In this document: in pieces, positions 1 to 64,000 of the stretch
Layout of the letters: the number at the start of each line of letters is the position of its first letter
Position numbering within the stretch: position 1 is the first letter of the stretch
Source: Thermoanaerobaculia bacterium
GTDB taxonomy: Bacteria; Acidobacteriota; Thermoanaerobaculia; Multivoradales; Multivoraceae
Direction: 5' to 3'
Length of the DNA: 64,000 bases
NCBI GenBank assembly: GCA_963664405.1
Contig: OY761158.1
Location: forward strand, 6,176,001 to 6,240,000
Position numbers and translations under genes: made by a program
Notes under the pieces: generated by a model
What the model saw: only the letters and a program-made list of their open reading frames with translations
What the model was told of the DNA's origin: nothing
Database searches by the model: none

Positions 1-750
1 GCCGTTATCGGTGAGCAGTGAGCGGCACAGTCCGCGTTTGATGAAGGCTTGGATCAGAGCGTGGATCAGACACTCGGCGGTCTCGTGCAGATACCACTGC
101 AGATGGCAGGTGAGCCGGGAGTGATCGTCGAGAATCGCCAGCAGCATCGGTACTTCCCAGGTCCCTGCGGAGCTCGGGATCTTGCGCGAGCCGTGGTGGA
201 AGTCGAGGTGCCAGAGCCCGTTGACGTACTCGGCTTCGTAGCTGCGCTTCTCGCGCGCAGGGGCACCGGAGGCAGTGCTGCGATCCTTTCCCTTCGTGCG
301 TCGTTGTTTGGGCCAACCGTGCGCGATCATGAAGCGGCGCAGGGTGGAGTAGGAAGGCACCTTCCCTGGCTCCGGTCGCTCTTTTAGCACCACGTCCAGA
401 TTGTCCCAATGGAGCTGGTAGCTCCACGTCGGGTGGGCCTTGTATTGCGTGTGGATCAGCTCGGCGATCCGGGTTGGGATGGCGCGCGCTTGGCCGCTGT
501 CGCTTCTCGATCGGCGTTGTAGCGCCCCGATCGGATCGCGACCGGCCAGGGCCGTGTAGTACCAACGCTCAATCGTCGAGCGGGCAAAGTACACCGCCTT
601 CTCCGTGATCGGATGGCGCCAGGCCTTCTGGGAGAGTCGAGACAATTCCACCTGCAGATGTCCCGGTGCGGGAGGCGCAGCCAACAGCTCACCCACCACA
701 CTGAAGCGAAACTGCGCCCAGCGTTGTTGCGTCGAGGCTCGATGGCTCAT
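1..750 (-). CDS. DDE integrase/transposase (rve core, IS481/Mu-like), 3' end runs off the window
   Basis: Not in the ORF track because it has no stop in the window. Manual translation from ATG at 750 (RBS GGAGAGGGAG): MSHRASTQQRWAQFRF...LWHLDFHH...LLAILDDHSRLTCHLQWY...LLTDNG, the rve WxxD...DD.SR...TDNG pattern. Confidence 0.85.
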   Translation of the reverse strand, partial: MSHRASTQQRWAQFRFSVVGELLAAPPAPGHLQVELSRLSQKAWRHPITEKAVYFARSTIERWYYTALAGRDPIGALQRRSRSDSGQARAIPTRIAELIHTQYKAHPTWSYQLHWDNLDVVLKERPEPGKVPSYSTLRRFMIAHGWPKQRRTKGKDRSTASGAPAREKRSYEAEYVNGLWHLDFHHGSRKIPSSAGTWEVPMLLAILDDHSRLTCHLQWYLHETAECLIHALIQAFIKRGLCRSLLTDNG

Positions 751-856
751 CTCCCTCTCCTGGGCGCCGATTCCTTCAATCGGCGGCGAGAACAGAGACC
801 TTAAGGCCCGCTTCTCGGCGAGTCGAGACGCATCTTCTGCGGGTTTCCGGCGACCC

Positions 857-1423
857 TCACACAGCGAGCACAGAGGGCCCGACCAATAGGGCGCGAATCA
901 CCGCCAGCACCCTCTCGCCTGCCGGCGACAATTGACGAAAGACTAGGAGCAGAGAGCCCGGCAAGTCTTGCCGCTGGATCGGCTCGGCATGAAAGCCTTG
1001 AAAGCGAGTCATGACCGGGCTGAGACCGAAGTCCTCTCGCCACCATCTCTGCCATCGGCGCACCGTACGTGCGCTCACCTGAAACAATTCCTGTAGACGA
1101 TGCAGCCGCTCTCCCTTGGCCCCTTCCCGCAGCACTGGGACCAGAAGTACCAACACGCTGAAGTACACCTTCCGGCCCAGAAAACGAAAGGACGCAGGCG
1201 TCTGACGACGACGGCACCCCTCCACCGAGCAGCAATAGCTCAGCCGCAACGAGGTCCTTCTGCGCAGCTCCTCGGGCCCTCCGCGAGGCTTACGTGGATA
1301 GTGAGCCTGGTGCAAACGCCCACCGCATTCGCAGCCTAGGGCGCGAGTCTTCTCCGCTAGATCCTCGTCGAGTCGCAACAGTAGATCGTAGAAACTGGCA
1401 TCCTGAAGCAGGGTCTGGTACAA
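857..1423 (-). CDS. Cys-rich HTH accessory protein of the transposon (DUF6431-like)
   Basis: CECGG, CCSVEGCRRR and a C-terminal HTH-like VSARTVRRWQRWW. TTG start at 1423 with RBS AAAGGAG; directly upstream of the transposase. Confidence 0.6.
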   Translation of the reverse strand: MYQTLLQDASFYDLLLRLDEDLAEKTRALGCECGGRLHQAHYPRKPRGGPEELRRRTSLRLSYCCSVEGCRRRQTPASFRFLGRKVYFSVLVLLVPVLREGAKGERLHRLQELFQVSARTVRRWQRWWREDFGLSPVMTRFQGFHAEPIQRQDLPGSLLLVFRQLSPAGERVLAVIRALLVGPSVLAV

Positions 1424-1783
1424 GAGGGCTGTCTCCTTTCGGCCTTTCGTTTTTAAATTCAACGAAAGAAGACACGCCCTCCGAGGGGACGTCAACCCCC
1501 GGAGGGCACCTCACTCCCCCCCCACAACAACGGCGCGCCCGGTGGCCGCGGATGATGCCGGCTCTTTTGCCCGCTTTGATCACGCTATCCGAGGGACCAG
1601 TACGCTCTTCCCTCGACTACCGTGACTAGAACAGAGGCGAATCCCATCAACTACCCTGATCACTCTCACTCAGCGCCAGATGCCGGCCCGCTCGTGAGGA
1701 CCCATGCAATCCCAATAAGGCCTGTAGCCACACGGCCGCACATCACGACGACCCCCCTTGCGAGTTTGGGCAATTGGGTGCGC

Positions 1784-2305
1784 TCAGTGCAGCTTGGTGC
1801 ACGCACTCGCGGCGCCCAGCGGATCGATGGCGCCGCCGCCCGACTCGACGTAGGCGATCTTGCCGTCTTTGCCGACCACAAAGGTCGTGCGATTCGCCAT
1901 GACTCGTCCCTCGATCAAGACTCCGTACTTGCCTGCGACAGATCCGTCTTCATCGCTGAGCAGAACGAACTCGAGATCGAGCGACTCAGCGAACTCTTTG
2001 TTGGTGGCTAGCTTGTCTGTACTGATTCCGAAGACGACCGAGTCGCTCTCTGTGAACTCCGTGATACCAGCCTGGTATCCCTTCATCTCACGAGTTCAGC
2101 CACCGGTGAAGGCTTTGGGAAAGAAGGCAAGGACCACGTTGCTCTTGCCCGTGTAACTAGACAACGAGGATGAGTTGCCATCCGAGCCCGGTAGGGTGAA
2201 GTCGGGAGCCGTGTCTCCGACTTCGAGTGCCGCTGAGGCGGCGCCAGCCGAGACCGTGGCGGCTGCGGCCAAGGTGATCAGAAGCTCGCGGGGAAAGAGT
2301 CGCAT
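1784..2305 (-). CDS. Selenocysteine-containing peroxiredoxin (AhpC/TSA, Bcp-like) with signal peptide
   Basis: ORFs 2096-2380 and 1784-2086 are in one frame, separated by TGA (2096-2098) at the peroxidatic position: FFPKAFTGG-U-TREM (PxxxTxxC motif). ATG 2305 with RBS AAAGGAG; hydrophobic N-terminus. Confidence 0.9.
2053..2098 (-). promoter_or_regulatory. Putative bacterial SECIS hairpin
   Basis: mRNA UGAACUC-GUGAGAUGAAGG-GAUACCA-GGC-UGGUAUC-ACG-GAGUUCA: 7-bp upper stem with a G-containing loop, plus a lower stem pairing the UGA region. Confidence 0.75.
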
Positions 2306-2435
2306 GAGGTCTCCTTTTTCGCTCTGGGGAGTCTGCGCTGGCAGAGCTCCGAATGCGCCGTCCTCGGCGCCAAACAGCAACTAGCTGGAGGAAATGATAG
2401 CAGTCATTTTCGGAGGCTCCGGAGGCACCGTGAGG

Positions 2436-3314
2436 CTAGCCCTGAGAGTACTCGAAATAGGCGTTCGAAACGACTACTTTGTCCTCGACCCGAGCTTCGA
2501 AGAGCACCCGGCCCGGGCTCTCGTGCCAGGCACGGACTCGAAGGGTGTCGCCCAGGAAGACTGGATAAGAGAAGCGCACTTTGATCTTGTGGAAGCGAGT
2601 TGAGTCGCCGTCAGCCAGGACTCCGAGCAAGAGTTGCCCACAGTGGCCGAATGTGCACAAGCCATGGAGAATGGGCTCGTCGAAGCCTCCGAACTTGGCG
2701 GCTTCCGGGTCGATGTGGAGAGGGTTGTAGTCGCCGGATAGGCGATAGATGTGGGCCTGGTTCTCGGGCACTTCGGCCTCGACGACGACGTCTGGGTCCC
2801 GTTCAGGGACGGTGAGCTTTGCTGAGAATGTCTGACCTGAGCCCTCGAAGGGCTCGATGTCGCCGAGCACTTCGACGCCGCGCCGAAATGATCCATTCAC
2901 CATCTTCACGCACTCGTTGCCGTCGGCGTCGCTGACCACGCTCTCGAACTCCACGAAGCCGTTGCCCTTGCCTCGAGGGTGGATTCCGATCACGCGCGCC
3001 CGTACCGAGACTTCGCCTTCGATCGGTAGTGGACGAATCATCTCGAGATAGCGCTCGGCGTCGATATTGAGAGGGCCGGGTGAGTTGGGAACGAGGGCAC
3101 GATCTAACGGTGCTCCGGCTCCGCCCCAGCGGATCGGGAAGGTGGGGAAGACGGAGAATTCCGGGTCGCCCTCGAACACGAAGCGCAGGTCGCGGGCACC
3201 GACTCCTACAGCGTAGAGGAGAACGTCTCGCTGGTCGTAGCGGATCTTGACGGGTTCTCCCCAGGGTCCTGGTTCACCCCACGGCAGGGCTGCCAGTGCG
3301 TCATAGGTCGCCAT
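2436..3314 (-). CDS. MaoC-family (R)-specific enoyl-CoA hydratase 2 (double hot-dog)
   Basis: YRLSGDYNPLHIDP...PILHGLCT hydratase-2 motif; N-terminal LLYAVGVGA. Confidence 0.9.
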   Translation of the reverse strand: MATYDALAALPWGEPGPWGEPVKIRYDQRDVLLYAVGVGARDLRFVFEGDPEFSVFPTFPIRWGGAGAPLDRALVPNSPGPLNIDAERYLEMIRPLPIEGEVSVRARVIGIHPRGKGNGFVEFESVVSDADGNECVKMVNGSFRRGVEVLGDIEPFEGSGQTFSAKLTVPERDPDVVVEAEVPENQAHIYRLSGDYNPLHIDPEAAKFGGFDEPILHGLCTFGHCGQLLLGVLADGDSTRFHKIKVRFSYPVFLGDTLRVRAWHESPGRVLFEARVEDKVVVSNAYFEYSQG

Positions 3315-3327
3315 CTCGCTCTCCCTT

Positions 3328-4326
3328 TCAATCGATGTTGCGGGCGAGGTCGGCTGACGCAAGATCCGTCCACAGCGCATCGGGAATCGCGCTTGCGATC
3401 AACTCGAGATTGGCGTGGACCTCGTCGACCGACCAGACTCCTGGAATCACGGACGCAACGGCTCGATGGCGGAGTGGATACTGCAGGGCCGCGGCGCGCA
3501 TGTCGACGCCGTGGTCCTGACAGATCTCGCGAATACGCTGAGTGCGTTGCCACCGCTCGTCGTCGACCGGCTTGTAGTTGTAGGTAGCCCGTTGCCGCTG
3601 GGTAGTGGCGAGTAGACCCGAATTATAGGGGCCGCCGATGATCACCGAAACATTCTTGTCGAGGCACTTTGGTAGGAATTCATCCAGCGGCTCTTGCTCC
3701 AGCAGGGTGAAGCGGCCGGCGAGCAGGAAGCAGTCGACGTCGAATTCGTCCATCACGCGGCTACAGACCTGCCACTCATTGACGCCGAGTCCCCAGGCTC
3801 GAATAACGCCTTGGGCGCGCAGGTCGGCGAGGGCGGGCAAGATTCCTTGCGCCGCCTTCTTGTAGATCTCAGGTTGTTCCTCGCCGTGCGTCCAGACATC
3901 GATGTCATGGCAAAGAAGAATATCAACACGGTCGAGGCCGAGTCGTTCCAGGCTCCCCTCCAGCGACTTGCGTGCTGCGTCGTAGGTGTAGTCATAGCGG
4001 ATCGCGAACGGTTCCTCGTCACGCATCTGCGGACTCCGCTCGCCTTCGTCGGTGGGCACCAGCAATCGACCGACCTTCGAAGAGAGCGTGAAGTCCTCGC
4101 GCCTGAGGCGTCGCAGTACGCTACCGAGCCGTTTCTCACCAAGGCCATGCCCATAGAGCGGTGCGGTGTCGAAGTAGCGCACACCGCCGTCGAGCGCGGC
4201 GCCGACGATCGCGATCACATCGTCATCATTCAGGCGGTGGCCGACACCGCCGAGAGGCGCGCCACCGAAGCCCAACGTTGTCAAGGTGACATCGGTCGCT
4301 CCGACCGTACGTTGTTCCAGCGGCAT
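3328..4326 (-). CDS. Aldo/keto reductase (D-threo-aldose dehydrogenase-like)
   Basis: LGFGGAPLG, YFDTAPLYGHG, SSKVGRLL, SLERLGLDRVD, IIGGPYNSG. Confidence 0.9.
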   Translation of the reverse strand: MPLEQRTVGATDVTLTTLGFGGAPLGGVGHRLNDDDVIAIVGAALDGGVRYFDTAPLYGHGLGEKRLGSVLRRLRREDFTLSSKVGRLLVPTDEGERSPQMRDEEPFAIRYDYTYDAARKSLEGSLERLGLDRVDILLCHDIDVWTHGEEQPEIYKKAAQGILPALADLRAQGVIRAWGLGVNEWQVCSRVMDEFDVDCFLLAGRFTLLEQEPLDEFLPKCLDKNVSVIIGGPYNSGLLATTQRQRATYNYKPVDDERWQRTQRIREICQDHGVDMRAAALQYPLRHRAVASVIPGVWSVDEVHANLELIASAIPDALWTDLASADLARNID

Positions 4327-4483
4327 GGGTCATCGATCTTATCGCTCCCGCGGCGCCTCCGAGAGGTACCACCCTCTTAGTTGTTCGAAGGCTCTGACCT
4401 CGACCCGCTTTGTGGAGACGCTCATCTACGCAAGGGCCTAGTCCTCACTTACGTCTATTGATGTCAGGAGGAATTGCAAAGAA

Positions 4484-5419
4484 GTGCGGAAACCCAGAGG
4501 ACTGGTCGCAAACCGCCTGGTGGAGATTACCTGCCGGACACAGCAGGGACGCTTTCTCCTGTGCCCCTCGCCGGAGGTGAATCGGATCATCCTCGGCGTC
4601 ATAGGTCGCGCTCAGCGTCGCATGGGAATGACGATATGCGGGCTCGCCGTTCTCTCGAACCACTACCACATGCTGGTGATTCCCGAGAGCACGGAGCATC
4701 TGAGCGACTTCATGGAGTTCGTGAACGGTAACATCGCTCGCAAGGTCGGTGTGCTTCACGGCTGGTCGGGGAAGTTCTGGAGCAAGCCCTACAGTCACAT
4801 CATAGTTTCGGATGAGGAGGAGGCCCAGATCGGGCGTCTTTACTACCTTCTCTCTCACGGAGCGAAGGAGGGTTTGGTCCGCGACCCCAGGGACTGGCCC
4901 GGTGTTCATTGTGCAGGTCATCTCCGACGCGGCTACTCGGAAATGTTGGGCGGGGAGTGGCACGACGAGACTCAAGAGTACAACGCTCGTCGTAAAGGTA
5001 AAGAGCTGAATCTAGGCGACTTTCTGTACGAGGAGTCGGTCGTGTTGACGCCTCTTCCCTGCGCGAAGGATTGGAGCTTCAGGAAGAAGATCGAGTTGGT
5101 CCGGGGTCAGCTACGAGAGATCAGTGGGGTGGTCCGGCAGCGGATTGAGGAAACCGGGAGGCCTCCGTTGGGAGTGAAGAAGATTCTGCGGCAGGATCCC
5201 CACTTCCGGCCGGAGAAGCTGAGCAAGTCGCCGGCTCCCGCCTTTCACGCGGCCTCGAGAGAGCACTACGAGAAGCTCCGAGAGATGTATCGGGACTTTG
5301 TCAATGCTTACCGTGAGGCTGCGGAGAAGCTCAAAGAGGGAGTGCTGGATGCGGTATTCCCGCCGGGTTGTTTCCCTCCCGGACTACCTTACGTGCCCGA
5401 GGTGCGGGCCGGACCGTGA
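4484..5419 (+). CDS. HUH/Y1 transposase, RAYT-like (IS200/IS605 superfamily)
   Basis: HUH motif SNHYHML, ITCRT N-terminal motif, GKFW, Y-x6-KEGLV..P.DWPG. Confidence 0.85.
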   Translation: MRKPRGLVANRLVEITCRTQQGRFLLCPSPEVNRIILGVIGRAQRRMGMTICGLAVLSNHYHMLVIPESTEHLSDFMEFVNGNIARKVGVLHGWSGKFWSKPYSHIIVSDEEEAQIGRLYYLLSHGAKEGLVRDPRDWPGVHCAGHLRRGYSEMLGGEWHDETQEYNARRKGKELNLGDFLYEESVVLTPLPCAKDWSFRKKIELVRGQLREISGVVRQRIEETGRPPLGVKKILRQDPHFRPEKLSKSPAPAFHAASREHYEKLREMYRDFVNAYREAAEKLKEGVLDAVFPPGCFPPGLPYVPEVRAGP

Positions 5420-5597
5420 TCGGTGACCCCATAGCTCGGGTGTCTAACATGGCGGAAGCGTCGATCGCTGAGCGCTCCACGCCTGGCTGATGTGTGTCCA
5501 GCGAACGCGTTTGGCGTTCTTTTCCGACTGTTGCGGCGGGCCGCAAGGTGGATCTGGCCGTGAGGGCCGCCTAAGCACTCTTCTTCGAATCTCGGAG

Positions 5598-5720
5598 GAA
5601 GCGGGGTCCGCTTTTGGGCGGACTTTCTTCGTACTTTCTTCGAAGCGGGGCTACTTTCTGGGCTACTTTTTTCGAAGTGGGTGGGACTTCTTTCTTTAGG
5701 GGACTTCTTTCTTTAGGACT
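5598..5720 (+). repeat. Degenerate short direct repeats and hairpins downstream of the RAYT gene
   Basis: Repeated (GG)ACTT(T)CTT units, tandem GGACTTCTTTCTTTAGG x2, hairpin GTCCGC-TTTTGG-GCGGAC. Confidence 0.5.
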
Positions 5721-5729
5721 CCATCTGGT

Positions 5730-6452
5730 CTAAGCGTTCGAGCGGAGCGCCTGCTCGAAGCTCATATCCAAGCCGGTGAGAATTTGCCTCTTGGTTCGTG
5801 CGAAGGCCTCGGAGTCCAAACTCGCAACTTCTTCGAGAAAGGGTCGCGCTACCTCGCGAAGTGCGGAGCCCGCCGCATAGAGACGATGGACTAATCCCCG
5901 TTCGTAGGCCAAGGTCCCGGTCATGGTCTCGCCCAGATAGGCGATCGGGGCAAGGAGAGATAGGTTGAGCTGGCGCGGCAGCTTGTAGCTCCAACCCTCC
6001 GCCGCCCATAGTGCACGCTGCATTCGCGGGTCGCCGTAGTTCGCATCTTCGGTGGCGACGCGAAAATCACAAGACAAGCTGTAGTCGTAGCCTGAGCCGA
6101 GCGCGTGGCCGTGAATAAGCACAACCGTGGGCTTGCTGGTCGAGCGTAGGGCCGCACAAGAATCTAGCAGGAGGACCGGACCCATGCCCAGATCCAAGTC
6201 GACCCGACGCCGCTCGAGCTCTTCTGGTAGATCGCGCTTGCCGGCCGTCAGGTCGTCTCCGGCACAGAAGGCGCGCCCTACCCCCGAAAGCGCGATCACC
6301 CGCACTGAAGGGTCGGCTTCCGCCGCTCGGACCGCGTCACGAATTCTGAGGTGCTGATCGATGTCGAGCGCGTTGAGCTTCTTCGGCCGATTCAACACCA
6401 GATGGCGGACCGGTCCCTCGTCCTCGAGGATCAAGGCATCGTCGTCGCTCAT
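5730..6452 (-). CDS. Enoyl-CoA hydratase/isomerase family
   Basis: LNRPKKLNAL, GRAFCAGDDL, HGHALGSG crotonase motifs. Confidence 0.9.
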   Translation of the reverse strand: MSDDDALILEDEGPVRHLVLNRPKKLNALDIDQHLRIRDAVRAAEADPSVRVIALSGVGRAFCAGDDLTAGKRDLPEELERRRVDLDLGMGPVLLLDSCAALRSTSKPTVVLIHGHALGSGYDYSLSCDFRVATEDANYGDPRMQRALWAAEGWSYKLPRQLNLSLLAPIAYLGETMTGTLAYERGLVHRLYAAGSALREVARPFLEEVASLDSEAFARTKRQILTGLDMSFEQALRSNA

Positions 6453-6454
6453 CG

Positions 6455-7267
6455 TCAGCGCCCCTTGAACTCGGGCTTCCGACGCTCTTGAAAAGCGAGG
6501 CGGCCCTCTGCGACGTCTTCGATGACGTGGGTCTGGCGCACGCCGAGACAGTGCATCATGGCTGCGTCAAAGGCGAGATCGAGCTGCGGCAGAATCTGCT
6601 TCTTGTGCACCTCCCAAGAACGAGTGGGCAGCGCCGCGACTTGCGCGATGAGGGCCTCGGCCTCGCGGTCGAGGTCGCTGTCGTCGATTACCCGATGAAT
6701 CAGTTGAATCCGTCGTGCTTCTTCCGCGCTCAGAGTCTCGCCCAGGAGGAGAATGCGCATCGCCTGTGACTGGCCTATGAGGCGCGGTAGCACGTAGGAA
6801 ATGCCCGTCGACGCCGCACGCCCCTGATGAATCCTCGGATCCCCGATCTTGGCCGACTTCGACGCGATCCGCAGATCGCACACACAAGCGAGATCCATCG
6901 CCAAACCGAATGCTCGGCCATGGATGACCGCCAAGGTCGGCTTGACCAGATCGCGAAGAGCACCAAGGGCGTCTTGCTCCGGAATCGGCCCAGGACCGTG
7001 ACCGCCTTCCGGCCTCCTCGATCGCAGCCGCTCCGGCCATTCCCCCATGTCTTCCCAATCATCGCCCGCCGAGAAGGTATCGCCGCGGCCTCGCAATACG
7101 ACCACTCGAACGGAGTCGTCGTGCTGCGCTTCAGCGCAGACTGCCGTCAGCGTCTCGAGCATGGCGTAGTTGATGAGATTGCCCGCTTCGGGCCGATCGA
7201 ACGCGATCTCGAGCCGGCCGTCCGCGAGTGAGACGGCGAGATCGCTGGTTGGAGATGCGTAGGTCAT
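6455..7267 (-). CDS. Enoyl-CoA hydratase/isomerase family
   Basis: DRPEAGN, FSAGDD, C-terminal AFQERRKPEFKGR. Confidence 0.9.
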   Translation of the reverse strand: MTYASPTSDLAVSLADGRLEIAFDRPEAGNLINYAMLETLTAVCAEAQHDDSVRVVVLRGRGDTFSAGDDWEDMGEWPERLRSRRPEGGHGPGPIPEQDALGALRDLVKPTLAVIHGRAFGLAMDLACVCDLRIASKSAKIGDPRIHQGRAASTGISYVLPRLIGQSQAMRILLLGETLSAEEARRIQLIHRVIDDSDLDREAEALIAQVAALPTRSWEVHKKQILPQLDLAFDAAMMHCLGVRQTHVIEDVAEGRLAFQERRKPEFKGR

Positions 7268-7983
7268 TTCGGAATCCTTCCTCCAGGAAGCTCGACGAGC
7301 TCGACCCAGATGCCGCCCGGATCTTCGAAGAAGGCGAGGCGAACCGTATTGAAAGAGCGTGGCGGTATCGGTAAAGGCGCGCCGATCTCCTCGAGTCGAG
7401 CCGAGGTCGCGTCAAGCTCGGAGGTGAAGAAGCCGATGTGGTCGATCGGCCGCGTTTCCTTCGCCTCCACCGGTTCTGACGTGAACGACATCCACATGGT
7501 GTCGTAGCCGACACCGAGCCGCGACGGGTCCCAGGGGCACGTCCCGGCGGCGCCGCCGAGATGCTCGGCGTACCAGCTCTGCATCGATTCCGGATCGGAG
7601 GTCGAGATCTGCACGTGGCTGAAGGTCGGCGCTGCGGCCTCGACCAGCTCGACGCGAATGCCGTCAGGGTCTTCGAGCAGAACGCCGGTCTGTGACTCCG
7701 TCAGCACTTTCGCGCCATCGCCGACCGCGCTCGCCGCAGTGGCATCGATGTCGGCGCAGCCGATTCCGATGCAATCCAGCGACGCCGACCCCTGGGTGGC
7801 CACTGCCCGACTTTGCACCTGAATGACGTTGCTGCCGTAGCGCAGATTGACCGAGCGCTTGGTCGCTCCGCCGTCTCCAGCTCCCAGGTGATCGACGTAC
7901 CAGCGCCCGGATCGCACTCGGTCCTCGGCTGTCACATGGACGTGGTGCCAAGGCAACGCTCCGGCTGCTTGGTTGTCCGTCAT
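7264..7983 (-). CDS. VOC/glyoxalase family protein (two modules)
   Basis: HHVHV...EDPDGIRVELVE and HVQI...DHIGF...EDPGGIWVELVE. Confidence 0.85.
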   Translation of the reverse strand: MTDNQAAGALPWHHVHVTAEDRVRSGRWYVDHLGAGDGGATKRSVNLRYGSNVIQVQSRAVATQGSASLDCIGIGCADIDATAASAVGDGAKVLTESQTGVLLEDPDGIRVELVEAAAPTFSHVQISTSDPESMQSWYAEHLGGAAGTCPWDPSRLGVGYDTMWMSFTSEPVEAKETRPIDHIGFFTSELDATSARLEEIGAPLPIPPRSFNTVRLAFFEDPGGIWVELVELPGGRIPK

Positions 7984-8128
7984 GGCGAGGTTTATAGCAG
8001 ATCAAGGCGCATGTTCTCGGCCGCCTCGTTTGCGCCGGCTCACTTCCCGGTGTTACGTTCTATCTTCTGCCCACAACGGAGCTGGCGCTGTCGGAGCTTT
8101 GTTCCCGCCGCCGGCGAAGGAGTCCACG

Positions 8129-9592
8129 ATGAAGAGAAACGGAAGTTCTCCCTCTCGAAGAGAGTTCCTAGTAGGAGCCGCCGCCGCGACCGCGACAGCG
8201 TTCACCGGATGCGGCGGCGAGGCGCCGGCGCCGGCGCCGATCCCTGGACCGCGCGCGATCCGCCGCCCGAACATCCTCTTCTTCTTCTCCGACCAGCATC
8301 GCGGGGACTGGCTGGGTCGCAATCCGGAGATCCCGGTTCCGACGCCGAATATCGACCGTCTTGCTGCCCGCGGCGTCGACTTCACCCGTGCCATTGTGCC
8401 GGCGCCGGTGTGCGGTCCGTCTCGCTCCTGCCTCGCCTCGGGCATGGAGTACGAGAACTGCGGCGTCGAAGTGAATGGAGACATGTACCCCGCACAGGCG
8501 AGGCCGACTTTCTACAAGCACCTGCACGACAGCGGCTATCACACCATGGCGACCGGCAAGATCGACCTCCACAAGGGTCCTGACGGTCGGCGCCCCGACG
8601 GCAAACTGCACATGGAGGAGTGGGGCTTTTCCGACATGCTGATCACCGGCAGCAAAGGGGGCGGCCTCGATAACCCTTATGGGGTCTACCTGGCCTCGCT
8701 GGATCCGCCGATGGACCAGATCCACCGCGAAGACATGGCGCGACGTAGCACTCCCAGAGAAGTGAATTGGTTTGGGATGACGGACACAAGTCCGCTCGAC
8801 GACGAGGCCTACAAAGACAACTACACCGCGCGAACCGCGCTCCAGCTCCTCGAGCAGGCCCCTGACGGCACCCCTTGGTTTTCGATCGTCAACTTCAACT
8901 GCCCCCATCCGCCGATGGACATCACTCGTCGCATGGAAGCGCAGTATCGCGGGCCCGACCGGATCATCGAGAACTTCAAGCAGCCCCACCACTACACCGG
9001 ACCCTTCACGCCTGAACACCACATCCGTATCCGTCAGAACTACGCGGCGATGATCGAGAACCTCGACCGCTGGGTTGGCCTCTTCCAGGAGAGACTGGAG
9101 GAGCGCGGGGAGCTCGACAACACCATCGTCATCTACGCCAGCGATCACGGCGAGATGCTCGGCGATCACGACCTGTGGGGAAAGGGTCTTCCCTTTCAGG
9201 CGTCGATGGGAGTGCCTTTGGTGATGGCCGGCCCCGGCATCGCATCCGGAGTGAAGAGCGACGCCCTGGTGAGCGTGATGGATCTCGCCACTACCTGCAT
9301 CGACTATGGCGAAGCCGCGATTCCGAGCGAGATGGAGAGCCGCTCGCTGCGTCCGCTTCTCGACTCGGGCGGCGGCGAGCATCGCGACTACCTGCGCTCT
9401 GCGCTGAAGACAGGGAAGGCCGCCGCCGGCCGTTTCCGCTCGGTCAACGATCATCGTTACAAGCTGGTCGAGGGCTACTTCGAAGAAAAGGCGCTGTACG
9501 ATCTCGAGGCCGACCCTTTGGAGACCGAGAATATTGCCACCGGCAAGCCTGGAGAGGTGGCGCGTCTCGAGAAGCTCTTCGTCGACGCTTGA
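8129..9592 (+). CDS. Sulfatase, Tat-exported lipoprotein
   Basis: SRREFL Tat motif, FTGC lipobox, PNILFFFSDQHR, formylglycine motif CGPSR, SDHGEMLGDH. ATG 8129 with RBS AAGGAG. Confidence 0.92.
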   Translation: MKRNGSSPSRREFLVGAAAATATAFTGCGGEAPAPAPIPGPRAIRRPNILFFFSDQHRGDWLGRNPEIPVPTPNIDRLAARGVDFTRAIVPAPVCGPSRSCLASGMEYENCGVEVNGDMYPAQARPTFYKHLHDSGYHTMATGKIDLHKGPDGRRPDGKLHMEEWGFSDMLITGSKGGGLDNPYGVYLASLDPPMDQIHREDMARRSTPREVNWFGMTDTSPLDDEAYKDNYTARTALQLLEQAPDGTPWFSIVNFNCPHPPMDITRRMEAQYRGPDRIIENFKQPHHYTGPFTPEHHIRIRQNYAAMIENLDRWVGLFQERLEERGELDNTIVIYASDHGEMLGDHDLWGKGLPFQASMGVPLVMAGPGIASGVKSDALVSVMDLATTCIDYGEAAIPSEMESRSLRPLLDSGGGEHRDYLRSALKTGKAAAGRFRSVNDHRYKLVEGYFEEKALYDLEADPLETENIATGKPGEVARLEKLFVDA

Positions 9593-9610
9593 ATGACCTA
9601 GGAGTCCCCA

Positions 9611-11113
9611 ATGAAGAAGAGCTCGAGCGCCCCCTCTCGACGCGAGTTTCTCGCCGGAGCCGCCGCGGCCACGGCGACCGCTCTGACCGGATGCGGGGGG
9701 CAGGCCCCGCCGCCGATCCCAGGACCGCGCGCGATCCGCCGCCCGAACATCCTCTTCCTCTTCTCCGACTAGCATCGTGGCGACTGGATGGGCCGCAATC
9801 CGGAGATCCCGGTTCCGATGCCGAATATCGACCGTCTCGCCGCCCGCGGCGTCGACTTCACTCGGGCCATCGTGCCGTCACCGGTGTGTGGCCCCTCTCG
9901 CGCCTGCCTCGCCTCGGGCATGGAGTACGAGAACTGCGGCGTCGAGGTGAACCGCGACAACTACCCGGCGCAGGCGAAGCCGACCTTCTACAAACACCTC
10001 CGTGATGGCGGCTATCACACCATGGCAGTCGGCAAGATCGACCTCCACAAGGGGCCGGCCGGAGTGAGCCTCGACGGGCGCCTACATATGGAGGAGTGGG
10101 GCTTTTCCGACATGCTGATCACCGGCAGCAAATCCGGCCTCTACAACGGCGAGGGTGACCCGACCCGACGCAACGAGTCCACGGTGATCGGCCCCAAAGA
10201 GCCCTATATGGCTTATCTCGATTCGCTGGACCCGCCCCTCGGCCGCATCCACGCCGACGACATCGATCTACGCGCGGTTCCCAAAGACCAGAACTGGTGG
10301 GGTATGACCGACCCGACTCCCCTCGACGACGAGGCTTATAAAGACAACTACACCGCCCGCACCGGGCTCGAGCTGATCGAGCGTGTGCCCGACGGGATGC
10401 CGTGGTTTTCGATCGTCAACTTCAACGGCCCGCATCCGCCGATGGACATAACCCGTCGCATGGAGGCGCACTACCGTGGCCCCGACCGCGTCATCGAGAA
10501 CTTCCCGCAACCCCACCACTACACCGGACCCTTCACCGCTGAACACCACATTCGCATCCGCCAGAACTACGCGGCGATGATCGAGAACATCGACCGCTGG
10601 GTGGGCCTCTGCCAGGAGAGACTGGAGGAGCGCGGGGAGCTCGACAACACCATCGTGATCTACGCCAGCGATCACGGCGAGATGCTCGGCGACCACGACC
10701 TGTGGGGAAAGTCTCTTCCCTACCAGGCCTCTGCGGGAGTGCCCTTGGTGATGGCCGGCCCCGGCATCGCGACGGGGGTGAGGAGCGACGCGCTGGTGAG
10801 CGTGATGGATCTCGCCACCACCTTCCTCGACTATGGCGAGGTCGCGATTCCGAGCGAGATGGATAGTCGCTCATTGCGTCCGCTCCTCGACTCGGGCGGT
10901 GGCCAGCATCGGGACTACCTACGCTCGGCGCTGAAAACGGGCAACGCCGCCACCGGCCGTTTCCGTTCGGTCAACGATCATCGTTACAAACTGGTCGAGG
11001 GCTTCTTCGAGGAGAAGGCGCTCTATGATCTCGAAGCGGACCCTTTAGAAACTGAGAATATTGCCGCGAGCAAGCCATCAGAAGTGGCGCGCCTCGAGAG
11101 GCTCTTCGCGTGA
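9611..11113 (+). pseudogene. Second Tat-lipoprotein sulfatase, interrupted by in-frame TAG
   Basis: ATG 9611 (RBS AGGAG), SRREFL, LTGC. TAG at 9770-9772 where the paralog has CAG (SDQH); the rest is intact with CGPSR. Confidence 0.8.
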
Positions 11114-11415
11114 GCCGGGAGCACCGCAAGGTGGGGCCCTTCGCGACTTCCTTCCGCGAGCTCGAGTATCGTCGCAGTCAGTTCTCCTTCTATCGCAAGC
11201 ACCGACCCGATTGGGAGAGCCGCCTACTCAACCGGCGGCAGCGTTGCAGGTTCTCGCGCCTCGCGGAGGCAATCGGGAGACCCCGTTGCCGTCGAAGTGT
11301 CTGCCGCCAACGCCGGGAGCCCTGTGGCCCTGGCCTCGGCCTCTCCGATCGAGGCCCAGGTAGAGACCGTCGGAACGACGACAATTCGCTAGATCGAACG
11401 CTAAGAAACACGTCT

Positions 11416-12519
11416 ATGTTTCTCCGGCTGCTGCCGCTCGTCCTGATCTCCGCTGTCGCGGTAGGTGCGGCCATGGCGGAAGATTCAACGATAGAAACGC
11501 TGCAGATCTATCTCGTCGATGTTGAAGGAGGCAACGCCACCCTGTTGGTGTCGCCGTCGAAAGAGACGCTCCTGATCGACACCGGTAACGGGGGCGCCAG
11601 GGCCGCGCGCGATGTAGGGCGCATCATGGAAGCGGTCGAGAGCGCCGGAGTGAAGAAGATCGATCACTTGATCACCACCCACTGGCACGGCGATCACTAT
11701 GGCGGAATGGCCGAGCTCGCTACACGGATACCGATCCTCGATTTCATCGACCATGGACCGAGTGTCCAGGCCAACCCGAACACTGACGAATTCGTCGAAG
11801 GTGCGTATCAGAGCCTGGTGGGGAAAGCTCGCCGCACTGTGGTCAGGCCCGGTGATGCAATTCCTCTAGCGGGCGTAGGTCTCACCGTCATGGCGTCGGG
11901 AGGCGAAGTCCTTGAGCGACCCTTGTCAGGCGCCGGGGGGCCGAACCCCTACTGCGCCGACTTCGAGCCCCAGGCCGAGGATAAGGGTGAGAATGCTCAG
12001 TCGGTCGGCGTCCACTTTAGTTTCGGTCGCTTCCGAGGGCTGCATCTTGGCGACCTGACCGTGAACAAAGAGTTCGAATTGATGTGTCCGAACAATCCGA
12101 TCGGTACAGTCGACCTCTTTGTCGTGTCGCACCATGGATTGCCCACTTCGAACTCCGCGGCGCTTGTCCACGCCATCGAGCCGCGCGTCGCCTTGATGAA
12201 CAACGGGACCCGAAAGGGCGGCGACCCGAGAACGATGACCACGCTCTACTCTTCGCCGGGCCTGGAGGATCTCTGGCAGCTCCACTTTTCGGTATTGGGC
12301 GGCCAAGAGTACGCTGTTCCCGGTCTCTTCATCGCCAATCACTTCGATGAACAGCCGGCGGCGCTACCCGTCTCTCCGACGCCGCGCCCCGCACGGGGTT
12401 CCAAGGCAGCTCCGGCTCCCGCCCACGAGGGCACCGCTCACTGGCTCCACGTTGCGGCCCGGCGCGACGGAAGCTTCACAGTTACGAATACTCGGAACGG
12501 GTTCAGCAAGACCTACTGA
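11416..12519 (+). CDS. Secreted MBL-fold metallohydrolase (ComEC/Rec2-like)
   Basis: THWHGDHYGG, LLIDTG, VSHHG; signal peptide. Confidence 0.88.
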   Translation: MFLRLLPLVLISAVAVGAAMAEDSTIETLQIYLVDVEGGNATLLVSPSKETLLIDTGNGGARAARDVGRIMEAVESAGVKKIDHLITTHWHGDHYGGMAELATRIPILDFIDHGPSVQANPNTDEFVEGAYQSLVGKARRTVVRPGDAIPLAGVGLTVMASGGEVLERPLSGAGGPNPYCADFEPQAEDKGENAQSVGVHFSFGRFRGLHLGDLTVNKEFELMCPNNPIGTVDLFVVSHHGLPTSNSAALVHAIEPRVALMNNGTRKGGDPRTMTTLYSSPGLEDLWQLHFSVLGGQEYAVPGLFIANHFDEQPAALPVSPTPRPARGSKAAPAPAHEGTAHWLHVAARRDGSFTVTNTRNGFSKTY

Positions 12520-12564
12520 GATTCTTGGCGTGGGCCTTCCTTATGCGCGGGTTACACTCCGGCG

Positions 12565-14604
12565 ATGCGATCCAGTCGACCGATCCTGAGCCCCGTCGCG
12601 GCACTCGCCGCCACCCTTCTGGCTCAGGCCTGTAGCCTGAGACACGAGGACTGGCCCGTATATCTGGGCGACCCTGGTCGCACCCACTACACGCGCCTCC
12701 GACAGATCAATCGAGACAACGTCAGCCAGCTCGAGCTCGCCTGGGTCTACGATTCCTCGGGCGGGTCGCCAACGACCCGGTCGTCGATGTATGCGAGTCC
12801 GTTGGTGATCGACGGCGTTCTTTATGGGTTGTCGCCAAGACTTGTCGCCTTTGCCGTGAATGCGGCCACGGGTGAAGAGCTTTGGCGCTCGGACCAGGGC
12901 CTCAGCGGTGACGCTCAGCGGGGATTGATGTGGTGGGAGAAGGGCGACGACCGGCGCCTGTTTTTTACTCACGGCAAGGACTTGCTTGCCTTGAACGCGG
13001 AGAACGGGCGGCCGGTCCAGAGCTTCGGTGAGTCGGGCCGGCTCGATCTGACCCCGAAGATAGCGAGAAGGGGAAATATCAGAGTCACCGTACCTGGCGT
13101 CGTGTATGAGGATCTGCTCATCCTCGGCTTCACCACCAGCGAGAGTGAAGACGCGTTTCCGGGTTCGGTTCGTGCCTTCAGCGCGATCGACGGAAAGCCG
13201 GTCTGGCAGTTCGACACCATCCCGGCTCCCGGCGATCCGGGGTCCGAGACCTGGGCGGAGGGGTCGCTCGAGCACGCGGGCGGTGCCAATGTCTGGAGCG
13301 GAATGGCGCTCGACGAAGAGCGGGGCATCCTCTTTGCTCCGACTGGGTCGTCGACGCCGGACTTCTACGGCGCCAACCGCCTGGGCGACAACCTCTTCGC
13401 CAACTCTCTGCTTGCAATCGACGCACGGAACGGAAAGCTCAAGTGGCATTTTCAGGTCGTGCGCCACGACTTGTGGGACAAAGACAATCCCTCGCCCCCG
13501 ACCCTGGTCGAGCTCGAGCGCGACGGCAAGACGATTGATGCGGTGGCGCTCACCACCAAGACCGGACAGCTCTTTGTCTTCGACCGTGAGACCGGCGAAT
13601 CGATGTATCCCATCCACGAGGTGGAAACTCCGCTTCCAAGTACGCTTCCAGGCGAGGTCCCGGCTTCGAGTCAACCGGCTTCGTCGGTCATCATCGCCCG
13701 GCAGGAGTTCGAGATAACCAACCGTAGCGAGGAGGCGCGGAAGTTCGTCGAGGAGAAGATACAGGACTGGGATCTACGGCCCTGGGCACCGCCAAGGGTA
13801 GGAACCGTTCTCTTCTATCCCTGGTACGACGGGGGTGCGGAGTGGGGTGGCTCAGCCTTCGATCCGAACAGCAATCATCTGATTGTGAACTCGAACGAAG
13901 CAGCCGCCATTCTCGAGCTCACCGAGGTTCCGGTTGGCTCGAGTAACTACGGTACCTACGCACGCCACTGCGCCAGCTGTCATGGACTGGTGCTCGAAGG
14001 CACCGACGCGGCACCCGAGCTGCTTGGAGTCGGCAAGCGCCTGGGCCTAGCCGAGATCCGCCGGATCATCCGCGAAGGTACGGGTCGCATGGACGGATTC
14101 GCTTTTCTCGCCGCGGTCGAGCTGCGGGCCGTCGAAAGGTACATTCTCGCGCCCGAGCCCGAGATCGACGAGCCGACGTCGGACCTCTCGTACTTCCTCT
14201 CCAGCGGCTATGTCTACCTACGCGACCACGAGAACCTCCCAGGGAACTCGCCGCCCTGGGGCACGCTGAATTCGATCGACCTGGCTACGGGTGAGATCGC
14301 CTGGAAGGTGCCCTTCGGCGATTACCTCTCGCACCCCGACCTCGGCTTCGGAGCCGTCAACTACGGCGGCCCTGTCGTCACCGCTTCGGGATTGATCTTC
14401 ATTGCGGCGACGCCTGACGAAAAGTTCCGCGCCTACGACACCCGAAGCGGCGAGGTGCTCTGGGAGACCAAGCTGTCCGCCGCGGGCCATTCGACGCCGG
14501 CGGTCTACAGTGTCGACGGCAAACAATACGTCGTCATCGCCGCCGGCGGCGGCCGAACGGGGACGCCCTCGGGCGCCGACTATATGGCCTTCGCCCTCCC
14601 CTGA
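12565..14604 (+). CDS. PQQ-dependent dehydrogenase (quinoprotein glucose DH family) with cytochrome c domain
   Basis: WPVYLGD, GGANVWSGM, WHFQVVRHDLWD, heme motif CASCH, GKQYVVIAAGGG. Confidence 0.92.
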   Translation: MRSSRPILSPVAALAATLLAQACSLRHEDWPVYLGDPGRTHYTRLRQINRDNVSQLELAWVYDSSGGSPTTRSSMYASPLVIDGVLYGLSPRLVAFAVNAATGEELWRSDQGLSGDAQRGLMWWEKGDDRRLFFTHGKDLLALNAENGRPVQSFGESGRLDLTPKIARRGNIRVTVPGVVYEDLLILGFTTSESEDAFPGSVRAFSAIDGKPVWQFDTIPAPGDPGSETWAEGSLEHAGGANVWSGMALDEERGILFAPTGSSTPDFYGANRLGDNLFANSLLAIDARNGKLKWHFQVVRHDLWDKDNPSPPTLVELERDGKTIDAVALTTKTGQLFVFDRETGESMYPIHEVETPLPSTLPGEVPASSQPASSVIIARQEFEITNRSEEARKFVEEKIQDWDLRPWAPPRVGTVLFYPWYDGGAEWGGSAFDPNSNHLIVNSNEAAAILELTEVPVGSSNYGTYARHCASCHGLVLEGTDAAPELLGVGKRLGLAEIRRIIREGTGRMDGFAFLAAVELRAVERYILAPEPEIDEPTSDLSYFLSSGYVYLRDHENLPGNSPPWGTLNSIDLATGEIAWKVPFGDYLSHPDLGFGAVNYGGPVVTASGLIFIAATPDEKFRAYDTRSGEVLWETKLSAAGHSTPAVYSVDGKQYVVIAAGGGRTGTPSGADYMAFALP

Positions 14605-14625
14605 AGGGACGTTCGCCCCTCGGCC

Positions 14626-15662
14626 CTAACGCGGCACGACTGTGAAGTCGGCGGCCCACTCGTGCAGGCCCCAGTGAATCACCAGAGTGCCGCTGTCTTC
14701 GCCTGTCGGCACCAGAACGGCACCGAGCGAGCGCCTCGATTGACCTGTTCGTGAGTAGGTCAGGCCGATTTCCGCGGTATCGAAGGCAGGATTGTGCTGG
14801 GTGCCCCACGAATCCGGCTCGTTGTTGAAAACCAGTCGCCAGCCTCCGGCCGAGCGTTTGATCCAGAGGCCGTAGGAGCCGGGGAAGTCGGGGGCCAGAT
14901 TGTCAGTGGGCACGGCTGCACCGCCGAAGTCGAGCGAGACCTCGGTGCGGAGGCGGATCACCGCCGCTTCGCTGAGACGGATGACATCACCCTCCGCCGC
15001 GGACTCGATGCGGTAGAAGTCGTCGTGGTCGGCGTTGATCGTCTTTCCGTAGAGCATGCTTATCTGCGACCCGTCAGGCCGCGCCAGAGCCGTCTCTTGT
15101 CGCTTGCTCAGGGTGGTAAGCCGCGAAAAGGCGCTGAGATCGCTGTCGAATTCTCGGCGGCCGTCCAGACCAGCGGCCCCGACAGGCTGCGGCCCCCTCG
15201 GCTGCTCACCAAAACCGTAGTCGGCGGTCCATCGGTGCTCGCCCCAAGCTAGAACCAGCTGACCTGCGTCATCAGCGGTTGGCACGAGCGCGGCTGAGAG
15301 GGTTTGAAAGACGCTCTCTTCGAGGCTGTGAGACAGCGGAATCGTACCGACGACATCTCCGCTGGCGGTCGCGCCGTCGGACGCCGCTTGTTGGGCCTCG
15401 AGGGTCCATCCGCTTTCGAGGTGGGAGAGCCAGAGGTCGTAGCGACGACCGCCGCCCTGTTCGCACCCTCGCTGGCACTCAGTGAAGCTGGAAACAGGAG
15501 TGACAAGGGACGAACGCCCAAGGTCAGACGCGACTGCAGTCTGCCTTCTGCCGCGGCATCGGCCGCCCGACTCTCTACCTCGAGGCCGGACGAGAGAAGA
15601 CAGATTGCAAGAGCAAGAGTCAACGGCTCACAATGGAGCGCGCGCACGCTGAATCTCAGCAC
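14626..15662 (-). pseudogene. Split/frameshifted secreted protein, DUF2911-like C-terminal half
   Basis: Signal-peptide ORF 15249-15662 overlaps ORF 14626-15285 in another frame. The C-terminal half has YGLW...W.LVFN..PDSWGTQH.P..D...LVIHWG. Confidence 0.45.
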
Positions 15663-15664
15663 GA

Positions 15665-16384
15665 CTAGTTGTGCCGGGCCGTCGCGCCTTCTTTCGACGG
15701 CGAAGTCGCGTCGTCTTCCAACTCCGCGTAGCTGATGAAACCCAGAGACATTTCGTCGTTGGTTCGGGGGCCGAAGCCAACGGCCAGGTCGCCGTCGAAT
15801 CCACGGCTGGCACCACGCTCGGTCGTTCTGTCGTACCAGAAGTCCACTTCGATGCGAGTGCCCTTCGGCAACAGCTTCGGCTCCTTGTACTTGTAGGTCA
15901 CCTGCCAGGCCTGGTCGTATCGTGGTACATCCAACAGAACCTCTTCGCTCCCGTCCGGGTAGTAGGCAATGTAGCGCGAGGCCGTGGCCCGCAAATGAGC
16001 GTGGGGCCAGTAATTGAGGACCAGCGTGTCTTTCTCGAGAGGGCGGGCCATGCCGATTCGATAGTTTGGCTGGTTCGGCGGAATCTCGAATGCTGAGTTG
16101 CCTAGCGAGTCGGTTATCACCTTGTGGGTAACCGGTCGCTCTTCGACGAAGAACCCGACTTCTGCTTGGCTGGCGAACGAGGTCCCTGGGCCGGGCTCTT
16201 TGTTGAAGTGCAGACTGAAGACCAGAGAGGTTCCCTTCTGGAGAAGCAGGCCATAGCCGTCGGGAAGCATTCCGGACTCACCACCCTCGGCCACGCAGCT
16301 GAGTAAACCGCCGCCGGCGCCCTCGCCGACTTCTGCGGTGTCCGCACCGGCGACGCCATTCACATCCTGGACAAAGGCGCACAT
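15665..16384 (-). pseudogene. C-terminal part of a copper monooxygenase-like (PHM/DBH fold) protein, probably 5'-truncated
   Basis: PHAHLRA, LLDVPRYD..WQ..Y, GPRTNDEM motifs. No signal peptide or N-terminal domain; abuts the divergent TPP gene. Confidence 0.55.
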
Positions 16385-16416
16385 GTGGTGCCGGCGGTCC
16401 CTATAGAATCGCTGCG

Positions 16417-18123
16417 ATGTCCGACTCGGAGAGGAGGGCCCCCCAGACCGTCGCCGAGGCCTATTTGGCTCTGCTCGCTTCGCGCGGCATCGAGTGGCTC
16501 TTCGCCAACGCCGGGACCGACTTTGCGCCGCTCATCGAGGCGCTCGCGGGTGCCGGGGGCGAGGCGGGCCCCAGAGCCGTGGCGGTACCCCACGAGGTGG
16601 TGGCAGTAGGGATGGCCCACGGCTATTACCTCGTGACCGGCCGGCCGCAAGCGGTGATGGTGCACGTCGATGTCGGCACCGCGAACGCTCTGGTCGGAAT
16701 CATGAACGCTCACCGCGCTCAGGTGCCGATGCTCTTTTGCTCCGGCCGCACTCCCTACACCGAGAGCGGCCACCTGGGGAGTCGTGATCTGCCGATCCAC
16801 TGGGGCCAGGAGATGTCCGATCAGGGGAGCCTCGTCCGCGAGCACGTCAAGTGGGATTACGAGCTTGCCGTGGGCGACCAGCTGGTGTCCGCCGTTGATC
16901 GGGCGCTCGCGATCGCCATGGCGCCGCCGCGGGGCCCCGTGTATCTGAGCCTGCCGCGTGAGGTCCTCGCCGAGCCTTGGACCGCGGGTGGCGTCTCGCC
17001 GAAGACCGGCCAGAGCGTGCCGACTCCCGCCGCTCCCGATCCGGCCGCCATCGAGACCGCGGCCGATTTGCTCGCCGCCGCGCAGCGGCCGATGGTCATC
17101 AGCTCCACCTCCGTGCCTCGTAGCGTGTCCAGTCTCGGTGATTTCGCCGATCGTTTCGCCTTGCCGGTGGTCGAGCATTGGTCCCCTTGTCTCGGCCTCT
17201 CGACCGAGCACCCCATGCACGCAGGGTTCGATCCGGGGGGACTCCTCCCAGAGGCCGACGCCGTGCTCGTACTCGACGCGCCAGTGCCGTGGATCCCGGC
17301 GCGCCACCAACTCAGTGACGATTGCGGAGTGATCCAGGTGGCTCCAGATCCCAGCTATTCCCACCTTCCACTGCGTGGCCACCGGGCCTCCGTTGCCATT
17401 ACTTCCGACGTCGAGGCTGCGGTCCAGGCTCTGGGGTCGGTGCTCGAGAGTCGCCTCGATGTCGCCGGCAATGCTCTCGAGCGTCGTCGTCAGGAGCTCA
17501 CGGCTCGGCATCTCGCGGCGCGGGCGACGGTTCGCGAGCGCGCCGCGAGGCAGCCGGAAAGCCCGACCCGACTGTGGGCGAGCCACCTTCTCGACCGCGC
17601 TATCGGCCCCGATGCACTGGTCTTCAACGAGCTCGGCTGTGTACCTCCGGCGATGCGCTTCGAGCAGCCGGGCTCGCTATTTTCTATCTCGATCGCCGGC
17701 GCCTTGGGCTGGAGCTTGCCTGCCGCTCTTGGCGCCCAGCTCGCCGATCGCGACCGCCTGGTAGTCGCCACCGTGGGCGACGGCTCTTACGTATTCGCCA
17801 ATCCCGTGGCCTGTCACCAGGTCGCGGCGGCCCTCGATCTACCGGTGCTGACCGTGGTGTTCAACAACCAGGGGTGGCAGGCCGTGCGGCATGCAACGCT
17901 GGGCCTCTACCCCGAGGGCCACGCTCGAGGAGCCGGCGAGATGCCGCTCACTCGGGTGGCACCCTCGCCACGTTACGACCAGGTCGTCGCAGCAAGCGGC
18001 GGGCACGGTGAGCGGGTGGAGAGAGCCGAGGATCTAGCCGGAGCTTTCGATCGCGCCCTCCGTGTCGTTCGCGAGGAGAGGAGGCAGGCGTTGGTTGATG
18101 TAGTGATCGGCTGGGACGTGTGA
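16417..18123 (+). CDS. Thiamine pyrophosphate-dependent enzyme (acetolactate synthase/decarboxylase family)
   Basis: ANAGTDF, PHE, GDGSY...NNQGW TPP-binding motif. Confidence 0.92.
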   Translation: MSDSERRAPQTVAEAYLALLASRGIEWLFANAGTDFAPLIEALAGAGGEAGPRAVAVPHEVVAVGMAHGYYLVTGRPQAVMVHVDVGTANALVGIMNAHRAQVPMLFCSGRTPYTESGHLGSRDLPIHWGQEMSDQGSLVREHVKWDYELAVGDQLVSAVDRALAIAMAPPRGPVYLSLPREVLAEPWTAGGVSPKTGQSVPTPAAPDPAAIETAADLLAAAQRPMVISSTSVPRSVSSLGDFADRFALPVVEHWSPCLGLSTEHPMHAGFDPGGLLPEADAVLVLDAPVPWIPARHQLSDDCGVIQVAPDPSYSHLPLRGHRASVAITSDVEAAVQALGSVLESRLDVAGNALERRRQELTARHLAARATVRERAARQPESPTRLWASHLLDRAIGPDALVFNELGCVPPAMRFEQPGSLFSISIAGALGWSLPAALGAQLADRDRLVVATVGDGSYVFANPVACHQVAAALDLPVLTVVFNNQGWQAVRHATLGLYPEGHARGAGEMPLTRVAPSPRYDQVVAASGGHGERVERAEDLAGAFDRALRVVREERRQALVDVVIGWDV

Positions 18124-18411
18124 GTGAAGCTCGAAGCAGCGGGGTTCGAGGTCGTCGAGTCGCGTGACGGGCGAGTACCGCGATGTCCGTACCGGCTCTC
18201 TAGCCCAGGAGGAGAGGCTTTCCGCTGAGCTGACCGAGGTGCTCGGTGCCGAATCTCTTCGTACGCGTTTCGACAGCTATCGCAGAAAGCTGCGCGCGGT
18301 CGACGCGGGCCTCCAGCTTCGATCGATGTTTGTCGTAAGGCCCGTCTGACCTCCTGCTATACTCCGAGCTTCCAAAGTTCAACCGCTCTAACGATCCAAG
18401 GGGAGGGAACC

Positions 18412-19242
18412 ATGAAAGCCCGTCTAGTCGGTCTCGCAGTCGCGCTCCTGCCAGCTTTGGCTCCGTCGATCGCGCAGGGCCAGCTCTACAACACCGCCAA
18501 GCAAAAGCTCATGGACGGCAAGCAGGTCATCGGTGGCACGATCTCCTCGCCCGACCCGGCTGTCTACTGCGCGATGGCCAACGCCGGATTCGATTATCTG
18601 TGGATCGAGATGCAGCACAGTCCGCTGACCTATCAGGAGGTCGCGCTGATGATTCGGGCGTGCCCCGGCGCCGCCGCGGTCCCGTTTATCCGGGTGCCCG
18701 ACGCCACCGAAGGCGACATCCAGAAGGCGACCGACATCGGTGCGCTCGGCATTATCGTGCCGATGGTCGCGTCGGTGGAGAAGATCGAGAATGCCGTCCG
18801 CTTTGCTAGCTACCCGCCCCGAGGCGTGCGCAGCCAGGGCGGGGGTCAGTACGGTGCTCTGTGGGGCAGTACCTACCGCAAGACGGCCAACGACAACATC
18901 ATGATCATCGCGATGATCGAGTCGCCGGCCGGAGTCGAGATCGCCGACGAGATAGCGGCGGTTCCCGGGGTCGATGTCGTATTCGCCGCGTCCTCCGACC
19001 TGCGCAGTTTCTCCGGCTATAGCCAAGGCGAGCCGGAGTATGAAGCCTTGATCACCGCAATCCACGACGAGACTCTGAAGGCGGGTCGCAAACTCGGCGG
19101 TCCGGTGGCATGGAGAAATCGCGAAGGATTCAGCTTCTTTCAGGCCCCGCCCGCGACCTCACTGATTCGCCAGGGGGCGAAGGCGCTGCTCACGACGACG
19201 GGTTCGGGAGTGGCTCCTATCGAGGGGTCAGAACGGAATTGA
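18412..19242 (+). CDS. HpcH/HpaI aldolase family, with signal peptide
   Basis: DYLWIEMQH, IRVP, D.GALGIIVPMV, YPPRG.RS, MIES; N-terminus MKARLVGLAVALLPALAPSIAQG. Confidence 0.88.
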   Translation: MKARLVGLAVALLPALAPSIAQGQLYNTAKQKLMDGKQVIGGTISSPDPAVYCAMANAGFDYLWIEMQHSPLTYQEVALMIRACPGAAAVPFIRVPDATEGDIQKATDIGALGIIVPMVASVEKIENAVRFASYPPRGVRSQGGGQYGALWGSTYRKTANDNIMIIAMIESPAGVEIADEIAAVPGVDVVFAASSDLRSFSGYSQGEPEYEALITAIHDETLKAGRKLGGPVAWRNREGFSFFQAPPATSLIRQGAKALLTTTGSGVAPIEGSERN

Positions 19243-19254
19243 CCGAGAGGCAAG

Positions 19255-20010
19255 ATGTACAACACGGTCAAGCAAAAGCTGGCCGAGGGCAAGAAGGTCG
19301 TCGGCGGGACGATCTCCACGCCGGACCCGGAGATCTACCGCGCCATGGCGAACGCCGGCTTCGACTTTCTGTGGATCGAGATGCAGCACAGTCCGCTCAC
19401 CTATCAGGAGACTGCGAGGATGATCTGGGCCGGTCGCGATGCGCCCGCGGTTCCGTTCATTCGCGTGCCGGATGCGACCGAAGGCGACATCCAGAAGGCG
19501 ACCGACATCGGAGCCCTGGGGATCATCCTGCCGATGGTTACCTCCACGGAGAAGGTCACCAACGCGGTCAAGTTCGCCAGCTATCCGCCTCGGGGTGCCC
19601 GCAGCCTGGGCGGGGGGCAGTGCCATGCGCTCTATGGACGGGAGTATCGCCAGACGGCCAACGACAACATCATGATCGTGGCGATGATCGAGTCGCCGCC
19701 CGGAGTCGAGATCGCCGACCAGATCGCCGCGATACCCGAAGTCGATGTCGTCTTCGCCGCCGCGACCGACTTGAGTAGCTTTTCCGGCTACAGCCAGGGC
19801 GAGGCGGAGTACGAAGCGATGATTACGCGAATCCACGACGAAACGCTGGGTGCGGGTCGCGCCCCCGGGGGGCCCTATGCGTGGAAGGACCGCGAGGGAT
19901 TCAATTTCTTCCAGGCCCCGCCCGCGGAAGTACTGCTCCGTCAGGCCGCCAAGGCGCTCCTCGAGACGGCGACGTCGGGTGTTGCCGAAACCGAGGGGTC
20001 GGAACGCTAG
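19255..20010 (+). CDS. HpcH/HpaI aldolase family, tandem paralog lacking a signal peptide
   Basis: Closely similar to the upstream gene; begins at MYNT with RBS GAGG. Confidence 0.88.
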   Translation: MYNTVKQKLAEGKKVVGGTISTPDPEIYRAMANAGFDFLWIEMQHSPLTYQETARMIWAGRDAPAVPFIRVPDATEGDIQKATDIGALGIILPMVTSTEKVTNAVKFASYPPRGARSLGGGQCHALYGREYRQTANDNIMIVAMIESPPGVEIADQIAAIPEVDVVFAAATDLSSFSGYSQGEAEYEAMITRIHDETLGAGRAPGGPYAWKDREGFNFFQAPPAEVLLRQAAKALLETATSGVAETEGSER

Positions 20011-20014
20011 CCCC

Positions 20015-22813
20015 CTACTGCGAGGGGTAGCCGCCGACCCAGATCGGGCTCGACCAGGCGCTGGCGTCATTTAGCTGGCGCACATGGACGTAGTAGTAGT
20101 CGCCCTGTTTCGGGTCCTCGCTGTCGGTGTGGCTGAATTCGATGTCGCGAGGCCCGTCGGTGACGATGCGCCGCAGGGTGATGGCATCGTCCGGGTAATT
20201 CTCGATCGGCATCTTGCGCTCGAGCCGGCCACCGCTGAGGTCCGACAACCGTAGCTCGACCCGTCCTCCTTCGATGGTGGCAACCGGACGAAAGAAGGGT
20301 GGCGCCGACCCGGTCTCGGCGGCATCTTCCAGCGCGAGCACGAGGGTCGCGCCAGGCTGTACCTTCGACAGTGTGAGCCGTAGCGAGCTCGAGTCGCCCC
20401 GTGTATTAGTAGTGAAGCGAGCACCGTTCGCGTGCGGCTCCAGCGATTGGGTGGTTGCGTTGACGAAATCGGACGCTGAGATTGCATCGACGTTTGCTCC
20501 GGTCACCGTCAAGTCGCCGCGCCAGTGCCGCCAGCCTCGAGGTGCGTCTCCGGCATGCAAAGGAGTCTCTTCGGAGTAGAAAGAGAGCAGCAACTCCATC
20601 ACTCCGCCGCCCCGCCCCTCCGCCGAGGAATACTCTCGCTGCCAGATCGCGGTGTCGTTTTTCATCAGACGGATCGACGCGACAGGGGCAGTGCCGATGA
20701 CCCGTCCCCGAATCTCCCTGGTTTCGGCAAAGAGCGCTCGTTGGCCCATCGGAACATCGTTCACCTTCATGTCGAGGATGATCCGGTCACCGGTCGTCGC
20801 GTAGGTCTTTCGCTCCTTCATCGAGTCGAAGATCGCGTCCCGAGATCGCTCCGGCGCCATCACCGCGCCCAGGCCGCCGCGCTGGGCGAGCGAGTTCCGA
20901 GTGGGCGCTGAATAGCCTGGGTGCGAGAGATGGTCGTCGGAGGCGGCGACCACTCCCACTTGATGGCCGTGGGATAGATACGCCTGCATGAACCACTCGA
21001 AAGAGCCGTGCATCGACATCATCTCGACCAGGGTCTCGAGCTTCACGTCCGACTGGCGGTAGTCGCCGGGGTTGTGCGCGTGGGGAATGACCAGCACATC
21101 CGCCGGGTCGTAACGCTCCTTCAGCTCCTTGTAGAGCTCCGACAAACCGGGGAATTCGAGCCCAGACACCCGCTCCTGGTTGCCGACGGTACGGAAGAGG
21201 ACGTTGTGATGGCCGCCGAAGCGAGCGTGACGGGTCCACTCCCACCCCAGATAAGGAATGAATCTCCCGGGGTCGTCGAATGCCGCGGAGGTCTTGCGCA
21301 TCAGTTCCCACTCGCCGTCGTCGAGCCAGCTGTCGTGCTCGGAATGGGTGACGAAGTCGAGGCGGGCGTCATCCCGAGCGAAGGTCAGATAGAAGTCGAT
21401 GGTGCCGATGCCTTCCGCATAGCCGGAGTGGCCATGGGTGTCGCCCCAGTAGATGCCGTAGTCAGGGTCGTCGAGAGCCAGAATCGGGTTGGCCTCGCCG
21501 GTGATCGCTCCGTCCGCCGAGCGCAGCGTGATCCAGTGAGCCCCAGCGCACTCCAGTGACATGTCGACCACCGTGATCGCGTCGTCGCCGGCGGCGGTGG
21601 AGGAGTGGGGCTCGCCGTCGACCAGGATGTCGAAAGCCGGAATGTCGCCGGTGGCGCGATTGTAGAAGGCGTCTTCGGCGCGTACCGAGAGCTCGAAGGC
21701 TTCGCCCGTTTTGACGATGCTCGGGGCGAAACCATGGACTCCCGCGACTTCGTTGCCGATGACGACAAAGGGCTGGATCGGTAGCGGCCGCCATTCCCCG
21801 GAACCGTCGAGATCGACGTAGAGGGGAAGCGGCATGCGGACACCGGTCATGCTAGGCATCAGAACGCCCTGGCCTCCGCCACTGGTATCGCCATAGGTGA
21901 TGGTGACGGTTTCGCCTGGATCGATCTGGCCCTCAGCAAGGCGAAACGCGACCGCCGGCTCAGGTGCCCGGAATCCGCCGTGGGGGCCCGAAGCCATATA
22001 CACCTCGACCTCGAAGGCGGCATCCCCGTCGCTGCTCTCGATCGAGATATAGCCTTCGGCGGCCGGGTCGTCGGCTTGAAAAGGGCCGAAGTTGGGGTTG
22101 AAGTGTCGCGCCACCCAGAAGCCGCCTCCGGTCTCGACCGGATGGGTGCCGGCGGTCCAGGTCTGCCTGAGGGTGGCGTAGGTACGCGCTTCGAAGGGTC
22201 CAAGGGACTCGGCAACGAGCTCGCCAAGAGCCCCTTCTTCTTCGCGGAGGATGAACTCGCGCACCAACCGGTCGACTCTCGCCGCTGACACGATCGCCGC
22301 TTGGCCGGTCGGGGGGAGGGTGGCGACGATGCGGACTGCGGGGCCCTCGAGCCCGACATCACCGCCGGCCAGCGCGTAGGCGTCGGCCCAATCGGCAAGG
22401 ACCCTGGCACGCTCCGCCACGTTGGTTTCATCCGACGGTGCGGCGGCAACGGCGGATTTGAGCTGGTCGACTTTGGCGCGGAGCTCGGCGTCGAGGTAAT
22501 CCCCGGCTCCGTCGCCGGGTCCGGGCGCGCAGGCGGCGGTGAGTAGCAAAACGAAGCAGGCGATTGCTAGACCAGCGTTTCCAAAGTTCGTGTCGCATAG
22601 CTCGAGGTCATTCTGTTCGCTGGCCAGGCGCGCCGACGCAGGCATATTGGGCAATATATCGAGGAGCGCGGGGCTCCCAGCCAACGCCGCCAGCGGGCAG
22701 AAGGGGCCGAGATATGTGCGCGAACTTTGGAAACGCTGGTCTAGGGTGTCGCGTTGCCGAGGGCTAGAGGTCAGACTCGAGTTTTCGACCCATCTTGGCT
22801 TGCGTTCACACAT
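20015..22813 (-). CDS. DUF3604/PHP-like secreted metalloprotein, lipoprotein-like, with in-frame MITE in the signal region
   Basis: YWGDTHGHS, SEHD, EWT...GGHHNV, IPHAH, SDDH, YATTG, WSSPIW. Probable ATG at 22813; start is uncertain. Confidence 0.8.
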   Translation of the reverse strand: MCERKPRWVENSSLTSSPRQRDTLDQRFQSSRTYLGPFCPLAALAGSPALLDILPNMPASARLASEQNDLELCDTNFGNAGLAIACFVLLLTAACAPGPGDGAGDYLDAELRAKVDQLKSAVAAAPSDETNVAERARVLADWADAYALAGGDVGLEGPAVRIVATLPPTGQAAIVSAARVDRLVREFILREEEGALGELVAESLGPFEARTYATLRQTWTAGTHPVETGGGFWVARHFNPNFGPFQADDPAAEGYISIESSDGDAAFEVEVYMASGPHGGFRAPEPAVAFRLAEGQIDPGETVTITYGDTSGGGQGVLMPSMTGVRMPLPLYVDLDGSGEWRPLPIQPFVVIGNEVAGVHGFAPSIVKTGEAFELSVRAEDAFYNRATGDIPAFDILVDGEPHSSTAAGDDAITVVDMSLECAGAHWITLRSADGAITGEANPILALDDPDYGIYWGDTHGHSGYAEGIGTIDFYLTFARDDARLDFVTHSEHDSWLDDGEWELMRKTSAAFDDPGRFIPYLGWEWTRHARFGGHHNVLFRTVGNQERVSGLEFPGLSELYKELKERYDPADVLVIPHAHNPGDYRQSDVKLETLVEMMSMHGSFEWFMQAYLSHGHQVGVVAASDDHLSHPGYSAPTRNSLAQRGGLGAVMAPERSRDAIFDSMKERKTYATTGDRIILDMKVNDVPMGQRALFAETREIRGRVIGTAPVASIRLMKNDTAIWQREYSSAEGRGGGVMELLLSFYSEETPLHAGDAPRGWRHWRGDLTVTGANVDAISASDFVNATTQSLEPHANGARFTTNTRGDSSSLRLTLSKVQPGATLVLALEDAAETGSAPPFFRPVATIEGGRVELRLSDLSGGRLERKMPIENYPDDAITLRRIVTDGPRDIEFSHTDSEDPKQGDYYYVHVRQLNDASAWSSPIWVGGYPSQ
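22567..22744. mobile_element. ERIC-like MITE copy E1
   Basis: 24-bp perfect TIR CTAGACCAGCGTTTCCAAAGTTCG; core shared with E2-E5. Confidence 0.85.
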
Positions 22814-22901
22814 CCTGATCTCCGTGCTTGTTGGGCGGCCTTCCGCGGCGGGTGCCAGAGCATACGCTAAGCTCGTTCCAACCCAGGAGATCGGCAGCGC
22901 G

Positions 22902-24459
22902 ATGTATCCAGGCACGCATGCACAGAGCTTCCCCGACAAGCCGGCAGTCATCATGGCCGGGTCCGGGCGCGCCGTTACCTATGGCGAGTTGGACGAGCGC
23001 TCGAACCGGCTGGCGCAGCTCTGGTGGGACCAGGGGCTACGGCCTGGAGATCACGTCGCCATCTTGATGGAGAACAACCCGCGCTACTACGACGTCTACT
23101 GGGCGGCGATGCTCCGGGCTCTACCTGACGACGATCAATCGCTACCTGACCGCCGAGGAGGCGGCCTACATCGTCGGCGACTGCGGTGCGCAGTCGATCG
23201 TCGCTTCCGCCGCGCTGCGCGAGGTCTGCGAGGAGCTCGCCGACCGTATTCCCTCCTGCCCGCGGCGGCTCATGGTCGACGGTGTTGCCGACGGCTGGGA
23301 CGCCTACGAAGACGCGACCGCCGCCTATCCGGCGCAAAAGCTGGCCGAGGAGCCGCGCGGCATGACCATGCTCTACAGCTCCGGAACGACCGGCCGTCCC
23401 AAGGGCATCAAACGCCCGCTCTCCGGTCTCATGGCCTACGATGCCGATGAGCGCGCCGACCTCTTTCTGCGCGGCCTCTTCGGGATCACCGAGGCGTCCA
23501 CCTACCTCTCCCCGGCGCCCCTCTACCACGCCGCTCCGCTGGGCTTCACCGCCGGCACGCAGCGCCAGGGTGGCACTGTCGTCGTCATGGAGCGCTTCGA
23601 CGAGGAGCTGGCGCTGCGTTATATCGAGCAGTACGAGATTACGGTGAGCCAGTGGGTGCCGACGATGTTCGTGCGTATGCTCAAGCTCGAAGAGGAAGCT
23701 CGCCACCGGCACGATCTCTCCAGTCACCAGAGGGCGATTCACGCCGCCGCTCCCTGCCCTGTCGAGGTGAAGCGACGGATGATCGAGTGGTGGGGACCGA
23801 TCCTGCTCGAGTACTACGCCGGCACCGAGGGCAACGGCACCTGTTTCATCGACTCGCAGACTTGGCTGGAGAGGCCGGGGTCGGTCGGCCAGGCGGCCAA
23901 CGCAACACTTCATATCTGTGACGACGAAGGCGACGAGGTCGCGGCCGGCACGGAGGGCGTCATCTACTTCGAACAGGATCCCGACATCCCACTCTTCGAA
24001 TACCACAACGACGAAGAGGGGACCGTCGGCTCGCGTAACCCCAGAAACGAACGTTGGACCACCCTCGGCGACGTCGGCTACGTCGACGAAGACGGCTTCC
24101 TCTTTCTCACCGACCGCAAGGCGTTCATGATCATCTCGGGCGGTGTCAACATCTACCCGCAGGAGATCGAGAACGCCTTGATCATGCACCCCAAAGTCGC
24201 CGACGTGGCGGTGATCGGCGTGCCCAGTGAAGAGATGGGCGAAGAGGTCAAGGCGGTGGTGCAGCTCCGAGAGCCCCTGTCGGCCGGCGAAGAGGTCGCC
24301 CAGGAGCTGATCGCCTACTCGCGTGAGCACGTCGCGGCCTACAAGGTGCCGCGCTCAGTGGACTTCGAAGAGGAGCTGCCTCGCCTGCCCACGGGCAAGC
24401 TCTACAAGCGCCTTCTACGCGACCGCTACTGGGGCAACCACGGCTCCCGCATCGTCTGA
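22902..24459 (+). pseudogene. Acyl-CoA synthetase (AMP-binding, FadD-like), frameshifted
   Basis: MYPGTHA..PDKPA start; frame break near 23111 (WAAM|SGLYLTTIN, apparent 2-bp loss); YSSGTTGRPKG, YAGTEG, LPRLPTGK. Confidence 0.85.
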
Positions 24460-24786
24460 CGCTGCGCTGTCGAGAGCCTGAGTGACGATCGCCGAAGAGC
24501 CCTTCTCCCCTCGTCTGGCAGCGATTTCGAGCAGACGTGCACGGTGCTCGGTCTTTGATCTCGATTGCGGTCCTCATTGAGTAAGTCAAACAGACATGCA
24601 GATGCATGTGAGCGCCGAGAGCATCGTAAGGAAGAGATGGCGCAGCTGACTCGGCAAAGCGGGAGCTCCATCGCCGAGACCGCCGGCGAATCTGACGACG
24701 ATCTCGAAGGAAAGACCTGACTCTCCGCGATCGTTCTCTCAACAGAGATGCAAACTACGACGAAAGCCGCAGACCCTCTTTGCAAG

Positions 24787-24807
24787 CTATAACGCGGCAC
24801 GTTATAG
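24787..24807. promoter_or_regulatory. Palindromic operator of higBA
   Basis: CTATAACG-CGGCA-CGTTATAG, 7 bp upstream of the higB start. Confidence 0.7.
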
Positions 24808-24814
24808 TCTCTAA

Positions 24815-25096
24815 GTGATCCGCTCCTTTCGCTCTCGAGAGACCGAGAAGATCTGGGAGGGGGAAGGGTCGCGGCGACTACCCAAGGAAATCCAACCGAC
24901 CGCGCGTCGGAAGCTGAGAATGCTCCACAACGCTCAAAGTCTTCGTGATCTCCGAGTGCCCCCAGCAAACCGCCTGGAACGCCTCAAGGGCGATCGGGCA
25001 GGAGAGTACAGCATCCGCATCAACCAGCGTTGGCGCGTTTGCTTCGAGTGGAAGCAGGGGGACGTATTCGCCGTCGAGATCGTCGACTACCACTGA
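24815..25096 (+). CDS. higB: HigB toxin (RelE superfamily)
   Basis: MIRSF...PPANRLERLKGDRAGEYSIRINQRWRVCF...IVDYH. Confidence 0.93.
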   Translation: MIRSFRSRETEKIWEGEGSRRLPKEIQPTARRKLRMLHNAQSLRDLRVPPANRLERLKGDRAGEYSIRINQRWRVCFEWKQGDVFAVEIVDYH

Positions 25097-25106
25097 GGTT
25101 TCAGCC

Positions 25107-25412
25107 ATGACCGAAAGATTGCCCAACATCCATCCTGGTGAAGTGCTCTTGGAGGAGTTCCTCGAGCCGTTCGGGCTGAGTCAGAACCAGCTTGCGCGGG
25201 AGATCGGTGTTCCGCCGCGGAGAGTCAACGAAATCGTTTTGGGTAAGCGTTCCGTTACCCCCGATACAGCGATGCGCCTGGCCCGTTACTTCGGCAGTTC
25301 GGAACGCTTCTGGCTTGGTCTGCAAACAGACTATGACCTGGAACAAGCGCATCGCGCCTTCGGTGAGACGGTCGAGCGTCAGGTGCAGCCGCGCGCCTCG
25401 GCTCACGCTTAG
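25107..25412 (+). CDS. higA: HigA antitoxin
   Basis: IHPGEVLLEEFL, HTH, FWLGLQTDYDL. Confidence 0.93.
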   Translation: MTERLPNIHPGEVLLEEFLEPFGLSQNQLAREIGVPPRRVNEIVLGKRSVTPDTAMRLARYFGSSERFWLGLQTDYDLEQAHRAFGETVERQVQPRASAHA

Positions 25413-25551
25413 GGAGAGAACACTAGAGCGCCCCCGGGTAGCGCTCCCTTCCCCTTCAAACGGCCTGAATATTCAACATTTGAAGCTCAATGCATTATTT
25501 TGAGTTTTGGTCACGACTACTAGCACAACATATGGTATATTCAATCTTCCT

Positions 25552-27116
25552 CTAGGAGTCTGCGCAGCAGGAGTGCGGGCACGATGAAGCTTCCACCGCG
25601 CTGACGAATGAATGCCGCATTGGGGTTTCGGATGGCGGAGAGTGCGTGGAGCAAGCCTGACGAGGCGTCAGGAAGTGCGATGTGGGTCGTATAGGGAGCT
25701 CTAACTCGGTTGCGTCGGCCCAGCAGCGGCTCATGAAGCCGCTTGGAGGACGTGGAAGCGCTTCAGGTTGACGGCCAGACACACCAGGTCCCACTCATAG
25801 CCGACGTTGTCTTGGCCCCGGAGGCTGAATCTTCGGAAGCCCAGCACCTCTTTGATCCACCCGATCACCGGTTCCACGACCGCCTTGCGCCGTCGGTAGC
25901 GTTGCCGGCCGGCCTCGCTGGCGAGTTTGTTCTGCATGCGGCGAGACGCTGCGAGCTGCCTACTCACCGCACACTTCTTTCCCTCTCGACCCAAGGAGAT
26001 GTAAGCGTCAATGCCTCGCTTCTCGAGCTCGAGCAAGATCGCCTCGCTGCGATACCCCGCGTCCGCCAAGACCTGGTCGGGATCCCCCCCCATCGCCGCC
26101 TTCGCCCGTGACAGCAACGGCATCATCTCGCCCACGTCCGCGGCGTTGTTCGTCAGGCTCGTCGAGACGATCATCTGCGACTCTTCCTCCACCGCCAACT
26201 GGCCGTTGTAGCACTGATCGTAGCCATGGGCCGTTTTCATGATCCGACTCTGCGGATCGGTGAAGTTGTCTTGGGCCCGGTCCTCCGGAACACCAAAATC
26301 GCGCGCGAAGGGCCGCCCGCGACGAGGCGGATCGTCGTCGTCATCCTCCTTACGGCCGCGCTCGCGGTCCTTCTCGGCCTGGCGCGCCTCCAGCCTCTCC
26401 TTCGCCTGCTGGATCTTCGCCAAGCGCTGCTCGCGACGCTGCAGCTCGGCCGGCAGCTCATCGCCGCGCACCTGTGCACCATGCTCCGCATCCTCGGACA
26501 TATCCACCGCCTCGGCCTGCGCCACGAGCTGTGCGATCTCCTCCTCCAGACGCTTCTCCTCCTCCAGCATCCGACCGTAACTCATCGACTTGCGCTTGCT
26601 CGCTGAGGCCTTGACCTTCGTACCGTCCACCACCAACGTCCCCATACGCAGCACCCCTGCCTCACGGGCGATCTGCACCACCTGCACGAACAGCGCCCGG
26701 AACGCCGCTAAATGAAACTGACGAAACTCACATATCGTGCGATGCGCCGGTGAGTTGCCCGCCGCCAGAAAACGATACGCCACGTCCTCCTCGAGCTTCC
26801 GGGCGATGCCACGCGACGAATACGTCCCCGTCGCATAGGCATACAACAAAATCTTCACCATCATCCGAGGATCGAAAGGCTGATTCCGACGACCATCCCC
26901 CTCGTAGCGGGCATAAAACGACGACAGATCCAGCGCCTCAACCGTCTCGGACAGGAAGTACACCAAGTGACCTTCCGGCAACCACTCACGAGGGCTCGGA
27001 GAGAGCAGATACAGCTGATCCGGTGCATACGGACGAAATGACGTCGGCATGATCCAACTCTACGACGTCTTCGATCTTTTCACTAAACACCCCGTTTCTG
27101 CCGCGCAGACTCCTAG
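25552..27116 (-). mobile_element. IS1182-family insertion sequence
   Basis: Ends CTAGGAGTCTGCGCAGCAG / CTGCCGCGCAGACTCCTAG; CTAG at both ends; single transposase gene. Confidence 0.9.
25731..27050 (-). CDS. IS1182-family transposase
   Basis: PRMMVKILLYAY...SSR.I...EED (DUF772), VDGTKVKASAS, TDP.SRIMK, ADAGY, RRK..VEPV.G.IK. Confidence 0.93.
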   Translation of the reverse strand: MPTSFRPYAPDQLYLLSPSPREWLPEGHLVYFLSETVEALDLSSFYARYEGDGRRNQPFDPRMMVKILLYAYATGTYSSRGIARKLEEDVAYRFLAAGNSPAHRTICEFRQFHLAAFRALFVQVVQIAREAGVLRMGTLVVDGTKVKASASKRKSMSYGRMLEEEKRLEEEIAQLVAQAEAVDMSEDAEHGAQVRGDELPAELQRREQRLAKIQQAKERLEARQAEKDRERGRKEDDDDDPPRRGRPFARDFGVPEDRAQDNFTDPQSRIMKTAHGYDQCYNGQLAVEEESQMIVSTSLTNNAADVGEMMPLLSRAKAAMGGDPDQVLADAGYRSEAILLELEKRGIDAYISLGREGKKCAVSRQLAASRRMQNKLASEAGRQRYRRRKAVVEPVIGWIKEVLGFRRFSLRGQDNVGYEWDLVCLAVNLKRFHVLQAAS

Positions 27117-27143
27117 CCCCCCCCCTGTATACAACATATGGGA

Positions 27144-27158
27144 TGGCATCGTCTTTGC
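27144..27158 (+). promoter_or_regulatory. Sigma-54 (-24/-12) promoter of TonB receptor 1
   Basis: TGGCATCGTCTTTGC = GG-N10-GC; conserved upstream of the paralog. Confidence 0.7.
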
Positions 27159-27314
27159 GTTATGTTTTAAGGCGTTTGTTTGAAACCGGCCCCGAACGCT
27201 GGATAGTAGAACCGCTCTTCCCACATAAATTAGGAGTTTCATCTGCCGCCGGCCCCCTGAGGCTCTGCCCAACGCCCGGTGGACACGTCAAGTCGAGACT
27301 TTGGAGGATCCGTC

Positions 27315-30038
27315 ATGAAAGCCACCGCATTTAGATCACTCGTCCTGATCGCTTCCCTCTGTCTCTGCGCTCTACCGCTATCGGCGGACGGTCCGTCGAC
27401 CGCAACCATCGACGGCCGCGTCCTCGACGCCCAGGGGCAAGCCCTGCCCGGGGCGACGGTGACCCTCGAGGGTCCGCAGAGAACGACGAGCACCATGTCC
27501 GATGCCGAAGGGCGGTATCGCTTCGCGCTCCTGCAGGCAGGGGAGTTCACCGTCACCGCCGAGCTGGAGGGGCTGGGGGCGGCCGAGCTGGCGACCACGC
27601 TCGCTCCGGGTGAGCGCCGTGGCGTCGACCTCACTTTGGAAGGGGGAACCGCGGAAGAGATCACCGTCACCGGCGAAGCGGCGCTGATAAGCAAGTACGA
27701 AACCGGCTCCGTCAGCTCACTGAAGTCGGAGGTGATCGAGAACGTTGCCTTCGTGACTCGCTTCTATGCCTCCACCCTTCGCGCGCTTCCCGGCGTGGTG
27801 AACAGAAACGAGCTCGACACTACGTCCGGAATCAACGGCGGCATTTACACCGAGACGCAGGTCTTGATCGAAGGTGTGGACACCTCGAACACGCGCGGTG
27901 GGGGTACGATGAGCGTGATCATGCCGGCGTCGGCGCTGTCCGAGACCAGGCTCGAATCGATGGGCTACGGCGCCGAGTACGGCCGGGCGACCGGCGGCAT
28001 CATCAACTCGACCGTCAAGACCGGCACCAACAACTTTCACGGCGATTTTCTCTACATCGGCCAGAATCCGAAGTGGAGAGCCGAGAACCAGTTTCAGTTG
28101 GAGCGGCCGGACGACCAGGTCAACAGCTACGAGACGTCGCTGGGCGGGCCCATCTTGCGCCAAAAGGCGTGGTTCTTTGCCGCCTACGCCGAGATGACCG
28201 AAAACCTCCTGGACCAATTAGCGAGCGGCGACGTGGTTGACCGCAGTCACACCTCGGAGCCCCGCATCCTCAAGCTCAACTACCAGCCTAGCGATCGCCA
28301 CCAGCTGGCGGGGACGTGGATCGATTCGCGCGGCGAGTCCCTCGCCAACACGTCTGTCACCGGCGACCGTGCTGCCATCACGCTCCGTCCGCTCTACGCG
28401 CAGGTACTGACCGGGAGCTGGAGCTTCGCCGCTACCAGCTCGACCTTCATCGAGGTCAAGGTATCCGAGCACAAATTTCTCTTTCCTCGCACTCTCAAAT
28501 TCCCCAAGGATCCGGCGACACTGTGCCCCGAGTGCTCCGACAATCCGGTCGACAACAATTTCCGCTACCGCGATCGGGCGCAAAGTAACGTTCGCTTTAA
28601 CGGCGTGGTGAGCGGCCAGGGGATCGGCCACAACACCTTCCCTCGCGACACGGCCCATGGCTCGGCGACCTTGTTCAAGGGGCGCAACGAGATCAAGTTC
28701 GGCATCGACATCCAGGACATCGCGTACGAGAATTTGGGCAACCCGGGCAAGGAGTATCGCGGCAGCAACTTCTGTTTTGAATGCCCCGGAGGCTTCCTGA
28801 GACCGCAGCGCAAGCGGGTCTTCTTGCCGTCCGTGGCGTCGCGTACCGAGGGTGTCGTGGGCTCGGCCTATGTGCAGGACCGCTTGGACGTCGGTGATCG
28901 CTGGAGCCTCCACATGGGCGTGCGCTACGACGCCGAGACGATCGATAACGACGTCGGCACGCAGGTCCACGATACCTCAGACATCGCACCCCGTCTGACC
29001 GTGGTCTACGACGTCAAGGCCGACGGCAAGCTGCTGGTGCGCGGCAGCGTCGGGCGCTTCTACCAGATCGTCGGCCTGGATTTCGCCTTCCGCGAGTTCA
29101 GTGCGCTACCCGTTGGGAATCAGAGCTACGACGAGTTCAATTGGAATCCCGCCACCGAGCTCTACGATAGGTTCCGCACGAGCAGGAGGCCGGCGTTCGA
29201 GACCCAGACCCTGCAGCCGGTCGAGAACCCCTACAAGGACCAGGTCGCGGTTGGCGTGGACTGGCAGCTGGCCCAGAACTGGGTCTTCAAGTCGAGCCTG
29301 GTGTACCACGAGACCGACGACGTCTTCTTCGGCAACGACCAGTACATGGACAACGGCACCGGCATCGCGCGCCTGGTGCAGAACTGGCCCGGTGCCTTTC
29401 GCGAATATTCGGGAGTCAGCCTCGAGCTCAATCGCAGGTTCCGCGGCGGCTGGACGTTCCGGTCCAACCTGACGGTGGGCGACGCCGAAGGGAATACCGA
29501 CACCACCAACAGCCTCGAGAGCCTGTTCGAGGGCCTCGGCGGCCTCGAGCTGCCGAACCAAACGGTGCAGGACGCGGGTATTGCACCTGGCGCGACCGAC
29601 GCCACCGCCAGGTTCCGGGCCGGGCGCATGCGTCACGATATCGATCGGCTCAACCTCATCGCCATGAAGCAATTTCAGTTCGGCAGGCAGGCCCTGACCC
29701 TGGGTGGCTTTTTCGCCGTCAGCAGCGGCAGGTACTTCGGCGGGACTGCCTCCACCACCGTAGCGCATCCGGTGACCGGTCTCGAGATCGACACCGAGAC
29801 CCGCGTCGAGCCGCGCGACGGCCAGCAGCTGGACGGCATCTATACGCTCGACTTCTCGGCGATGTGGTCGTTCCCGATCAAGGGTCCGGTGGAAGGGCAG
29901 CTCGGCTTCGAGGTCGCCAACATCACCGACGAGCAGGAGGTGCTCGAGATCGACACCAATACCCTTCAGCCCATCAACGCGCTCCGGGCCTGGCAGCGGC
30001 CGCGCGAGTTTCGTCTCAAGGTTGGGATTCGTTTCTAG
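27315..30038 (+). CDS. TonB-dependent receptor (Oar-like, N-terminal carboxypeptidase regulatory-like domain)
   Basis: Signal peptide, GRVLDAQG.ALPGATVT, AEYGRATGGIIN..VKTGTN, C-terminal VGIRF. ATG 27315 with RBS GGAGG. Confidence 0.92.
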   Translation: MKATAFRSLVLIASLCLCALPLSADGPSTATIDGRVLDAQGQALPGATVTLEGPQRTTSTMSDAEGRYRFALLQAGEFTVTAELEGLGAAELATTLAPGERRGVDLTLEGGTAEEITVTGEAALISKYETGSVSSLKSEVIENVAFVTRFYASTLRALPGVVNRNELDTTSGINGGIYTETQVLIEGVDTSNTRGGGTMSVIMPASALSETRLESMGYGAEYGRATGGIINSTVKTGTNNFHGDFLYIGQNPKWRAENQFQLERPDDQVNSYETSLGGPILRQKAWFFAAYAEMTENLLDQLASGDVVDRSHTSEPRILKLNYQPSDRHQLAGTWIDSRGESLANTSVTGDRAAITLRPLYAQVLTGSWSFAATSSTFIEVKVSEHKFLFPRTLKFPKDPATLCPECSDNPVDNNFRYRDRAQSNVRFNGVVSGQGIGHNTFPRDTAHGSATLFKGRNEIKFGIDIQDIAYENLGNPGKEYRGSNFCFECPGGFLRPQRKRVFLPSVASRTEGVVGSAYVQDRLDVGDRWSLHMGVRYDAETIDNDVGTQVHDTSDIAPRLTVVYDVKADGKLLVRGSVGRFYQIVGLDFAFREFSALPVGNQSYDEFNWNPATELYDRFRTSRRPAFETQTLQPVENPYKDQVAVGVDWQLAQNWVFKSSLVYHETDDVFFGNDQYMDNGTGIARLVQNWPGAFREYSGVSLELNRRFRGGWTFRSNLTVGDAEGNTDTTNSLESLFEGLGGLELPNQTVQDAGIAPGATDATARFRAGRMRHDIDRLNLIAMKQFQFGRQALTLGGFFAVSSGRYFGGTASTTVAHPVTGLEIDTETRVEPRDGQQLDGIYTLDFSAMWSFPIKGPVEGQLGFEVANITDEQEVLEIDTNTLQPINALRAWQRPREFRLKVGIRF

Positions 30039-30155
30039 GTTTCCAAGCTCTGTCTCGGGGCGGGTGGCGCTCCGGCGCTCCCGCCTCGCGACGGTCTTTC
30101 GGCCCGGGTAGCCCCGGATCTTCGTCTCGACGAGATGGGGCAGGTGAGCTAGCCT

Positions 30156-30354
30156 CTAGCCTGGACTATTCATGGAGCTCCTACTGCGGTGCCCCAGCTG
30201 CCTGAATCTACTGCGTTGCGCTCGGACTGGGCGTCCCCGTCGCGCCCCTCGACGTACTGCCAAATACGCCTGCGGTGCCCTCGGTCGCGACGCCTTGTAT
30301 CTCCCCGGGCATCTGCGGCACCTCGCTACGGACCTCATGAATAATCCAGGCTAG
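30156..30354. mobile_element. ERIC-like MITE copy E2
   Basis: TIR CTAGCCTGGA(C/T)TATTCATG (18/19); core GCGTTGCG...CCTCGACGTA...TACGCCTGCG...CGCCTTG. Confidence 0.8.
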
Positions 30355-30518
30355 GAGTATGACCGAGTAACCTAGATGCTGAATTTCCCGCTCCACTGGA
30401 TGTCCGCGAGACACAGAAATCTGCTGGTACGCTCCACTCAGAGGCCGAAGAAACAAAAAATCTTCCGCACCTGGTCCATTCGATGATCGGCCGAGGTATT
30501 ACTTGGACAGACTCCTAG
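30351..30518. mobile_element. Non-autonomous MITE with IS1182-like ends
   Basis: Left CTAGGAGTATGACCGAGTAA vs right (reverse complement) CTAGGAGTCTGTCCAAGTAA, 17/20 match. The right end shares CTAGGAGTCTG with the IS1182 ends. Confidence 0.7.
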
Positions 30519-30550
30519 CTCTCCCCATCAGATCAAAACAGGAGAACGAC

Positions 30551-31009
30551 TTGATCCTCGGCATACACCACACCGCCATCTCGGTGAAAGACATGGACAG
30601 GTCACTGGCCTTCTACCGTGATTTGCTGGGCATGGAGGTGCTCTCGGACCAGAGCTGGGAGAGCAGTCGAGAGAACAACCCGAAACCGGAAAAGATTCTG
30701 GATCTCGAGAACCCCGCTGCACGACAGGCCATGCTGAGGTGTGGAAACGCTCATATTGAGCTGTTCGAGTTCAGCAAGCCGGAACCCGCCCCCATGGCAG
30801 TGGACCGGCCCGTGCATGATCATGGGTACACGCACTTCAGCCTGGATGTGACGGACGTGGATGCGGAATACGAGAGGCTGCTGGAAGCCGGGGTGACGTT
30901 CCATTGTCCACCCATCAATCTCGGCCCTAAGTGCAGGACCACCTACGGTCGAGACCCGGATGGCAACGTGATCGAGTTTCAGGAGCTGTTCGAGAGCGCT
31001 CGCTGGTAA
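30551..31009 (+). CDS. VOC/glyoxalase family protein
   Basis: IHHTAISVKDMDRSLAFYRDLLG...YGRDPDGNVIEFQE; TTG start with RBS AGGAG. Confidence 0.9.
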   Translation: MILGIHHTAISVKDMDRSLAFYRDLLGMEVLSDQSWESSRENNPKPEKILDLENPAARQAMLRCGNAHIELFEFSKPEPAPMAVDRPVHDHGYTHFSLDVTDVDAEYERLLEAGVTFHCPPINLGPKCRTTYGRDPDGNVIEFQELFESARW

Positions 31010-31069
31010 AACTCGCTGCGCCGCCGAGCACGGAGTGCTGGATCGAGGCGGGCTTGCCTGGCGTTGGAC

Positions 31070-31166
31070 ATGCGCCTGGCACGTTACTTCGGCAGCTCGG
31101 AACGCTTCTGGGTTGGTCTGCAAACAGACCATGACCTCGAGGAAGCGCATCGCGCCTTCGGTGAGA
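31070..31166 (+). pseudogene. Remnant of the higA 3' half
   Basis: Near-identical to about 25272-25368 (ATGCGCCTGGC..GTTACTTCGGCAG..CTGCAAACAGAC..GCGCATCGCGCCTTCGGTGAGA). Confidence 0.8.
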
Positions 31167-31242
31167 GCGCTCGCCGCGACTCTTGGCGTGTAATTTGAAG
31201 TCTGTACCTTCGTATTACATACAGGATGGTAGCATCCGCTTC

Positions 31243-32430
31243 GTGATCATCGAACGTACGCTCGAGGTTCCTGCCCGGAACCTGTTCGCCAAATATCCAG
31301 TCCTGACCGTGACCGGACCGCGGCAATCCGGGAAGACCACGCTCTGTCGACGGGTCTTCCCCGATCTCCCCTACGTCAGCCTGGAGTCCCCGGACCAACG
31401 CCAGTTCGCGATCGAGGACCCGAGGGGCTTCCTTCGCGAATACGAGAACGGAGCGATTCTTGACGAGATCCAGCGCACTCCAGATCTCGTCTCCTACCTC
31501 CAGGAGCTGGTGGACGAGAATCGAGGCAATGGGCGCTTTGTGCTCACGGGTAGCCAACAGTTTCGGGTGACTCGCGCGATCACTCAATCACTCGCGGGCA
31601 GGACGGGAATCCTACGATTGCTGCCGTTCTCGATCGCCGAGGCTGTTCAGATTCGGTCGGATCTCGAACCCGAGACGATGCTGTATGCGGGGTTCTACCC
31701 GAGGATCTACGATCACGGACTCGACCCTACTCAGGCCCTGGGCGACTACTTCGAAACCTATGTCGAGCGCGACGTGCGTCAGATCAGCGAGATCCGCAAT
31801 CTCTCCAGCTTCCGGACTTTCGTGAAGCTGTGTGCCGGCCGAAGTGGCCAGCTACTGAACCTGCACAGCCTCGGCAACGACGCGGGTGTCTCGCACACCA
31901 CCGCGCGGGAGTGGATCAGCGTACTCGAGGCCAGCTACATCGTCTTCCTGCTTCAGCCCCTTCACGCAAACGTATCGAAGCGGCTCATCAAATCGCCGAA
32001 GCTCTACTTTTACGATGTCGGTTTGGCCGCCTACCTCCTGGGCATCGAGAGTGAGAAGCAGATCTTCACCCATCCCCTGAAGGGGGCGTTGTTCGAGAAC
32101 CTCGTGGTGATGGAGGCTCTGAAGCATCGCTACAATCGCGGACTACGCAGCAATCTGAGCTTCTACCGAGACTCTGCGGGCAACGAAGTGGATCTCGTGT
32201 GCTCGTACGCCGAGCGACTCGTCGGCATCGAGACCAAGGCCGGTGCGACGGTCAGTGGGGACTACTTCAAGGGGCTCGAGAGGCTCTCGGCCGCACTACC
32301 GGGGCCCCTCGCCGCGGAGATGGTTGTCCATGGCGGAGATCGCGAGATGGTGAGAGAGGGGGTGCTCGTCACGGATCCCAGAGGATTCGTCGGTCGGCTC
32401 GCCGGGATCGAACAGGACCTCGAATCCTAG
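31243..32430 (+). CDS. AAA+ ATPase (AAA_14 + DUF4143)
   Basis: GPRQSGKTT, ILDEIQ, LTGSQ, KSPKLYFYDVG, FENLV, YRD..GNEVD, IETK. Confidence 0.92.
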   Translation: MIIERTLEVPARNLFAKYPVLTVTGPRQSGKTTLCRRVFPDLPYVSLESPDQRQFAIEDPRGFLREYENGAILDEIQRTPDLVSYLQELVDENRGNGRFVLTGSQQFRVTRAITQSLAGRTGILRLLPFSIAEAVQIRSDLEPETMLYAGFYPRIYDHGLDPTQALGDYFETYVERDVRQISEIRNLSSFRTFVKLCAGRSGQLLNLHSLGNDAGVSHTTAREWISVLEASYIVFLLQPLHANVSKRLIKSPKLYFYDVGLAAYLLGIESEKQIFTHPLKGALFENLVVMEALKHRYNRGLRSNLSFYRDSAGNEVDLVCSYAERLVGIETKAGATVSGDYFKGLERLSAALPGPLAAEMVVHGGDREMVREGVLVTDPRGFVGRLAGIEQDLES

Positions 32431-32618
32431 ACTCGGTCGACCCCGCGCCGGCTCACTTCACGAGTCGCTGTTCTGGGCGCAACGCTCTTTCCGGTTGTCA
32501 GATGATCGGAATGTCCAAAATTTTGAACTATTATGCATCATTTTGAGTTTTGTCGATTGCCAACGGCACAACATATGGTATCCATCGGGCGCCCCCCCCT
32601 TATACCCAATATGTGGAC

Positions 32619-32633
32619 TGGCATGGTAGTTGC
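32619..32633 (+). promoter_or_regulatory. Sigma-54 (-24/-12) promoter of TonB receptor 2
   Basis: TGGCATGGTAGTTGC = GG-N10-GC. Confidence 0.7.
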
Positions 32634-32784
32634 GGCAAAAAATACAGCACTTGTTCGAAATCGGACCTAAACTCTGCATAGTCTCAGTGTCTTCTCAGAC
32701 AGTAAGAGTTTCACCCGTCGCCGACCCTGAGGCTTTGCCGAAGGTCCGGTGGACACGTCAAGCCGAGACCGTGGAGGACCCCTT

Positions 32785-35098
32785 ACGAAAGCAGCCGCAC
32801 TCAAATCACTCGTCCTGATCGCTTCCCTCTGTCTCTGCGCTCTGCCGTTATCGGCGGACGGTCCGCAGACCGGAACCATCGACGGTCGCGTCCTCGACGC
32901 GCAGGGAGGCGGCCTGCCGGGGGCCACGGTGACCCTGAAGGGTCCGCAGAGAACGACGACGGTGATGTCCGACGCCGGCGGGAAGTACCGCTTCGCGCTC
33001 CTTCAGGCCGGTGACTTCACGGTCACTGCAGAGCTCGAGGGGCTCGGTTCGGCCGAGCAGACGGTCGGGCTCACTCCGGGTCAGCGCCGCGGTGTCGACC
33101 TCACTCTGGCGGGAGGAGCCGCCGAGGAGATCACCGTCACCGGTGAGGCGGCCCAGATCAGCAAGTACGACACCGGCTCGGTCAGCTCGCTGCAGTCGGA
33201 GGCGAACGAGAATATCGCCTTCGCCAATCGTAACTATGCCGCCAGTGTTCGCGCCCTTCCCGGGGTGGTGAGCGCCGGCGAGTCCGACGCTCTCCCGATG
33301 ATCAACGGCGGCATCACCACCGAGACCCAGGTCTTGATCGAAGGTGTCGACACCTCGAACACGCGGCGCGGTGGTGAGACGCGGGTGATCATGCCGACGT
33401 CGTCCCTGTCGGAGACTCGGATCGAGAGCGGCGGGTTCGGCGCCGAGTACGGTCGGGTGACCGGCGGCATCATCAACTCGACGGTCAAGACCGGTACCAA
33501 CGAGTTTCACGGCGACTTTCTCTACATCGGCCAGAATCCCAAGTGGAGGGCCGAGGACAACCTGGGCCTCGAACGTCCGGACGATCCTTTCGCCAGCTTC
33601 GAGACTTCGCTGGGCGGGCCGATCTGGCGCGAGAAGGCCTGGTTCTTCGCCGCCTATGCGGACTTCACCAACAACTCCCTCGACGAGCTCCGGGACGGCA
33701 CGGTTATCGATGATAGTCGGACCTCGGAGCCGCGCATCCTCAAGGTGAATCTCCAGCCCAGCGACCGCCACCAACTGGCTATCACCGAGATCGATTCGCG
33801 GGGGAATGGCATCGCCAATCCGGGTAATTCCGGTGATCTTTTGTCGGTCATGGATCGTCCGCTGTACGCCCAGGTTCTGACCGGGACCTGGAGCTTCGCC
33901 GCGACCAGCTCGACCTTCGTCGAGGTCAAGGCGTCTGAGCGCAAGGACCTCTTTCCTCGCACTCTTCTCTTCCCCAAGGATCCGTCGACCCTCAACCCCG
34001 ACGCTTCCGACAATCCGGTTGACAACAATTTCCGCTATCGCGATCTCAACACGAATCTGCGCTGGAATGGCCCGGCGAGTGGGAGTGGCATCGGCTACAA
34101 CGACTTTCCTCGCGACACTCTGGGCGGCTCGGCGACCTTGTTCAAGGCCAACCACGAGCTCAAGTTCGGCATCGACTTCCAAGACATCGAATTCACCAAT
34201 CTGGGTCAGGTCGGCAAGGAATATCGCGGCCGCACCTACTGCTTTGAATGCCCCGGTGGCTACGTGGCACCCCAGAGAGTCAGGATCTTCGAGGATTCCG
34301 AGCCGTCTCGCAATACCGGCGAGGAGCTCTCGGTGTATGCCCAGGATCGGATCGATGTCGGTGATAAGTGGAGTTTCCACCTCGGCGTGCGTCTCGACGA
34401 AGAGCGGATGTGGAACGACGTCGGTAGGCAGGTCGACGATTCGAGCGACGTGGCGCCGCGTCTGACCGCAGTCTACGACGTCAAGGCTGACGGCAAGCTG
34501 CTGGTGCGGGCGAGCGTCGGGAGCTACTACCAGAACCTCGGCCTGGACTTCGCGTTCCGAGAGTTCAGCGAGCTGCCCACCGGGCAGCAGGCGTTCACCG
34601 AGTACAACTGGAACCCTGCTACCCAGCGCTACGACCGCTTCCGTACCACCGTCGCCCCGTCGGGCGCGGGGGGTGAGATCCAGATGGTCGATCACGCTCG
34701 CAGAGACCAGATTACGGTTGGGGTCGACGTCCAGCTGTCTCGGAACTGGGTGTTCAAGGGGGGCCTGGTGGCACATGAGACCGACGGCATTCCCTTCGGC
34801 AACACTCAGTACCTCGGTGGCACACCCGGACACAGGTTTCGAGATCGACTTCGCTACCCGAGACGAGGCACGAGACGGGAATCAGCTACAGGACTACTTC
34901 ACCCTCAACCTGTCGGCGATGTACTCTTTCCCGATCAAGGGTCCGGTGGAGGGGGAGCTCGGCTTCGAGGCTTCCAACATCACCGAGAAGGACGAAGTGC
35001 TCCTGGTCAACTCGCTCGAGGGCCTGACGGCTGCCTCCTCGGTCAACTCGTGGCAGCAGCCTCGTGAGTTTCGTCTCAAGGTCGGGATCCGCTTCTAG
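32785..35098 (+). pseudogene. Second Oar-like TonB-dependent receptor, degraded
   Basis: Paralog of 27315-30038. ACG at the position of the paralog's ATG; roughly 0.4-kb internal deletion with frameshift near 34810; the C-terminal VGIRF is in another frame. Confidence 0.85.
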
Positions 35099-35111
35099 GT
35101 TTCCAAGCTCT

Positions 35112-35152
35112 GTCTCGAGGCGGGTGGCGCCGTTGCACCCCCGCCTCGAGAC
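35112..35152 (+). terminator. GC-rich stem-loop after TonB receptor 2 (related hairpin at about 30052-30095)
   Basis: 13-bp perfect stem GTCTCGAGGCGGG / CCCGCCTCGAGAC; weak pyrimidine tail. Confidence 0.5.
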
Positions 35153-35256
35153 CTTCCTTCACTTCGGTAGCTCTCAGCTCTGCCTCGAGGCACCCTCAGC
35201 GTGACAGTGCCGGCCAGCCGGTGCCGACGGTCAACCCCTGATACGCTGCTCTGGCG

Positions 35257-35673
35257 ATGTTGGAGTCCGAATCACTCATTCAGACTGTCCACCAGCGATT
35301 GGCCAGCTCTGCCGAAGACGAAGTCGTCTCCGCGTTCCTTTTCGGCAGCCGCGTCGAGGGACGCGGGCATCGGGAGAGCGACGTCGACGTGGCGGTCCTT
35401 CTGCGGCCTGAGCTCGACCGACGACAGCGCTTCGAGACCCGGCTGCGGCTGACCTCGGAGCTCATCGCCGCGCTCCATTTCAACGACATCGACCTCGTCG
35501 TGCTCAACGATGCTCCGCCTCTCCTCGCTCGCCGAATCGTGCTCGACGGGGAGCGGGTGTTTTGCGCCGACGCCGAGGCCGATCACGCCTTCCGACGGGA
35601 TGTGCAGCTGCGGGCCGCAGATCTCGCACCCTTCATCGAGCGTGGCCGGAGAGCGCTGCTTGCCGCGGTCTAG
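35257..35673 (+). CDS. mntA: MntA-type nucleotidyltransferase antitoxin (type VII TA)
   Basis: GSx10DxD motif GSRVEGRGHRESDVD; IDLVVLNDAPPLL. Confidence 0.88.
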   Translation: MLESESLIQTVHQRLASSAEDEVVSAFLFGSRVEGRGHRESDVDVAVLLRPELDRRQRFETRLRLTSELIAALHFNDIDLVVLNDAPPLLARRIVLDGERVFCADAEADHAFRRDVQLRAADLAPFIERGRRALLAAV

Positions 35674-35675
35674 CG

Positions 35676-36089
35676 ATGACCTTCTTGGTCGAACGCCTCG
35701 CCAACCTCAGCCTTCATCTTGCTCATCTGCGAGAGTTGAAGCCGCGCGTGGCCTCCGCTGACGATCTGCAGCGTGACCTGTCTCTACATAACGACGTTCT
35801 CTACTCGCTGCTCTGCGTTTGCCAGCTAGTGATCGATATCGCGGGGGAGCTCTCTGCTCGCCGGGGTCGACGATTCGAGGACTACACGGAGGCCGTGCGC
35901 AACCTCTCGGCCTACGACGACATGTCGCCGGAGCTCATCCAGGAGCTCGAACGGCTTCCGGGATTTCGCAACGTGCTGATCCACGAATACGTAGCCTTGG
36001 ATCTCGAGCGGGCGGTCGAGGCCCTGGAGCGCCTGTCCCCGATCGAGGACTTCGTCAGCGTGGTCAAGAGGCTCGAGCGCGAGGGCTGA
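35676..36089 (+). CDS. hepT: HepT/DUF86 HEPN RNase toxin
   Basis: Rx4HxY motif RNVLIHEY; directly follows mntA. Confidence 0.88.
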   Translation: MTFLVERLANLSLHLAHLRELKPRVASADDLQRDLSLHNDVLYSLLCVCQLVIDIAGELSARRGRRFEDYTEAVRNLSAYDDMSPELIQELERLPGFRNVLIHEYVALDLERAVEALERLSPIEDFVSVVKRLEREG

Positions 36090-36123
36090 CGGCTGGACCC
36101 TGAGGCGCGGCACCTACCCTCGA

Positions 36124-36138
36124 TATTCGGCTGGCACC
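36124..36138 (+). repeat. Cassette-boundary repeat R1
   Basis: TATTCGGCTGGCACC between hepT and vapB. Confidence 0.8.
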
Positions 36139-36187
36139 TACGGAGGCGATACGGACATATTGACATCTCCGTGATATGTTTTTCTGT

Positions 36188-36430
36188 ATGCGTACTACCT
36201 TGAACCTCGATGACGGCTTGATGACCGCTGTTAAGAAGGCTGCTGCCGACAGCGGAAAGACCATGACCGAGGTCGTCGAAGAAGCACTCACGGATGCACT
36301 GCTGCGGCGGCCGGTCGAGGATGCTCAGTCCTTCGAACTGGCATTACCCACGGTAAAGGGCAGGACCAAGCCGGGCGTCGACCTCACCGATCGGGAGTCG
36401 CTGTTCGAGATCATGGAAGGCCGGCGTTGA
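36188..36430 (+). CDS. vapB: VapB-type RHH antitoxin
   Basis: MRTTLNLDDGL...TMTEVVEEAL; overlaps vapC. Confidence 0.85.
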   Translation: MRTTLNLDDGLMTAVKKAAADSGKTMTEVVEEALTDALLRRPVEDAQSFELALPTVKGRTKPGVDLTDRESLFEIMEGRR

Positions 36431-36861
36431 TTGCCGTCGACACCAACGTCCTCGTCCATGCCCATCGAGAGGGATCGGAGCATCACCATGCGGCTCTCGA
36501 GCGGCTGCGAGATCTGGCCGAGGGCCCGGAGCCGTGGGGCCTGCCGATCTTCTGTGTGGGTGAGTTCGTGCGAGTGGTGACTCACCCTCGTCTCTTCGAT
36601 CCCCCTTCGACGTTGGCCCAAGCCCTGGCGGTGATCGACCGTCTCCGCCGCAGCCCTACGCTTCGGGTGCTCTCCCCACGAGAGCGCTTCTTCGAGTTGT
36701 TCTCGTCGTGTCTCACGACGGCGGATGCCCGTGGCAACCTGGCTTTCGATGCCATGATCGCCGCCGTCTGCCTCGAGCACGGCGCCCGTCAGCTGCTCAC
36801 ACTCGACCGCGACTTTCGCCGCTTTGATCGACTTGAGGTGGTTGGTTATGGGCCGGCCTGA
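36427..36861 (+). CDS. vapC: VapC PIN-domain toxin
   Basis: IAVDTNVLV, EF.RVVTHP, DA.IAA, TLDRDF. Confidence 0.92.
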   Translation: MIAVDTNVLVHAHREGSEHHHAALERLRDLAEGPEPWGLPIFCVGEFVRVVTHPRLFDPPSTLAQALAVIDRLRRSPTLRVLSPRERFFELFSSCLTTADARGNLAFDAMIAAVCLEHGARQLLTLDRDFRRFDRLEVVGYGPA

Positions 36862-36880
36862 GAGCGCTGGCAATGCTCAC

Positions 36881-36919
36881 TATTCGGCTGGCACCCTTGC
36901 CCGCACCCTTGCCCACGGG
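36881..36919 (+). repeat. Cassette-boundary repeat R2
   Basis: TATTCGGCTGGCACCCTTGCCC-GCACCCTTGCCC-ACGGG (internal 12-bp duplication relative to R3). Confidence 0.85.
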
Positions 36920-36996
36920 GACACGCGAACCATCAATCCTTTCTGCTCTCCAGCTGCCGGCGGAGGGTACGTTAGAATGTGAGCGAGGAGATTTCC

Positions 36997-37194
36997 ATGG
37001 CTACCGCCGACGTCAGCGCGAAAACTCGAATCCGTAATCTGCTAGAGCAGCAGCCCGACGACAGCTCGTACGATGAGATCTTGCGAGAGTTGGCCCTGCA
37101 CCGCATGATCGAGCGAGGCCTCGCCGATGCAGACGCAGGGCGGGTCCTCAGCCATGAAGAAATGGGCCGTCGAATCGACTCATGGGCCAAGTAG
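36997..37194 (+). CDS. Antitoxin of a ParE/RelE module
   Basis: IERGLADADAGRVLSHEE...W pattern; RBS GAGGAG; overlaps the toxin start. Confidence 0.8.
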   Translation: MATADVSAKTRIRNLLEQQPDDSSYDEILRELALHRMIERGLADADAGRVLSHEEMGRRIDSWAK

Positions 37195-37478
37195 GATGGA
37201 CCGAAGAGGCGGCCCGTTGGCTCAGAGAAATCCACGACTACATCGCTGATGAGGACCCGGAGGCTGCCATCCGAGTCGTCGGCGAGATCCACTCTCGCGC
37301 TGAGTCACTGACCTCGTTTCCTGAGCGTGGCTACCGCTACCTGGATCTGCCCGAGCGAGAAGTACGCATTCTCCTGTGGGGCCACTACCGGATCGCGTAT
37401 CTCGTCCGCTCGTCGGGTGACGTCGAGATACTCGGCATCTTCCACGGGGCACTCGAGATCGAGCGGTACTTGCGCTGA
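37182..37478 (+). CDS. RelE/ParE family toxin
   Basis: WTEEA..WL.EI.DYIA.EDP.AA, L..FPERG, YRIAY, ILGIFHG. Confidence 0.9.
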   Translation: MGQVGWTEEAARWLREIHDYIADEDPEAAIRVVGEIHSRAESLTSFPERGYRYLDLPEREVRILLWGHYRIAYLVRSSGDVEILGIFHGALEIERYLR

Positions 37479-37510
37479 GTAGGTCAGACTACTAGGTCCG
37501 CAGGGCCCAT

Positions 37511-37537
37511 TATTCGGCTGGCACCCTTGCCCACGGG
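37511..37537 (+). repeat. Cassette-boundary repeat R3
   Basis: TATTCGGCTGGCACCCTTGCCCACGGG. Confidence 0.85.
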
Positions 37538-37552
37538 CGCTTCTGGCTAAAA

Positions 37553-37587
37553 TGTCCATGGACAGTGTCTATGGACAGAGCTAGAAT
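37553..37587 (+). promoter_or_regulatory. Twin palindromic operator overlapping a sigma-70-like promoter of the phd-vapC operon
   Basis: TGTCCATGGACA-G-TGTCTATGGACA; TGGACA-17 bp-TAGAAT. Confidence 0.65.
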
Positions 37588-37596
37588 GGGTGGACA

Positions 37597-37854
37597 ATGG
37601 AGGACACCGACACTAGAACGATTCCGGCTGGTGACTTCAAACAGACCTGTTTGAAACTGATAGATGAGGTCAAGACCACGGGGATCCCGATCGTGATTAC
37701 GAAGCACGGCAAGGCCGTCGCCCAGCTTGCGCCACTGGAGCCGGACCAGATCGAGCTTCCCTGGCCGCTCGAGCTCGCCGCGCGCGCGACGATCGAAGGG
37801 GATCTCGTAACCCCGGCGACCGACCCGACAGAGTGGGAAGTTCTTTCAGATTGA
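37597..37854 (+). CDS. Phd/YefM antitoxin
   Basis: IPAGDFKQTCLKLIDEV..TG.PIVITKHGKAVAQL. Confidence 0.9.
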   Translation: MEDTDTRTIPAGDFKQTCLKLIDEVKTTGIPIVITKHGKAVAQLAPLEPDQIELPWPLELAARATIEGDLVTPATDPTEWEVLSD

Positions 37855-38243
37855 AGCTCCTCCTCGATACCCACGTCTGGCTCTGGCGCTTGATCGAGCC
37901 CGCGCGGCTGTCGAAGGACGCCACTGCTCTGCTGGCCGAACGTGAGCAGGAGCTCTTTTTGTCACCGATCTCGGTCTGGGAGACCATGGTCCTGTGCCGG
38001 AAGGGTCGGCTGACCCTGCGGCCGGACCCGGCGTCTTGGGTTCGTGCGGCTCTCGCTGGCTCGCCGGTCAGAACCGCCCTCATGACGCACGAAGTCGCGA
38101 TCCGCAGCGAATCCCTGGAAGGTTTCGACAATTCGGATCCCGCCGACCGCTTCCTAGTGGCTACGGCTCTCGAGGCCGGTCTCAAGATCGTCACCTACGA
38201 CGAGCGAATCCGCTCCTATGCGGCGGTCGAAACGGTCTGGTGA
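37851..38243 (+). CDS. vapC: VapC PIN-domain toxin
   Basis: LLLDTHVWLW, SPISVWE, DPADRFLVATA, VTYDERI; TTG start overlapping the antitoxin stop. Confidence 0.9.
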   Translation: MKLLLDTHVWLWRLIEPARLSKDATALLAEREQELFLSPISVWETMVLCRKGRLTLRPDPASWVRAALAGSPVRTALMTHEVAIRSESLEGFDNSDPADRFLVATALEAGLKIVTYDERIRSYAAVETVW

Positions 38244-38284
38244 TCTCGCCGGGCCGTTCCAAGTACCGTTAGTTACTAGCTAAA

Positions 38285-38297
38285 TACTCGGCTGGCA
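38285..38297 (+). repeat. Cassette-boundary repeat R4, split by the intron
   Basis: TACTCGGCTGGCA | intron | CC (40333-40334) rejoins to TACTCGGCTGGCACC. Confidence 0.85.
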
Positions 38298-40332
38298 GTG
38301 CGACACGAAGGAGGAATCTGATGACCTGATCGAAAGACAGAGATAGGAGACCTCTGGGTCTCGAAGGCCGGCGGGTGAAAGTCCCGCCCGGGGAGTTGTC
38401 GGTACACCCCGGTAGCCGCCGGAGCAGTCGATGCGGGTGACCGTCCGGCTGAAGCCTCCGGAACAGCTGGAGTAAGTCCAGTGGGCAAAGGTGCAGGCCG
38501 CAACGCGAGTGAACCCTGAGAAGGCCCCGAAAGTTACTTGCTGGAGCCGACCCTCCTGCCATAAGGGGAAGGCCGCCGCTCGACGGAGGAGCAACCGACC
38601 GTTGAATCCGCCGAATCCAGCCGGGGTAGTGGGGGTGGCATGTACCGAAGGTCTTTGAGGCAACGTGTGAGACCCACGTCGGTGGCGGGTTGCGACCGCC
38701 AACCGGGAAGGCGTAAAAGGTCGTTCTCGGGCCGTTGTGGGAGTCGGAGGGGCTTGTATTACTGAGGAAGCCGGGTAACTCCGGTGGAGGGAAGGAGCCC
38801 TAGTTCTGGTGCGCTTTGGAAGGAGAAGGAGACCGGGATTGACGCAAAGTCTAGGACCCGAACGAGTCGAGCGACTCCGGAAGAAGCTGTGTGACAAGGC
38901 CAAGCGAGAGCCCGACTTTCGCTTCTACACCCTGTACGACAAGGTCTGCTGGCCCGAGACCCTATCTGTGGCCTACGCCCGCGCGAAAGCCAACCGGGGA
39001 GGCCCGGGAGTGGACGGAGTCCGGTTCGAGGAGATCGAGTCGTATGGGGTCGAGCGATGGCTGGGAGAGCTCCGAGAGGAGCTGGTAGAGGAAAGCTACC
39101 GTCCGCAACCGGTGCGGCGGGTGAAGATTAGGAAGCCCGGCGGCGGAGAGCGTGCGCTCGGGATCCCGACGATTCGGGATCGAGTGGCGCAAACCGCCGC
39201 AGTGCTGATCCTCGAGCCGATCTTCGAGGCCGATTTTGAAGAGAACGTGTATGGGTATCGACCGAAGCGGAGCGCCCATGATGCGCTAGCTGCCGTACGA
39301 GACGGTTTGTACGAGGGCCAGGCCCACGTCGTCGACGCCGACATCGCCCAGTACTTTGACACGATTCCCCATGGGGATTTGCTGAAGTCGGTGGCGCGTC
39401 GGATCGCCGATGGGAAGATCCTGCGACTCTTGAAGCTGTGGCTGAAGTCTCCAGTGGACGAGCAAGATGGCTCGGGTCGCTGGCGACGGACAGGCGGCAA
39501 GAAGAGGAAGCGGGGGATTCCGCAGGGTGGGGTGGTCTCACCCCTCCTGGCCAACATCTACATCAACCGGCTCGTGCGTCACTGGCGCAACTCAGGCGCC
39601 TCGAAACGCCTAGGTCAGATCGTCTCTTACGCCGATGATTTCGTCATCCTGTGCAGGAGCGAGGCGCAGGCTCGCGAGAGCTTGGATCTCGTCTCTCACT
39701 GGCTGACAAAGCTCGGCTTAGCGATTCACCCGGACAAGACCCGCCTGTGCGGGGTGTGGGAGGAGTCGTTCGACTTTCTGGGGTACACCTTCAGATCGCA
39801 TCGACGCTTCCGCACCGGCCAGCGGATCTTGACTGCGAACCCTTCGAAGAAGGCCCAGAAGCGGCTCCAGGAGAAGGTCAACGCCCTGCTGTATCGGGGG
39901 AACCCGGAGCCCTGGCCCGAGCTGCGTCTGCAGCTGAACCGTCTTTTGATGGGATGGGCCAACTACTTCAGCTTCGGATGGACGGCAGCTGCGGATCGCG
40001 CCGTCTGGTGGCATGTCGCGAGACGTGCCCGACGATTCCTCTGTCGACGACACAAACTCCGATCGCAAGGAGTCGCCCGGTTTTCTGCCTCCGAGGTCTA
40101 CGGCTCAGCCGCAGTCCTCGACATCAAGCAGTACCGGGATCGAAAGGGTCGACTCGCGCATGCCTCGTCGTGAAGCCAGTCCGGGAGCCGTGTGCGGGAG
40201 AACCGCAAGCACGGTTCGATGAGAGGCGGCGGGAAACGGAGCCATGGTCAGGAGATTGAGGCACTCGCAAACGAAAGGGCGAGAAAACAGATGGGCCTGA
40301 CCTACAGCCACCGCGCCCGCCGTCGACTCCAC
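38298..40332 (+). mobile_element. Group II intron (about 2035 nt)
   Basis: 5' GUGCG; domain V GAGCCGUGUGCGGGAGAACCGCAAGCACGGUUC at about 40185-40218; long domain VI ending ...GACUCCAC; encodes an RT/maturase. Confidence 0.92.
38839..40173 (+). CDS. ltrA: Group II intron reverse transcriptase/maturase, no endonuclease domain
   Basis: RT0 PGVDG, LGIPTIRDR, YGYRP.RS, PQGGVVSPLLANIY, YADD, FDFLGY, maturase GWANYF. The TTG start at 38839 is approximate. Confidence 0.95.
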   Translation: MTQSLGPERVERLRKKLCDKAKREPDFRFYTLYDKVCWPETLSVAYARAKANRGGPGVDGVRFEEIESYGVERWLGELREELVEESYRPQPVRRVKIRKPGGGERALGIPTIRDRVAQTAAVLILEPIFEADFEENVYGYRPKRSAHDALAAVRDGLYEGQAHVVDADIAQYFDTIPHGDLLKSVARRIADGKILRLLKLWLKSPVDEQDGSGRWRRTGGKKRKRGIPQGGVVSPLLANIYINRLVRHWRNSGASKRLGQIVSYADDFVILCRSEAQARESLDLVSHWLTKLGLAIHPDKTRLCGVWEESFDFLGYTFRSHRRFRTGQRILTANPSKKAQKRLQEKVNALLYRGNPEPWPELRLQLNRLLMGWANYFSFGWTAAADRAVWWHVARRARRFLCRRHKLRSQGVARFSASEVYGSAAVLDIKQYRDRKGRLAHASS

Positions 40333-40374
40333 CCTTTTTCTGGGCGCCACTGCGCGGCTATATGACCGTCGCCC

Positions 40375-40387
40375 TATTCGGCTGATC
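40375..40387 (+). repeat. Degenerate cassette-boundary repeat R5
   Basis: TATTCGGCTGATC; first 10 nt match the consensus. Confidence 0.55.
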
Positions 40388-40453
40388 TGAAGCATGTACA
40401 CTCCGCACAATCAGCGCCAGAGAAAACGCTCATCGAGCGCGAGCACAACCTAA

Positions 40454-42458
40454 GGGTCGGCGCGGAAATAAGTTTCCAGTATCTGGGGTGACCATACCAC
40501 TGCCCCCTTCTTCAGCCACCGCATAATCCTCCGGTACGCGCCTTGTTTGCAAGGTTTAGAGCTAGCATAGCCCTGCCCGCATTTGGTATAGTTTCCCCTG
40601 TCACCTCTTTTGGAAGGGGAACTATACCAAATGGTACGAGCCGAAGATCGTGATGCAACAGTGCGCGAGCTCTTGATGAGCGAACAGATGGCCACCATGG
40701 ATGAGCTCAAGGACGCCATGGGAACCCGAGCCACCATGACGGTCTACCGTTCGCTGTCTCGATTGGGCTATTTGGCCAGCTACTCGGATCGAGGGCGGTT
40801 CTATACCTTGAACGAGATTCCCGATTTCGACGATCTGGGTTTGTGGTCGTGCGGTTCGGCGAGGTTCAGTCGGCATGGCAGCCTCCTCGAAACTGCGGTG
40901 GCTGCCGTGGACCGGTCCGCTGCCGGCTATACGGCTTCTGAACTCGAGCTCCTGCTGCAGGTCGAGGTCAAGCACGCGATGTTGCACCTCGTTCGTCGCA
41001 AGAGAATCGTACGATCCAGAGTTGGGAAGAGGTTCGTATACTTGTGCTCGGAAACAGGGCGCCGTCGTCAGCAGAAGCTGATGCGCAACGAACGGCAGGC
41101 TCTCCAGGATGTAGCTGCCAGCCTCGTTCCAGAAGTGCTCCCCGAGGAGCTCAGGGCTGCCATCGTTTTATTCTTCAGCCTGCTAGACGAACGCCAGCGG
41201 CGGCTCTTCGCTGGCCTGGAAGCGACCAAGCTCGGGCATGGCGGCGACCGGAAGATCGCCGATCTTCTGGACCTGGACCCTCATACAGTCGCAAAAGGAC
41301 GTCGCGAGCTCTTCGGCGGCTCCGTGGAGCGCGGAAGAGTTCGAAGAGCAGGCGGTGGCAACCAACGAGTGGAAAAAAAACGCCCGAGATAGTCGATGGA
41401 ATCCATTCCATACTCGAGGCCGATATAGCTGGTGATCCCATGTCATCAAAAAGATGGACGCACGAGACCGCTGCAAAGGTGGCCCAATGCCTTGCCGAAC
41501 GCCTTGACATCATCGTATCGGCTACGGTGGTGCGTCGATTGCTCGCAGACCTGAACTATTCCCTCAAGAGCAATAGGAAATGTCTGTCTTCGGGGAACTC
41601 CCCAGATCGTGATGCACAGTTCAAGGCCATCAAGCGACTGCGCGAGGATTTCACAAGCGCTGGCGACCCGATCATCAGCGTCGATACGAAGAAGAAGGAG
41701 CTGATCGGTCGGTTCAAGAACCAGGGACAGACATGGTGCCGCGAGGCCAAGCGGGTCAAGGATCACGACTTCCGGTCCGAAGCTCTCGCCATCGCCTCCC
41801 CCTATGGGATCTACGATCTTCAGAGGAACTTCGGCGTTCTCGTCCTCGGACAGTCGTCGGACACGCCGGAGTTCGCTGTCAACAGCATCGCGACCTGGTG
41901 GCTCAAATACGGTCGATCTCACTATCCGGCGTCTCAGCGTCTCCTCATTCTTGCCGACAGCGGCGCAAGCAACGGCGCACGGCTTCGAGCCTGGAAGAAG
42001 TACCTCCAGGAGAAGCTCGTAGACAAGTGCGGCCTCATCATCACCGTCGCCCACTATCCAACTGGCACCAGTAAATGGAATCCCATCGAGCACAGGATGT
42101 TCAGCGAGATTAGCAAGAACTGGGCCGGAGTTCCTCTCGAGAGTTTCGAGATCCTCGTCAACCTCGTCCGCAACACGACGACATCCACCGGACTGCGCGT
42201 CGAGCCGTGCCGTGATCAACGCCAATACCAGAAAGGAGTCAGGGTATCGGACAAGGAAATGCTGCAGCTCGCGGTGGCCAGGAGCGACTTCCTAGGAAAG
42301 TGGAACTACACCCTCTCGCCGAGACCGCGAACCGAGCAGGAAGAGCTTGCCCCACAGCCTGGGCTCAGCTCACCACCACCTCCAATGCAGCGACCGCCCT
42401 GTGGCGCCTCGGCCTCACACGCTCCGGCGATAATGTGAAGTTATTTCCGCGCCGACCC
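40454..42458 (+). mobile_element. ISAzo13-family IS, copy 1 (2005 bp)
   Basis: 18-bp TIR GGGTCGGCGCGGAAATAA / TTATTTCCGCGCCGACCC; left flank TAA. Confidence 0.92.
40631..42438 (+). CDS. ISAzo13 transposase via a predicted -1 frameshift at A8 (41373-41380)
   Basis: OrfA LDERQRRLFAGLEA..LGHGG...RVRRAGGG; OrfB GDPMS, ISVDTKKKELIG, HDF, ADSG.SN, HYPTGTSKWNPIEHRMFS. Confidence 0.9.
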
Positions 42459-42461
42459 TTA

Positions 42462-44466
42462 GGGTCGGCGCGGAAATAAGTTTCCAGTATCTGGGGTGAC
42501 CATACCACTGCCCCCTTCTTCAGCCACCGCATAATCCTCCGGTACGCGCCTTGTTTGCAAGGTTTAGAGCTAGCATAGCCCTGCCCGCATTTGGTATAGT
42601 TTTCCCTGTCACCTCTTTTGGAAGGGGAACTATACCAAATGGTACGAGCCGAAGATCGTGATGCAACAGTGCGCGAGCTCTTGATGAGCGAACAGATGGC
42701 CATCATGGATGAGCTCAAGGACGCCATGGGAACCCGAGCCACCATGACGGTCTACCGTTCGCTGTCTCGATTGGGCTATTTGGCCAGCTACTCGGATCGA
42801 GGGCGGTTCTATACCTTGAACGAGATTCCCGATTTCGACGATCTGGGTTTGTGGTCGTGCGGTTCGGCGAGGTTCAGTCGGCATGGCAGCCTCCTCGAAA
42901 CTGCGGTGGCTGCCGTGGACCGGTCCGCTGCCGGCTATACGGCTTCTGAACTCGAGCTCCTGCTGCAGGTCGAGGTCAAGCACGCGATGTTGCACCTCGT
43001 TCGTCGCAAGAGAATCGTACGATCCAGAGTTGGGAAGAGGTTCGTATACTTGTGCTCGGAAACAGGGCGCCGTCGTCAGCAGAAGCTGATGCGCAACGAA
43101 CGGCAGGCTCTCCAGGATGTAGCTGCCAGCCTCGTTCCAGAAGTGCTCCCCGAGGAGCTCAGGGCTGCCATCGTTTTATTCTTCAGCCTGCTAGACGAAC
43201 GCCAGCGGCGGCTCTTCGCTGGCCTGGAAGCGACCAAGCTCGGGCATGGCGGCGACCGGAAGATCGCCGATCTTCTGGACCTGGACCCTCATACAGTCGC
43301 AAAAGGACGTCGCGAGCTCTTCGGCGGCTCCGTGGAGCGCGGAAGAGTTCGAAGAGCAGGCGGTGGCAACCAACGAGTGGAAAAAAAACGCCCGAGATAG
43401 TCGATGGAATCCATTCCATACTCGAGGCCGATATAGCTGGTGATCCCATGTCATCAAAAAGATGGACGCACGAGACCGCTGCAAAGGTGGCCCAATGCCT
43501 TGCCGAACGCCTTGACATCATCGTATCGGCTACGGTGGTGCGTCGATTGCTCGCAGACCTGAACTATTCCCTCAAGAGCAATAGGAAATGTCTGTCTTCG
43601 GGGAACTCCCCAGATCGTGATGCACAGTTCAAGGCCATCAAGCGACTGCGCGAGGATTTCACAAGCGCTGGCGACCCGATCATCAGCGTCGATACGAAGA
43701 AGAAGGAGCTGATCGGTCGGTTCAAGAACCAGGGACAGACATGGTGCCGCGAGGCCAAGCGGGTCAAGGATCACGACTTCCGGTCCGAAGCTCTCGCCAT
43801 CGCCTCCCCCTATGGGATCTACGATCTTCAGAGGAACTTCGGCGTTCTCGTCCTCGGACAGTCGTCGGACACGCCGGAGTTCGCTGTCAACAGCATCGCG
43901 ACCTGGTGGCTCAAATACGGTCGATCTCACTATCCGGCGTCTCAGCGTCTCCTCATTCTTGCCGACAGCGGCGCAAGCAACGGCGCACGGCTTCGAGCCT
44001 GGAAGAAGTACCTCCAGGAGAAGCTCGTAGACAAGTGCGGCCTCATCATCACCGTCGCCCACTATCCAACTGGCACCAGTAAATGGAATCCCATCGAGCA
44101 CAGGATGTTCAGCGAGATCAGCAAGAACTGGGCCGGAGTTCCTCTCGAGAGTTTCGAGATCCTCGTCAACCTCGTCCGCAACACGACGACATCCACCGGA
44201 CTGCGCGTCGAGCCGTGCCGTGATCAACGCCAATACCAGAAAGGAGTCAGGGTATCGGACAAGGAAATGCTGCAGCTCGCGGTGGCCAGGAGCGACTTCC
44301 TAGGAAAGTGGAACTACACCCTCTCGCCGAGACCGCGAACCGAGCAGGAAGAGCTTGCCCCACAGCCTGGGCTCAGCTCACCACCACCTCCAATGCAGCG
44401 ACCGCCCTGTGGCGCCTCGGCCTCACACGCTCCGGCGATAATGTGAAGTTATTTCCGCGCCGACCC
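42462..44466 (+). mobile_element. ISAzo13-family IS, copy 2 (direct tandem)
   Basis: Same TIRs; TTA spacer to copy 1; right flank TAA; at least 3 substitutions relative to copy 1. Confidence 0.92.
42639..44446 (+). CDS. ISAzo13 transposase via a predicted -1 frameshift at A8 (43381-43388)
   Basis: Same two-ORF organisation as copy 1. Confidence 0.9.
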
Positions 44467-44634
44467 TAAGTGGACCGTAACACCCAAACGTTTAGCGCCT
44501 GAGCGGCCCTCGCGGCCGATCTCTGCGTTACGCTTCCTCGACATAGTCCCCGCTATGCCTGCGTCAGCGCGCCTTGGTCTCGACCACGAATGACTCACTC
44601 AGCCACTAAACGTTCGAGTGTTACGGTCCACTAG
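44467..44634. mobile_element. ERIC-like MITE copy E3
   Basis: TIR GTGGACCGTAACAC / GTGTTACGGTCCAC followed by TAG; core GCGTTACGC..CCTCGACATAG..CTATGCCTGCG..CGCCTTG. Confidence 0.8.
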
Positions 44635-44644
44635 GAGCCAGCCG

Positions 44645-47242
44645 ATGCGAAACCTAGCCCAACGAAAAGAGACCCTTTGTGCGGCCCTTGCGGTCGTCCT
44701 GACCCTCGTCGGCGTGCTCCCGCTGGGAGCCGCGATCGAGCTTCCACGGGAGCTCGCCCAGCGTGTCGATCGGCTTGTTGCCGATGTCGAGCGCGAGCCC
44801 ACCACGGAGGAAGACCTGGTCGAGCGGGTGCGGGTGCTGTGGGACTGGGCCAACTATCTGTCGATGGAAGGTGTCTATATCGCCAAGAGGCTGCCGGTGA
44901 TAGTGGCTCGAGGCCCAGCGCCTCGGCCCGGGACGAGCGCCGCCGGCTATGCGCCTCTGATCGATACCTTTGTACGACACCTCGAACATTTGCAGCGCGA
45001 TGAGCTCGCTTTCGGCGAGGCGACCGTTGCGCCTACGACCCCGATGCCGGTGGATTCGTTTCAGACCTTGACCACGACCTTGAAGGTCGGGACTCTGGGC
45101 ATTGCGGAGGGTGGTGGAATTGTTGTCTCTCAGCACATCGGCTCGGCGACCGGCCGCTTCCAGACCAGCGACCCCAAGGGGTCCCACTATCTGACCGCCA
45201 AGGCGAGTCGGAGGGGCACACGCTTCGAGCTGACCGAGGTTCCGGTCACCGGCACTTACGGCGGGTTCCGGGGTGCGGTCGGTTTTCCCAAGTGGATCGT
45301 GCGCGGCGCCGCTCTAGAGCCGGGTGACACCGTGACCATCACCTACGGAGACCGCTCGGGTGGGGGACCGGGGGTGCAGATCGGCACTTCCTCCAACGAC
45401 GGCGTCCCACTGCCGCTATACGTCGATCCAGGGGACGGTTACGACTACGAGCTTCGCGCTCCCACTTTCTCGGTACAAGGGGGGGCGGTCAGTGGTGTGC
45501 ACGGCTTTGCGCCTTCGATCGTCGGGGTGGGCGAGAGCTTCGAGGTCTCGGTACGCAGTGAGGACACCTACTACAACCGGGCGATAGGGGAGACCCCGGC
45601 CTACGAAGTCACGGTCAATGGCGAGCCGTGGAGCGAGATTGAAAGCGATGGCAAGGCCATCCACCTACTCGCCGCGTCGTTCGATCGCCCGGGTGTCTAT
45701 CGTTTCGCCTTCAGCAGCATCGAGGGCAAGGTGCGGGGTGACGCCAACCCGGTCTGGGTGCGTCGCGAGCCGAAGCAGAAGCTCTACTGGGGCGAGACCC
45801 ACGGCCACAGCGGTTTTGCCGAAGGCGTCGGCACGCCGGAGGGCTTCTACCGCTTCGCCTGGGAAGACGCGCGCCTGGACTTCGCCACTCTCTCCGAGCA
45901 CGACATCTGGCTGTCGGACTTCGAGTGGAAGATTCTCAACGATGTTTCGGCCGACTTCCGCGTCAAGACCGACCTCATCACCTACCCCGGCTACGAGTGG
46001 ACTACCGATCGGGCTCGGGGTGGTCACCACAACGTGATCTTTCGCCGCATCGGGATGAAACGGATCCACACTCAGATGGCACCCAATCTGAGTGAGCTCT
46101 TCCATCATCTGGCGATCACTCACCCGGCCGAGGACGTGCTCACCATCCCCCATGCTCATCAGGCCGGCGATTGGCGGCTCAGTGACCTCAAGGCGGAGCG
46201 GCTGATCGAGCTCATGTCGGGGCACGGCACTTTCGAGTTCTTCGGCCAGCGCTATCTCGAGAACGGCTGGCGGGTCGGCTTCATCGGGGCCTCCGACGAT
46301 CATCTCGGTCACCCGGGCTACTCGCCCGGCGGTCAGTCTCGCGGCAGCAAGGTGTATGGCAATATCTTCCAGTTCGGTGGTCTCGCGGGAGTCTACGCCC
46401 CCGAGCGTTCCGCCGACGCCATCTTTGCGGCCATGCGGGCTCGGTCGGCTTACGCCACCTCCGGCGCGCAACGCATCATTCTCGATGCCACTCTTGGCGG
46501 GGAGCCGATGGGCACCGAAGTCGCCGAGGCCGAGGGGCAGGAGCGCCGACGGGTGATCGAAGGGCGCGTCATCGGTACCGCACCGATCCAGAGTATCGAT
46601 CTGATCAAGAATGGCGACACCATTGCGAGCGTCGCCGGCTTCGAGCCGGGCACTGTCGACGAGGAGGCCGACACGGTGCGCCTGGTGGTGAGCTTCTTCT
46701 CCGATACCGAGATCTTCTTCCGCGACAACCCCCGCGGGCACCGCACCTGGAAGGGCACGCTGACGGCGAAGGGAGCCAAGATCAAGAAGGCGAGGCTGCT
46801 CGGTACAGTGAGCCGGCTGCTTGACCGAGCGGAGGTCGAAAGTGGGGCGCTCTCGTTCTCGGTCGCGACGCGGGGGAGTGCTCGCACGATCCTGATGACT
46901 CTCAGCGACGTTTCTCCCGGCGCGAGCCTCGACTTCACACTTGAGCCGTCCGCGGAAGGCGGTCGGGCGCCGGTGGTGGTACGGCCGGCGGCCCAATTCG
47001 AAGCGGCCGCCTTCACCCTCGCCGTCCCGGTCGCCGCGGAGGAGAAGCGATACGAGCTCGCCGCCGGTCGTTACCGAGACGTCGCTTCGGTTCAGCGTGC
47101 CGACAAGCCACGAGACGACATCGAATTTCGCTTCGAAGATGTCGGCGACCCCGGCGACTGGTACTACATCAAAGCGGTCCAGGCCGACGGCCACCGCGCC
47201 TGGTCAAGCCCCTGGTGGGTCGGCGACGAGCCTCCTCTGTAG
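44645..47242 (+). CDS. DUF3604/PHP-like secreted metalloprotein (paralog of 20015-22813)
   Basis: Signal peptide, YWGETHGHS, SEHD, GGHHNV, IPHAH, SDDH, WSSPWW. Confidence 0.82.
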   Translation: MRNLAQRKETLCAALAVVLTLVGVLPLGAAIELPRELAQRVDRLVADVEREPTTEEDLVERVRVLWDWANYLSMEGVYIAKRLPVIVARGPAPRPGTSAAGYAPLIDTFVRHLEHLQRDELAFGEATVAPTTPMPVDSFQTLTTTLKVGTLGIAEGGGIVVSQHIGSATGRFQTSDPKGSHYLTAKASRRGTRFELTEVPVTGTYGGFRGAVGFPKWIVRGAALEPGDTVTITYGDRSGGGPGVQIGTSSNDGVPLPLYVDPGDGYDYELRAPTFSVQGGAVSGVHGFAPSIVGVGESFEVSVRSEDTYYNRAIGETPAYEVTVNGEPWSEIESDGKAIHLLAASFDRPGVYRFAFSSIEGKVRGDANPVWVRREPKQKLYWGETHGHSGFAEGVGTPEGFYRFAWEDARLDFATLSEHDIWLSDFEWKILNDVSADFRVKTDLITYPGYEWTTDRARGGHHNVIFRRIGMKRIHTQMAPNLSELFHHLAITHPAEDVLTIPHAHQAGDWRLSDLKAERLIELMSGHGTFEFFGQRYLENGWRVGFIGASDDHLGHPGYSPGGQSRGSKVYGNIFQFGGLAGVYAPERSADAIFAAMRARSAYATSGAQRIILDATLGGEPMGTEVAEAEGQERRRVIEGRVIGTAPIQSIDLIKNGDTIASVAGFEPGTVDEEADTVRLVVSFFSDTEIFFRDNPRGHRTWKGTLTAKGAKIKKARLLGTVSRLLDRAEVESGALSFSVATRGSARTILMTLSDVSPGASLDFTLEPSAEGGRAPVVVRPAAQFEAAAFTLAVPVAAEEKRYELAAGRYRDVASVQRADKPRDDIEFRFEDVGDPGDWYYIKAVQADGHRAWSSPWWVGDEPPL

Positions 47243-47479
47243 GCGCGTCGAGGATCCTCCGGCGGTCGCAGTCGCCGGGGCCGGATCGCAGGCCGCAAGA
47301 AGGGCGGACGCTGGGGGCCGGGCTGCTTCGCGGCGTGCCTAAGGTGTCTTAGGGATGCTGAGTGGAGATCGGGATAATTATGCTTCGCAGCCCGGCCCCC
47401 AGCACCCGCCCTTCGCGGCCTGCGATCCGGCCCTGTGAAGGGTCGCTCCGGAAGGGTCTGCTTCGAGCCCTTTTCAGTC

Positions 47480-47646
47480 CTAGTGTCGTGTCCCAGAAAG
47501 GCCTACCCAATAGCTCGGCCCCTTTCGCTCGCTGCCTTCGTTACGCCTTGTCGACAGATCTCCCAATATGCCTGCCTCGACGCGCCTTGGCAGCGAACGA
47601 AATGACCTCGATCTATTAGGCAGGCATTTCCGGGACACGACACTAG
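47480..47646. mobile_element. ERIC-like MITE copy E4
   Basis: TIR CTAGTGTCGTGTCCC / GGGACACGACACTAG; core is the reverse complement of E1/E5. Confidence 0.85.
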
Positions 47647-47683
47647 GTGCTTAGACAATCTGAGGCGGCCCCGGAGCTATTCA

Positions 47684-49483
47684 CTATTCACTGTTTTGCG
47701 TCGGTTGATACCAGATCGGCGACGTATACGCGCGCTCCTGGATGGAGGGCGGCACCTGAGGCGGCGGCTCGATGCCGAGTGACACGGCATCGTACGTACT
47801 CCAGCGCGGAGTCGGGATCTCCAGCACACGTGCGTAGTAGAACGCGGGTAGCGCTGGATCGAAATCCGGATCCTGCCAGAGCCTCGCGAGGTGTGCATCA
47901 CCGATGTCGTTGGTGAAGGTCGCCGTTGCCACGTCGACGGTATTGCCGACTGGCGCAACGGTGCCATCGGTCGCGACCGCGCGCGCGTCGGCAAGTGCAA
48001 CATCGTAAACCTTCTCGTGTGTCTTGCCATCTGCGGTCCAGCCTTTGATGATCTGGATACGATCTAGATTGCCGCTCTCGGGGTCTTTACTTGCCCAGAC
48101 CAGCAAACGCGGTGCCTCTCCTTGCGCCCCTTCGAGCACGCCGCCCATGGGTACGCCGCCCGCGTAGGCAGCGCTGACCCAATCGTGGCGCCCAACTAGA
48201 TCGGCCGGATAGCTCCAGCCGGCGAATAGGCGGACTCGGATGCGCGTGCCCGTGGTTGCGTAACTCTCTCGACGGCGCAGCGCGTCGAACAGTTCCTGCC
48301 GCGTGTTCTCCCTCGCCCAGATCGCGCTCAAGCCTCCGGCGCTGCGGGTCGTGAGCGGGGTGTCGTTCCAGGGACGTTCTTGAAATCGGCGCAGCTGCGG
48401 CGTCGAGCCGAAGCCCGGGCCGTAGGAGCCTGTCATGTTGTTCTCCTCGATAGCGGAGGCCCCCGAGTGAAAGTCCGAGGCCCCGACGAAGCCGAACTCG
48501 AAGGGATTGAAGCCTTCCCGCGCCTGGTAACGCAAGCCTTGCAGCAGGGCTTCACGCGCGTAGCGTCCGGACGTGCCCTCTCTCAGCTCTGGTGGGGTGC
48601 GATCCGGATACAGCGCGAAGTCGGCAAACTCGTCGTTCGGCGACAGCGCCGGGTGGGTCTCGGAGGCGCCCTTGTGCTGCACGATCTCGACCAGGGGCTC
48701 GTTCCATGTGCGGCGCGCGGCGTAGTGGGCGGAAAACGGCTTGCCGTCCCACGTCGACAGCTGAAAGGCGAGGCCTCCTGAGATGTTCATGTTGTGTGGA
48801 ATCGCGAGCACGCGCAGGCCGCGGGTGCGCTGGCGCTCCAGATAGCTCCATAGATCTTCCGGGTTCTTCGAGTCGACCGCGGAAAACGGCAGGGGAAGGT
48901 CCTCGGTGTCGGCGAAGATGACGTTGCGGTGCATGGTCTGTCCGTCCGGTGAGGAGGTCCACTCGTAAGCGGCAAAAGTCGTGAATTCGCCGGGTGCATA
49001 GTGGCGATCGGCGGCGGCTACGATCTCGCGCCAGACCCTAGCCTCGAGCTCCGGGTTGTCGAAGATCTCGTCGACGGCGCCGCCTCGGAGTGTTGCGCTC
49101 CACTCGAAGAAGGCCTGGGCGCGCTCCATCGGATCGTCCGAGCGCACCATCTTGACGACTTTGTGGTCAGGCTGGGCAAAAGCAGGGTCGATGAAGGACT
49201 GCAATACGCCGATGAACGACGCGTGATCGGTCACCGCAAGAAAGTCGAGCCCCGTGGAGAGCCGGATGGACTGGCCGCCGACGTGGGCTACGGCTTCCCC
49301 CTTGGCGTAGCGATAGGCATCGTCCGGGGTGCGCTCTGTCGTGAAGGCGAAAGCATCGTTCGAGAACCGGGTATGAAGATGTAGATCGCCGAAGTAGACG
49401 TCGGTCGCGGGGTCGCGGGCAAGCGCCGTCGGTGCTTGGGAGATCAATATCAAGGTGAGTAGGCGAATCATCGATCTCATCAC
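47684..49483 (-). CDS. DUF3604 family protein
   Basis: YFGDLHLHT, LDFLAVTDH, AYEWTS, HRNVIF, IPHN.N.S.G, KGASETHP, QERAYTSPIWY. Confidence 0.9.
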   Translation of the reverse strand: MMRSMIRLLTLILISQAPTALARDPATDVYFGDLHLHTRFSNDAFAFTTERTPDDAYRYAKGEAVAHVGGQSIRLSTGLDFLAVTDHASFIGVLQSFIDPAFAQPDHKVVKMVRSDDPMERAQAFFEWSATLRGGAVDEIFDNPELEARVWREIVAAADRHYAPGEFTTFAAYEWTSSPDGQTMHRNVIFADTEDLPLPFSAVDSKNPEDLWSYLERQRTRGLRVLAIPHNMNISGGLAFQLSTWDGKPFSAHYAARRTWNEPLVEIVQHKGASETHPALSPNDEFADFALYPDRTPPELREGTSGRYAREALLQGLRYQAREGFNPFEFGFVGASDFHSGASAIEENNMTGSYGPGFGSTPQLRRFQERPWNDTPLTTRSAGGLSAIWARENTRQELFDALRRRESYATTGTRIRVRLFAGWSYPADLVGRHDWVSAAYAGGVPMGGVLEGAQGEAPRLLVWASKDPESGNLDRIQIIKGWTADGKTHEKVYDVALADARAVATDGTVAPVGNTVDVATATFTNDIGDAHLARLWQDPDFDPALPAFYYARVLEIPTPRWSTYDAVSLGIEPPPQVPPSIQERAYTSPIWYQPTQNSE

Positions 49484-49672
49484 GGCGGCTGACCTCCAGC
49501 ATTTTCAATTGGCACAAGCTGCGTTGGCGCAAGGCTAGCATTGGAATTCGGCCCAGGGCCGCGTGGCTCTCGGCGACGGCCGCCCCCCAAGACTCGCAGA
49601 GTCGGCCTGCGCCGTTTTCCGGAGCGAATAGGAAGCAACGCCCAAGTGCGCCGTCCTCGGCGCCAGAGACAA

Positions 49673-49839
49673 CTAGACCAGCGTTTCCAAAGTCGCGCTA
49701 CAATAGCTCGCGGTCATTCTGTTCGCTGGCAAGGCGCGCCGACGTAGGCATATTGGGGAATATGTCGAGGAGGCGCAACGCCGCCAGCGGGGCAGAACGG
49801 GCCGAGATATGTAGCGCTACTTTGGAAACGCTGGTCTAG
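49673..49839. mobile_element. ERIC-like MITE copy E5 (same TIR as E1)
   Basis: CTAGACCAGCGTTTCCAAAGT / ACTTTGGAAACGCTGGTCTAG. Confidence 0.85.
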
Positions 49840-49958
49840 CTTTCGAAAATGATACTCATCATTTTTGAAAGCTAGGAGCGTGTCCGAGAATTCGGACAGG
49901 CGAGTAGTTCTTAGGGGGGGATGGGCCGGAGAACGGGCCGCAGGTCCGTTTTCCGGGG

Positions 49959-50378
49959 CTAGCTCACGAGTGTCCAAAGCGCCTTGGCAAGGCTCAGGAA
50001 CGGCGGGTCGGGGACCTCTCTGCCCGCCTCCTCGAGGGCTTTCACCTCGGTATTGATGCGCTCGATCTCGCCGCCGTCGAGCCAGAAGCCTCGGCAGGAG
50101 CGGCAGTAGTCGAGAATGATGCCGGTGTGGATATTGAATTCGACCTTTTCCATCTTGCCGCCGTCGCAGGCGGGGCAATCGGTGGGGGGCGAAGCATCCG
50201 GGTGGTCGAAAGTGTCGAGGTCGACGGTCGAGAACTCGAGATCGCCTTCATGAGGCTCGGCCATGGCGTCGAGCCCGCCGGGCGCAAGGTACATGCCCCG
50301 GCACTCCGGGCAAGAGAAGACCTCGTGCTCGTCGAGCTTGGCGAGCGTGGCCTCTGTGTTGCTGCGTGGACACTTCAC
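49959..50378 (-). CDS. zf-TFIIB-type double zinc-ribbon protein
   Basis: CP.S...CPECRG.Y and CPAC...CRSCRGFWLDGGE. Confidence 0.8.
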   Translation of the reverse strand: MKCPRSNTEATLAKLDEHEVFSCPECRGMYLAPGGLDAMAEPHEGDLEFSTVDLDTFDHPDASPPTDCPACDGGKMEKVEFNIHTGIILDYCRSCRGFWLDGGEIERINTEVKALEEAGREVPDPPFLSLAKALWTLVS

Positions 50379-50534
50379 TGTCCGCCTACCTTACCAGCGT
50401 CTCGGCGCCGTGCGGTTCCTTGCAGATGCTCTGAAAACAGGGCTTCGTTCGGAAACATCTTCTTGAGTCGCGTCGATGTCAATGAGAGCATGGGCGATGC
50501 CGGGAAACGATTGGAACTGATCGGGAGGTTAGCG

Positions 50535-51584
50535 TTGAAAGTTGCTCTACAAGCCAGTCCCTACAACCGGGTTGATCTGTTTGAAGCCGCCGGTTTCGAA
50601 GTCGTCGAGGCTCTTTGTCGAAATGAAGACGCCCTGATCGAGCTGCTCCGAGATGCCGATGGAGCGCAGGTGGGAACGCTGCCGCTCACCTCGCGCACCG
50701 TGCTCGAACAGTGTCCGAAGCTCAAAGTCGTCAGCCGGATGGGAGTGGGGGTGGATTCGATCGATCTCGACGCCGCCACCGAGCTCGGCATTCTCGCCTG
50801 CAATGTGCCTGGTGCCAACACCGCGGAAGTCGCCGACCACGCGATGGCGATGATGCTGGCGTTGACCCGCCGTCTCTACGACGCCGTACGCACCACTCGC
50901 GAGGGTGCCTGGAGCCAGGATCGCAGTCTCACCCTTCGCTATTTCGAGACCGTGCGGCGCATCGCCGCCCATACGGTCGGCATCATCGGCTTCGGCAATA
51001 TCGGCCGCGCCTTCGCCACCCGCATCCGCGGCTTCGGACCGTCTCGCATCATCGCCTGTGATCCGTATGTGAATCAGTCGACGGCCGACCTATATGGTGT
51101 AGAGCTGGTACCGCTCGAAGCGCTGCTCTCCGACGCCGACTACATCACCATCCATTGCTCCTCGACCGCCGAGACCCGTCATCTGATCAACTCCGAGACT
51201 CTCGCCTTGATGAAGCCGACGGCCCTGCTGGTCAACACCTCCCGTGGTCCTGTAGTGGACGGGGCCGCCCTAGCTCGAGCCCTCGAGGGCGGCCAGATCG
51301 AGGCCGCGGGCATCGACGTCACCGAGAGGGAGCCGATCTCTCCCGACGATCCCTTGCTGAAACTGCCCAACTGTCTGGTGACGCCGCACATCGCCGGGTT
51401 CTCCCCTGTCTTTCTAGGTGAGTGCCCGATTCGTCAGGCCGAGAATGTCATTCGAGTGCTCACCGGCGAGGCGCCTCATGGTCTGGCCAATCCCGAAGTG
51501 ATCAAGACCATCGCGGTCCTGCGCGCGACCGAGCCAGGCCGCTGGCAGGGGGTGGCGGACTTCTCAACGGCATTGGCCGTTTAG
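50535..51584 (+). CDS. D-isomer-specific 2-hydroxyacid dehydrogenase
   Basis: RMGVGVD, GIIGFGNIG, LVNTSRG, DV.E.EP, TPHIAG; TTG start with RBS GGAGG. Confidence 0.92.
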   Translation: MKVALQASPYNRVDLFEAAGFEVVEALCRNEDALIELLRDADGAQVGTLPLTSRTVLEQCPKLKVVSRMGVGVDSIDLDAATELGILACNVPGANTAEVADHAMAMMLALTRRLYDAVRTTREGAWSQDRSLTLRYFETVRRIAAHTVGIIGFGNIGRAFATRIRGFGPSRIIACDPYVNQSTADLYGVELVPLEALLSDADYITIHCSSTAETRHLINSETLALMKPTALLVNTSRGPVVDGAALARALEGGQIEAAGIDVTEREPISPDDPLLKLPNCLVTPHIAGFSPVFLGECPIRQAENVIRVLTGEAPHGLANPEVIKTIAVLRATEPGRWQGVADFSTALAV

Positions 51585-51667
51585 GCGATCCTTTTCCTCT
51601 TCTAAGCACTGGCCTCGGGGCTGTCTCCTCAGTTATGATGCCCCGCCATGGAAGGAAGAACCATCTC

Positions 51668-52543
51668 GTGAACTACGTCGCCCCAACCTCTGTCGAGGAA
51701 GCCGTCGAGCTTCTTTCGTCTGCCGCTGATTCCCGTGTTCTTGCGGGTGCAACCGACTGGATTCCTCAGCTGCGAGCGGGCCGGCCGGAGCCCGAGCTTC
51801 TGGTAGATCTCAAGCGCATCCCACGCTTGCTCGAGATCGGCCGAGACGGCGATGGCACCTGGACGATCGGTGCGGCGGCGCCCGCCGCCGCGGTCGTCGC
51901 CAATGAAGGCCTCCGAGCCGCTTTTCCAGGGCTAACGGAGGCGAGCTCTCTGATCGGCTCGGATCAGATCCAGAATCGAGCCAGTCTCGGCGGCAACCTC
52001 TGCAACGCCTCTCCGGCGGCCGACACCGTGCCGTCGATGATCGTCAACGAGGGCCGCGCCGTCTTCACTTCGAGCGGCGGCACGAGGGTGGTACCGGTTG
52101 CGGAAGTTGTGACCGGTCCTGGGTCGACCTCACTTCAGCCGGGTGAGTTTCTTGTCGAGCTGCTCTTCGACAGCCCGCCGGCACGGACCGGCGACGCCTA
52201 TCTTCGATTCATTCCTCGCACCGAGATGGACATCGCGGTGGTCGGCGCCGCCGCGCGGATCTCTGTCGACGAGAACGGTGTCTGCACCGCCGCAACGATC
52301 GCGCTCGGCGCTGTCGCCCCGACGGTGGTGCGAGTCCCCGCGGCGGAAGAAGCGCTGGTCGGGAGCCCGATCAATGACGATACCCTTGCCTCCGTCGAGA
52401 GCGCCGCGAGCGAGGCCTGCAATCCGATCGACGATAAACGAGGCACCATAGCGTTCCGGCGCCAGGTTGCCGGTGTTCTCGCCAAGCGAGCCGTGCTACT
52501 GGCGGCGCAGCGTGCGCAGCAAAGGGATGGAGGACAGGCGTGA
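51668..52543 (+). CDS. Xanthine dehydrogenase/CoxM-family FAD-binding subunit
   Basis: LAGATDW, QIQNRASLGGNLCNASPAAD, PIDDKRG. Confidence 0.9.
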   Translation: MNYVAPTSVEEAVELLSSAADSRVLAGATDWIPQLRAGRPEPELLVDLKRIPRLLEIGRDGDGTWTIGAAAPAAAVVANEGLRAAFPGLTEASSLIGSDQIQNRASLGGNLCNASPAADTVPSMIVNEGRAVFTSSGGTRVVPVAEVVTGPGSTSLQPGEFLVELLFDSPPARTGDAYLRFIPRTEMDIAVVGAAARISVDENGVCTAATIALGAVAPTVVRVPAAEEALVGSPINDDTLASVESAASEACNPIDDKRGTIAFRRQVAGVLAKRAVLLAAQRAQQRDGGQA

Positions 52544-53019
52544 GTCGCATACAAGTAACCTGCACGATCAACGGCGACGAGACCGAGTTTCTTTGCGACC
52601 CGGACCAGTCTCTGCTCGACGCCTTGCGCGACGAGCTCCTGCTCACTGGAGCCAAAGAAGGCTGTGGTACCGGCGACTGTGGCGCGTGCTCGATCATCTT
52701 CGACGGCAAGCTCAACTGCTCGTGTCTTATCTTCGCGCCGGAGGCCGAAGGCCGGACCATCACCACTGTTGAAGGCCTTGCCATCGGCAGCGAGCTTCAC
52801 CCGCTGCAGCAGTGCTTCCTCGAGGGCGCGGCATTGCAATGTGGCGTTTGCACCCCGGGTTTCTTGATTGCGGCCAAAGCGTTGCTTGACGAGAACCCCG
52901 ATCCCACCGAAACCGAGGTCCGCTATGGCCTCGCCGGAAACCTCTGCCGCTGCACCGGCTACGACAAGATCGTCAGCTCGGTGCTCGAAGCGGCTTCACA
53001 GCTGAGGGAGAGCGCATGA
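52540..53019 (+). CDS. CoxS-family 2Fe-2S subunit
   Basis: GCGTGDCGAC, QCGVCTPG, GNLCRCTGY. Confidence 0.93.
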   Translation: MSRIQVTCTINGDETEFLCDPDQSLLDALRDELLLTGAKEGCGTGDCGACSIIFDGKLNCSCLIFAPEAEGRTITTVEGLAIGSELHPLQQCFLEGAALQCGVCTPGFLIAAKALLDENPDPTETEVRYGLAGNLCRCTGYDKIVSSVLEAASQLRESA

Positions 53020-55295
53020 CGATTACCGAAGACGCGGCCAAGGCCGAGAAGGCTCTGAAGTACATCGGGACCCGGCCCGTCCGCCCCGACGGTGTCGACA
53101 AGGTAACAGGTAAGGCGCGCTTCGCTGCCGATCTCAGGCTCCCGGGCATGCTCGCCGGCTTTGTGCTGCGCTCCCCCCACGCTCACGCCAGGATCGTGTC
53201 GGTCGATACCTCTGCCGCCACCGGAATGCCCGGAGTGAAGGCGGTCATAACCGCCGCTGACTTTCCAGAGCTCGATCCCGGTGACCCGAATCACCGAAAC
53301 TCGAACAACCTGATGGCCCGCGACAAGGTGCTCTACGAAGGGCATGTGGTGGCGGCGGTGGCTGCTTCCACCGGCCGCGAAGCCAAGGCCGCGGCCGAAG
53401 CGATCGCGATCGAGTACGAAGTACTGCCCCATGTGCTCACAGTCGACGAGGCGATGGCCGAGGGTGCGCCTGTTCTACATGCCGATCTCATCACCCAGAA
53501 CGTCGAGCCTGAGGCGACCGAAGCCTCGAACGTGAGCAAGCGCACCTTGCTCGAGCGCGGCGACCTCGAGGCCGGCTTCGCCGAAGCCGACGTGGTGATC
53601 GAGCGTGATTTCTACACCAAGCCGGTCCATCAGGGCTACATCGAGCCCCACGCGGTGGTCGCCGATTCCAGCCCCGATGAAAAGTCGGTGGTCTGGTGCT
53701 CTTCGCAGGGTCATTTTCGCGTCCGCTCGCAGACAGCCGGCATGCTGGGCTGGGAGCCGTCGCAGATCAAAGTCCTACCCGCCGAGATCGGTGGGGGATT
53801 CGGGGGAAAGACCACGATCTATCTCGAGCCGCTGGCGGTGAAGCTGTCGCACATGGCGAATCGGCCGGTCAAGCTGGTGATGGGCCGCGACGAGGTCTTT
53901 CGTGCTACCGGTCCGACCCCTGGCACCCACATCCGCGTCAAGCTCGGAGCCCGCAAAGACGGCACGCTGGTAGCCGGCAAGGCATGGCTTGCCTATGAGA
54001 ACGGTGCCTTCCCTGGGCCCTGGGGCATGCTCGGTTCCTGGACCATCTTCGCTCCCTACAAGATCCCCAACTTCCTCATCGAGGGATACGACGTTTGTGT
54101 CAACAAGCCGGTGAATATTGCCTATAGAGCGCCCTCGGCGCCGATGGCGGCCTTCGCCACCGAGACGATTCTCGACGAGATCGCGGTCGAGCTCGGTATC
54201 GATCCGCTCGATCTGAGGCTGCAGAACGCGGCCGAAGAAGGGGATCTCACCGTCCAGGGACCGCCGTACCCACGCATCGGGTGTAAGGAGACCCTCGAAG
54301 CGATCCGCAATCATCCTCACTACTCGGCGCCTCTTGGCCCCAACCAGGGGCGTGGTGTGGCAACGGGTTATTGGTTCAACATCGGTGAGGCTTCGAGTGC
54401 CACGGTACACATCACCGAGAACGGCGACGCCATCGTCAACACAGGTAGTCCCGATATCGGAGGCTCTCGCGCGTCGATGGCGCTCTTTGCCGCCGAGGAG
54501 CTCGGCATCCACCCAGATCGCATTCAGTCGGGGGTCGCAGACACCGAATCTGTCGGCTTTACCGACACCAGTGAGGGCAGCCGCACCACCTACGCGACCG
54601 GCTGGGCGGTGGTCGAGGCCTGTCGTGGGCTGGTCACCGAGCTGCGAGGCAGAGCGGCGAAGATGTGGGGAGTCGAGGCCGATGAGGTCGAATGGGCCGA
54701 TGGCGAGGCGCGACATACCAAGGGCGATCATGAGCCACTTCCGCTCGCCCAGATCGCGGCCGAAGCGAAGCAGACGGGCGGTCCGCTGAGCTCCAGCGCA
54801 TCGCTCAACGCTCAGGGAGCTGGTCCGGCTTTTTGCACTCAAGTCTGCGATCTGGAGGTCGATCCCGAGACCGGGCTGGTCACCATTCTTCGCTTCACCA
54901 CTGCCCAGGACGCGGGTCGTGCCATTCACCCCAGCTATGTCGAGGGGCAGATGCAGGGCGGTGTGGCCCAGGGGATCGGTTGGGCGCTCAACGAGGAGTA
55001 CATTCACGACTCGAAGGGTGTGATGGAGAATGCGAGCTTTCTCGACTATCGGATGCCGGTGGCGTCCGACCTGCCGATGATCGACACCGTCATCGTCGAG
55101 GTGCCGAACCCGATTCACCCCTACGGTGTTCGTGGTGTCGGCGAGGTCGGCATCGTGCCTCCCATCCCCGCAATCGCCAATGCCATCCACCAGGCCGTCG
55201 GTTGCCGTCTCAACGAGCTGCCGATGTCACCTCCCCGCGTACTCGCCGCGATCACCAACGGAAACGGTAACGGCAGCGGCAACGGCAGCGGCTAG
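53016..55295 (+). CDS. Xanthine dehydrogenase family molybdopterin-binding subunit (CoxL-like)
   Basis: KVTGKA.F..D, IGGGFGGK, AYRAP, EGQ.QGG..QGIG.AL.E, RGVGE. Confidence 0.92.
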   Translation: MTITEDAAKAEKALKYIGTRPVRPDGVDKVTGKARFAADLRLPGMLAGFVLRSPHAHARIVSVDTSAATGMPGVKAVITAADFPELDPGDPNHRNSNNLMARDKVLYEGHVVAAVAASTGREAKAAAEAIAIEYEVLPHVLTVDEAMAEGAPVLHADLITQNVEPEATEASNVSKRTLLERGDLEAGFAEADVVIERDFYTKPVHQGYIEPHAVVADSSPDEKSVVWCSSQGHFRVRSQTAGMLGWEPSQIKVLPAEIGGGFGGKTTIYLEPLAVKLSHMANRPVKLVMGRDEVFRATGPTPGTHIRVKLGARKDGTLVAGKAWLAYENGAFPGPWGMLGSWTIFAPYKIPNFLIEGYDVCVNKPVNIAYRAPSAPMAAFATETILDEIAVELGIDPLDLRLQNAAEEGDLTVQGPPYPRIGCKETLEAIRNHPHYSAPLGPNQGRGVATGYWFNIGEASSATVHITENGDAIVNTGSPDIGGSRASMALFAAEELGIHPDRIQSGVADTESVGFTDTSEGSRTTYATGWAVVEACRGLVTELRGRAAKMWGVEADEVEWADGEARHTKGDHEPLPLAQIAAEAKQTGGPLSSSASLNAQGAGPAFCTQVCDLEVDPETGLVTILRFTTAQDAGRAIHPSYVEGQMQGGVAQGIGWALNEEYIHDSKGVMENASFLDYRMPVASDLPMIDTVIVEVPNPIHPYGVRGVGEVGIVPPIPAIANAIHQAVGCRLNELPMSPPRVLAAITNGNGNGSGNGSG

Positions 55296-55538
55296 ATGGC
55301 GCACGTCTTCCTCGGCACCGAACATCGCCGTTTTACCGACGGCGTGGCTGAGGTCGATGTGGAAGCCGCCACGGTGAAAGAGCTGATCGCGAAGCTCGAG
55401 GTCCGGTTCCCAGGGATTGGCAGAGAGCTCGAGGGCAACGCTGTCGCCATCAATGGCGAGGTCATCGCCTACGCTACCTACGAGCGGGTGCCGGAAGGGG
55501 CGGAGATCTACTTCGTTCCAGCCGCCAGCGGCGGCTGA
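55296..55538 (+). CDS. MoaD/ThiS family sulfur-carrier protein
   Basis: Beta-grasp size, C-terminal PAASGG. Confidence 0.85.
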   Translation: MAHVFLGTEHRRFTDGVAEVDVEAATVKELIAKLEVRFPGIGRELEGNAVAINGEVIAYATYERVPEGAEIYFVPAASGG

Positions 55539-55557
55539 GCAGGTTCTGCCGAGGGGC

Positions 55558-55827
55558 CTAAGCGACCTTTCTGGCCTTCGTGGCTCTGTCCAGATCCCAG
55601 GTGGCCTGCAGGTTCATCCACAGCTTCGGAGATGTGCCTAGCGCGTCGGCAAGATCCAACGCCGCGTCCGCCGTTATGCCTCGCTTCCCCTTGATCAGCT
55701 CGTTCAGCCGGGCTCTGGTCCAGCCGACCTCCCCGGCGAATGCCGTCTGAGTGACACCTTGCGGCACGAGAAACTCCTCGAGCAAGATCTCCCCTGGGTG
55801 AAACGGGTTCTTTGGTTGTCTTGCCAT
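55558..55827 (-). CDS. higA: HigA antitoxin
   Basis: PFHPGEILLEEFL, LNELIKGKRGITAD, LWMNLQ. Confidence 0.92.
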   Translation of the reverse strand: MARQPKNPFHPGEILLEEFLVPQGVTQTAFAGEVGWTRARLNELIKGKRGITADAALDLADALGTSPKLWMNLQATWDLDRATKARKVA

Positions 55828-55841
55828 CGCTTGCACTCCAG

Positions 55842-56135
55842 TCAGTGATAGTCGACCACTTGAGCATTGAAAGCATTGCCGCCGCTCCAACGAAAGACCA
55901 CTCTCCATTGATCGTTGATGCGGATGGAGTAGAAGTCCTTCCAACGCCCCTTGAGCCGCTCGAGCCGATTACCTGGTGGTGGCATTGCTAGGTCTCTCAG
56001 CTCAGCTGCGTCATGCAGGTAGAGGAGCTTTCGACGAGCGACCCTGCGCAGCTCAGGAGGAAACGACCTCGTGGCCTTTGTTCGCCGGTCATCAAAGAGG
56101 TCTTCGGCCAGAGCGTTCCCGAAGGTCTCGATCAC
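55842..56135 (-). CDS. higB: HigB toxin
   Basis: GTG start; PPGNRLERLKG...YSIRINDQWRVVFRW...VDYH. Confidence 0.92.
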   Translation of the reverse strand: MIETFGNALAEDLFDDRRTKATRSFPPELRRVARRKLLYLHDAAELRDLAMPPPGNRLERLKGRWKDFYSIRINDQWRVVFRWSGGNAFNAQVVDYH

Positions 56136-56144
56136 TTTTTCTAG

Positions 56145-56163
56145 GTTATCGAAACTCGATAAC
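56145..56163. promoter_or_regulatory. Palindromic operator of the second higBA
   Basis: GTTATCGA-AAC-TCGATAAC just upstream of the higB start. Confidence 0.7.
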
Positions 56164-56188
56164 AATTTCAAATAAGCAGGCTTGGCGA

Positions 56189-56569
56189 GTCAGTGAAGAG
56201 ATTCTTGGGGCCAGCGGCCGTACGCCAACTAAGACCGAGGGCGCGGCCCGGGTCCAAAACTCCGCGGCGACCGGCACTACGAGCGGCAAAGCGAAGGTGG
56301 ACCAGCCCGGTGAGAAGAAGGCGCCTCGCTGCAGACGCTGTGGGTCTTCAGATCACGAGGGCAACGACTGTTCGGTGTGGCCGCCGGGTATCGGAGAGGC
56401 GCTCTCGGTCAACGCCGGCCAGGGCGGAGGGCTTCACAACCTCACCGCCAAGCGGCTCGAGCCTTCTCCCGAGGTCGCCGACTTGCCGAAGACCGATTGG
56501 GGAGTGCCGATCCTCTCCAAGATGACGCCCAGCCGGAAGGCCGAGTTTCTGAAACTCTTGGGCTTCTAG
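56189..56569 (+). other. Orphan reading frame with a CCHC zinc knuckle, no clear start codon
   Basis: CRRCGSSDHEGNDC (CX2CX4HX4C) at 56330-56371. Confidence 0.45.
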
Positions 56570-56676
56570 AATCCGTCCAAGGAGAGATCGACCGATCTCG
56601 CCATTTCGGAGCGCCTTGGCGCTACGATGGCGACGACCGACTGGGACCCTACCCGAGCGAGGAGATGGAGAGGACT

Positions 56677-57456
56677 ATGTCTGAGCCAGTACTGCTAGTC
56701 GACAAGACGGATGGGATTGCCACCCTGACCTTGAATCGCCCGGACAAGCTGAACGCGCTTTCGGTGGAGTTGCGCGAAGCCTTGGCCGAGGAGATCGTGA
56801 GCGTGCGGGATGACCGCGATATCGGCGTCGTGATCCTCACCGGCGCGGGCCGCGCCTTCTGTGCCGGCTTGGATCTCAAGGAGATGGGTGACCCTGATGG
56901 CCCCAGAACGCGCGTGCCGGATCCCCCATTACTCTTGCGCTCGCTTCGCCAGCCGGTGATCGGCGCTATCAACGGCCTGGCTGTCACCGGGGGGCTCGAG
57001 ATCTCGCTCTCGTGCGACCTTTTGATTGTCACGCCGGAGACCCGTTTCGCGGATACCCACGCCCGCGTTGGCATTCTCGCCGGCTGGGGATTGTCGCAGC
57101 GTCTCGCCCGCGCCGTCGGACTGAATCGAGCCAAAGAGCTTTCCCTCACCGGAAACTACCTCAGCGCCGAACGAGCCTACGATTGGGGCTTGGTCAATCG
57201 CATCGTGCTCAGGGACGAGCTCTTGCCGACCTGCCGCTCACTGGCAAAGGACATGCTCTCCTGTGTGCCTGAAGCGATGTTTCAGTACAAGCGGATGATC
57301 GATCGCGGCTTCGACCTCGCTCTGGGCGACGCCATGACCTATGAGCTCGAGATGTCCCATATGTATCGGGGACCGCGTCCCGAGACTGTCGCGGAGCGAC
57401 TCTCGGGAGTGCAGGCGCGAGGGCGCGAACAGGCCTACGGATCGGATCAAGACTGA
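56677..57456 (+). CDS. Enoyl-CoA hydratase family
   Basis: LNRPDKLNALS, GRAFCAGLDL, GLAVTGGLE, FADTHARVG. Confidence 0.92.
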   Translation: MSEPVLLVDKTDGIATLTLNRPDKLNALSVELREALAEEIVSVRDDRDIGVVILTGAGRAFCAGLDLKEMGDPDGPRTRVPDPPLLLRSLRQPVIGAINGLAVTGGLEISLSCDLLIVTPETRFADTHARVGILAGWGLSQRLARAVGLNRAKELSLTGNYLSAERAYDWGLVNRIVLRDELLPTCRSLAKDMLSCVPEAMFQYKRMIDRGFDLALGDAMTYELEMSHMYRGPRPETVAERLSGVQARGREQAYGSDQD

Positions 57457-57482
57457 GCCTTGCTCGGAGCGAGGCAGTAAGC

Positions 57483-58610
57483 ATGATTGGCGGCGTCGTT
57501 GGTAGTCCCGAACAATCGGGTGTGGATCCCGAGGGGTTGGAGGCGGCAATCGGGCTACTCGAGAATCAAAGAGAGGCGGGTCTGCACGATGGAGCGCAAC
57601 TCTTTGTAGCTCGCAACGGCAAGGCCGTACTCGATGTGGCTGTCGGTGAGGCCCAGCCGGGTGTGCCGCTCACAACCGACTCTGTGATGCTGTGGTTCTC
57701 GGCCTCCAAGCCCTTGACCGCTGTCGCTATCGCCAAGCTCGTGGAGCGAGGGAAACTGGCTCTGGAGGACCGCGTACAGAGCATCATTCCGGAGTTCGCC
57801 AACGGTAAAGAATCGGTGACCGTCCAGCACATCTTGACCCATACCGGCGGCTTCCCGATGCAGCGGTACCCCTTTTTGCGCTACGGCTGGGACCGCGTCA
57901 TTCACGACATTTGCGAGGAGCCGGCCGAGTACGAGCCGGGAAGTGCCGCCGGCTATCACCCGCTTTCGGGCTGGTGCGTCCTGGGTGAGATCGTTCGCCG
58001 CGTCGACGGTCGCCCGATCGAGGTCTATCTCGACGAAGAGATCTTCACCCCGTTGGGAATGGCGGACACCAGCCTTGGCGTCAGCCCGGCGCGTGCCGCG
58101 GAGCTGGGTCCTCGCTTGTCCCGTATCGCCGAGAAAATCGAGCCGGTCACCGGTGCGGAGGCCTGGAACGATCCGCGAGCCCTTCCTCGTACTCTGCCTG
58201 GAGGGAGCGGCTACGGCTCCGCCCACGACCTGGGCAAGTTCTATATGACTCTGGGGAACGGAGGCGAGCTCGAAGGCTCTCGCATTTTGAAAGAACAAAC
58301 GGTGGAGCTCTTCACCTCCGTTCATCGCTGCGGCATGGTGGACCACACCCTCAGCAGAGGAGGTTGGGAAGTCTCACCCACCTGGGGCTTGGGGTTCTCG
58401 AAAGGTGTCGACGCCAAGGTCGCCACCAGTTTCGGCCGCCTCAGCACCGCCGCGGCCTATGGGCACGGTGGAATGCGGAGCTCTGTCGGCTTTTTCGAGC
58501 CCAGTCGAGATCTGGCGGTGGTCATCGTCACCAATGGGCTCCCCTCCGAGATCGAGAACGCACGTCGTTTGTGCGAGATCTCGGACGCCGTTCACAGTGC
58601 CTGTACCTGA
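57483..58610 (+). CDS. Serine hydrolase (beta-lactamase/esterase family)
   Basis: SxxK (FSASK), LTHTGG, YH, YGHGG. Confidence 0.9.
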   Translation: MIGGVVGSPEQSGVDPEGLEAAIGLLENQREAGLHDGAQLFVARNGKAVLDVAVGEAQPGVPLTTDSVMLWFSASKPLTAVAIAKLVERGKLALEDRVQSIIPEFANGKESVTVQHILTHTGGFPMQRYPFLRYGWDRVIHDICEEPAEYEPGSAAGYHPLSGWCVLGEIVRRVDGRPIEVYLDEEIFTPLGMADTSLGVSPARAAELGPRLSRIAEKIEPVTGAEAWNDPRALPRTLPGGSGYGSAHDLGKFYMTLGNGGELEGSRILKEQTVELFTSVHRCGMVDHTLSRGGWEVSPTWGLGFSKGVDAKVATSFGRLSTAAAYGHGGMRSSVGFFEPSRDLAVVIVTNGLPSEIENARRLCEISDAVHSACT

Positions 58611-58649
58611 ACTCAGCGCACTGAGGCGTAGCGGTCCGCCTCACACTTG

Positions 58650-59063
58650 TCAGCGCGAGGCCGGCAGCACGTTGTCGACGAAGACACGCGGCTGTATAGC
58701 CGTGACTCCCTCGTAAGGAGAGACGTCAAGGAGGTCTCGGTCGCCACTCACGATGTACTCAACTGCTGCGGCCACAGCGCATGCGAGGAACTTGTCGGCG
58801 TCGGGATCGCGAGAGACCGGGCGAGGTAGAGATCGCGAAGCAAAAAGGATCGCCGAGGCGGCGACAAGATCCATTGCAGGGGCCAGGTCCACTCCTGGAA
58901 ACTGAGCCGAGAGCTCTTCGCTTACGCGGACATATTCCTCGATGATCTGGTGAGAGATGACGACTTCCACTCTCCTGTCGCGCCAGGCTTCGAGGATCTG
59001 ATCTGGCGGTCCGCCGAAGAACACGCCGGATATGAAGACATTTGTGTCGAGAACGATCTTCAC
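58650..59063 (-). CDS. PIN-domain toxin (VapC-like)
   Basis: IVLDTNVFIS, RDPDADKFL.CA, IVSGD.DLL. Confidence 0.9.
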   Translation of the reverse strand: MKIVLDTNVFISGVFFGGPPDQILEAWRDRRVEVVISHQIIEEYVRVSEELSAQFPGVDLAPAMDLVAASAILFASRSLPRPVSRDPDADKFLACAVAAAVEYIVSGDRDLLDVSPYEGVTAIQPRVFVDNVLPASR

Positions 59064-59320
59064 CGCGATCGCACGGACTCGATGGCCGCAGCGACGTCGG
59101 AGCGCTTCAGTCCGGCGCGGCGCGCAGCCTCTCTAGCACGGGCGATAACCTCATCGAATTGGCGCATCGAGGGGAAGGTGATCGGCTTCAGAACGACCGT
59201 ATCTCCTTCCCCGAGAACAATGAGCTCTACGCCAGGCTCGAGGCCTAGCCTCTTTCGGATCGCTTCCGGGATCACGACCTGCCCCTTCGAGGACATTCTG
59301 GTTGTAGCCACTTCGCTCAT
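59060..59320 (-). CDS. AbrB/MazE family antitoxin
   Basis: MSSKGQVVIPEAIRKRLGL.PG. Confidence 0.9.
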   Translation of the reverse strand: MSEVATTRMSSKGQVVIPEAIRKRLGLEPGVELIVLGEGDTVVLKPITFPSMRQFDEVIARAREAARRAGLKRSDVAAAIESVRSR

Positions 59321-59425
59321 GGTTGGATCTTACCAGTAAGACTCGGGCGGTGCGCCACCCGATCTCGATGGACGTCGCTGGCAGCGAGTGCTATTGGCAA
59401 GAGCGATCTCATGTTTCACGCTCCT

Positions 59426-60043
59426 CTATGAGTCCGATCTCTCGAGGAGTCCAGCGACCAGGTAGTCGGCGAACTGGGTGCCGATGTAGTCGGCGCTTCG
59501 ACGCCCGCCGGGCTGAAACCACCTCACTGTCCAGTTGACCGCGCCCAAGAGAGCCAACGACGCCAGTTTTGGATCAACCGACGACAGGGTGCCGTCCTTC
59601 ACTCCCTGGCGAATGATACGCCGCCAGATCTTCTCGTAGGCATCGCGTTGGCTCAGCATCTCGGCGCGGCGCTCGGGCGCTACCCCCTCGATCTCGAGAT
59701 GGGCGAGAGAGCCCGGGATGGTTTTGTTGAGCACGACGACGTGGCCTTTCACCATCCGTCGAAGCTTTTCGTCGCTTGGGATCTCGAGCGACGCAACCTC
59801 GTTGGCCAGTTTCAGGAGCTCGCGCAAGGTTTCCTCCTGGCAGTAGGCGATCAGATCTCCTTTGTTTTCGAAGTAGTAGTAGAGGTTGCTGGCGTGCATG
59901 CCGAGCTCTGCAGCGATCTGGCGCATGCCGGCCGCGTGGACGCCGTGGCGACGGAAGACAACGAAGGCGGCCTCGAGGATCCGGCGTTTCTGTGCACCGG
60001 CGCGAGGTGTGGTTGCGCGTGGGGAGGAAGGTGTTTGAACCAC
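59426..60043 (-). CDS. TetR family regulator (KstR2-like)
   Basis: RILEAAF..F...G......IAAELG....LYYYF.NK; LGAVNW..RWF.P.G. Confidence 0.9.
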   Translation of the reverse strand: MVQTPSSPRATTPRAGAQKRRILEAAFVVFRRHGVHAAGMRQIAAELGMHASNLYYYFENKGDLIAYCQEETLRELLKLANEVASLEIPSDEKLRRMVKGHVVVLNKTIPGSLAHLEIEGVAPERRAEMLSQRDAYEKIWRRIIRQGVKDGTLSSVDPKLASLALLGAVNWTVRWFQPGGRRSADYIGTQFADYLVAGLLERSDS

Positions 60044-60106
60044 TGTTCAAAGCTTGCCTGAGGGCTCAGGCAGGTGTCAACTCGTCTCGAGGTGGGATGC
60101 TGACGA

Positions 60107-60740
60107 CTATTTCTTCAGATCGCCGACCGCTGTCGAGGAGGCGCCCCAGTAAAAATACGAGATGGCGCGGCGCGAGCGATCGCTGCGATTCTCTCCCGAC
60201 CAGTGAACGGTGAGGGCGCTGTGGATCAGGGCGTCACCGGGCTGGACCGTGGCCGCAACCGCATCCTCGGAAGCCGTGTCGAAACCGGAGATCGGGAACT
60301 TGTGAGGTTGGTGCGTCTGGTGAGATCCGCGTGCGTAGTAAAGACAGCCGTTTTCGGGATCTGCCGCGTCCAGAGCCAGCCAGATAGTACAGCCGGCCTT
60401 CGGCTCGTGAGCTCTGCCGATCGCGTCCAGGTGGGGGTTCGATACCGGTCGTGGATCCGCTCGGGCGATCGAAAAAGGCCGCGGAGGCCGGTTGCAGGTC
60501 GTCTTCGAGCAGTACCTTCAATAGCTCTACGTGCTTGCCGCGCAGAAGCTGATTCTCGAACCAAGAGTCGTATTTTTCCAGACCCTTGAGGATGCCCTTG
60601 CTCTCCTTCTTTGTGAAGAGCTCGTCGGAGAGCCGCACCGCCCGGTCGCGCAGCTCGGTGAGCTCGGCGGCTGAGAGGTAGTCCGGAATGAGGGCGAAGC
60701 CGTCTCGGTCATAGGCGCGTTTGACCTCTTCGAAGTTCAC
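60107..60740 (-). pseudogene. Phytanoyl-CoA dioxygenase (PhyH) family, +1 frameshift in a C5 run
   Basis: YDRDGF; after the extra base at about 60435: PHLD...WLALD..D.ENGCL...GSH...GDA.IH...VH.S..N.S..RRA. Span of 634 nt is 3n+1. Confidence 0.8.
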
Positions 60741-60825
60741 GATTTTCCTCCACCAAGATGTTACACTGTTCCATGTTTTTCGGAAGCTCCCGCTCCCGCC
60801 ACGTCCTAATCCAGGGATCACCTCA

Positions 60826-63594
60826 ATGGCTTTGCACATCACTGATATCAAGACCGACGACGATGAATTGGAGGTTGTAGGGGGAAAAGGCCGGTCGCTC
60901 GCCAAGCTGGCGAGTGCGGGCTTCAACGTGCCTGGCGGATTTCAGGTCAAGACCTCCGCCTATCGTAGCTTCATCGACGAGAACGGTCTGCAGAGCCGAA
61001 TCTTGGCGTTGGCCAAGCCGGCGGTGGTCTCGGGTCGCGCTTCGTTCGAGCAGGCGTCCAGAGACATCCAACAGCTTTTCGCCGAGCACGATCTCTCGTC
61101 GGCCACCGTCGCGGAGATCACCGGCGCTTACGAGGCGCTCGACGGGTACCCACCCGTTGCGGTGCGCTCGTCCGCCAACGCAGAAGACCTGCCTGGATTG
61201 TCTTTTGCCGGTCAGCAGGAAACCTATCTGAACGTGACCAGCGCGACAGCCGTGGTCGCGGCGGTGAAGAAGTGTTTGGCCTCGCTATGGACCGGGCAGG
61301 CCATCAGCTATCGACACCAGAACGGCATCGATCAAGGTTGTGTCGCTATGGCTGTGGTGGTTCAGATCATGATTCCCTCCTCGGTCTCCGGCATCTTGTT
61401 CACCGCGAACCCGGCAACCGGTGAGCGCTCGGAAGTGATTATCAATGCGAGCTTCGGACTGGGTGAAGCCGTCGTCAGTGGGCAGGTGACACCCGACACC
61501 TACATTGTCGATCGAAATACGCTTGCGGCAAAGGAAACGATCATTGGTCCCAAGGCGCAGAAGATCGTCTCTGACGGCAGTCAGGGAACGAGAATGGAGG
61601 ACATCTCCGAGGCGCAACGCAGCCAGTCGAGCTTGTCCGACGAGATGCTCGTGGAACTGGTTGAAACGGCTCTCGAGATCGAAAAGCTCTACGACGGACT
61701 GCCGCAGGACATCGAATGGGCGTTTTCCGAGGGAAGCGGAGGCAATGCCCTTTCGCTACTGCAGTCTCGTCCCATCACAAATCTGCCCGTACAGCCGATC
61801 GAGTTGACCTGGGAGCTCGAGCCACCGATCAAGATCCTCTTTCGCAGGCAGATTGTCGAGAACATGCCTGACCCGATCTGTCCGTTGTTCGAGGAGCTGT
61901 ATCTGACCGATGGTCTGCTGTCATCGCGACCCAATGCGAGCCGCGCCGACGCCGGCTTTGTCACCTTGAACGGCTACGCCTACAACCGTGCCCAGCCTCC
62001 GGCGGAGCATGCGACAGAAGAGGAGGCGGCTGAAGCGAGGCAGAAGTTTCTGAACAGGGTCAAAGAGGCCATGGAAGACACACCCGAGGCCGCCAAGCAC
62101 GATCTGGATCTGTTCCTTGCAGATCTTTCGAGTGAAGACAGATCTGCACTCGAGGCCGTGGTCGCGGACTATCAAGGGGACGATCTCGCCGGTGATCTCA
62201 CCATGCCGGAGAGCGACAACCCGACCTATATCGCCAACATCAGAGTGCGCAACTGCGACAGGAGATGGCGGGTATGGCAGGAAGAGGCAATGCCACGGTT
62301 GGTGAATACGGCTGAGAAATGGCTCGAGGTCGATCCGGCGACTGCCACTGACGAAACGCTTCTTGCCGGCATCGTCGAGATGGCACGTGAGGAAGGCTGC
62401 TATTGGACTGGCAATACCAGCTCGACCTTTGGCATCGCGAAGTCGACCGATGATCAATTGCAGTGCTTTCTAGCCGAGAATCTACCTGATGAGCATTACA
62501 TCAGCGGTCAGTTTCTCACCGGCTTTGCTTCGAAGAGTATGGAGGCGAATACAAGGCTCTTCGAGATAGCGAAGCTCATTCGTGCCAATGAAGAGCTGAC
62601 CTATCTGCTGATCGTCACACCGCTTCAATTCGTGATGGAGAGATTGCGCCAGCATAATCGAGACAGCGGCGCGGTCCTCGAAGCGATCGACGCGTATCTG
62701 GAGGTCTACGGTCACCAGGGCTATAGCCTGGATTTCATCGAGCCTACCCAACGCGAAGATCCCTCTGCGATGGTTGCGGCATTGAAGACGATGGTGACGG
62801 ATCTCGACTACGATCCTGAAAGCCAGAACATTCGGGCTGCTGCGGTTCGTGACCAGAAATACCACGAGGTTTCTGAGCGACTGTCGGACTTCGCCTTTTG
62901 GCAGTTTCGCTACCGCCTGTGGTTCGCACGACGGTACAACCAGATCAGAGAAGAGACATCTTTCTACTTTGGCTATACCTGGCCCGTATTGCGACCGATG
63001 GCTTTCGAGCTCGGTCAGCGCTTGGTCGACGCGGGAACTTTCTGCACGCGAGAAGACATCTTCTTCATGGTGACCGAGGAGCTGGAGAAGGCTATCGAGG
63101 CGCGGGAGAACGGCCGGTCGCTTGAAGAGCTCGGCAACCTCGCGGCGGAGCGTCGGGAGCTCCGGGAGGCCCGTAAACGACACCATCCGCCGGGGACGGT
63201 ACCCGAGGAAGCCAGCGATATTCCTTCAATCAAGTTCAAGGAGACTCAGATCAAGAACGATGACTCGAGTGACACGATGAACGGATTCGCGGTCAGCTCG
63301 GGAACAGTCACGGGGCGAGCCAGCGTCATTTTGTCTCAGGCAGATTTCGACAAGATGGAGCCCGGCTCTATTCTGGTCGCGCCCAATACAACGCCCGCCT
63401 GGACGCAGCTCTTTTCTCACGCCACCGGACTGGTCACCGATATGGGCAGTATCCTCGCCCATGGTTCGATCGTTGCTCGTGAATACGGCATCCCGGCGGT
63501 ACTGGGGGTCGGTAACGGTACGATCCGAATCAAGCACGGTCAGACCATCTCGATCGACGGCGACGCTGGCACCGTTGTGCTCATGGAGAAGTAG
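60826..63594 (+). CDS. PEP-utilising/PPDK-family phosphotransferase with rifampin-phosphotransferase-like domain order
   Basis: VGGKG, VAVRSSA..EDL...SFAGQ, QDIEWA, QSRPIT; C-terminal His swivel LAHGSIVAREYGIPAV. Confidence 0.88.
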   Translation: MALHITDIKTDDDELEVVGGKGRSLAKLASAGFNVPGGFQVKTSAYRSFIDENGLQSRILALAKPAVVSGRASFEQASRDIQQLFAEHDLSSATVAEITGAYEALDGYPPVAVRSSANAEDLPGLSFAGQQETYLNVTSATAVVAAVKKCLASLWTGQAISYRHQNGIDQGCVAMAVVVQIMIPSSVSGILFTANPATGERSEVIINASFGLGEAVVSGQVTPDTYIVDRNTLAAKETIIGPKAQKIVSDGSQGTRMEDISEAQRSQSSLSDEMLVELVETALEIEKLYDGLPQDIEWAFSEGSGGNALSLLQSRPITNLPVQPIELTWELEPPIKILFRRQIVENMPDPICPLFEELYLTDGLLSSRPNASRADAGFVTLNGYAYNRAQPPAEHATEEEAAEARQKFLNRVKEAMEDTPEAAKHDLDLFLADLSSEDRSALEAVVADYQGDDLAGDLTMPESDNPTYIANIRVRNCDRRWRVWQEEAMPRLVNTAEKWLEVDPATATDETLLAGIVEMAREEGCYWTGNTSSTFGIAKSTDDQLQCFLAENLPDEHYISGQFLTGFASKSMEANTRLFEIAKLIRANEELTYLLIVTPLQFVMERLRQHNRDSGAVLEAIDAYLEVYGHQGYSLDFIEPTQREDPSAMVAALKTMVTDLDYDPESQNIRAAAVRDQKYHEVSERLSDFAFWQFRYRLWFARRYNQIREETSFYFGYTWPVLRPMAFELGQRLVDAGTFCTREDIFFMVTEELEKAIEARENGRSLEELGNLAAERRELREARKRHHPPGTVPEEASDIPSIKFKETQIKNDDSSDTMNGFAVSSGTVTGRASVILSQADFDKMEPGSILVAPNTTPAWTQLFSHATGLVTDMGSILAHGSIVAREYGIPAVLGVGNGTIRIKHGQTISIDGDAGTVVLMEK

Positions 63595-63711
63595 ATTGGC
63601 CGGGCTTTTCCTCTGAACTTGGCACGGTGTTTTAGTATGATCTGGCCGCCGGGGAGTTGGGTCTTCTTCCCCCGAGGGTTGTAGTCGCATAAGAGAGTGG
63701 GAGATCGCATC

Positions 63712-64000
63712 ATGAAGCAGGGCAAGGACGAGCCGAAGGTGAGTCTCCGTGAAGTCAATCTGGCGGCGCGGCGGCAGCGGATCCTCGATGCGGCCAGGAC
63801 TTTGCTTGCCGAAGGTGGAGCCGAGGCCCTCTCGATGCGCAAGCTCGCTCGCGAGGCGCAGTTGAGTGTCACCACCCTTTACAACCTCGTAGGCTCCCGC
63901 GACGAAATCCTCGAGGCGCTGATCGAGGATTCGGCCGAACGTGTCGGCTCGACAGCCGAGGTGGCCAAACACCCAAAAGACCCGGTGTCCCGGCTCCGGG
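63712..64000 (+). CDS. TetR family regulator, runs off the window
   Basis: RRQRILDAARTLLAEGG.EALSMRKLAREAQLSVTTLYNL. Confidence 0.85.
   Translation, partial: MKQGKDEPKVSLREVNLAARRQRILDAARTLLAEGGAEALSMRKLAREAQLSVTTLYNLVGSRDEILEALIEDSAERVGSTAEVAKHPKDPVSRLR

Follow-up and report, generated by a model that had tools for sequence, protein, structure and literature searches.

Organization of the toxin–antitoxin array

The window analysed here, a 64,000-nucleotide stretch of a Thermoanaerobaculia genome, carries between 35.2 and 40.4 kb an array of four toxin–antitoxin (TA) operons, all in the same orientation and identified by Pfam searches. The first (35257..36089, + strand) encodes an MntA-like nucleotidyltransferase of the Polbeta NTase type (35257-35673; PF18765, 1.5e-18) and a HepT-like RNase (35676-36089; PF01934, 1.3e-14). 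The second (36188..36861, +) pairs a VapB/RHH antitoxin (36188-36430; PF09957/PF01402) with a PIN toxin (36427-36861; PF01850, 1.1e-16). In the third (36979..37478, +), a small antitoxin ORF (36979/36997-37194) that gave no match in the Pfam search precedes a ParE toxin (37182-37478; PF05016, 3.9e-14), and the fourth (37597..38243, +) consists of a Phd antitoxin (37597-37854; PF02604) and a PIN toxin (37854-38243; PF01850). An earlier, sequence-only reading had given the phd-vapC unit its own operator and promoter, and in a promoter scan and fold a promoter-like site and an operator palindrome were located at 37559-37587. Downstream, the array is terminated by two tandem ISAzo13-family insertion sequences (40450..44470, +; PF07592, 5.6e-111) with repeats at 2008-bp spacing and inverted ends of ~34 nt; this pair is outside the repeat system described below. 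The array was unchanged across the runs that contain it. The nearest genomes have a flanking gene of only ~69% amino-acid identity, with no synteny upstream of that gene.

As that reading proposed, each operon is followed by a 15-bp repeat: Pfam and motif matches confirm that TA(T/C)TCGGCTGGCACC lies 19-41 bp past the stop of every TA operon. The gaps from stop to repeat are 34, 19, 32 and 41 bp for R1-R4 respectively, the units measure 757, 630 and 774 bp, and the four copies are direct repeats in the orientation of the operons. Exact TATTCGGCTGGCACC occurs on the + strand at 36124, 36881 and 37511. R1 (36124..36138, +) is this core with no perfect hairpin within 8 nt. R2 (36881..36920, +) continues from the core as CTTGCCC[GCACCCTTGCCC]ACGGGG, with an internal 12-nt tandem duplication, and R3 (37511..37537, +) as CTTGCCCACGGG. 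The extension claimed for these two copies is present in both as CTTGCCC...ACGGG; R2 and R3, one on each side of the parDE unit, have 27 nt in common. R4 is split, its 5′ part TACTCGGCTGGCA lying at 38285..38297 (+) and its last bases, CC, past an intron at ~40333-40334. The degenerate fifth copy that had been reported is also present (40375..40384, +), 55 bp from the R4 start once the intron is removed, and on sequence comparison it matches TATTCGGCTG only, 10 of the 15 bases.

The repeat in the array is a real, non-chance element: with up to three mismatches allowed, the window contains 18 matches against 3.58 expected, a number reached in none of 100 shuffles. The short hairpins said to precede several copies fold no better than shuffled sequence: for both strands of the four intercassette regions, folded with DNA parameters, z ranged from +1.35 to -1.53. 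No intrinsic-terminator pattern was found at R1-R4 in the promoter/terminator scan, and a search for perfect hairpins within 8 nt showed R1-R3 to be core only.

A dispersed intergenic repeat family

The motif is spread across the whole genome. At up to two mismatches there were 109 matches, compared with 15 for a reversed control, and at up to one mismatch 50 compared with none. By crude gene calls, 73 copies lie outside ORFs of at least 200 aa, giving the extragenic over-representation of a short repeat that characterizes REP/RAYT systems. Such scatter is part of what the sequence-only reading had itself named as refuting the repeat as a cassette boundary. The motif may face either way and lies before or after very diverse genes, among them those for an HpcH aldolase, a DUF4886 protein and a cyclase as well as hipBA. 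No single orientation with respect to adjacent genes prevails: the four possible arrangements number 17, 10, 9 and 8, again by crude gene calls.

Of the 73 copies lying outside long ORFs, 30 had a perfect hairpin of at least 5 bp that began no more than 8 nt from the motif, as against 214 of 3000 random positions (7.1%) and 5 of the 36 matches inside long ORFs. The stems found at the same offset are unrelated in sequence (GGCAGCC, CGTTCGC, GCCGGCC, GGGCGG, GGCTCG), so that structure is conserved while stem sequence varies, and the 15-nt core that the hairpin adjoins is not itself a palindrome. Some copies form inverted pairs ~50-60 nt apart, start to start. Since R1-R3 consist of the core without a hairpin, they are atypical members of the family. 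Outside the array the motif is highly variable at its first four positions, and inspection of the consensus revealed no evident GTAG or CGTC tag in the conserved core.

Three of the five exact TATTCGGCTGGCACC copies in the genome sit in the array. Together with the 27 nt common to R2 and R3, this indicates that the array copies are interrelated through some local process, which simple repeat spread does not explain. Across the genomes compared the distribution is patchy, as expected of a selfish repeat, with 50, 35, 14, 13 and 8 copies in G000, G020, G019, G028 and G021 respectively and the exact 14-mer in none of 18 genomes of the same family.

Association of the repeat with RayT-like Y1 genes

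The window also contains a RayT-like gene of the Y1/HUH type (4484..5419, +). Its 311-aa product matches PF01797 at 25.8 bits (cut-off 23), and the H-Y-H motif is visible in ...SNHYHMLV.... The sole NCBIfam match, REP_Tyr_transpos (NF047646), spans model positions 7-144 of 146 at 40.1 bits, below the cut-off of 80. A typical RayT is about half as long, and the protein described here has a long C-terminal extension. Among its 22 named homologs, 13 carry the name RayT in their sources, and the nearest relative of solved structure is ISDra2 TnpA (E 1e-3). A degenerate motif copy with four mismatches, TAAGAGGGTGGTACC (4365..4379, - strand), lies 119 nt upstream of the gene and faces away from it.

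The genome holds 14 diverged Y1 loci of this family. At nine of them an outward-facing motif lies 71-260 nt upstream of the Y1 gene at up to four mismatches, where ~1.0 match is expected, and at up to two mismatches four loci have such a copy, against 0.04 expected. Three loci carry an outward copy 223-257 nt downstream (up to two mismatches). The Y1 genes at 2207929-2208819 and 6395054-6395944 have the repeat on both sides, so that, as in REP/RAYT systems, a Y1 gene is flanked by inverted repeat copies. Similarity between paralogous Y1 units ends at the motif and its hairpin. Among 20 Y1 loci in sister genomes, the outward 10-mer core was found upstream of six, downstream of five and on both sides of three, at the same distances; the core in the opposite orientation was found upstream at 4/20 and downstream at 1/20. 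The gene at 4484 had been suggested as one candidate for the enzyme of a gene-capture system. Its link to the repeat stands, in that motif copies flank its paralogs outward, but the results do not extend to cassette capture.

The repeat core as a homing site for a group II intron

R4 is interrupted after TGGCA by a group II intron (38298..40332, +; RF02003, 99.4 bits; RF00029, 41.4 bits), identified by the presence of both ribozyme domains and a reverse transcriptase/maturase ORF (38809-40173; RVT_1 and GIIM in Pfam; TIGR04416, 374 bits against a cut-off of 300). Its boundaries were drawn from the junctions of six copies, comparison of which places the 3′ end near 40332 to within ~3 nt. The 3′ exon begins CCT, and joining the exons restores TACTCGGCTGGCACCT at R4. 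All six copies or fragments of the intron in the comparison lie directly after T-N-N-TCGG(C/G)TGGCA, so the repeat core is the homing site of the intron, and R4 is split because its C variant of the core is such a site. The earlier description of the repeat as an insertion site is correct to this extent, whereas its use by a gene-capture system is not supported. Class C and attC group II introns are reported to recognize a stem-loop upstream of their insertion site. In contrast, the intron described here appears to recognize ~12 nt of linear core, to judge from the complementarity of intron segments GCCGAAT (38610) and TGCCA (38557) to the motif.

Insertion into dispersed repeats has parallels in the insertion sequences found in REPs (ISPpu9, ISPpu10, ISPa11, IS1397) and in group II introns at attC sites or terminators. 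In P. putida KT2440, 2/9 group II intron copies and 7/7 copies of ISPpu9 and ISPpu10 are REP-associated according to PMC1525189.

Origin of the array

We consider the best reading to be a new repeat family of the REP/RAYT type: at a probability of roughly 0.7, a REP-like, dispersed intergenic family tied to the multi-copy RayT-like Y1 genes has the 15-bp repeat as its conserved core. The family would presumably have been spread by these Y1 (HUH) transposase genes, whose products may bind or cut the repeat DNA. The full unit reads (G)AA-TATTCGG(G/C)TGGCACC, 1-6 nt, a short hairpin (usually GGCAGCC-GAAG-GCTGCC) and GGG(G), and occurs as singlets, as REPIN-like inverted doublets and as outward pairs flanking Y1 genes. 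In the array, the four TA operons lie in accessory DNA with core-only copies filling their intergenic gaps, and these copies probably came by repeat spread or recombination between repeats rather than by cassette capture. Since the repeat is genome-wide and tied to RayT-like genes, the array has the appearance of common accessory DNA rich in repeats rather than of a new kind of integron. Some features fit less well with this reading: the core-only form of R1-R3, the concentration of exact copies and the R2/R3 identity, the placement of four co-oriented copies just past stops, an enrichment of TA genes near copies (below), the sub-threshold score, length and 14 loci of the Y1 protein family, the lack of an evident GTAG/CGTC tag, and the opposite-orientation cores at sister-genome loci.

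The direct cores could instead be junctions left as TA modules were inserted one after another at a single REP site. Either a Y1/RayT-like enzyme would cut one strand at two direct copies and re-insert the single-stranded circle at a further copy, or host recombination between repeats would do the same work; by either route an integron-like array would arise with neither IntI nor attC. In favour are the direct, co-oriented copies just past the stops, the three exact 15-mers in the array and the sequence common to R2 and R3; each unit has its own TA pair, and the phd-vapC unit has its own promoter-like site and operator palindrome. In an order-level DNA search each module matched other genomes singly, at 64-78% DNA identity, the listed matches ending short of the junctions. 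Furthermore, 8 of 53 PIN/ParE/HepT toxin genes outside the array have a copy within 1.5 kb, against 1.56 expected (none of 2000 randomizations reached eight), and hipBA is flanked by two identical copies. However, the nearest copy is more than 1.5 kb away for the other 45 of these 53 toxin genes, none lies between two adjacent TA operons at 4.797 Mb, and the homologous modules in other genomes are without the repeat. No second such array was found in the genome, intervals bounded by the repeat elsewhere hold ordinary metabolic genes, and Y1 enzymes of the IS200/IS605 type recognize a hairpin that is missing from the array copies. We regard this origin as unlikely, and find it improbable that the REP cores are working junctions at which a RayT-like Y1 enzyme or inter-REP recombination has stacked TA modules; the claim that the repeat delimits captured TA cassettes is not sustained.

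It also seems doubtful that the core, with or without its hairpin, is primarily a host-function element kept downstream of operons to act on transcripts or the chromosome. REPs are reported to have such roles, and here these could be mRNA 3′-end stability, nucleoid protein binding, or the termination of transcription or insulation of one self-regulated TA operon from the next. The placement of the array copies past stops and just ahead of the next operon's operator would suit a function of this kind, as would the many intergenic copies genome-wide and the conservation of hairpin structure over sequence. Against it stand the lack of a terminator pattern at R1-R4 and of hairpins in the array, the mixed orientations genome-wide, and the absence of the motif from most same-family genomes, which argues against a conserved host function. 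A role of this sort would be compatible with the REP/RAYT-type interpretation as a secondary one.

An integron-like array finds no support, the motif being genome-wide, flanking Y1 genes and bracketing ordinary genes. Integrons are defined by a tyrosine recombinase of the IntI type with an integron-specific insertion, by cassettes whose content and order differ from strain to strain, and by attC sites, which are 60-140 nt long, imperfectly palindromic, folded in single-stranded form and equipped with R''/R' cores. The absence of a nearby integrase and of attC had been noted and extends to the whole genome for the former: the 29 TIGR02249 matches cover model positions 3-181 and 235-313 but omit 181-235, the best scoring 122 bits against a cut-off of 265. 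No attC-like fold was found in the four intercassette regions on either strand when compared with shuffles, and Rfam at its gathering threshold returned the intron only. A true integron remnant, in the form of an integrase-less cluster of very divergent attC sites, is thus extremely improbable, even though the TA content and gene-then-repeat layout resemble chromosomal integrons, given these scores and folds, a 15-nt linear core in place of a long imperfect palindrome, and the presence of the same core around Y1 genes.

Discussion

The array shares with chromosomal integrons and integrase-less attC clusters a series of TA modules that bear promoters, point the same way and have a repeat after each; it differs in having neither IntI nor an attC-like fold, in a repeat that is genome-wide and flanks transposase genes, and in showing no evidence of cassette movement. 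The closer likeness is to the REP/BIME/REPIN elements and RAYT (RayT, TnpA-REP) genes of Escherichia, Pseudomonas and Stenotrophomonas, with features compared as given in PMC3337134 and PMC1525189: short extragenic repeats in tens of copies, a hairpin beside some of them, occurrence both singly and as inverted doublets, a Y1/HUH gene between two inverted copies, patchy lineage-specific expansion, and use as landing sites by other mobile elements. Unlike these, the family conserves a linear core of 15 nt beside the hairpin rather than the palindrome itself, the GTAG/CGTC tags (as given in PMC3733652) are not evident, and only ~70-100 repeat copies are present. The protein differs in its 311-aa length, C-terminal extension and score under the NCBIfam RayT cut-off, and 14 diverged loci compare with a mean of 1.3-1.8 copies per replicon for the RAYT groups published in PMC5581495.

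The Y1 fold, end hairpins and a conserved stretch beside the hairpin are also found in IS200/IS605 elements and their miniature derivatives (PATEs). Around the inspected copies, no TnpB gene was noted. The ends of IS200/IS605 elements are both read on one strand, whereas those described here have the inverted arrangement seen around RAYT genes.

A new gene-capture system, as had been proposed, is more than the evidence supports. If the REP cores were working junctions, they would constitute a single-strand, HUH-based counterpart of the integron, with the array at 35.2-40.4 kb as its first visible product. The value that remains is more modest: a clearly delimited REP-like family from a lineage in which systems of this type seem to have been little described, its tie to an unusually long, multi-copy RayT-like protein family, and a group II intron that homes to the repeat core. 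The array also warns that ordinary dispersed repeats can give rise to what look like repeat-delimited 'cassette arrays', and the near-identity of its copies poses a small question about local recombination at REPs. The 15-nt core with its hairpin provides a concrete substrate for probing the function of this RayT-like clade.

Organization of the TA array

The TA stretch was described in the sequence-only reading as four mutually unrelated operons, each followed by a copy of the repeat, and this is confirmed by the sequence together with domain matches: the operons encode a Polbeta-type NTase with HepT, VapB/RHH with a PIN protein, an antitoxin without assignment with ParE, and Phd with a PIN protein. 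Repeat copies R1, R2 and R3 (36124, 36881 and 37511) are exact TATTCGGCTGGCACC, and R4 (38285) reads TACTCGGCTGGCA. Repeats R1–R4 start 34, 19, 32 and 41 bp, respectively, after the stop codon, and the unit lengths are 757, 630 and 774 bp. As for a degenerate fifth copy claimed at 40375, a plus-strand match is present there, at 10 of 15 bases only. A terminator pattern was sought at R1–R4 and none was found.

All copies in the array are core-only and in direct orientation, and the parDE unit has around it 27 nt common to R2 and R3. Three of the five exact genome copies of TATTCGGCTGGCACC sit in the array; elsewhere, positions 1–4 of the motif are highly variable. The concentration of exact copies, the 27-nt identity between R2 and R3 and the direct, core-only arrangement indicate that the array copies are related through some local process; repeats might, for example, have recombined with or converted each other, spread locally, or served as insertion sites. 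By eye, we also noted a degenerate inverted copy at 35209–35231 and a motif-like stretch within a hairpin at about 35112–35152, both absent from the matches at up to 3 mismatches.

The array ends at two tandem ISAzo13-family elements (40450–42460 and 42458–44470; PF07592), each of which carries two ORFs (260 and 464 aa) and has inverted ends about 34 nt long. These ends abut at 42429–42491, and a further copy lies at genome 6334286–6335680. Just before the DUF3604-like gene lies a 164-bp element (44469–44632) bounded by 35-nt inverted repeats, 89% complementary; it is possibly a MITE or what is left of IS ends.

The repeat is a genome-wide family

Searching the 6.78-Mb genome with the 15-mer gave 109 matches at up to 2 mismatches, compared with 15 for the reversed control, and 50 compared with 0 at up to 1 mismatch. 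The motif is therefore scattered genome-wide, which counts against its proposed role as a cassette boundary. Since the crude gene caller chose wrong-strand ORFs within the TA array, matches were labelled as inside or outside only for ORFs of at least 200 aa. The 73 matches outside such ORFs have the consensus ..aaTaTTCGGgTGGCACCt.gg..gcc....g.....gggg, and 30 of them carry a perfect 5–9 bp hairpin within 8 nt after the motif, as against 214 of 3000 random positions and 5 of 36 motif matches within long ORFs. Most stems are GGCAGCC/GGCTGCC; CGTTCGC, GCCGGCC, GGGCGG and GGCTCG also occur at the identical offset, so the hairpin structure is kept while its sequence changes. Similarity shared among copies extends just 45–150 nt. 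Several copies form inverted pairs about 50–60 nt apart, among them 12658/12707, 3940825/3940874, 4459769/4459817 and 5768729/5768780.

A known RNA family was rejected as the identity of the repeat, because Rfam gave no match at E ≤ 1 on 8 copy-bearing loci. A σ54 promoter was also set aside: TGGCAC is present, but by eye its spacing to a TTGC-like element is variable, unlike the usual spacing.

Directly after the core, short tandem duplications begin at GCACC in R2 (36896–36920) and at genome 13698, 50340, 2590024 and 5145218. They lengthen to head-to-tail arrays with a period of about 27–36 bp in the sister genomes G019, G020 and G028 (loci L037–L041). These duplications may mark a nicking site, as the footprint of repeated nicking, or may reflect slippage. 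At one further G020 locus (L036; C14:54430–54606) the core recurs at 18- and 36-bp periods readable as a peptide repeat, NSGGTF..., which could be a repetitive coding sequence with no more than a resemblance to the motif.

Outward copies flank RayT-like Y1 genes

The RAYT-like HUH gene at 4484–5419, which had been put forward as a candidate enzyme, proved to be linked to the repeat, in that outward copies flank its paralogs. Its product matches Pfam Y1_Tnp (25.8 bits, cut-off 23), and the sole NCBIfam match, REP_Tyr_transpos, covers almost the full model and scores 40.1 bits (cut-off 80). The nearest relative among solved structures is ISDra2 TnpA (E 1e-3); E. coli TnpA-REP gives E 0.19. Among the best 120 homologs 22 are named, 13 of these as 'REP element-mobilizing transposase RayT'. 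Most of the homologs listed lie on contigs of only 1–3 kb, a pattern expected if multi-copy elements break metagenome assemblies.

The Y1 family has 14 loci in the genome, with 33–99.7% identity to the query. Co-occurrence with the motif, a check suggested by the sequence-only reading, was found: an outward motif lies 71–260 nt upstream of the Y1 gene at 9 of the 14 loci at up to 4 mismatches (about 1.0 expected), at 6 at up to 3 (0.15 expected) and at 4 at up to 2 (0.04 expected). At three loci, an outward copy is also present 223–257 nt downstream at up to 2 mismatches, and the genes at 2207929–2208819 and 6395054–6395944 have copies on both sides. Between paralogous Y1 units, similarity stops at the motif and hairpin. 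Across 20 Y1 loci of sister genomes, the outward 10-mer core (up to 1 mismatch) was found upstream at 6, downstream at 5 and on both sides at 3, at distances matching those of the source genome; the opposite orientation was found upstream at 4 and downstream at 1. Outward flanking copies are the layout described for RAYT genes and REPs (PMC3337134).

Group II introns occupy the repeat core

A group II intron (38298–40332; Rfam RF02003 and RF00029), whose RT/maturase scores 374 bits on TIGR04416, interrupts R4 after TGGCA. Comparison of the 3′ ends of four intron copies placed the end of this intron at about 40332; the 3′ exon starts with CCT, so that a full repeat copy is rebuilt across the intron. 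All six intron copies or fragments in the genome lie at the repeat core, directly after T-N-N-TCGG(C/G)TGGCA (five C variants, one G variant): the window copy and those at genome 2592101, 2890811, 6396014, 1589105 (minus strand) and 2075364 (minus strand). The RT ORF is kept in the window copy only. The 2592101 copy is a derivative about 855 nt long that has no ORF; of the remaining copies, two contain interrupting insertions and the other two are 5′ fragments (75 and 312 nt). Within the intron, GCCGAAT (38610) is complementary to ATTCGGC of the motif, and TGCCA (38557) to TGGCA. A second, diverged group II intron lies at genome ~884.8–886.2 kb, beside a gene for a XerC/D-like tyrosine recombinase.

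The REPs of Pseudomonas putida KT2440 likewise act as landing sites for mobile elements, with 2 of 9 group II introns and all 7 copies of ISPpu9 and ISPpu10 reported as REP-associated (PMC1525189). The repeat most likely represents a new REP-like family belonging to a RayT-like Y1 system; it also serves as a homing site for the intron.

Repeat copies and TA gene boundaries

An integron finds least support: as the sequence-only reading had stated, neither IntI nor attC is seen, the best integron integrase score in the genome being 122 bits against a cut-off of 265, and the intercassette regions showing no advantage in folding over shuffled sequence for either strand. A XerC/D-like tyrosine recombinase of 308–316 aa is present in seven genome copies (34968, 43271, 597025, 615289, 887344, 6274320 and 6759113), which score 94–122 bits on TIGR02249, under the cut-off.

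The idea that the repeat delimits cassettes was not borne out either, as copies bracket ordinary genes and TA homologs elsewhere lack a copy. Neighbouring copies enclose, in varied orientations, an HpcH/HpaI aldolase, a DUF4886/GDSL-like protein, a cyclase and hipBA. At 4.797–4.801 Mb a TA operon has one copy upstream of it, and a second TA operon follows directly with no copy between. No repeat copy was found at 80 VapC homolog loci (440,741 nt), and 9 order-level homolog loci and 45 ParE metagenome loci (135,619 nt) gave chance-like motif matches at 3 mismatches only. In a DNA search of 200 genomes of the order, each of the matches listed covers one module, with no junction spanned; a further 69 matches lie outside those listed.

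Proximity of TA genes to the repeat is nonetheless a real enrichment. Outside the array, 8 of 53 PIN/ParE/HepT genes have a copy at a distance of up to 1.5 kb (1.56 expected; reached in 0 of 2000 randomisations), and the other 45 have no copy within that distance. Part of this enrichment may arise because both features are located in accessory DNA, of which the TA-rich island at 6.322–6.338 Mb is an example. That island (L051; genome 6322001–6338000) holds hipBA, named by Pfam, and, as read from translations, vapBC, hicA-like and brnTA-like genes and an IS6-like fragment, as well as an ISAzo13 copy and six repeat copies, two of them identical, inward-facing and bracketing hipBA.

The nearest orthologs of the downstream DUF3604-like gene, in related genomes G005 and G014, have 68–69% identity, and the 12 kb upstream of them shares nothing with window 24–44.6 kb. 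Sequencing runs X9 and X11 each gave one 3532-nt contig (34786–38317) with 0 differences from the window and no joint listed at any repeat copy, such contigs dropping rare variants. Two of the four array-holding runs share a sample, and the runs that cover the array best may represent the genome's own source. Taken together, the simplest account of the 'integron-like' array is a stretch rich in TA genes whose gaps contain repeat copies, to which we assign a probability of roughly 0.7. Capture of TA genes by a REP-based mechanism appears quite improbable.

Distribution among related genomes

Motif copies number 50 in the source genome, 35 in G020, 14 in G019, 13 in G028 and 8 in G021; the search covered 31 genomes, and the remaining 26 have at most 5 each. 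The exact 14-mer occurs in 15 of 121 class-sample genomes, the source included, and in 0 of 18 same-family genomes. Across the genome_contigs collection, the 15-mer matches listed are single ones in unrelated taxa, at about chance level, and a metagenome scan with the 22-nt form of R2/R3 gave 0 matches. The Y1 family was found in 25 of the 31 genomes; being wider than the motif, it is accompanied by the motif in only some of its lineages. Such a patchy distribution is more in keeping with a selfish repeat than with a conserved regulatory site.

Follow-up and report, generated by a model that had tools for sequence, protein, structure and literature searches.

An endonuclease-lacking group II intron in the core of a dispersed, probably REP-like repeat of a Thermoanaerobaculia genome

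An intact group II intron behind a toxin-antitoxin pair

The window analyzed here (i.e., the whole 64,000-nucleotide stretch of a Thermoanaerobaculia bacterium genome) carries four toxin-antitoxin (TA)-type cassettes in a single orientation, with a short repeat 20 to 42 nt past each stop codon. The sequence TATTCGGCTGGCACC occurs uninterrupted three times, on the forward strand like all the features described below: R1 (positions 36124 to 36138) lies 35 nt past the stop codon of a HepT-like gene, R2 (36881 to 36895) 20 nt past that of VapC (PIN), and R3 (37511 to 37525) 33 nt past that of ParE. A Phd/YefM-PIN TA pair (37597 to 38243), assigned by domain search, is followed immediately by a group II intron of 2035 nt (38298 to 40332), which has the same orientation as the cassettes and splits a fourth repeat copy, R4, as TACTCGGCTGGCA^CC, with the 5' part at 38285 to 38297 and the CC of the exon junction at 40333 to 40334. 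When as many as three mismatches were allowed, the repeat 15-mer matched the window 12 times; the mean in 100 shuffles was 2.06, and none reached 12.

The intron is genuine and intact. It starts with GUGCG and ends with ...CUCCAC, and the GUGYG/AY ends, the domain V triad, and the bulged A of domain VI that characterize group II introns are all present, as are Rfam domain matches and a reverse transcriptase (RT)/maturase gene. On the basis of the repeat alone, the 3' boundary could also be drawn one base before 40332. Position 40332 is favored because of the conserved ...GACUC(C/U)AC end and because the bulged A40326 is then the seventh base counted from the intron 3' end. Among 21 related introns, 20 have C at position +1. 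The intron-encoded protein (454 amino acids; 38809 to 40173) contains RT and maturase (X) domains, with the YADD motif present; a domain search matched RVT_1 (1.1e-40) and GIIM (1.7e-10) and detected neither an endonuclease domain nor any other nuclease domain in the protein. An earlier reading made from the sequence without database searches (here, the sequence-only reading) had placed the intron between these same boundaries, had stated that its removal restores the repeat, and had described its protein as lacking an endonuclease domain (En-minus). All three statements hold, and the joined exons equal the repeat with one mismatch. The best plasmid-borne relatives of the RT are rhizobial (52 to 55% identity) and carry no class label.

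The intron is probably mobile and active, of which its six copies at cognate sites with unrelated flanks (see below) are an indirect sign. An ORF-less form was seen in contigs from RNA libraries, in which transcript ends are not visible and DNA carry-over is possible. Among contigs of four public runs, none joins 38297 to 40333, a result that is mute on both splicing and the empty site.

RNA structure and class of the intron

The noncoding part of the intron amounts to approximately 670 nt of RNA. Its domain I core (38369 to 38508) matches the Rfam model RF02003 (group-II-D1D4-4; 99.4 bits, E = 5.9e-21). The alignment places alpha (GUCGGU; 38398 to 38403) as the complement of alpha' (ACCGAC; 38594 to 38599), the latter being held in a terminal loop that follows EBS1 on the 3' side. 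We infer this pairing from one covarying sequence pair, as the corresponding segments of a paralogue read GUCGCUC/GAGCGAC. Domain V (40185 to 40217), recognized by Rfam and the alignment, contains the triad AGC, and its terminal loop is GAGAA (5 nt); the match to RF00029 (41.4 bits) begins at 40183. Domain VI (40221 to 40332) is unusually long (approximately 110 nt), and its basal stem covaries among relatives, with GGCGGCGGG/CCCGCCGUC in the window intron and GGGGACGGG/CCCGUCCUC and GGGAUGUGG/CCACAUCUC in others.

The Rfam model number was considered as a guide to intron class and set aside, as two papers mentioning RF02003 assign it no class. IIC introns have a small ribozyme and a very short IBS1, and their insertions follow a hairpin (terminator) or enter attC. 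The window intron differs in size (i.e., a ribozyme RNA of approximately 670 nt and an EBS1 pairing of 5 to 7 nt) and also in its sites, since an upstream hairpin is found at only 4 of 63 repeat sites and the intron lies on the strand of the TA genes. Judged from its RNA traits, it is IIB-like, with features reported for IIE/IIF, and is not IIC. Described for those classes are a domain V loop of 5 nt and an alpha' located in a terminal DId3 loop; for IIF, the D6 stems are long and structured, and class E introns lack an En domain (PMC3753933, PMC3552965). All of these features are present in the window intron. In the class E/F introns (e.g., Cl.be.I2, Pe.th.I2, and Ge.ur.I1-1), however, an EBS2-IBS2 pairing is evident, whereas none was found here.

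Covariation identifies the EBS1 guide

The sequence UGCCA (38557 to 38561), proposed in the sequence-only reading to pair with the last five bases of the 5' exon, is EBS1. It lies in a hairpin at 38551 to 38567 (stem CCCU/AGGG, loop CCUGCCAUA), and RNAalifold recovered this stem, with a 9-nt loop holding UGCCA, from 24 distinct homologues; the partner, IBS1 (UGGCA), occupies 38293 to 38297. In an alignment of 25 introns, each of the seven proposed IBS1-EBS1 pairs has changes in both partners, and the observed covariation score was reached in 0 of 500 shuffles. Exon positions -1 to -5 pair with EBS1 in 24 to 25 of the 25 sequences, and the EBS1 loops of homologues match the last five to seven exon bases as reverse complements (loop/exon: CAGAAGC/GCTTCTG, TGAGAAA/TTTCTCA, TGAATAA/TTATTCA, CAGAGCC/GGCTCTG, and TGACA/TGTCA).

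The fold suggested in the same reading as a check on EBS1, EBS3, and class thus yielded the EBS1 hairpin and an IIB-like RNA, but no EBS3. Searches for 5-mers complementary to exon positions -18 to -5, together with inspection of the alignment, produced no covarying candidate for EBS2 and no EBS3, and, across 24 introns, exon positions -6 to -14 have no covarying partner among the loops. Two candidates for EBS2 were rejected: GCCGA, which directly precedes the EBS1 hairpin, stays the same in introns whose exons are unrelated, and GCCGAAU, at approximately 38610, is part of the alpha' hairpin stem and does not covary with the exon. Neither EBS2 nor EBS3 was thus located as a reader of TCGG and of CC(T) at the insertion sites described below.

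Intron copies and the homing site

The genome contains six copies of the intron, and all six are inserted in the repeat, with 5' junctions reading TCGG[CG]TGGCA|GTGCG; the sequences farther out are unrelated among the six junctions. The window copy is the sole ORF-bearing one, and query positions 1 to 2035 are matched nowhere else. In a second genome (G035), both intron copies are located at such sites (TCGGCTGGCA and TCGGGTGGTA), so that the copies of the two genomes share the junction TCGG[C/G]TGG(C/T)A^, and one contig from another sample reads ...tctTCGGCTGGCA. Of 213 intergenic [CG]TGGCACC sites that are empty, only 41 carry TCGG; if TCGG were irrelevant, its occurrence at six of six occupied sites would have a probability of approximately 1e-4. 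These sequences point to a homing site of approximately 12 nt, TCGG(C/G)TGGCA^CC(T), of which the EBS1 loop reads the last five 5'-exon bases, as covariation shows. Five of the six intron copies, compared with 28 of the 63 empty sites, are co-oriented with the replication fork, whose direction was taken from an origin placed by GC skew alone.

Comparison of the 5' exons of close RT homologues, a check that the sequence-only reading had suggested, gave a divided result. In close relatives (at least 70% RT identity), TGGCA^CC is kept and positions -6 to -12 vary, but the expected TA or defense neighbors account for only 2 of 20 flanking ORFs chosen by a crude GC3 rule (i.e., one TIR domain and one DUF1902). 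Distant relatives do occupy unrelated sites, which that reading would have counted against itself, yet their EBS1 has changed to compensate. Five genomes examined among those that hold close relatives of the intron show no enrichment for the 11-mer core of the repeat, and the link between intron and repeat is therefore local and not lineage-wide; the proposed specialization on the repeat stands for this genome (6 of 6 copies) and not for the lineage. As G035, with its two copies at repeat-type sites, is among the intron-bearing genomes that are unenriched, the 6-of-6 result may stem from the sequence specificity of the intron itself and not from properties of the repeat.

A dispersed, mostly intergenic repeat family

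The repeat is a real, recurrent element in its own right, independent of the intron, as its recurrence had been read from the window. Empty TCGG[CG]TGGCACC sites number 63 in the genome, whereas a control of reversed sequence has 2. By a rough gene model (a GC3/ORF heuristic that misses short genes and extends over 79% of the genome), 49 of 69 sites fall between genes. The copies are arranged singly, in tandem arrays with a period of 29 to 33 nt, or as back-to-back inverted pairs 24 to 45 nt apart, and they have only 15 to 33 nt in common. The repeat is also enriched in four related genomes without the intron (G019, G020, G022, and G028, with 28, 45, 34, and 33 copies against 4, 5, 2, and 6, respectively). 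A full-length RT of >48% identity is found in none of 30 relatives, one of which has a C-terminal fragment of 63% identity.

A hairpin of at least 6 bp, such as GGCAGCC-GAAG-GCTGCC, lies just downstream of 21 of the 63 sites, compared with 184 of 2,000 controls (9%); no such hairpin was found at the empty copies R1 to R3 of the window. Together with the link to RAYT-like HUH/Y1 genes presented below, this makes it plausible that part of the repeat family acts as a hairpin or in single-stranded form, which retains in narrower form the proposal that the repeat is a single-stranded functional site.

Nine repeat-bearing loci gave no Rfam match at E values up to 1. Two other identities for the repeat were rejected. 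One was the terminal inverted repeat of IS6-family elements, but ten aligned IS6-family copies end in GGTACTGTCAAGTT.../...AAGTTGACAGTGCC, which is not the repeat; a sigma-54 promoter containing TGGCAC was dismissed by eye, as the GG-to-GC spacing is wrong. Among the neighbors of the repeat, several are truncated genes or IS fragments, and two IS6 fragments adjoin repeats. TGTCAAC-like words upstream of the repeat are in weak excess (10 of 69 sites).

Association of the repeat with RAYT-like genes

The genome encodes 13 Y1_Tnp genes, and at 8 of these an exact GGTGCCA[CG]CC precedes the Y1 domain by 164 to 365 nt, with four of the copies at -208 to -212; at a ninth, the upstream repeat copy is interrupted by an intron copy. 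The chance expectation, by arithmetic from 139 sites, is approximately 0.05. For all five proteins compared, the best NCBIfam match was the REP-associated tyrosine transposase NF047646, at 39 to 59 bits, below its cutoff of 80 bits. These RAYT-like proteins possess the HUH motif and the conserved Tyr and are approximately 300 amino acids long, including a C-terminal extension of approximately 170 amino acids; one of them is encoded at genome positions 2207920 to 2208825. In this genome, a second, inverted repeat downstream was found at 1 of the 13 Y1 genes. In G022, two RAYT homologues lie between inverted repeats, 40 to 43 nt before the start codon and approximately 247 nt after the stop codon, and a third has an upstream copy only.

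The repeat thus looks like the REP-like sequence of the RAYT-like HUH/Y1 transposase gene family. As in the REP/RAYT systems described by Nunvar et al. (2010), a short intergenic repeat accompanies HUH/Y1 genes flanked by inverted copies, which is given there as the defining RAYT arrangement (PMC2817692). The present family differs in the extra C-terminal half and subcutoff scores of its proteins, in mostly having the upstream copy alone, and in the many repeat copies that lack a palindrome. Its 63 copies are also few for a REP family, usual numbers being given as >100 (PMC2817692). A REP-like repeat with RAYT-like genes of this length in an order of Acidobacteriota may be of wider interest than the intron itself.

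Origin of the insertions and alternative explanations

The likely explanation of the locus, in our assessment, is that an En-minus group II intron homes into the core of the REP-like repeat of a RAYT-like gene family. Its homing site would coincide with the conserved core of the repeat (63 empty and 6 occupied copies); the repeat, being dispersed and mostly intergenic with a core that matches this site, would therefore offer many harmless landing sites. En-minus introns are able to reverse splice into DNA that is transiently single stranded at the replication fork, and the insertions most likely would have arisen by this route. The autonomous copy behind the Phd-VapC pair may have seeded the ORF-less derivatives and fragments at other repeats or may support them in trans.

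RmInt1 of Sinorhizobium meliloti is a class D intron, and the window intron probably belongs to a different class. RmInt1 is also En-minus and is described as homing into the multicopy ISRm2011-2, with insertion expected at the lagging-strand template (PMC8914252, PMC1802570). The two introns have in common the missing endonuclease domain and the many target copies per genome, and the fork bias of the window intron family (5 of 6 copies) is a further likeness; they differ in that the target here is an intergenic repeat of 12 to 15 nt and not an IS gene, and in that no EBS2 was found here.

Several other explanations bear on the repeat. If its copies were products or footprints of the intron, either spread with it or left after its loss, the occurrence of the same 12-mer at occupied and empty sites would follow. 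Retrohoming, however, requires a preexisting site; moreover, genomes with 34 to 45 repeat copies hold no close RT relative, and those with close relatives are unenriched for the repeat, so that we give this explanation almost no credence. The sequence-only reading had likened the repeat to an attC site of an integron-like TA array, with an intron lineage that is specialized on it and might even build cassettes. The four co-oriented cassettes with their regularly placed repeats invite this comparison, as does the finding that, elsewhere, 9 of the 40 ORFs next to repeat copies are TA related, and there is a precedent in Halorhodospira halochloris, for which class E/IIB intron fragments are reported in a CALIN with TA cassettes (Sonbol and Siam 2021, PMC7923331). 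That case resembles the present one in combining a non-IIC intron with a TA array without an integrase (there beside IS200/605-type genes) (PMC7923331), but its attC sites are IntegronFinder calls and its introns are truncated, in contrast to the intact intron and the non-attC-like repeat of the window. The IIC-attC introns (e.g., S.ma.I2) are likewise En-minus and located at repeated cassette boundaries in TA-rich arrays, yet they use the attC bottom strand for insertion and are oriented against the cassette genes (PMC3001079), whereas the window intron is co-oriented with the genes and has a large ribozyme, an EBS1 of 5 to 7 nt, and an AGC triad. No integron integrase scored above the cutoff (the best TIGR02249 match had 122 bits against 265, with the middle of the model unmatched), and, although attC sites are imperfect palindromes with R''/R' core sites, GTTRRRY core sequences are absent from the repeat by eye. 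Three cassette spacers fold no better than shuffles on five of six strands (z-scores: top strand, +1.5, +1.1, and -1.5; bottom strand, +0.9, +1.2, and -0.8), and the stretch shared by repeat copies is short. Most copies, moreover, lie away from TA cassettes, and few of the relatives' neighbors are TA or defense genes. The TA array is no integron, and the intron does not belong to the IIC-attC group; nothing was found in support of a contribution to cassette formation, and the integron-like reading as a whole is very unlikely. The more exciting possibility, an integron-like system with a cassette-forming intron, is thereby removed.

A different objection accepts the intron as described and takes the repeat for something other than REP/RAYT, such as half of an operator bound by a protein, an element at mRNA 3' ends, or the terminus of a MITE that has escaped recognition; Y1 genes would then be only one of several settings in which the site is used. 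Its solo, tandem, and inverted-pair arrangements, the many copies without a hairpin, the Y1 proteins below the RAYT cutoff, and the truncated genes and IS fragments nearby would all be compatible with such an identity. We nevertheless consider it unlikely, as the fixed distance and orientation at 8 to 9 of the 13 Y1 genes would be hard to account for, the inverted flanking pairs of G022 have the arrangement described as defining for RAYTs (PMC2817692), and the repeat-bearing loci match no Rfam family. A bolder combination, to which we assign only a slim chance, holds that the repeat is the single-strand site of a RAYT-like HUH family of Acidobacteriota and also marks the 3' boundaries of TA modules, with the guide loop of the intron tuned to it. 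If this were true, two unrelated mobile systems that depend on transiently single-stranded DNA would have converged on one sequence, and the shuffling of TA modules as cassettes might be the work of a REP/RAYT system and not of an integron; a repeat that delimits mobile TA cassettes would constitute a nonintegron cassette system.

Under the likely explanation, i.e., homing of an En-minus intron into a REP-like core, the case is tidy but fairly ordinary, because the repeat looks REP-like and is tied to transposase-like genes and is not an integron site. It would nonetheless provide a clean natural example of an En-minus group II intron spreading harmlessly through an EBS1 match to a dispersed intergenic repeat, with covariation making the guide-target rule explicit. 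Insertion of mobile elements into REP sequences is also known for ISPpu9, ISPpu10, ISPa11, ISPsy8, and a group II intron of Pseudomonas putida KT2440, with a reported REP association of 100% for several of the IS elements and of 2 of 9 copies for the KT2440 intron (PMC1525189). The window intron differs from these in that its association is 6 of 6, with a visible mechanism in the pairing of EBS1 with the repeat core, and in that the host belongs to Acidobacteriota and the repeat consists of a linear core of 12 nt with an optional hairpin.

Structure and class of the intron

The intron occupies window positions 38298 to 40332 on the plus strand, and its junctions read ...AAATACTCGGCTGGCA ^ GUGCGACACG ... 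GUCGACUCCAC ^ CCTTTTTC..., with carets after 38297 and 40332. Rfam placed a group II D1-D4 core (RF02003; 99.4 bits) at 38369 to 38508 and domain V (RF00029; 41.4 bits) from 40183, both on the plus strand; the 3' end was not taken from Rfam because its alignment overstretches domain VI. Domain V reads GAGCCGUGUGCGG-GAGAA-CCGCAAGCACGGUUC, and the ~110 nt between it and the 3' end represent a long domain VI. Its basal stem shows covariation between related introns, being GGCGGCGGG/CCCGCCGUC in the window intron, GGGGACGGG/CCCGUCCUC in a MAG (at four loci), and GGGAUGUGG/CCACAUCUC in a relative of 49% identity, and leaves a bulged A at 40326, seven bases before the 3' end. The reverse transcriptase (RT) ORF (38809 to 40173; 454 aa) has a YADD motif, an RVT_1 domain (residues 107 to 328; 1.1e-40), and the maturase domain GIIM (residues 351 to 417; 1.7e-10). 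The domain search revealed no domain C-terminal of GIIM in this ORF; the endonuclease domain is therefore absent, as the sequence-only reading had claimed.

Class IIC, implied by the likeness to IIC-attC introns drawn in that reading, was rejected on the basis of the noncoding RNA (~670 nt), the EBS1 pairing (5 to 7 nt), and the catalytic triad (AGC). In the accessible text of Nagy et al. (PMC3753933), a 5-nt domain V loop and an alpha' in the DId3 terminal loop are IIE/IIF traits, and a long structured D6 is given for IIF; the window intron has these three reported traits in common with IIE/IIF introns. Its alpha' (ACCGAC; 38594 to 38599) pairs with GUCGGU at 38398 to 38403, and in a diverged paralogue elsewhere in the genome, alpha'/alpha is GAGCGAC/GUCGCUC. 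EBS2 and EBS3 were not located in the intron by an exon-complement search and alignment inspection. From its RNA features, we provisionally describe the intron as IIB-like, with traits of classes E/F. The nearest plasmid-borne RTs are rhizobial (52 to 55% identity).

Guide pairing with the 5' exon

The proposal that the loop UGCCA (38557 to 38561) is EBS1, the guide for the last 5'-exon bases UGGCA (IBS1; 38293 to 38297), was borne out by covariation. The paralogue (~884854 to 886834, minus strand; RT 48% identical) has a 5' exon ending in ...CCACCGCTTCTG and, as the loop homologous to EBS1, CAGAAGC; it is inserted in an IS6-family transposase gene (...YRGHRFPPEII...), within the 5' part. An RT-based scan of genome contigs yielded 47 loci, and the 5' end and loop could be placed in 24 of them plus two introns of the source genome. 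In every placed intron, the loop equals the final exon bases in reverse complement (e.g., loop/exon pairs TGAGAAA/TTTCTCA, TGAATAA/TTATTCA, CAGAGCC/GGCTCTG, AAAGGG/CCCTTT, and TGACA/TGTCA), and exon TGGCA is also found with the wobble loop variant TGTCA. RNAalifold (24 distinct sequences) placed the EBS1 loop atop a 4-bp stem, whose fourth pair covaries too (U-A, A-U, and G-C). Across an alignment of 25 introns, all seven IBS1-EBS1 pairs changed on both sides; pairing holds at exon positions -1 to -5 in 24 to 25 introns, at -6 in 13, and at -7 in 5. The covariation score was matched by none of 500 shuffles, and 87.6% of cells were paired versus 26 to 50% with slid partners.

Intron copies and their insertion sites

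The window is positions 6176001 to 6240000 of one 6.78-Mb contig, and a search of the genome with the intron DNA found six places with the 5' end: the full-length window copy, the sole one with an ORF; an ORF-less derivative of ~850 nt (2592101 to 2592951; query positions 1 to 613, 1749 to 1783, and 1840 to 2035); two ORF-less copies with nested insertions (2890811 to 2892986 and 6396014 to 6401261); and two 5' fragments on the minus strand (1589105 and 2075364). All six have the 5' junction TCGG[C/G]TGGCA^GTGCG, with unrelated sequence farther upstream, and the 3' junctions read CCT in three of four cases and CTT in the other. In the window, joining the exons without the intron gives TACTCGGCTGGCA+CC, i.e., the repeat with one mismatch, confirming that the intron splits repeat copy R4 (38285 to 38297 and 40333 to 40334). 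Another assembly, G035, contains two copies of a 99%-identical intron, after ...ataaTCGGCTGGCA and ...atatTCGGGTGGTA, and one public run has a contig with the junction ...cagaatctTCGGCTGGCA.

The genome contains 729 empty [CG]TGGCACC sites, 63 of which bear TCGG. By our own crude gene model, TCGG is present at 41 of 213 intergenic empty sites, and the chance of finding all six copies at TCGG if it were irrelevant is ~1e-4; the sites are therefore selected by something beyond the five EBS1 pairs, be it RNA, protein, or a property of the DNA. Close relatives of the intron retain (C/G)TGGCA^CC(T) in the exon (C at +1 in 20/21 and at +2 in 17/21), and their exon positions -6 to -12 are variable. 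At the level of sequence, these analyses demonstrate the intron parts, the EBS1 rule, and the restriction of the genomic copies to the 12-mer TCGG[CG]TGGCACC.

Insertion would proceed by reverse splicing into single-stranded DNA at the replication fork, with the nascent lagging strand as a primer, as suggested by the accessible accounts of introns lacking the endonuclease (PMC4424553 and PMC8914252), and the window copy would have to supply its protein in trans to the ORF-less copies. Cumulative GC skew places the origin at ~2.74 Mb and the terminus at ~6.76 Mb, and the replichores are therefore unequal (~4.0 and ~2.8 Mb). With this origin, the sense strand is on the leading strand for 5/6 intron copies versus 28/63 empty sites, a bias that fits fork insertion but is suggestive only.

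The two ORF-less copies with nested insertions are twintrons: a second, unrelated group II intron (GTGCGCCAGG...CCGACCCGAC) lies within them (2891268 to 2892598 and 6396959 to 6400873), inserted at approximately intron position 461 to 463 (...GGGGCTTGTATT^ACTGA...), and has further copies at 2679570 to 2681605 and 3046979 to 3050253. Its target word is uninterrupted in the full-length copy (window 38747 to 38770). One ORF-less copy also contains a 475-nt MITE-like element (6396423 to 6396897) with terminal inverted repeats (TGAGAGTGAGCACGATAATCGATGG...), a CAACCGG duplication, and at least eight full-length genomic copies (95 to 100% identity). In contigs of two DNA runs and two runs from RNA libraries, 6 other letters separate 38910 from 40052, corresponding to the ORF-less form; in the RNA-library runs, this contig has depths of 35 and 22.6, ~10 times that of the RT ORF (~3 to 4), although contigs are no proof of transcription. 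Directly downstream of the window intron are two tandem IS copies (DDE_Tnp_ISAZ013 transposase; window 40440 to 44455), with a spacing of 2,008 nt and 98% identity across their first 300 nt.

The repeat and its neighbors

The repeat is uninterrupted (TATTCGGCTGGCACC) at 36124, 36881, and 37511 (R1 to R3), each 20 to 35 nt past the stop codon of a toxin gene, following HepT-like (35562 to 36089), VapB/PIN (36176 to 36861), and unnamed antitoxin plus ParE (36979 to 37478) genes, respectively; the split copy R4 is 42 nt past Phd/PIN (37597 to 38243). The 15-mer, with up to three mismatches, has 12 matches in the window versus a shuffle mean of 2.06. Genome-wide, the 12-mer occurs 63 times versus twice in the reversed sequence, and 49 of 69 sites (63 empty and six occupied) lie outside our gene calls (coverage, 79% of the genome). 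A perfect hairpin of at least 6 bp lies within 45 nt downstream of 21/63 copies versus 184/2,000 random intergenic stretches, and on the upstream side of 4/63. In one subfamily, the whole unit GGCAGAATGTTCGGCTGGCACCTTGGCAGCCGAAGGCTGCC is a single long predicted hairpin, and the insertion point falls close to the tip (z of -3.9 and -2.5). R1 to R3 have no such fold (top-strand z of +1.5, +1.1, and -1.5), the last value being due to an operator palindrome farther on, and repeat-bearing loci matched no Rfam family. The genome also has 27 intergenic copies of a second family, CCAA[CG]TGGCACC.

The toxin-antitoxin (TA) genes before R1 to R4 had led to an integron reading, with the intron possibly contributing to cassette formation. 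This was not supported: the search for an integron integrase in the genome gave a best TIGR02249 match of 122 bits versus a cutoff of 265 bits, with sub-cutoff matches in all 14 control genomes, and the R1 to R3 spacers lack the fold. The small ORFs that adjoin repeat copies at other genomic locations (n = 40) include 9 related to TA systems (two HicA, two PIN, Phd, a FitA-like RHH, HipA plus its HTH partner, and a weak BrnT) and 4 transposase fragments; several others are truncated genes (partial-profile matches to MFS, PQQ, DUF6880, GRDB, and DUF1326), and the remainder are unrelated or without a recognized match. A recognized TA pair directly precedes only the window copy of the six intron copies, and the expectation of TA or defense cassettes beside RT homologs in other genomes failed, with 2 of 20 flanking ORFs being of this kind (TIR domain and DUF1902). 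According to the accessible text of Zimmerly and Semper (PMC4424553), bacterial introns have three target habits, i.e., homing sites, terminators, and attC; the window intron shows homing-site behavior, at a site that happens to be the repeat core. Elsewhere in the genome, a HipB-like/HipA pair (6324603 to 6326407) lies between two inward-facing 44-nt repeat-plus-hairpin units, with an IS6 fragment just outside.

RAYT-like genes and the proposed REP-like nature of the repeat

A Y1_Tnp domain is encoded by 13 genes of the genome. At eight of them, the repeat core in reverse complement (GGTGCCA[CG]CC, exact match) lies 164 to 365 nt upstream of the domain in a single orientation (chance expectation, ~0.05 by our arithmetic, given 139 such 10-mers in the genome). 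Despite differing surrounding sequence, the distance is -208 to -212 for four of these cores and -259/-260 for two, and at a ninth gene (6395045 to 6395956, minus strand) the upstream core is split by the intron copy at 6396014. All five proteins tested had REP-associated tyrosine transposase (RAYT) as the best NCBIfam match, at 39 to 59 bits, below the 80-bit cutoff and above the 22 to 25 bits of the IS200 model; the RAYT-like proteins have an HUH motif (LSNHxHxL) and a conserved Tyr. One of the 13 genes is in the window (4484 to 5419, plus strand; 311 aa; NF047646, 40 bits), and the 700 nt preceding its Y1 domain contain no exact repeat core.

In G022, a same-order genome that lacks a close RT and has 34 repeat copies versus 2 in the control, two Y1 gene homologs lie between inverted repeat copies, one 40 to 43 nt ahead of the start and the other ~247 nt past the stop, and a third has an upstream copy. 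Inverted flanking repeats are the arrangement by which RAYTs were defined, according to the accessible text of PMC2817692, and we therefore read the repeat, with reservations, as a REP-like element.

Among 30 relatives examined, the 12-mer is at the control level in most same-family genomes and enriched in some same-order genomes (copies versus control: G019, 28 versus 4; G020, 45 versus 5; G022, 34 versus 2; G028, 33 versus 6; G021, 43 versus 17). In none of the 30 does a full-length RT exceed 48% identity to that of the intron; one has a C-terminal RT fragment at 63% identity. In five genomes with close intron relatives, the 11-mer core is not enriched (observed/control: 41/57, 46/58, 52/89, 23/30, and 23/20). 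The repeat is thus enriched without a close RT and intron relatives occur without repeat enrichment, indicating separate histories of the repeat and the intron clade. Among the genomes compared, the two meet in the source genome and in the two G035 copies. The claim that the intron lineage is specialized on the repeat therefore stands for the six genomic copies, all within the repeat, but not for the close relatives, which vary at -6 to -12 and whose genomes are not repeat enriched.

REP-targeting IS elements are known. For group II introns, the accessible part of PMC1525189 lists two of nine copies of a Pseudomonas putida KT2440 intron at REPs, and in the open-access literature, as far as it was accessible, this table entry is the sole match for group II intron homing into REP/RAYT repeats. 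We regard the putative REP/RAYT-like family in Acidobacteriota as a more interesting by-product than the intron itself. In the enriched same-order genomes, the 12-mer is often in tandem arrays (29- to 33-nt period) or back-to-back pairs; arrays are found at G020:C4:118300-119300 (L064) and G028:C4:115000-120500 (L065), and examples have a 33-nt period (ggcctctgacatTCGGGTGGCACCttccaggg, three times) or a 29-nt period (ggcggttgcaacTCGGCTGGCACCtttcc).
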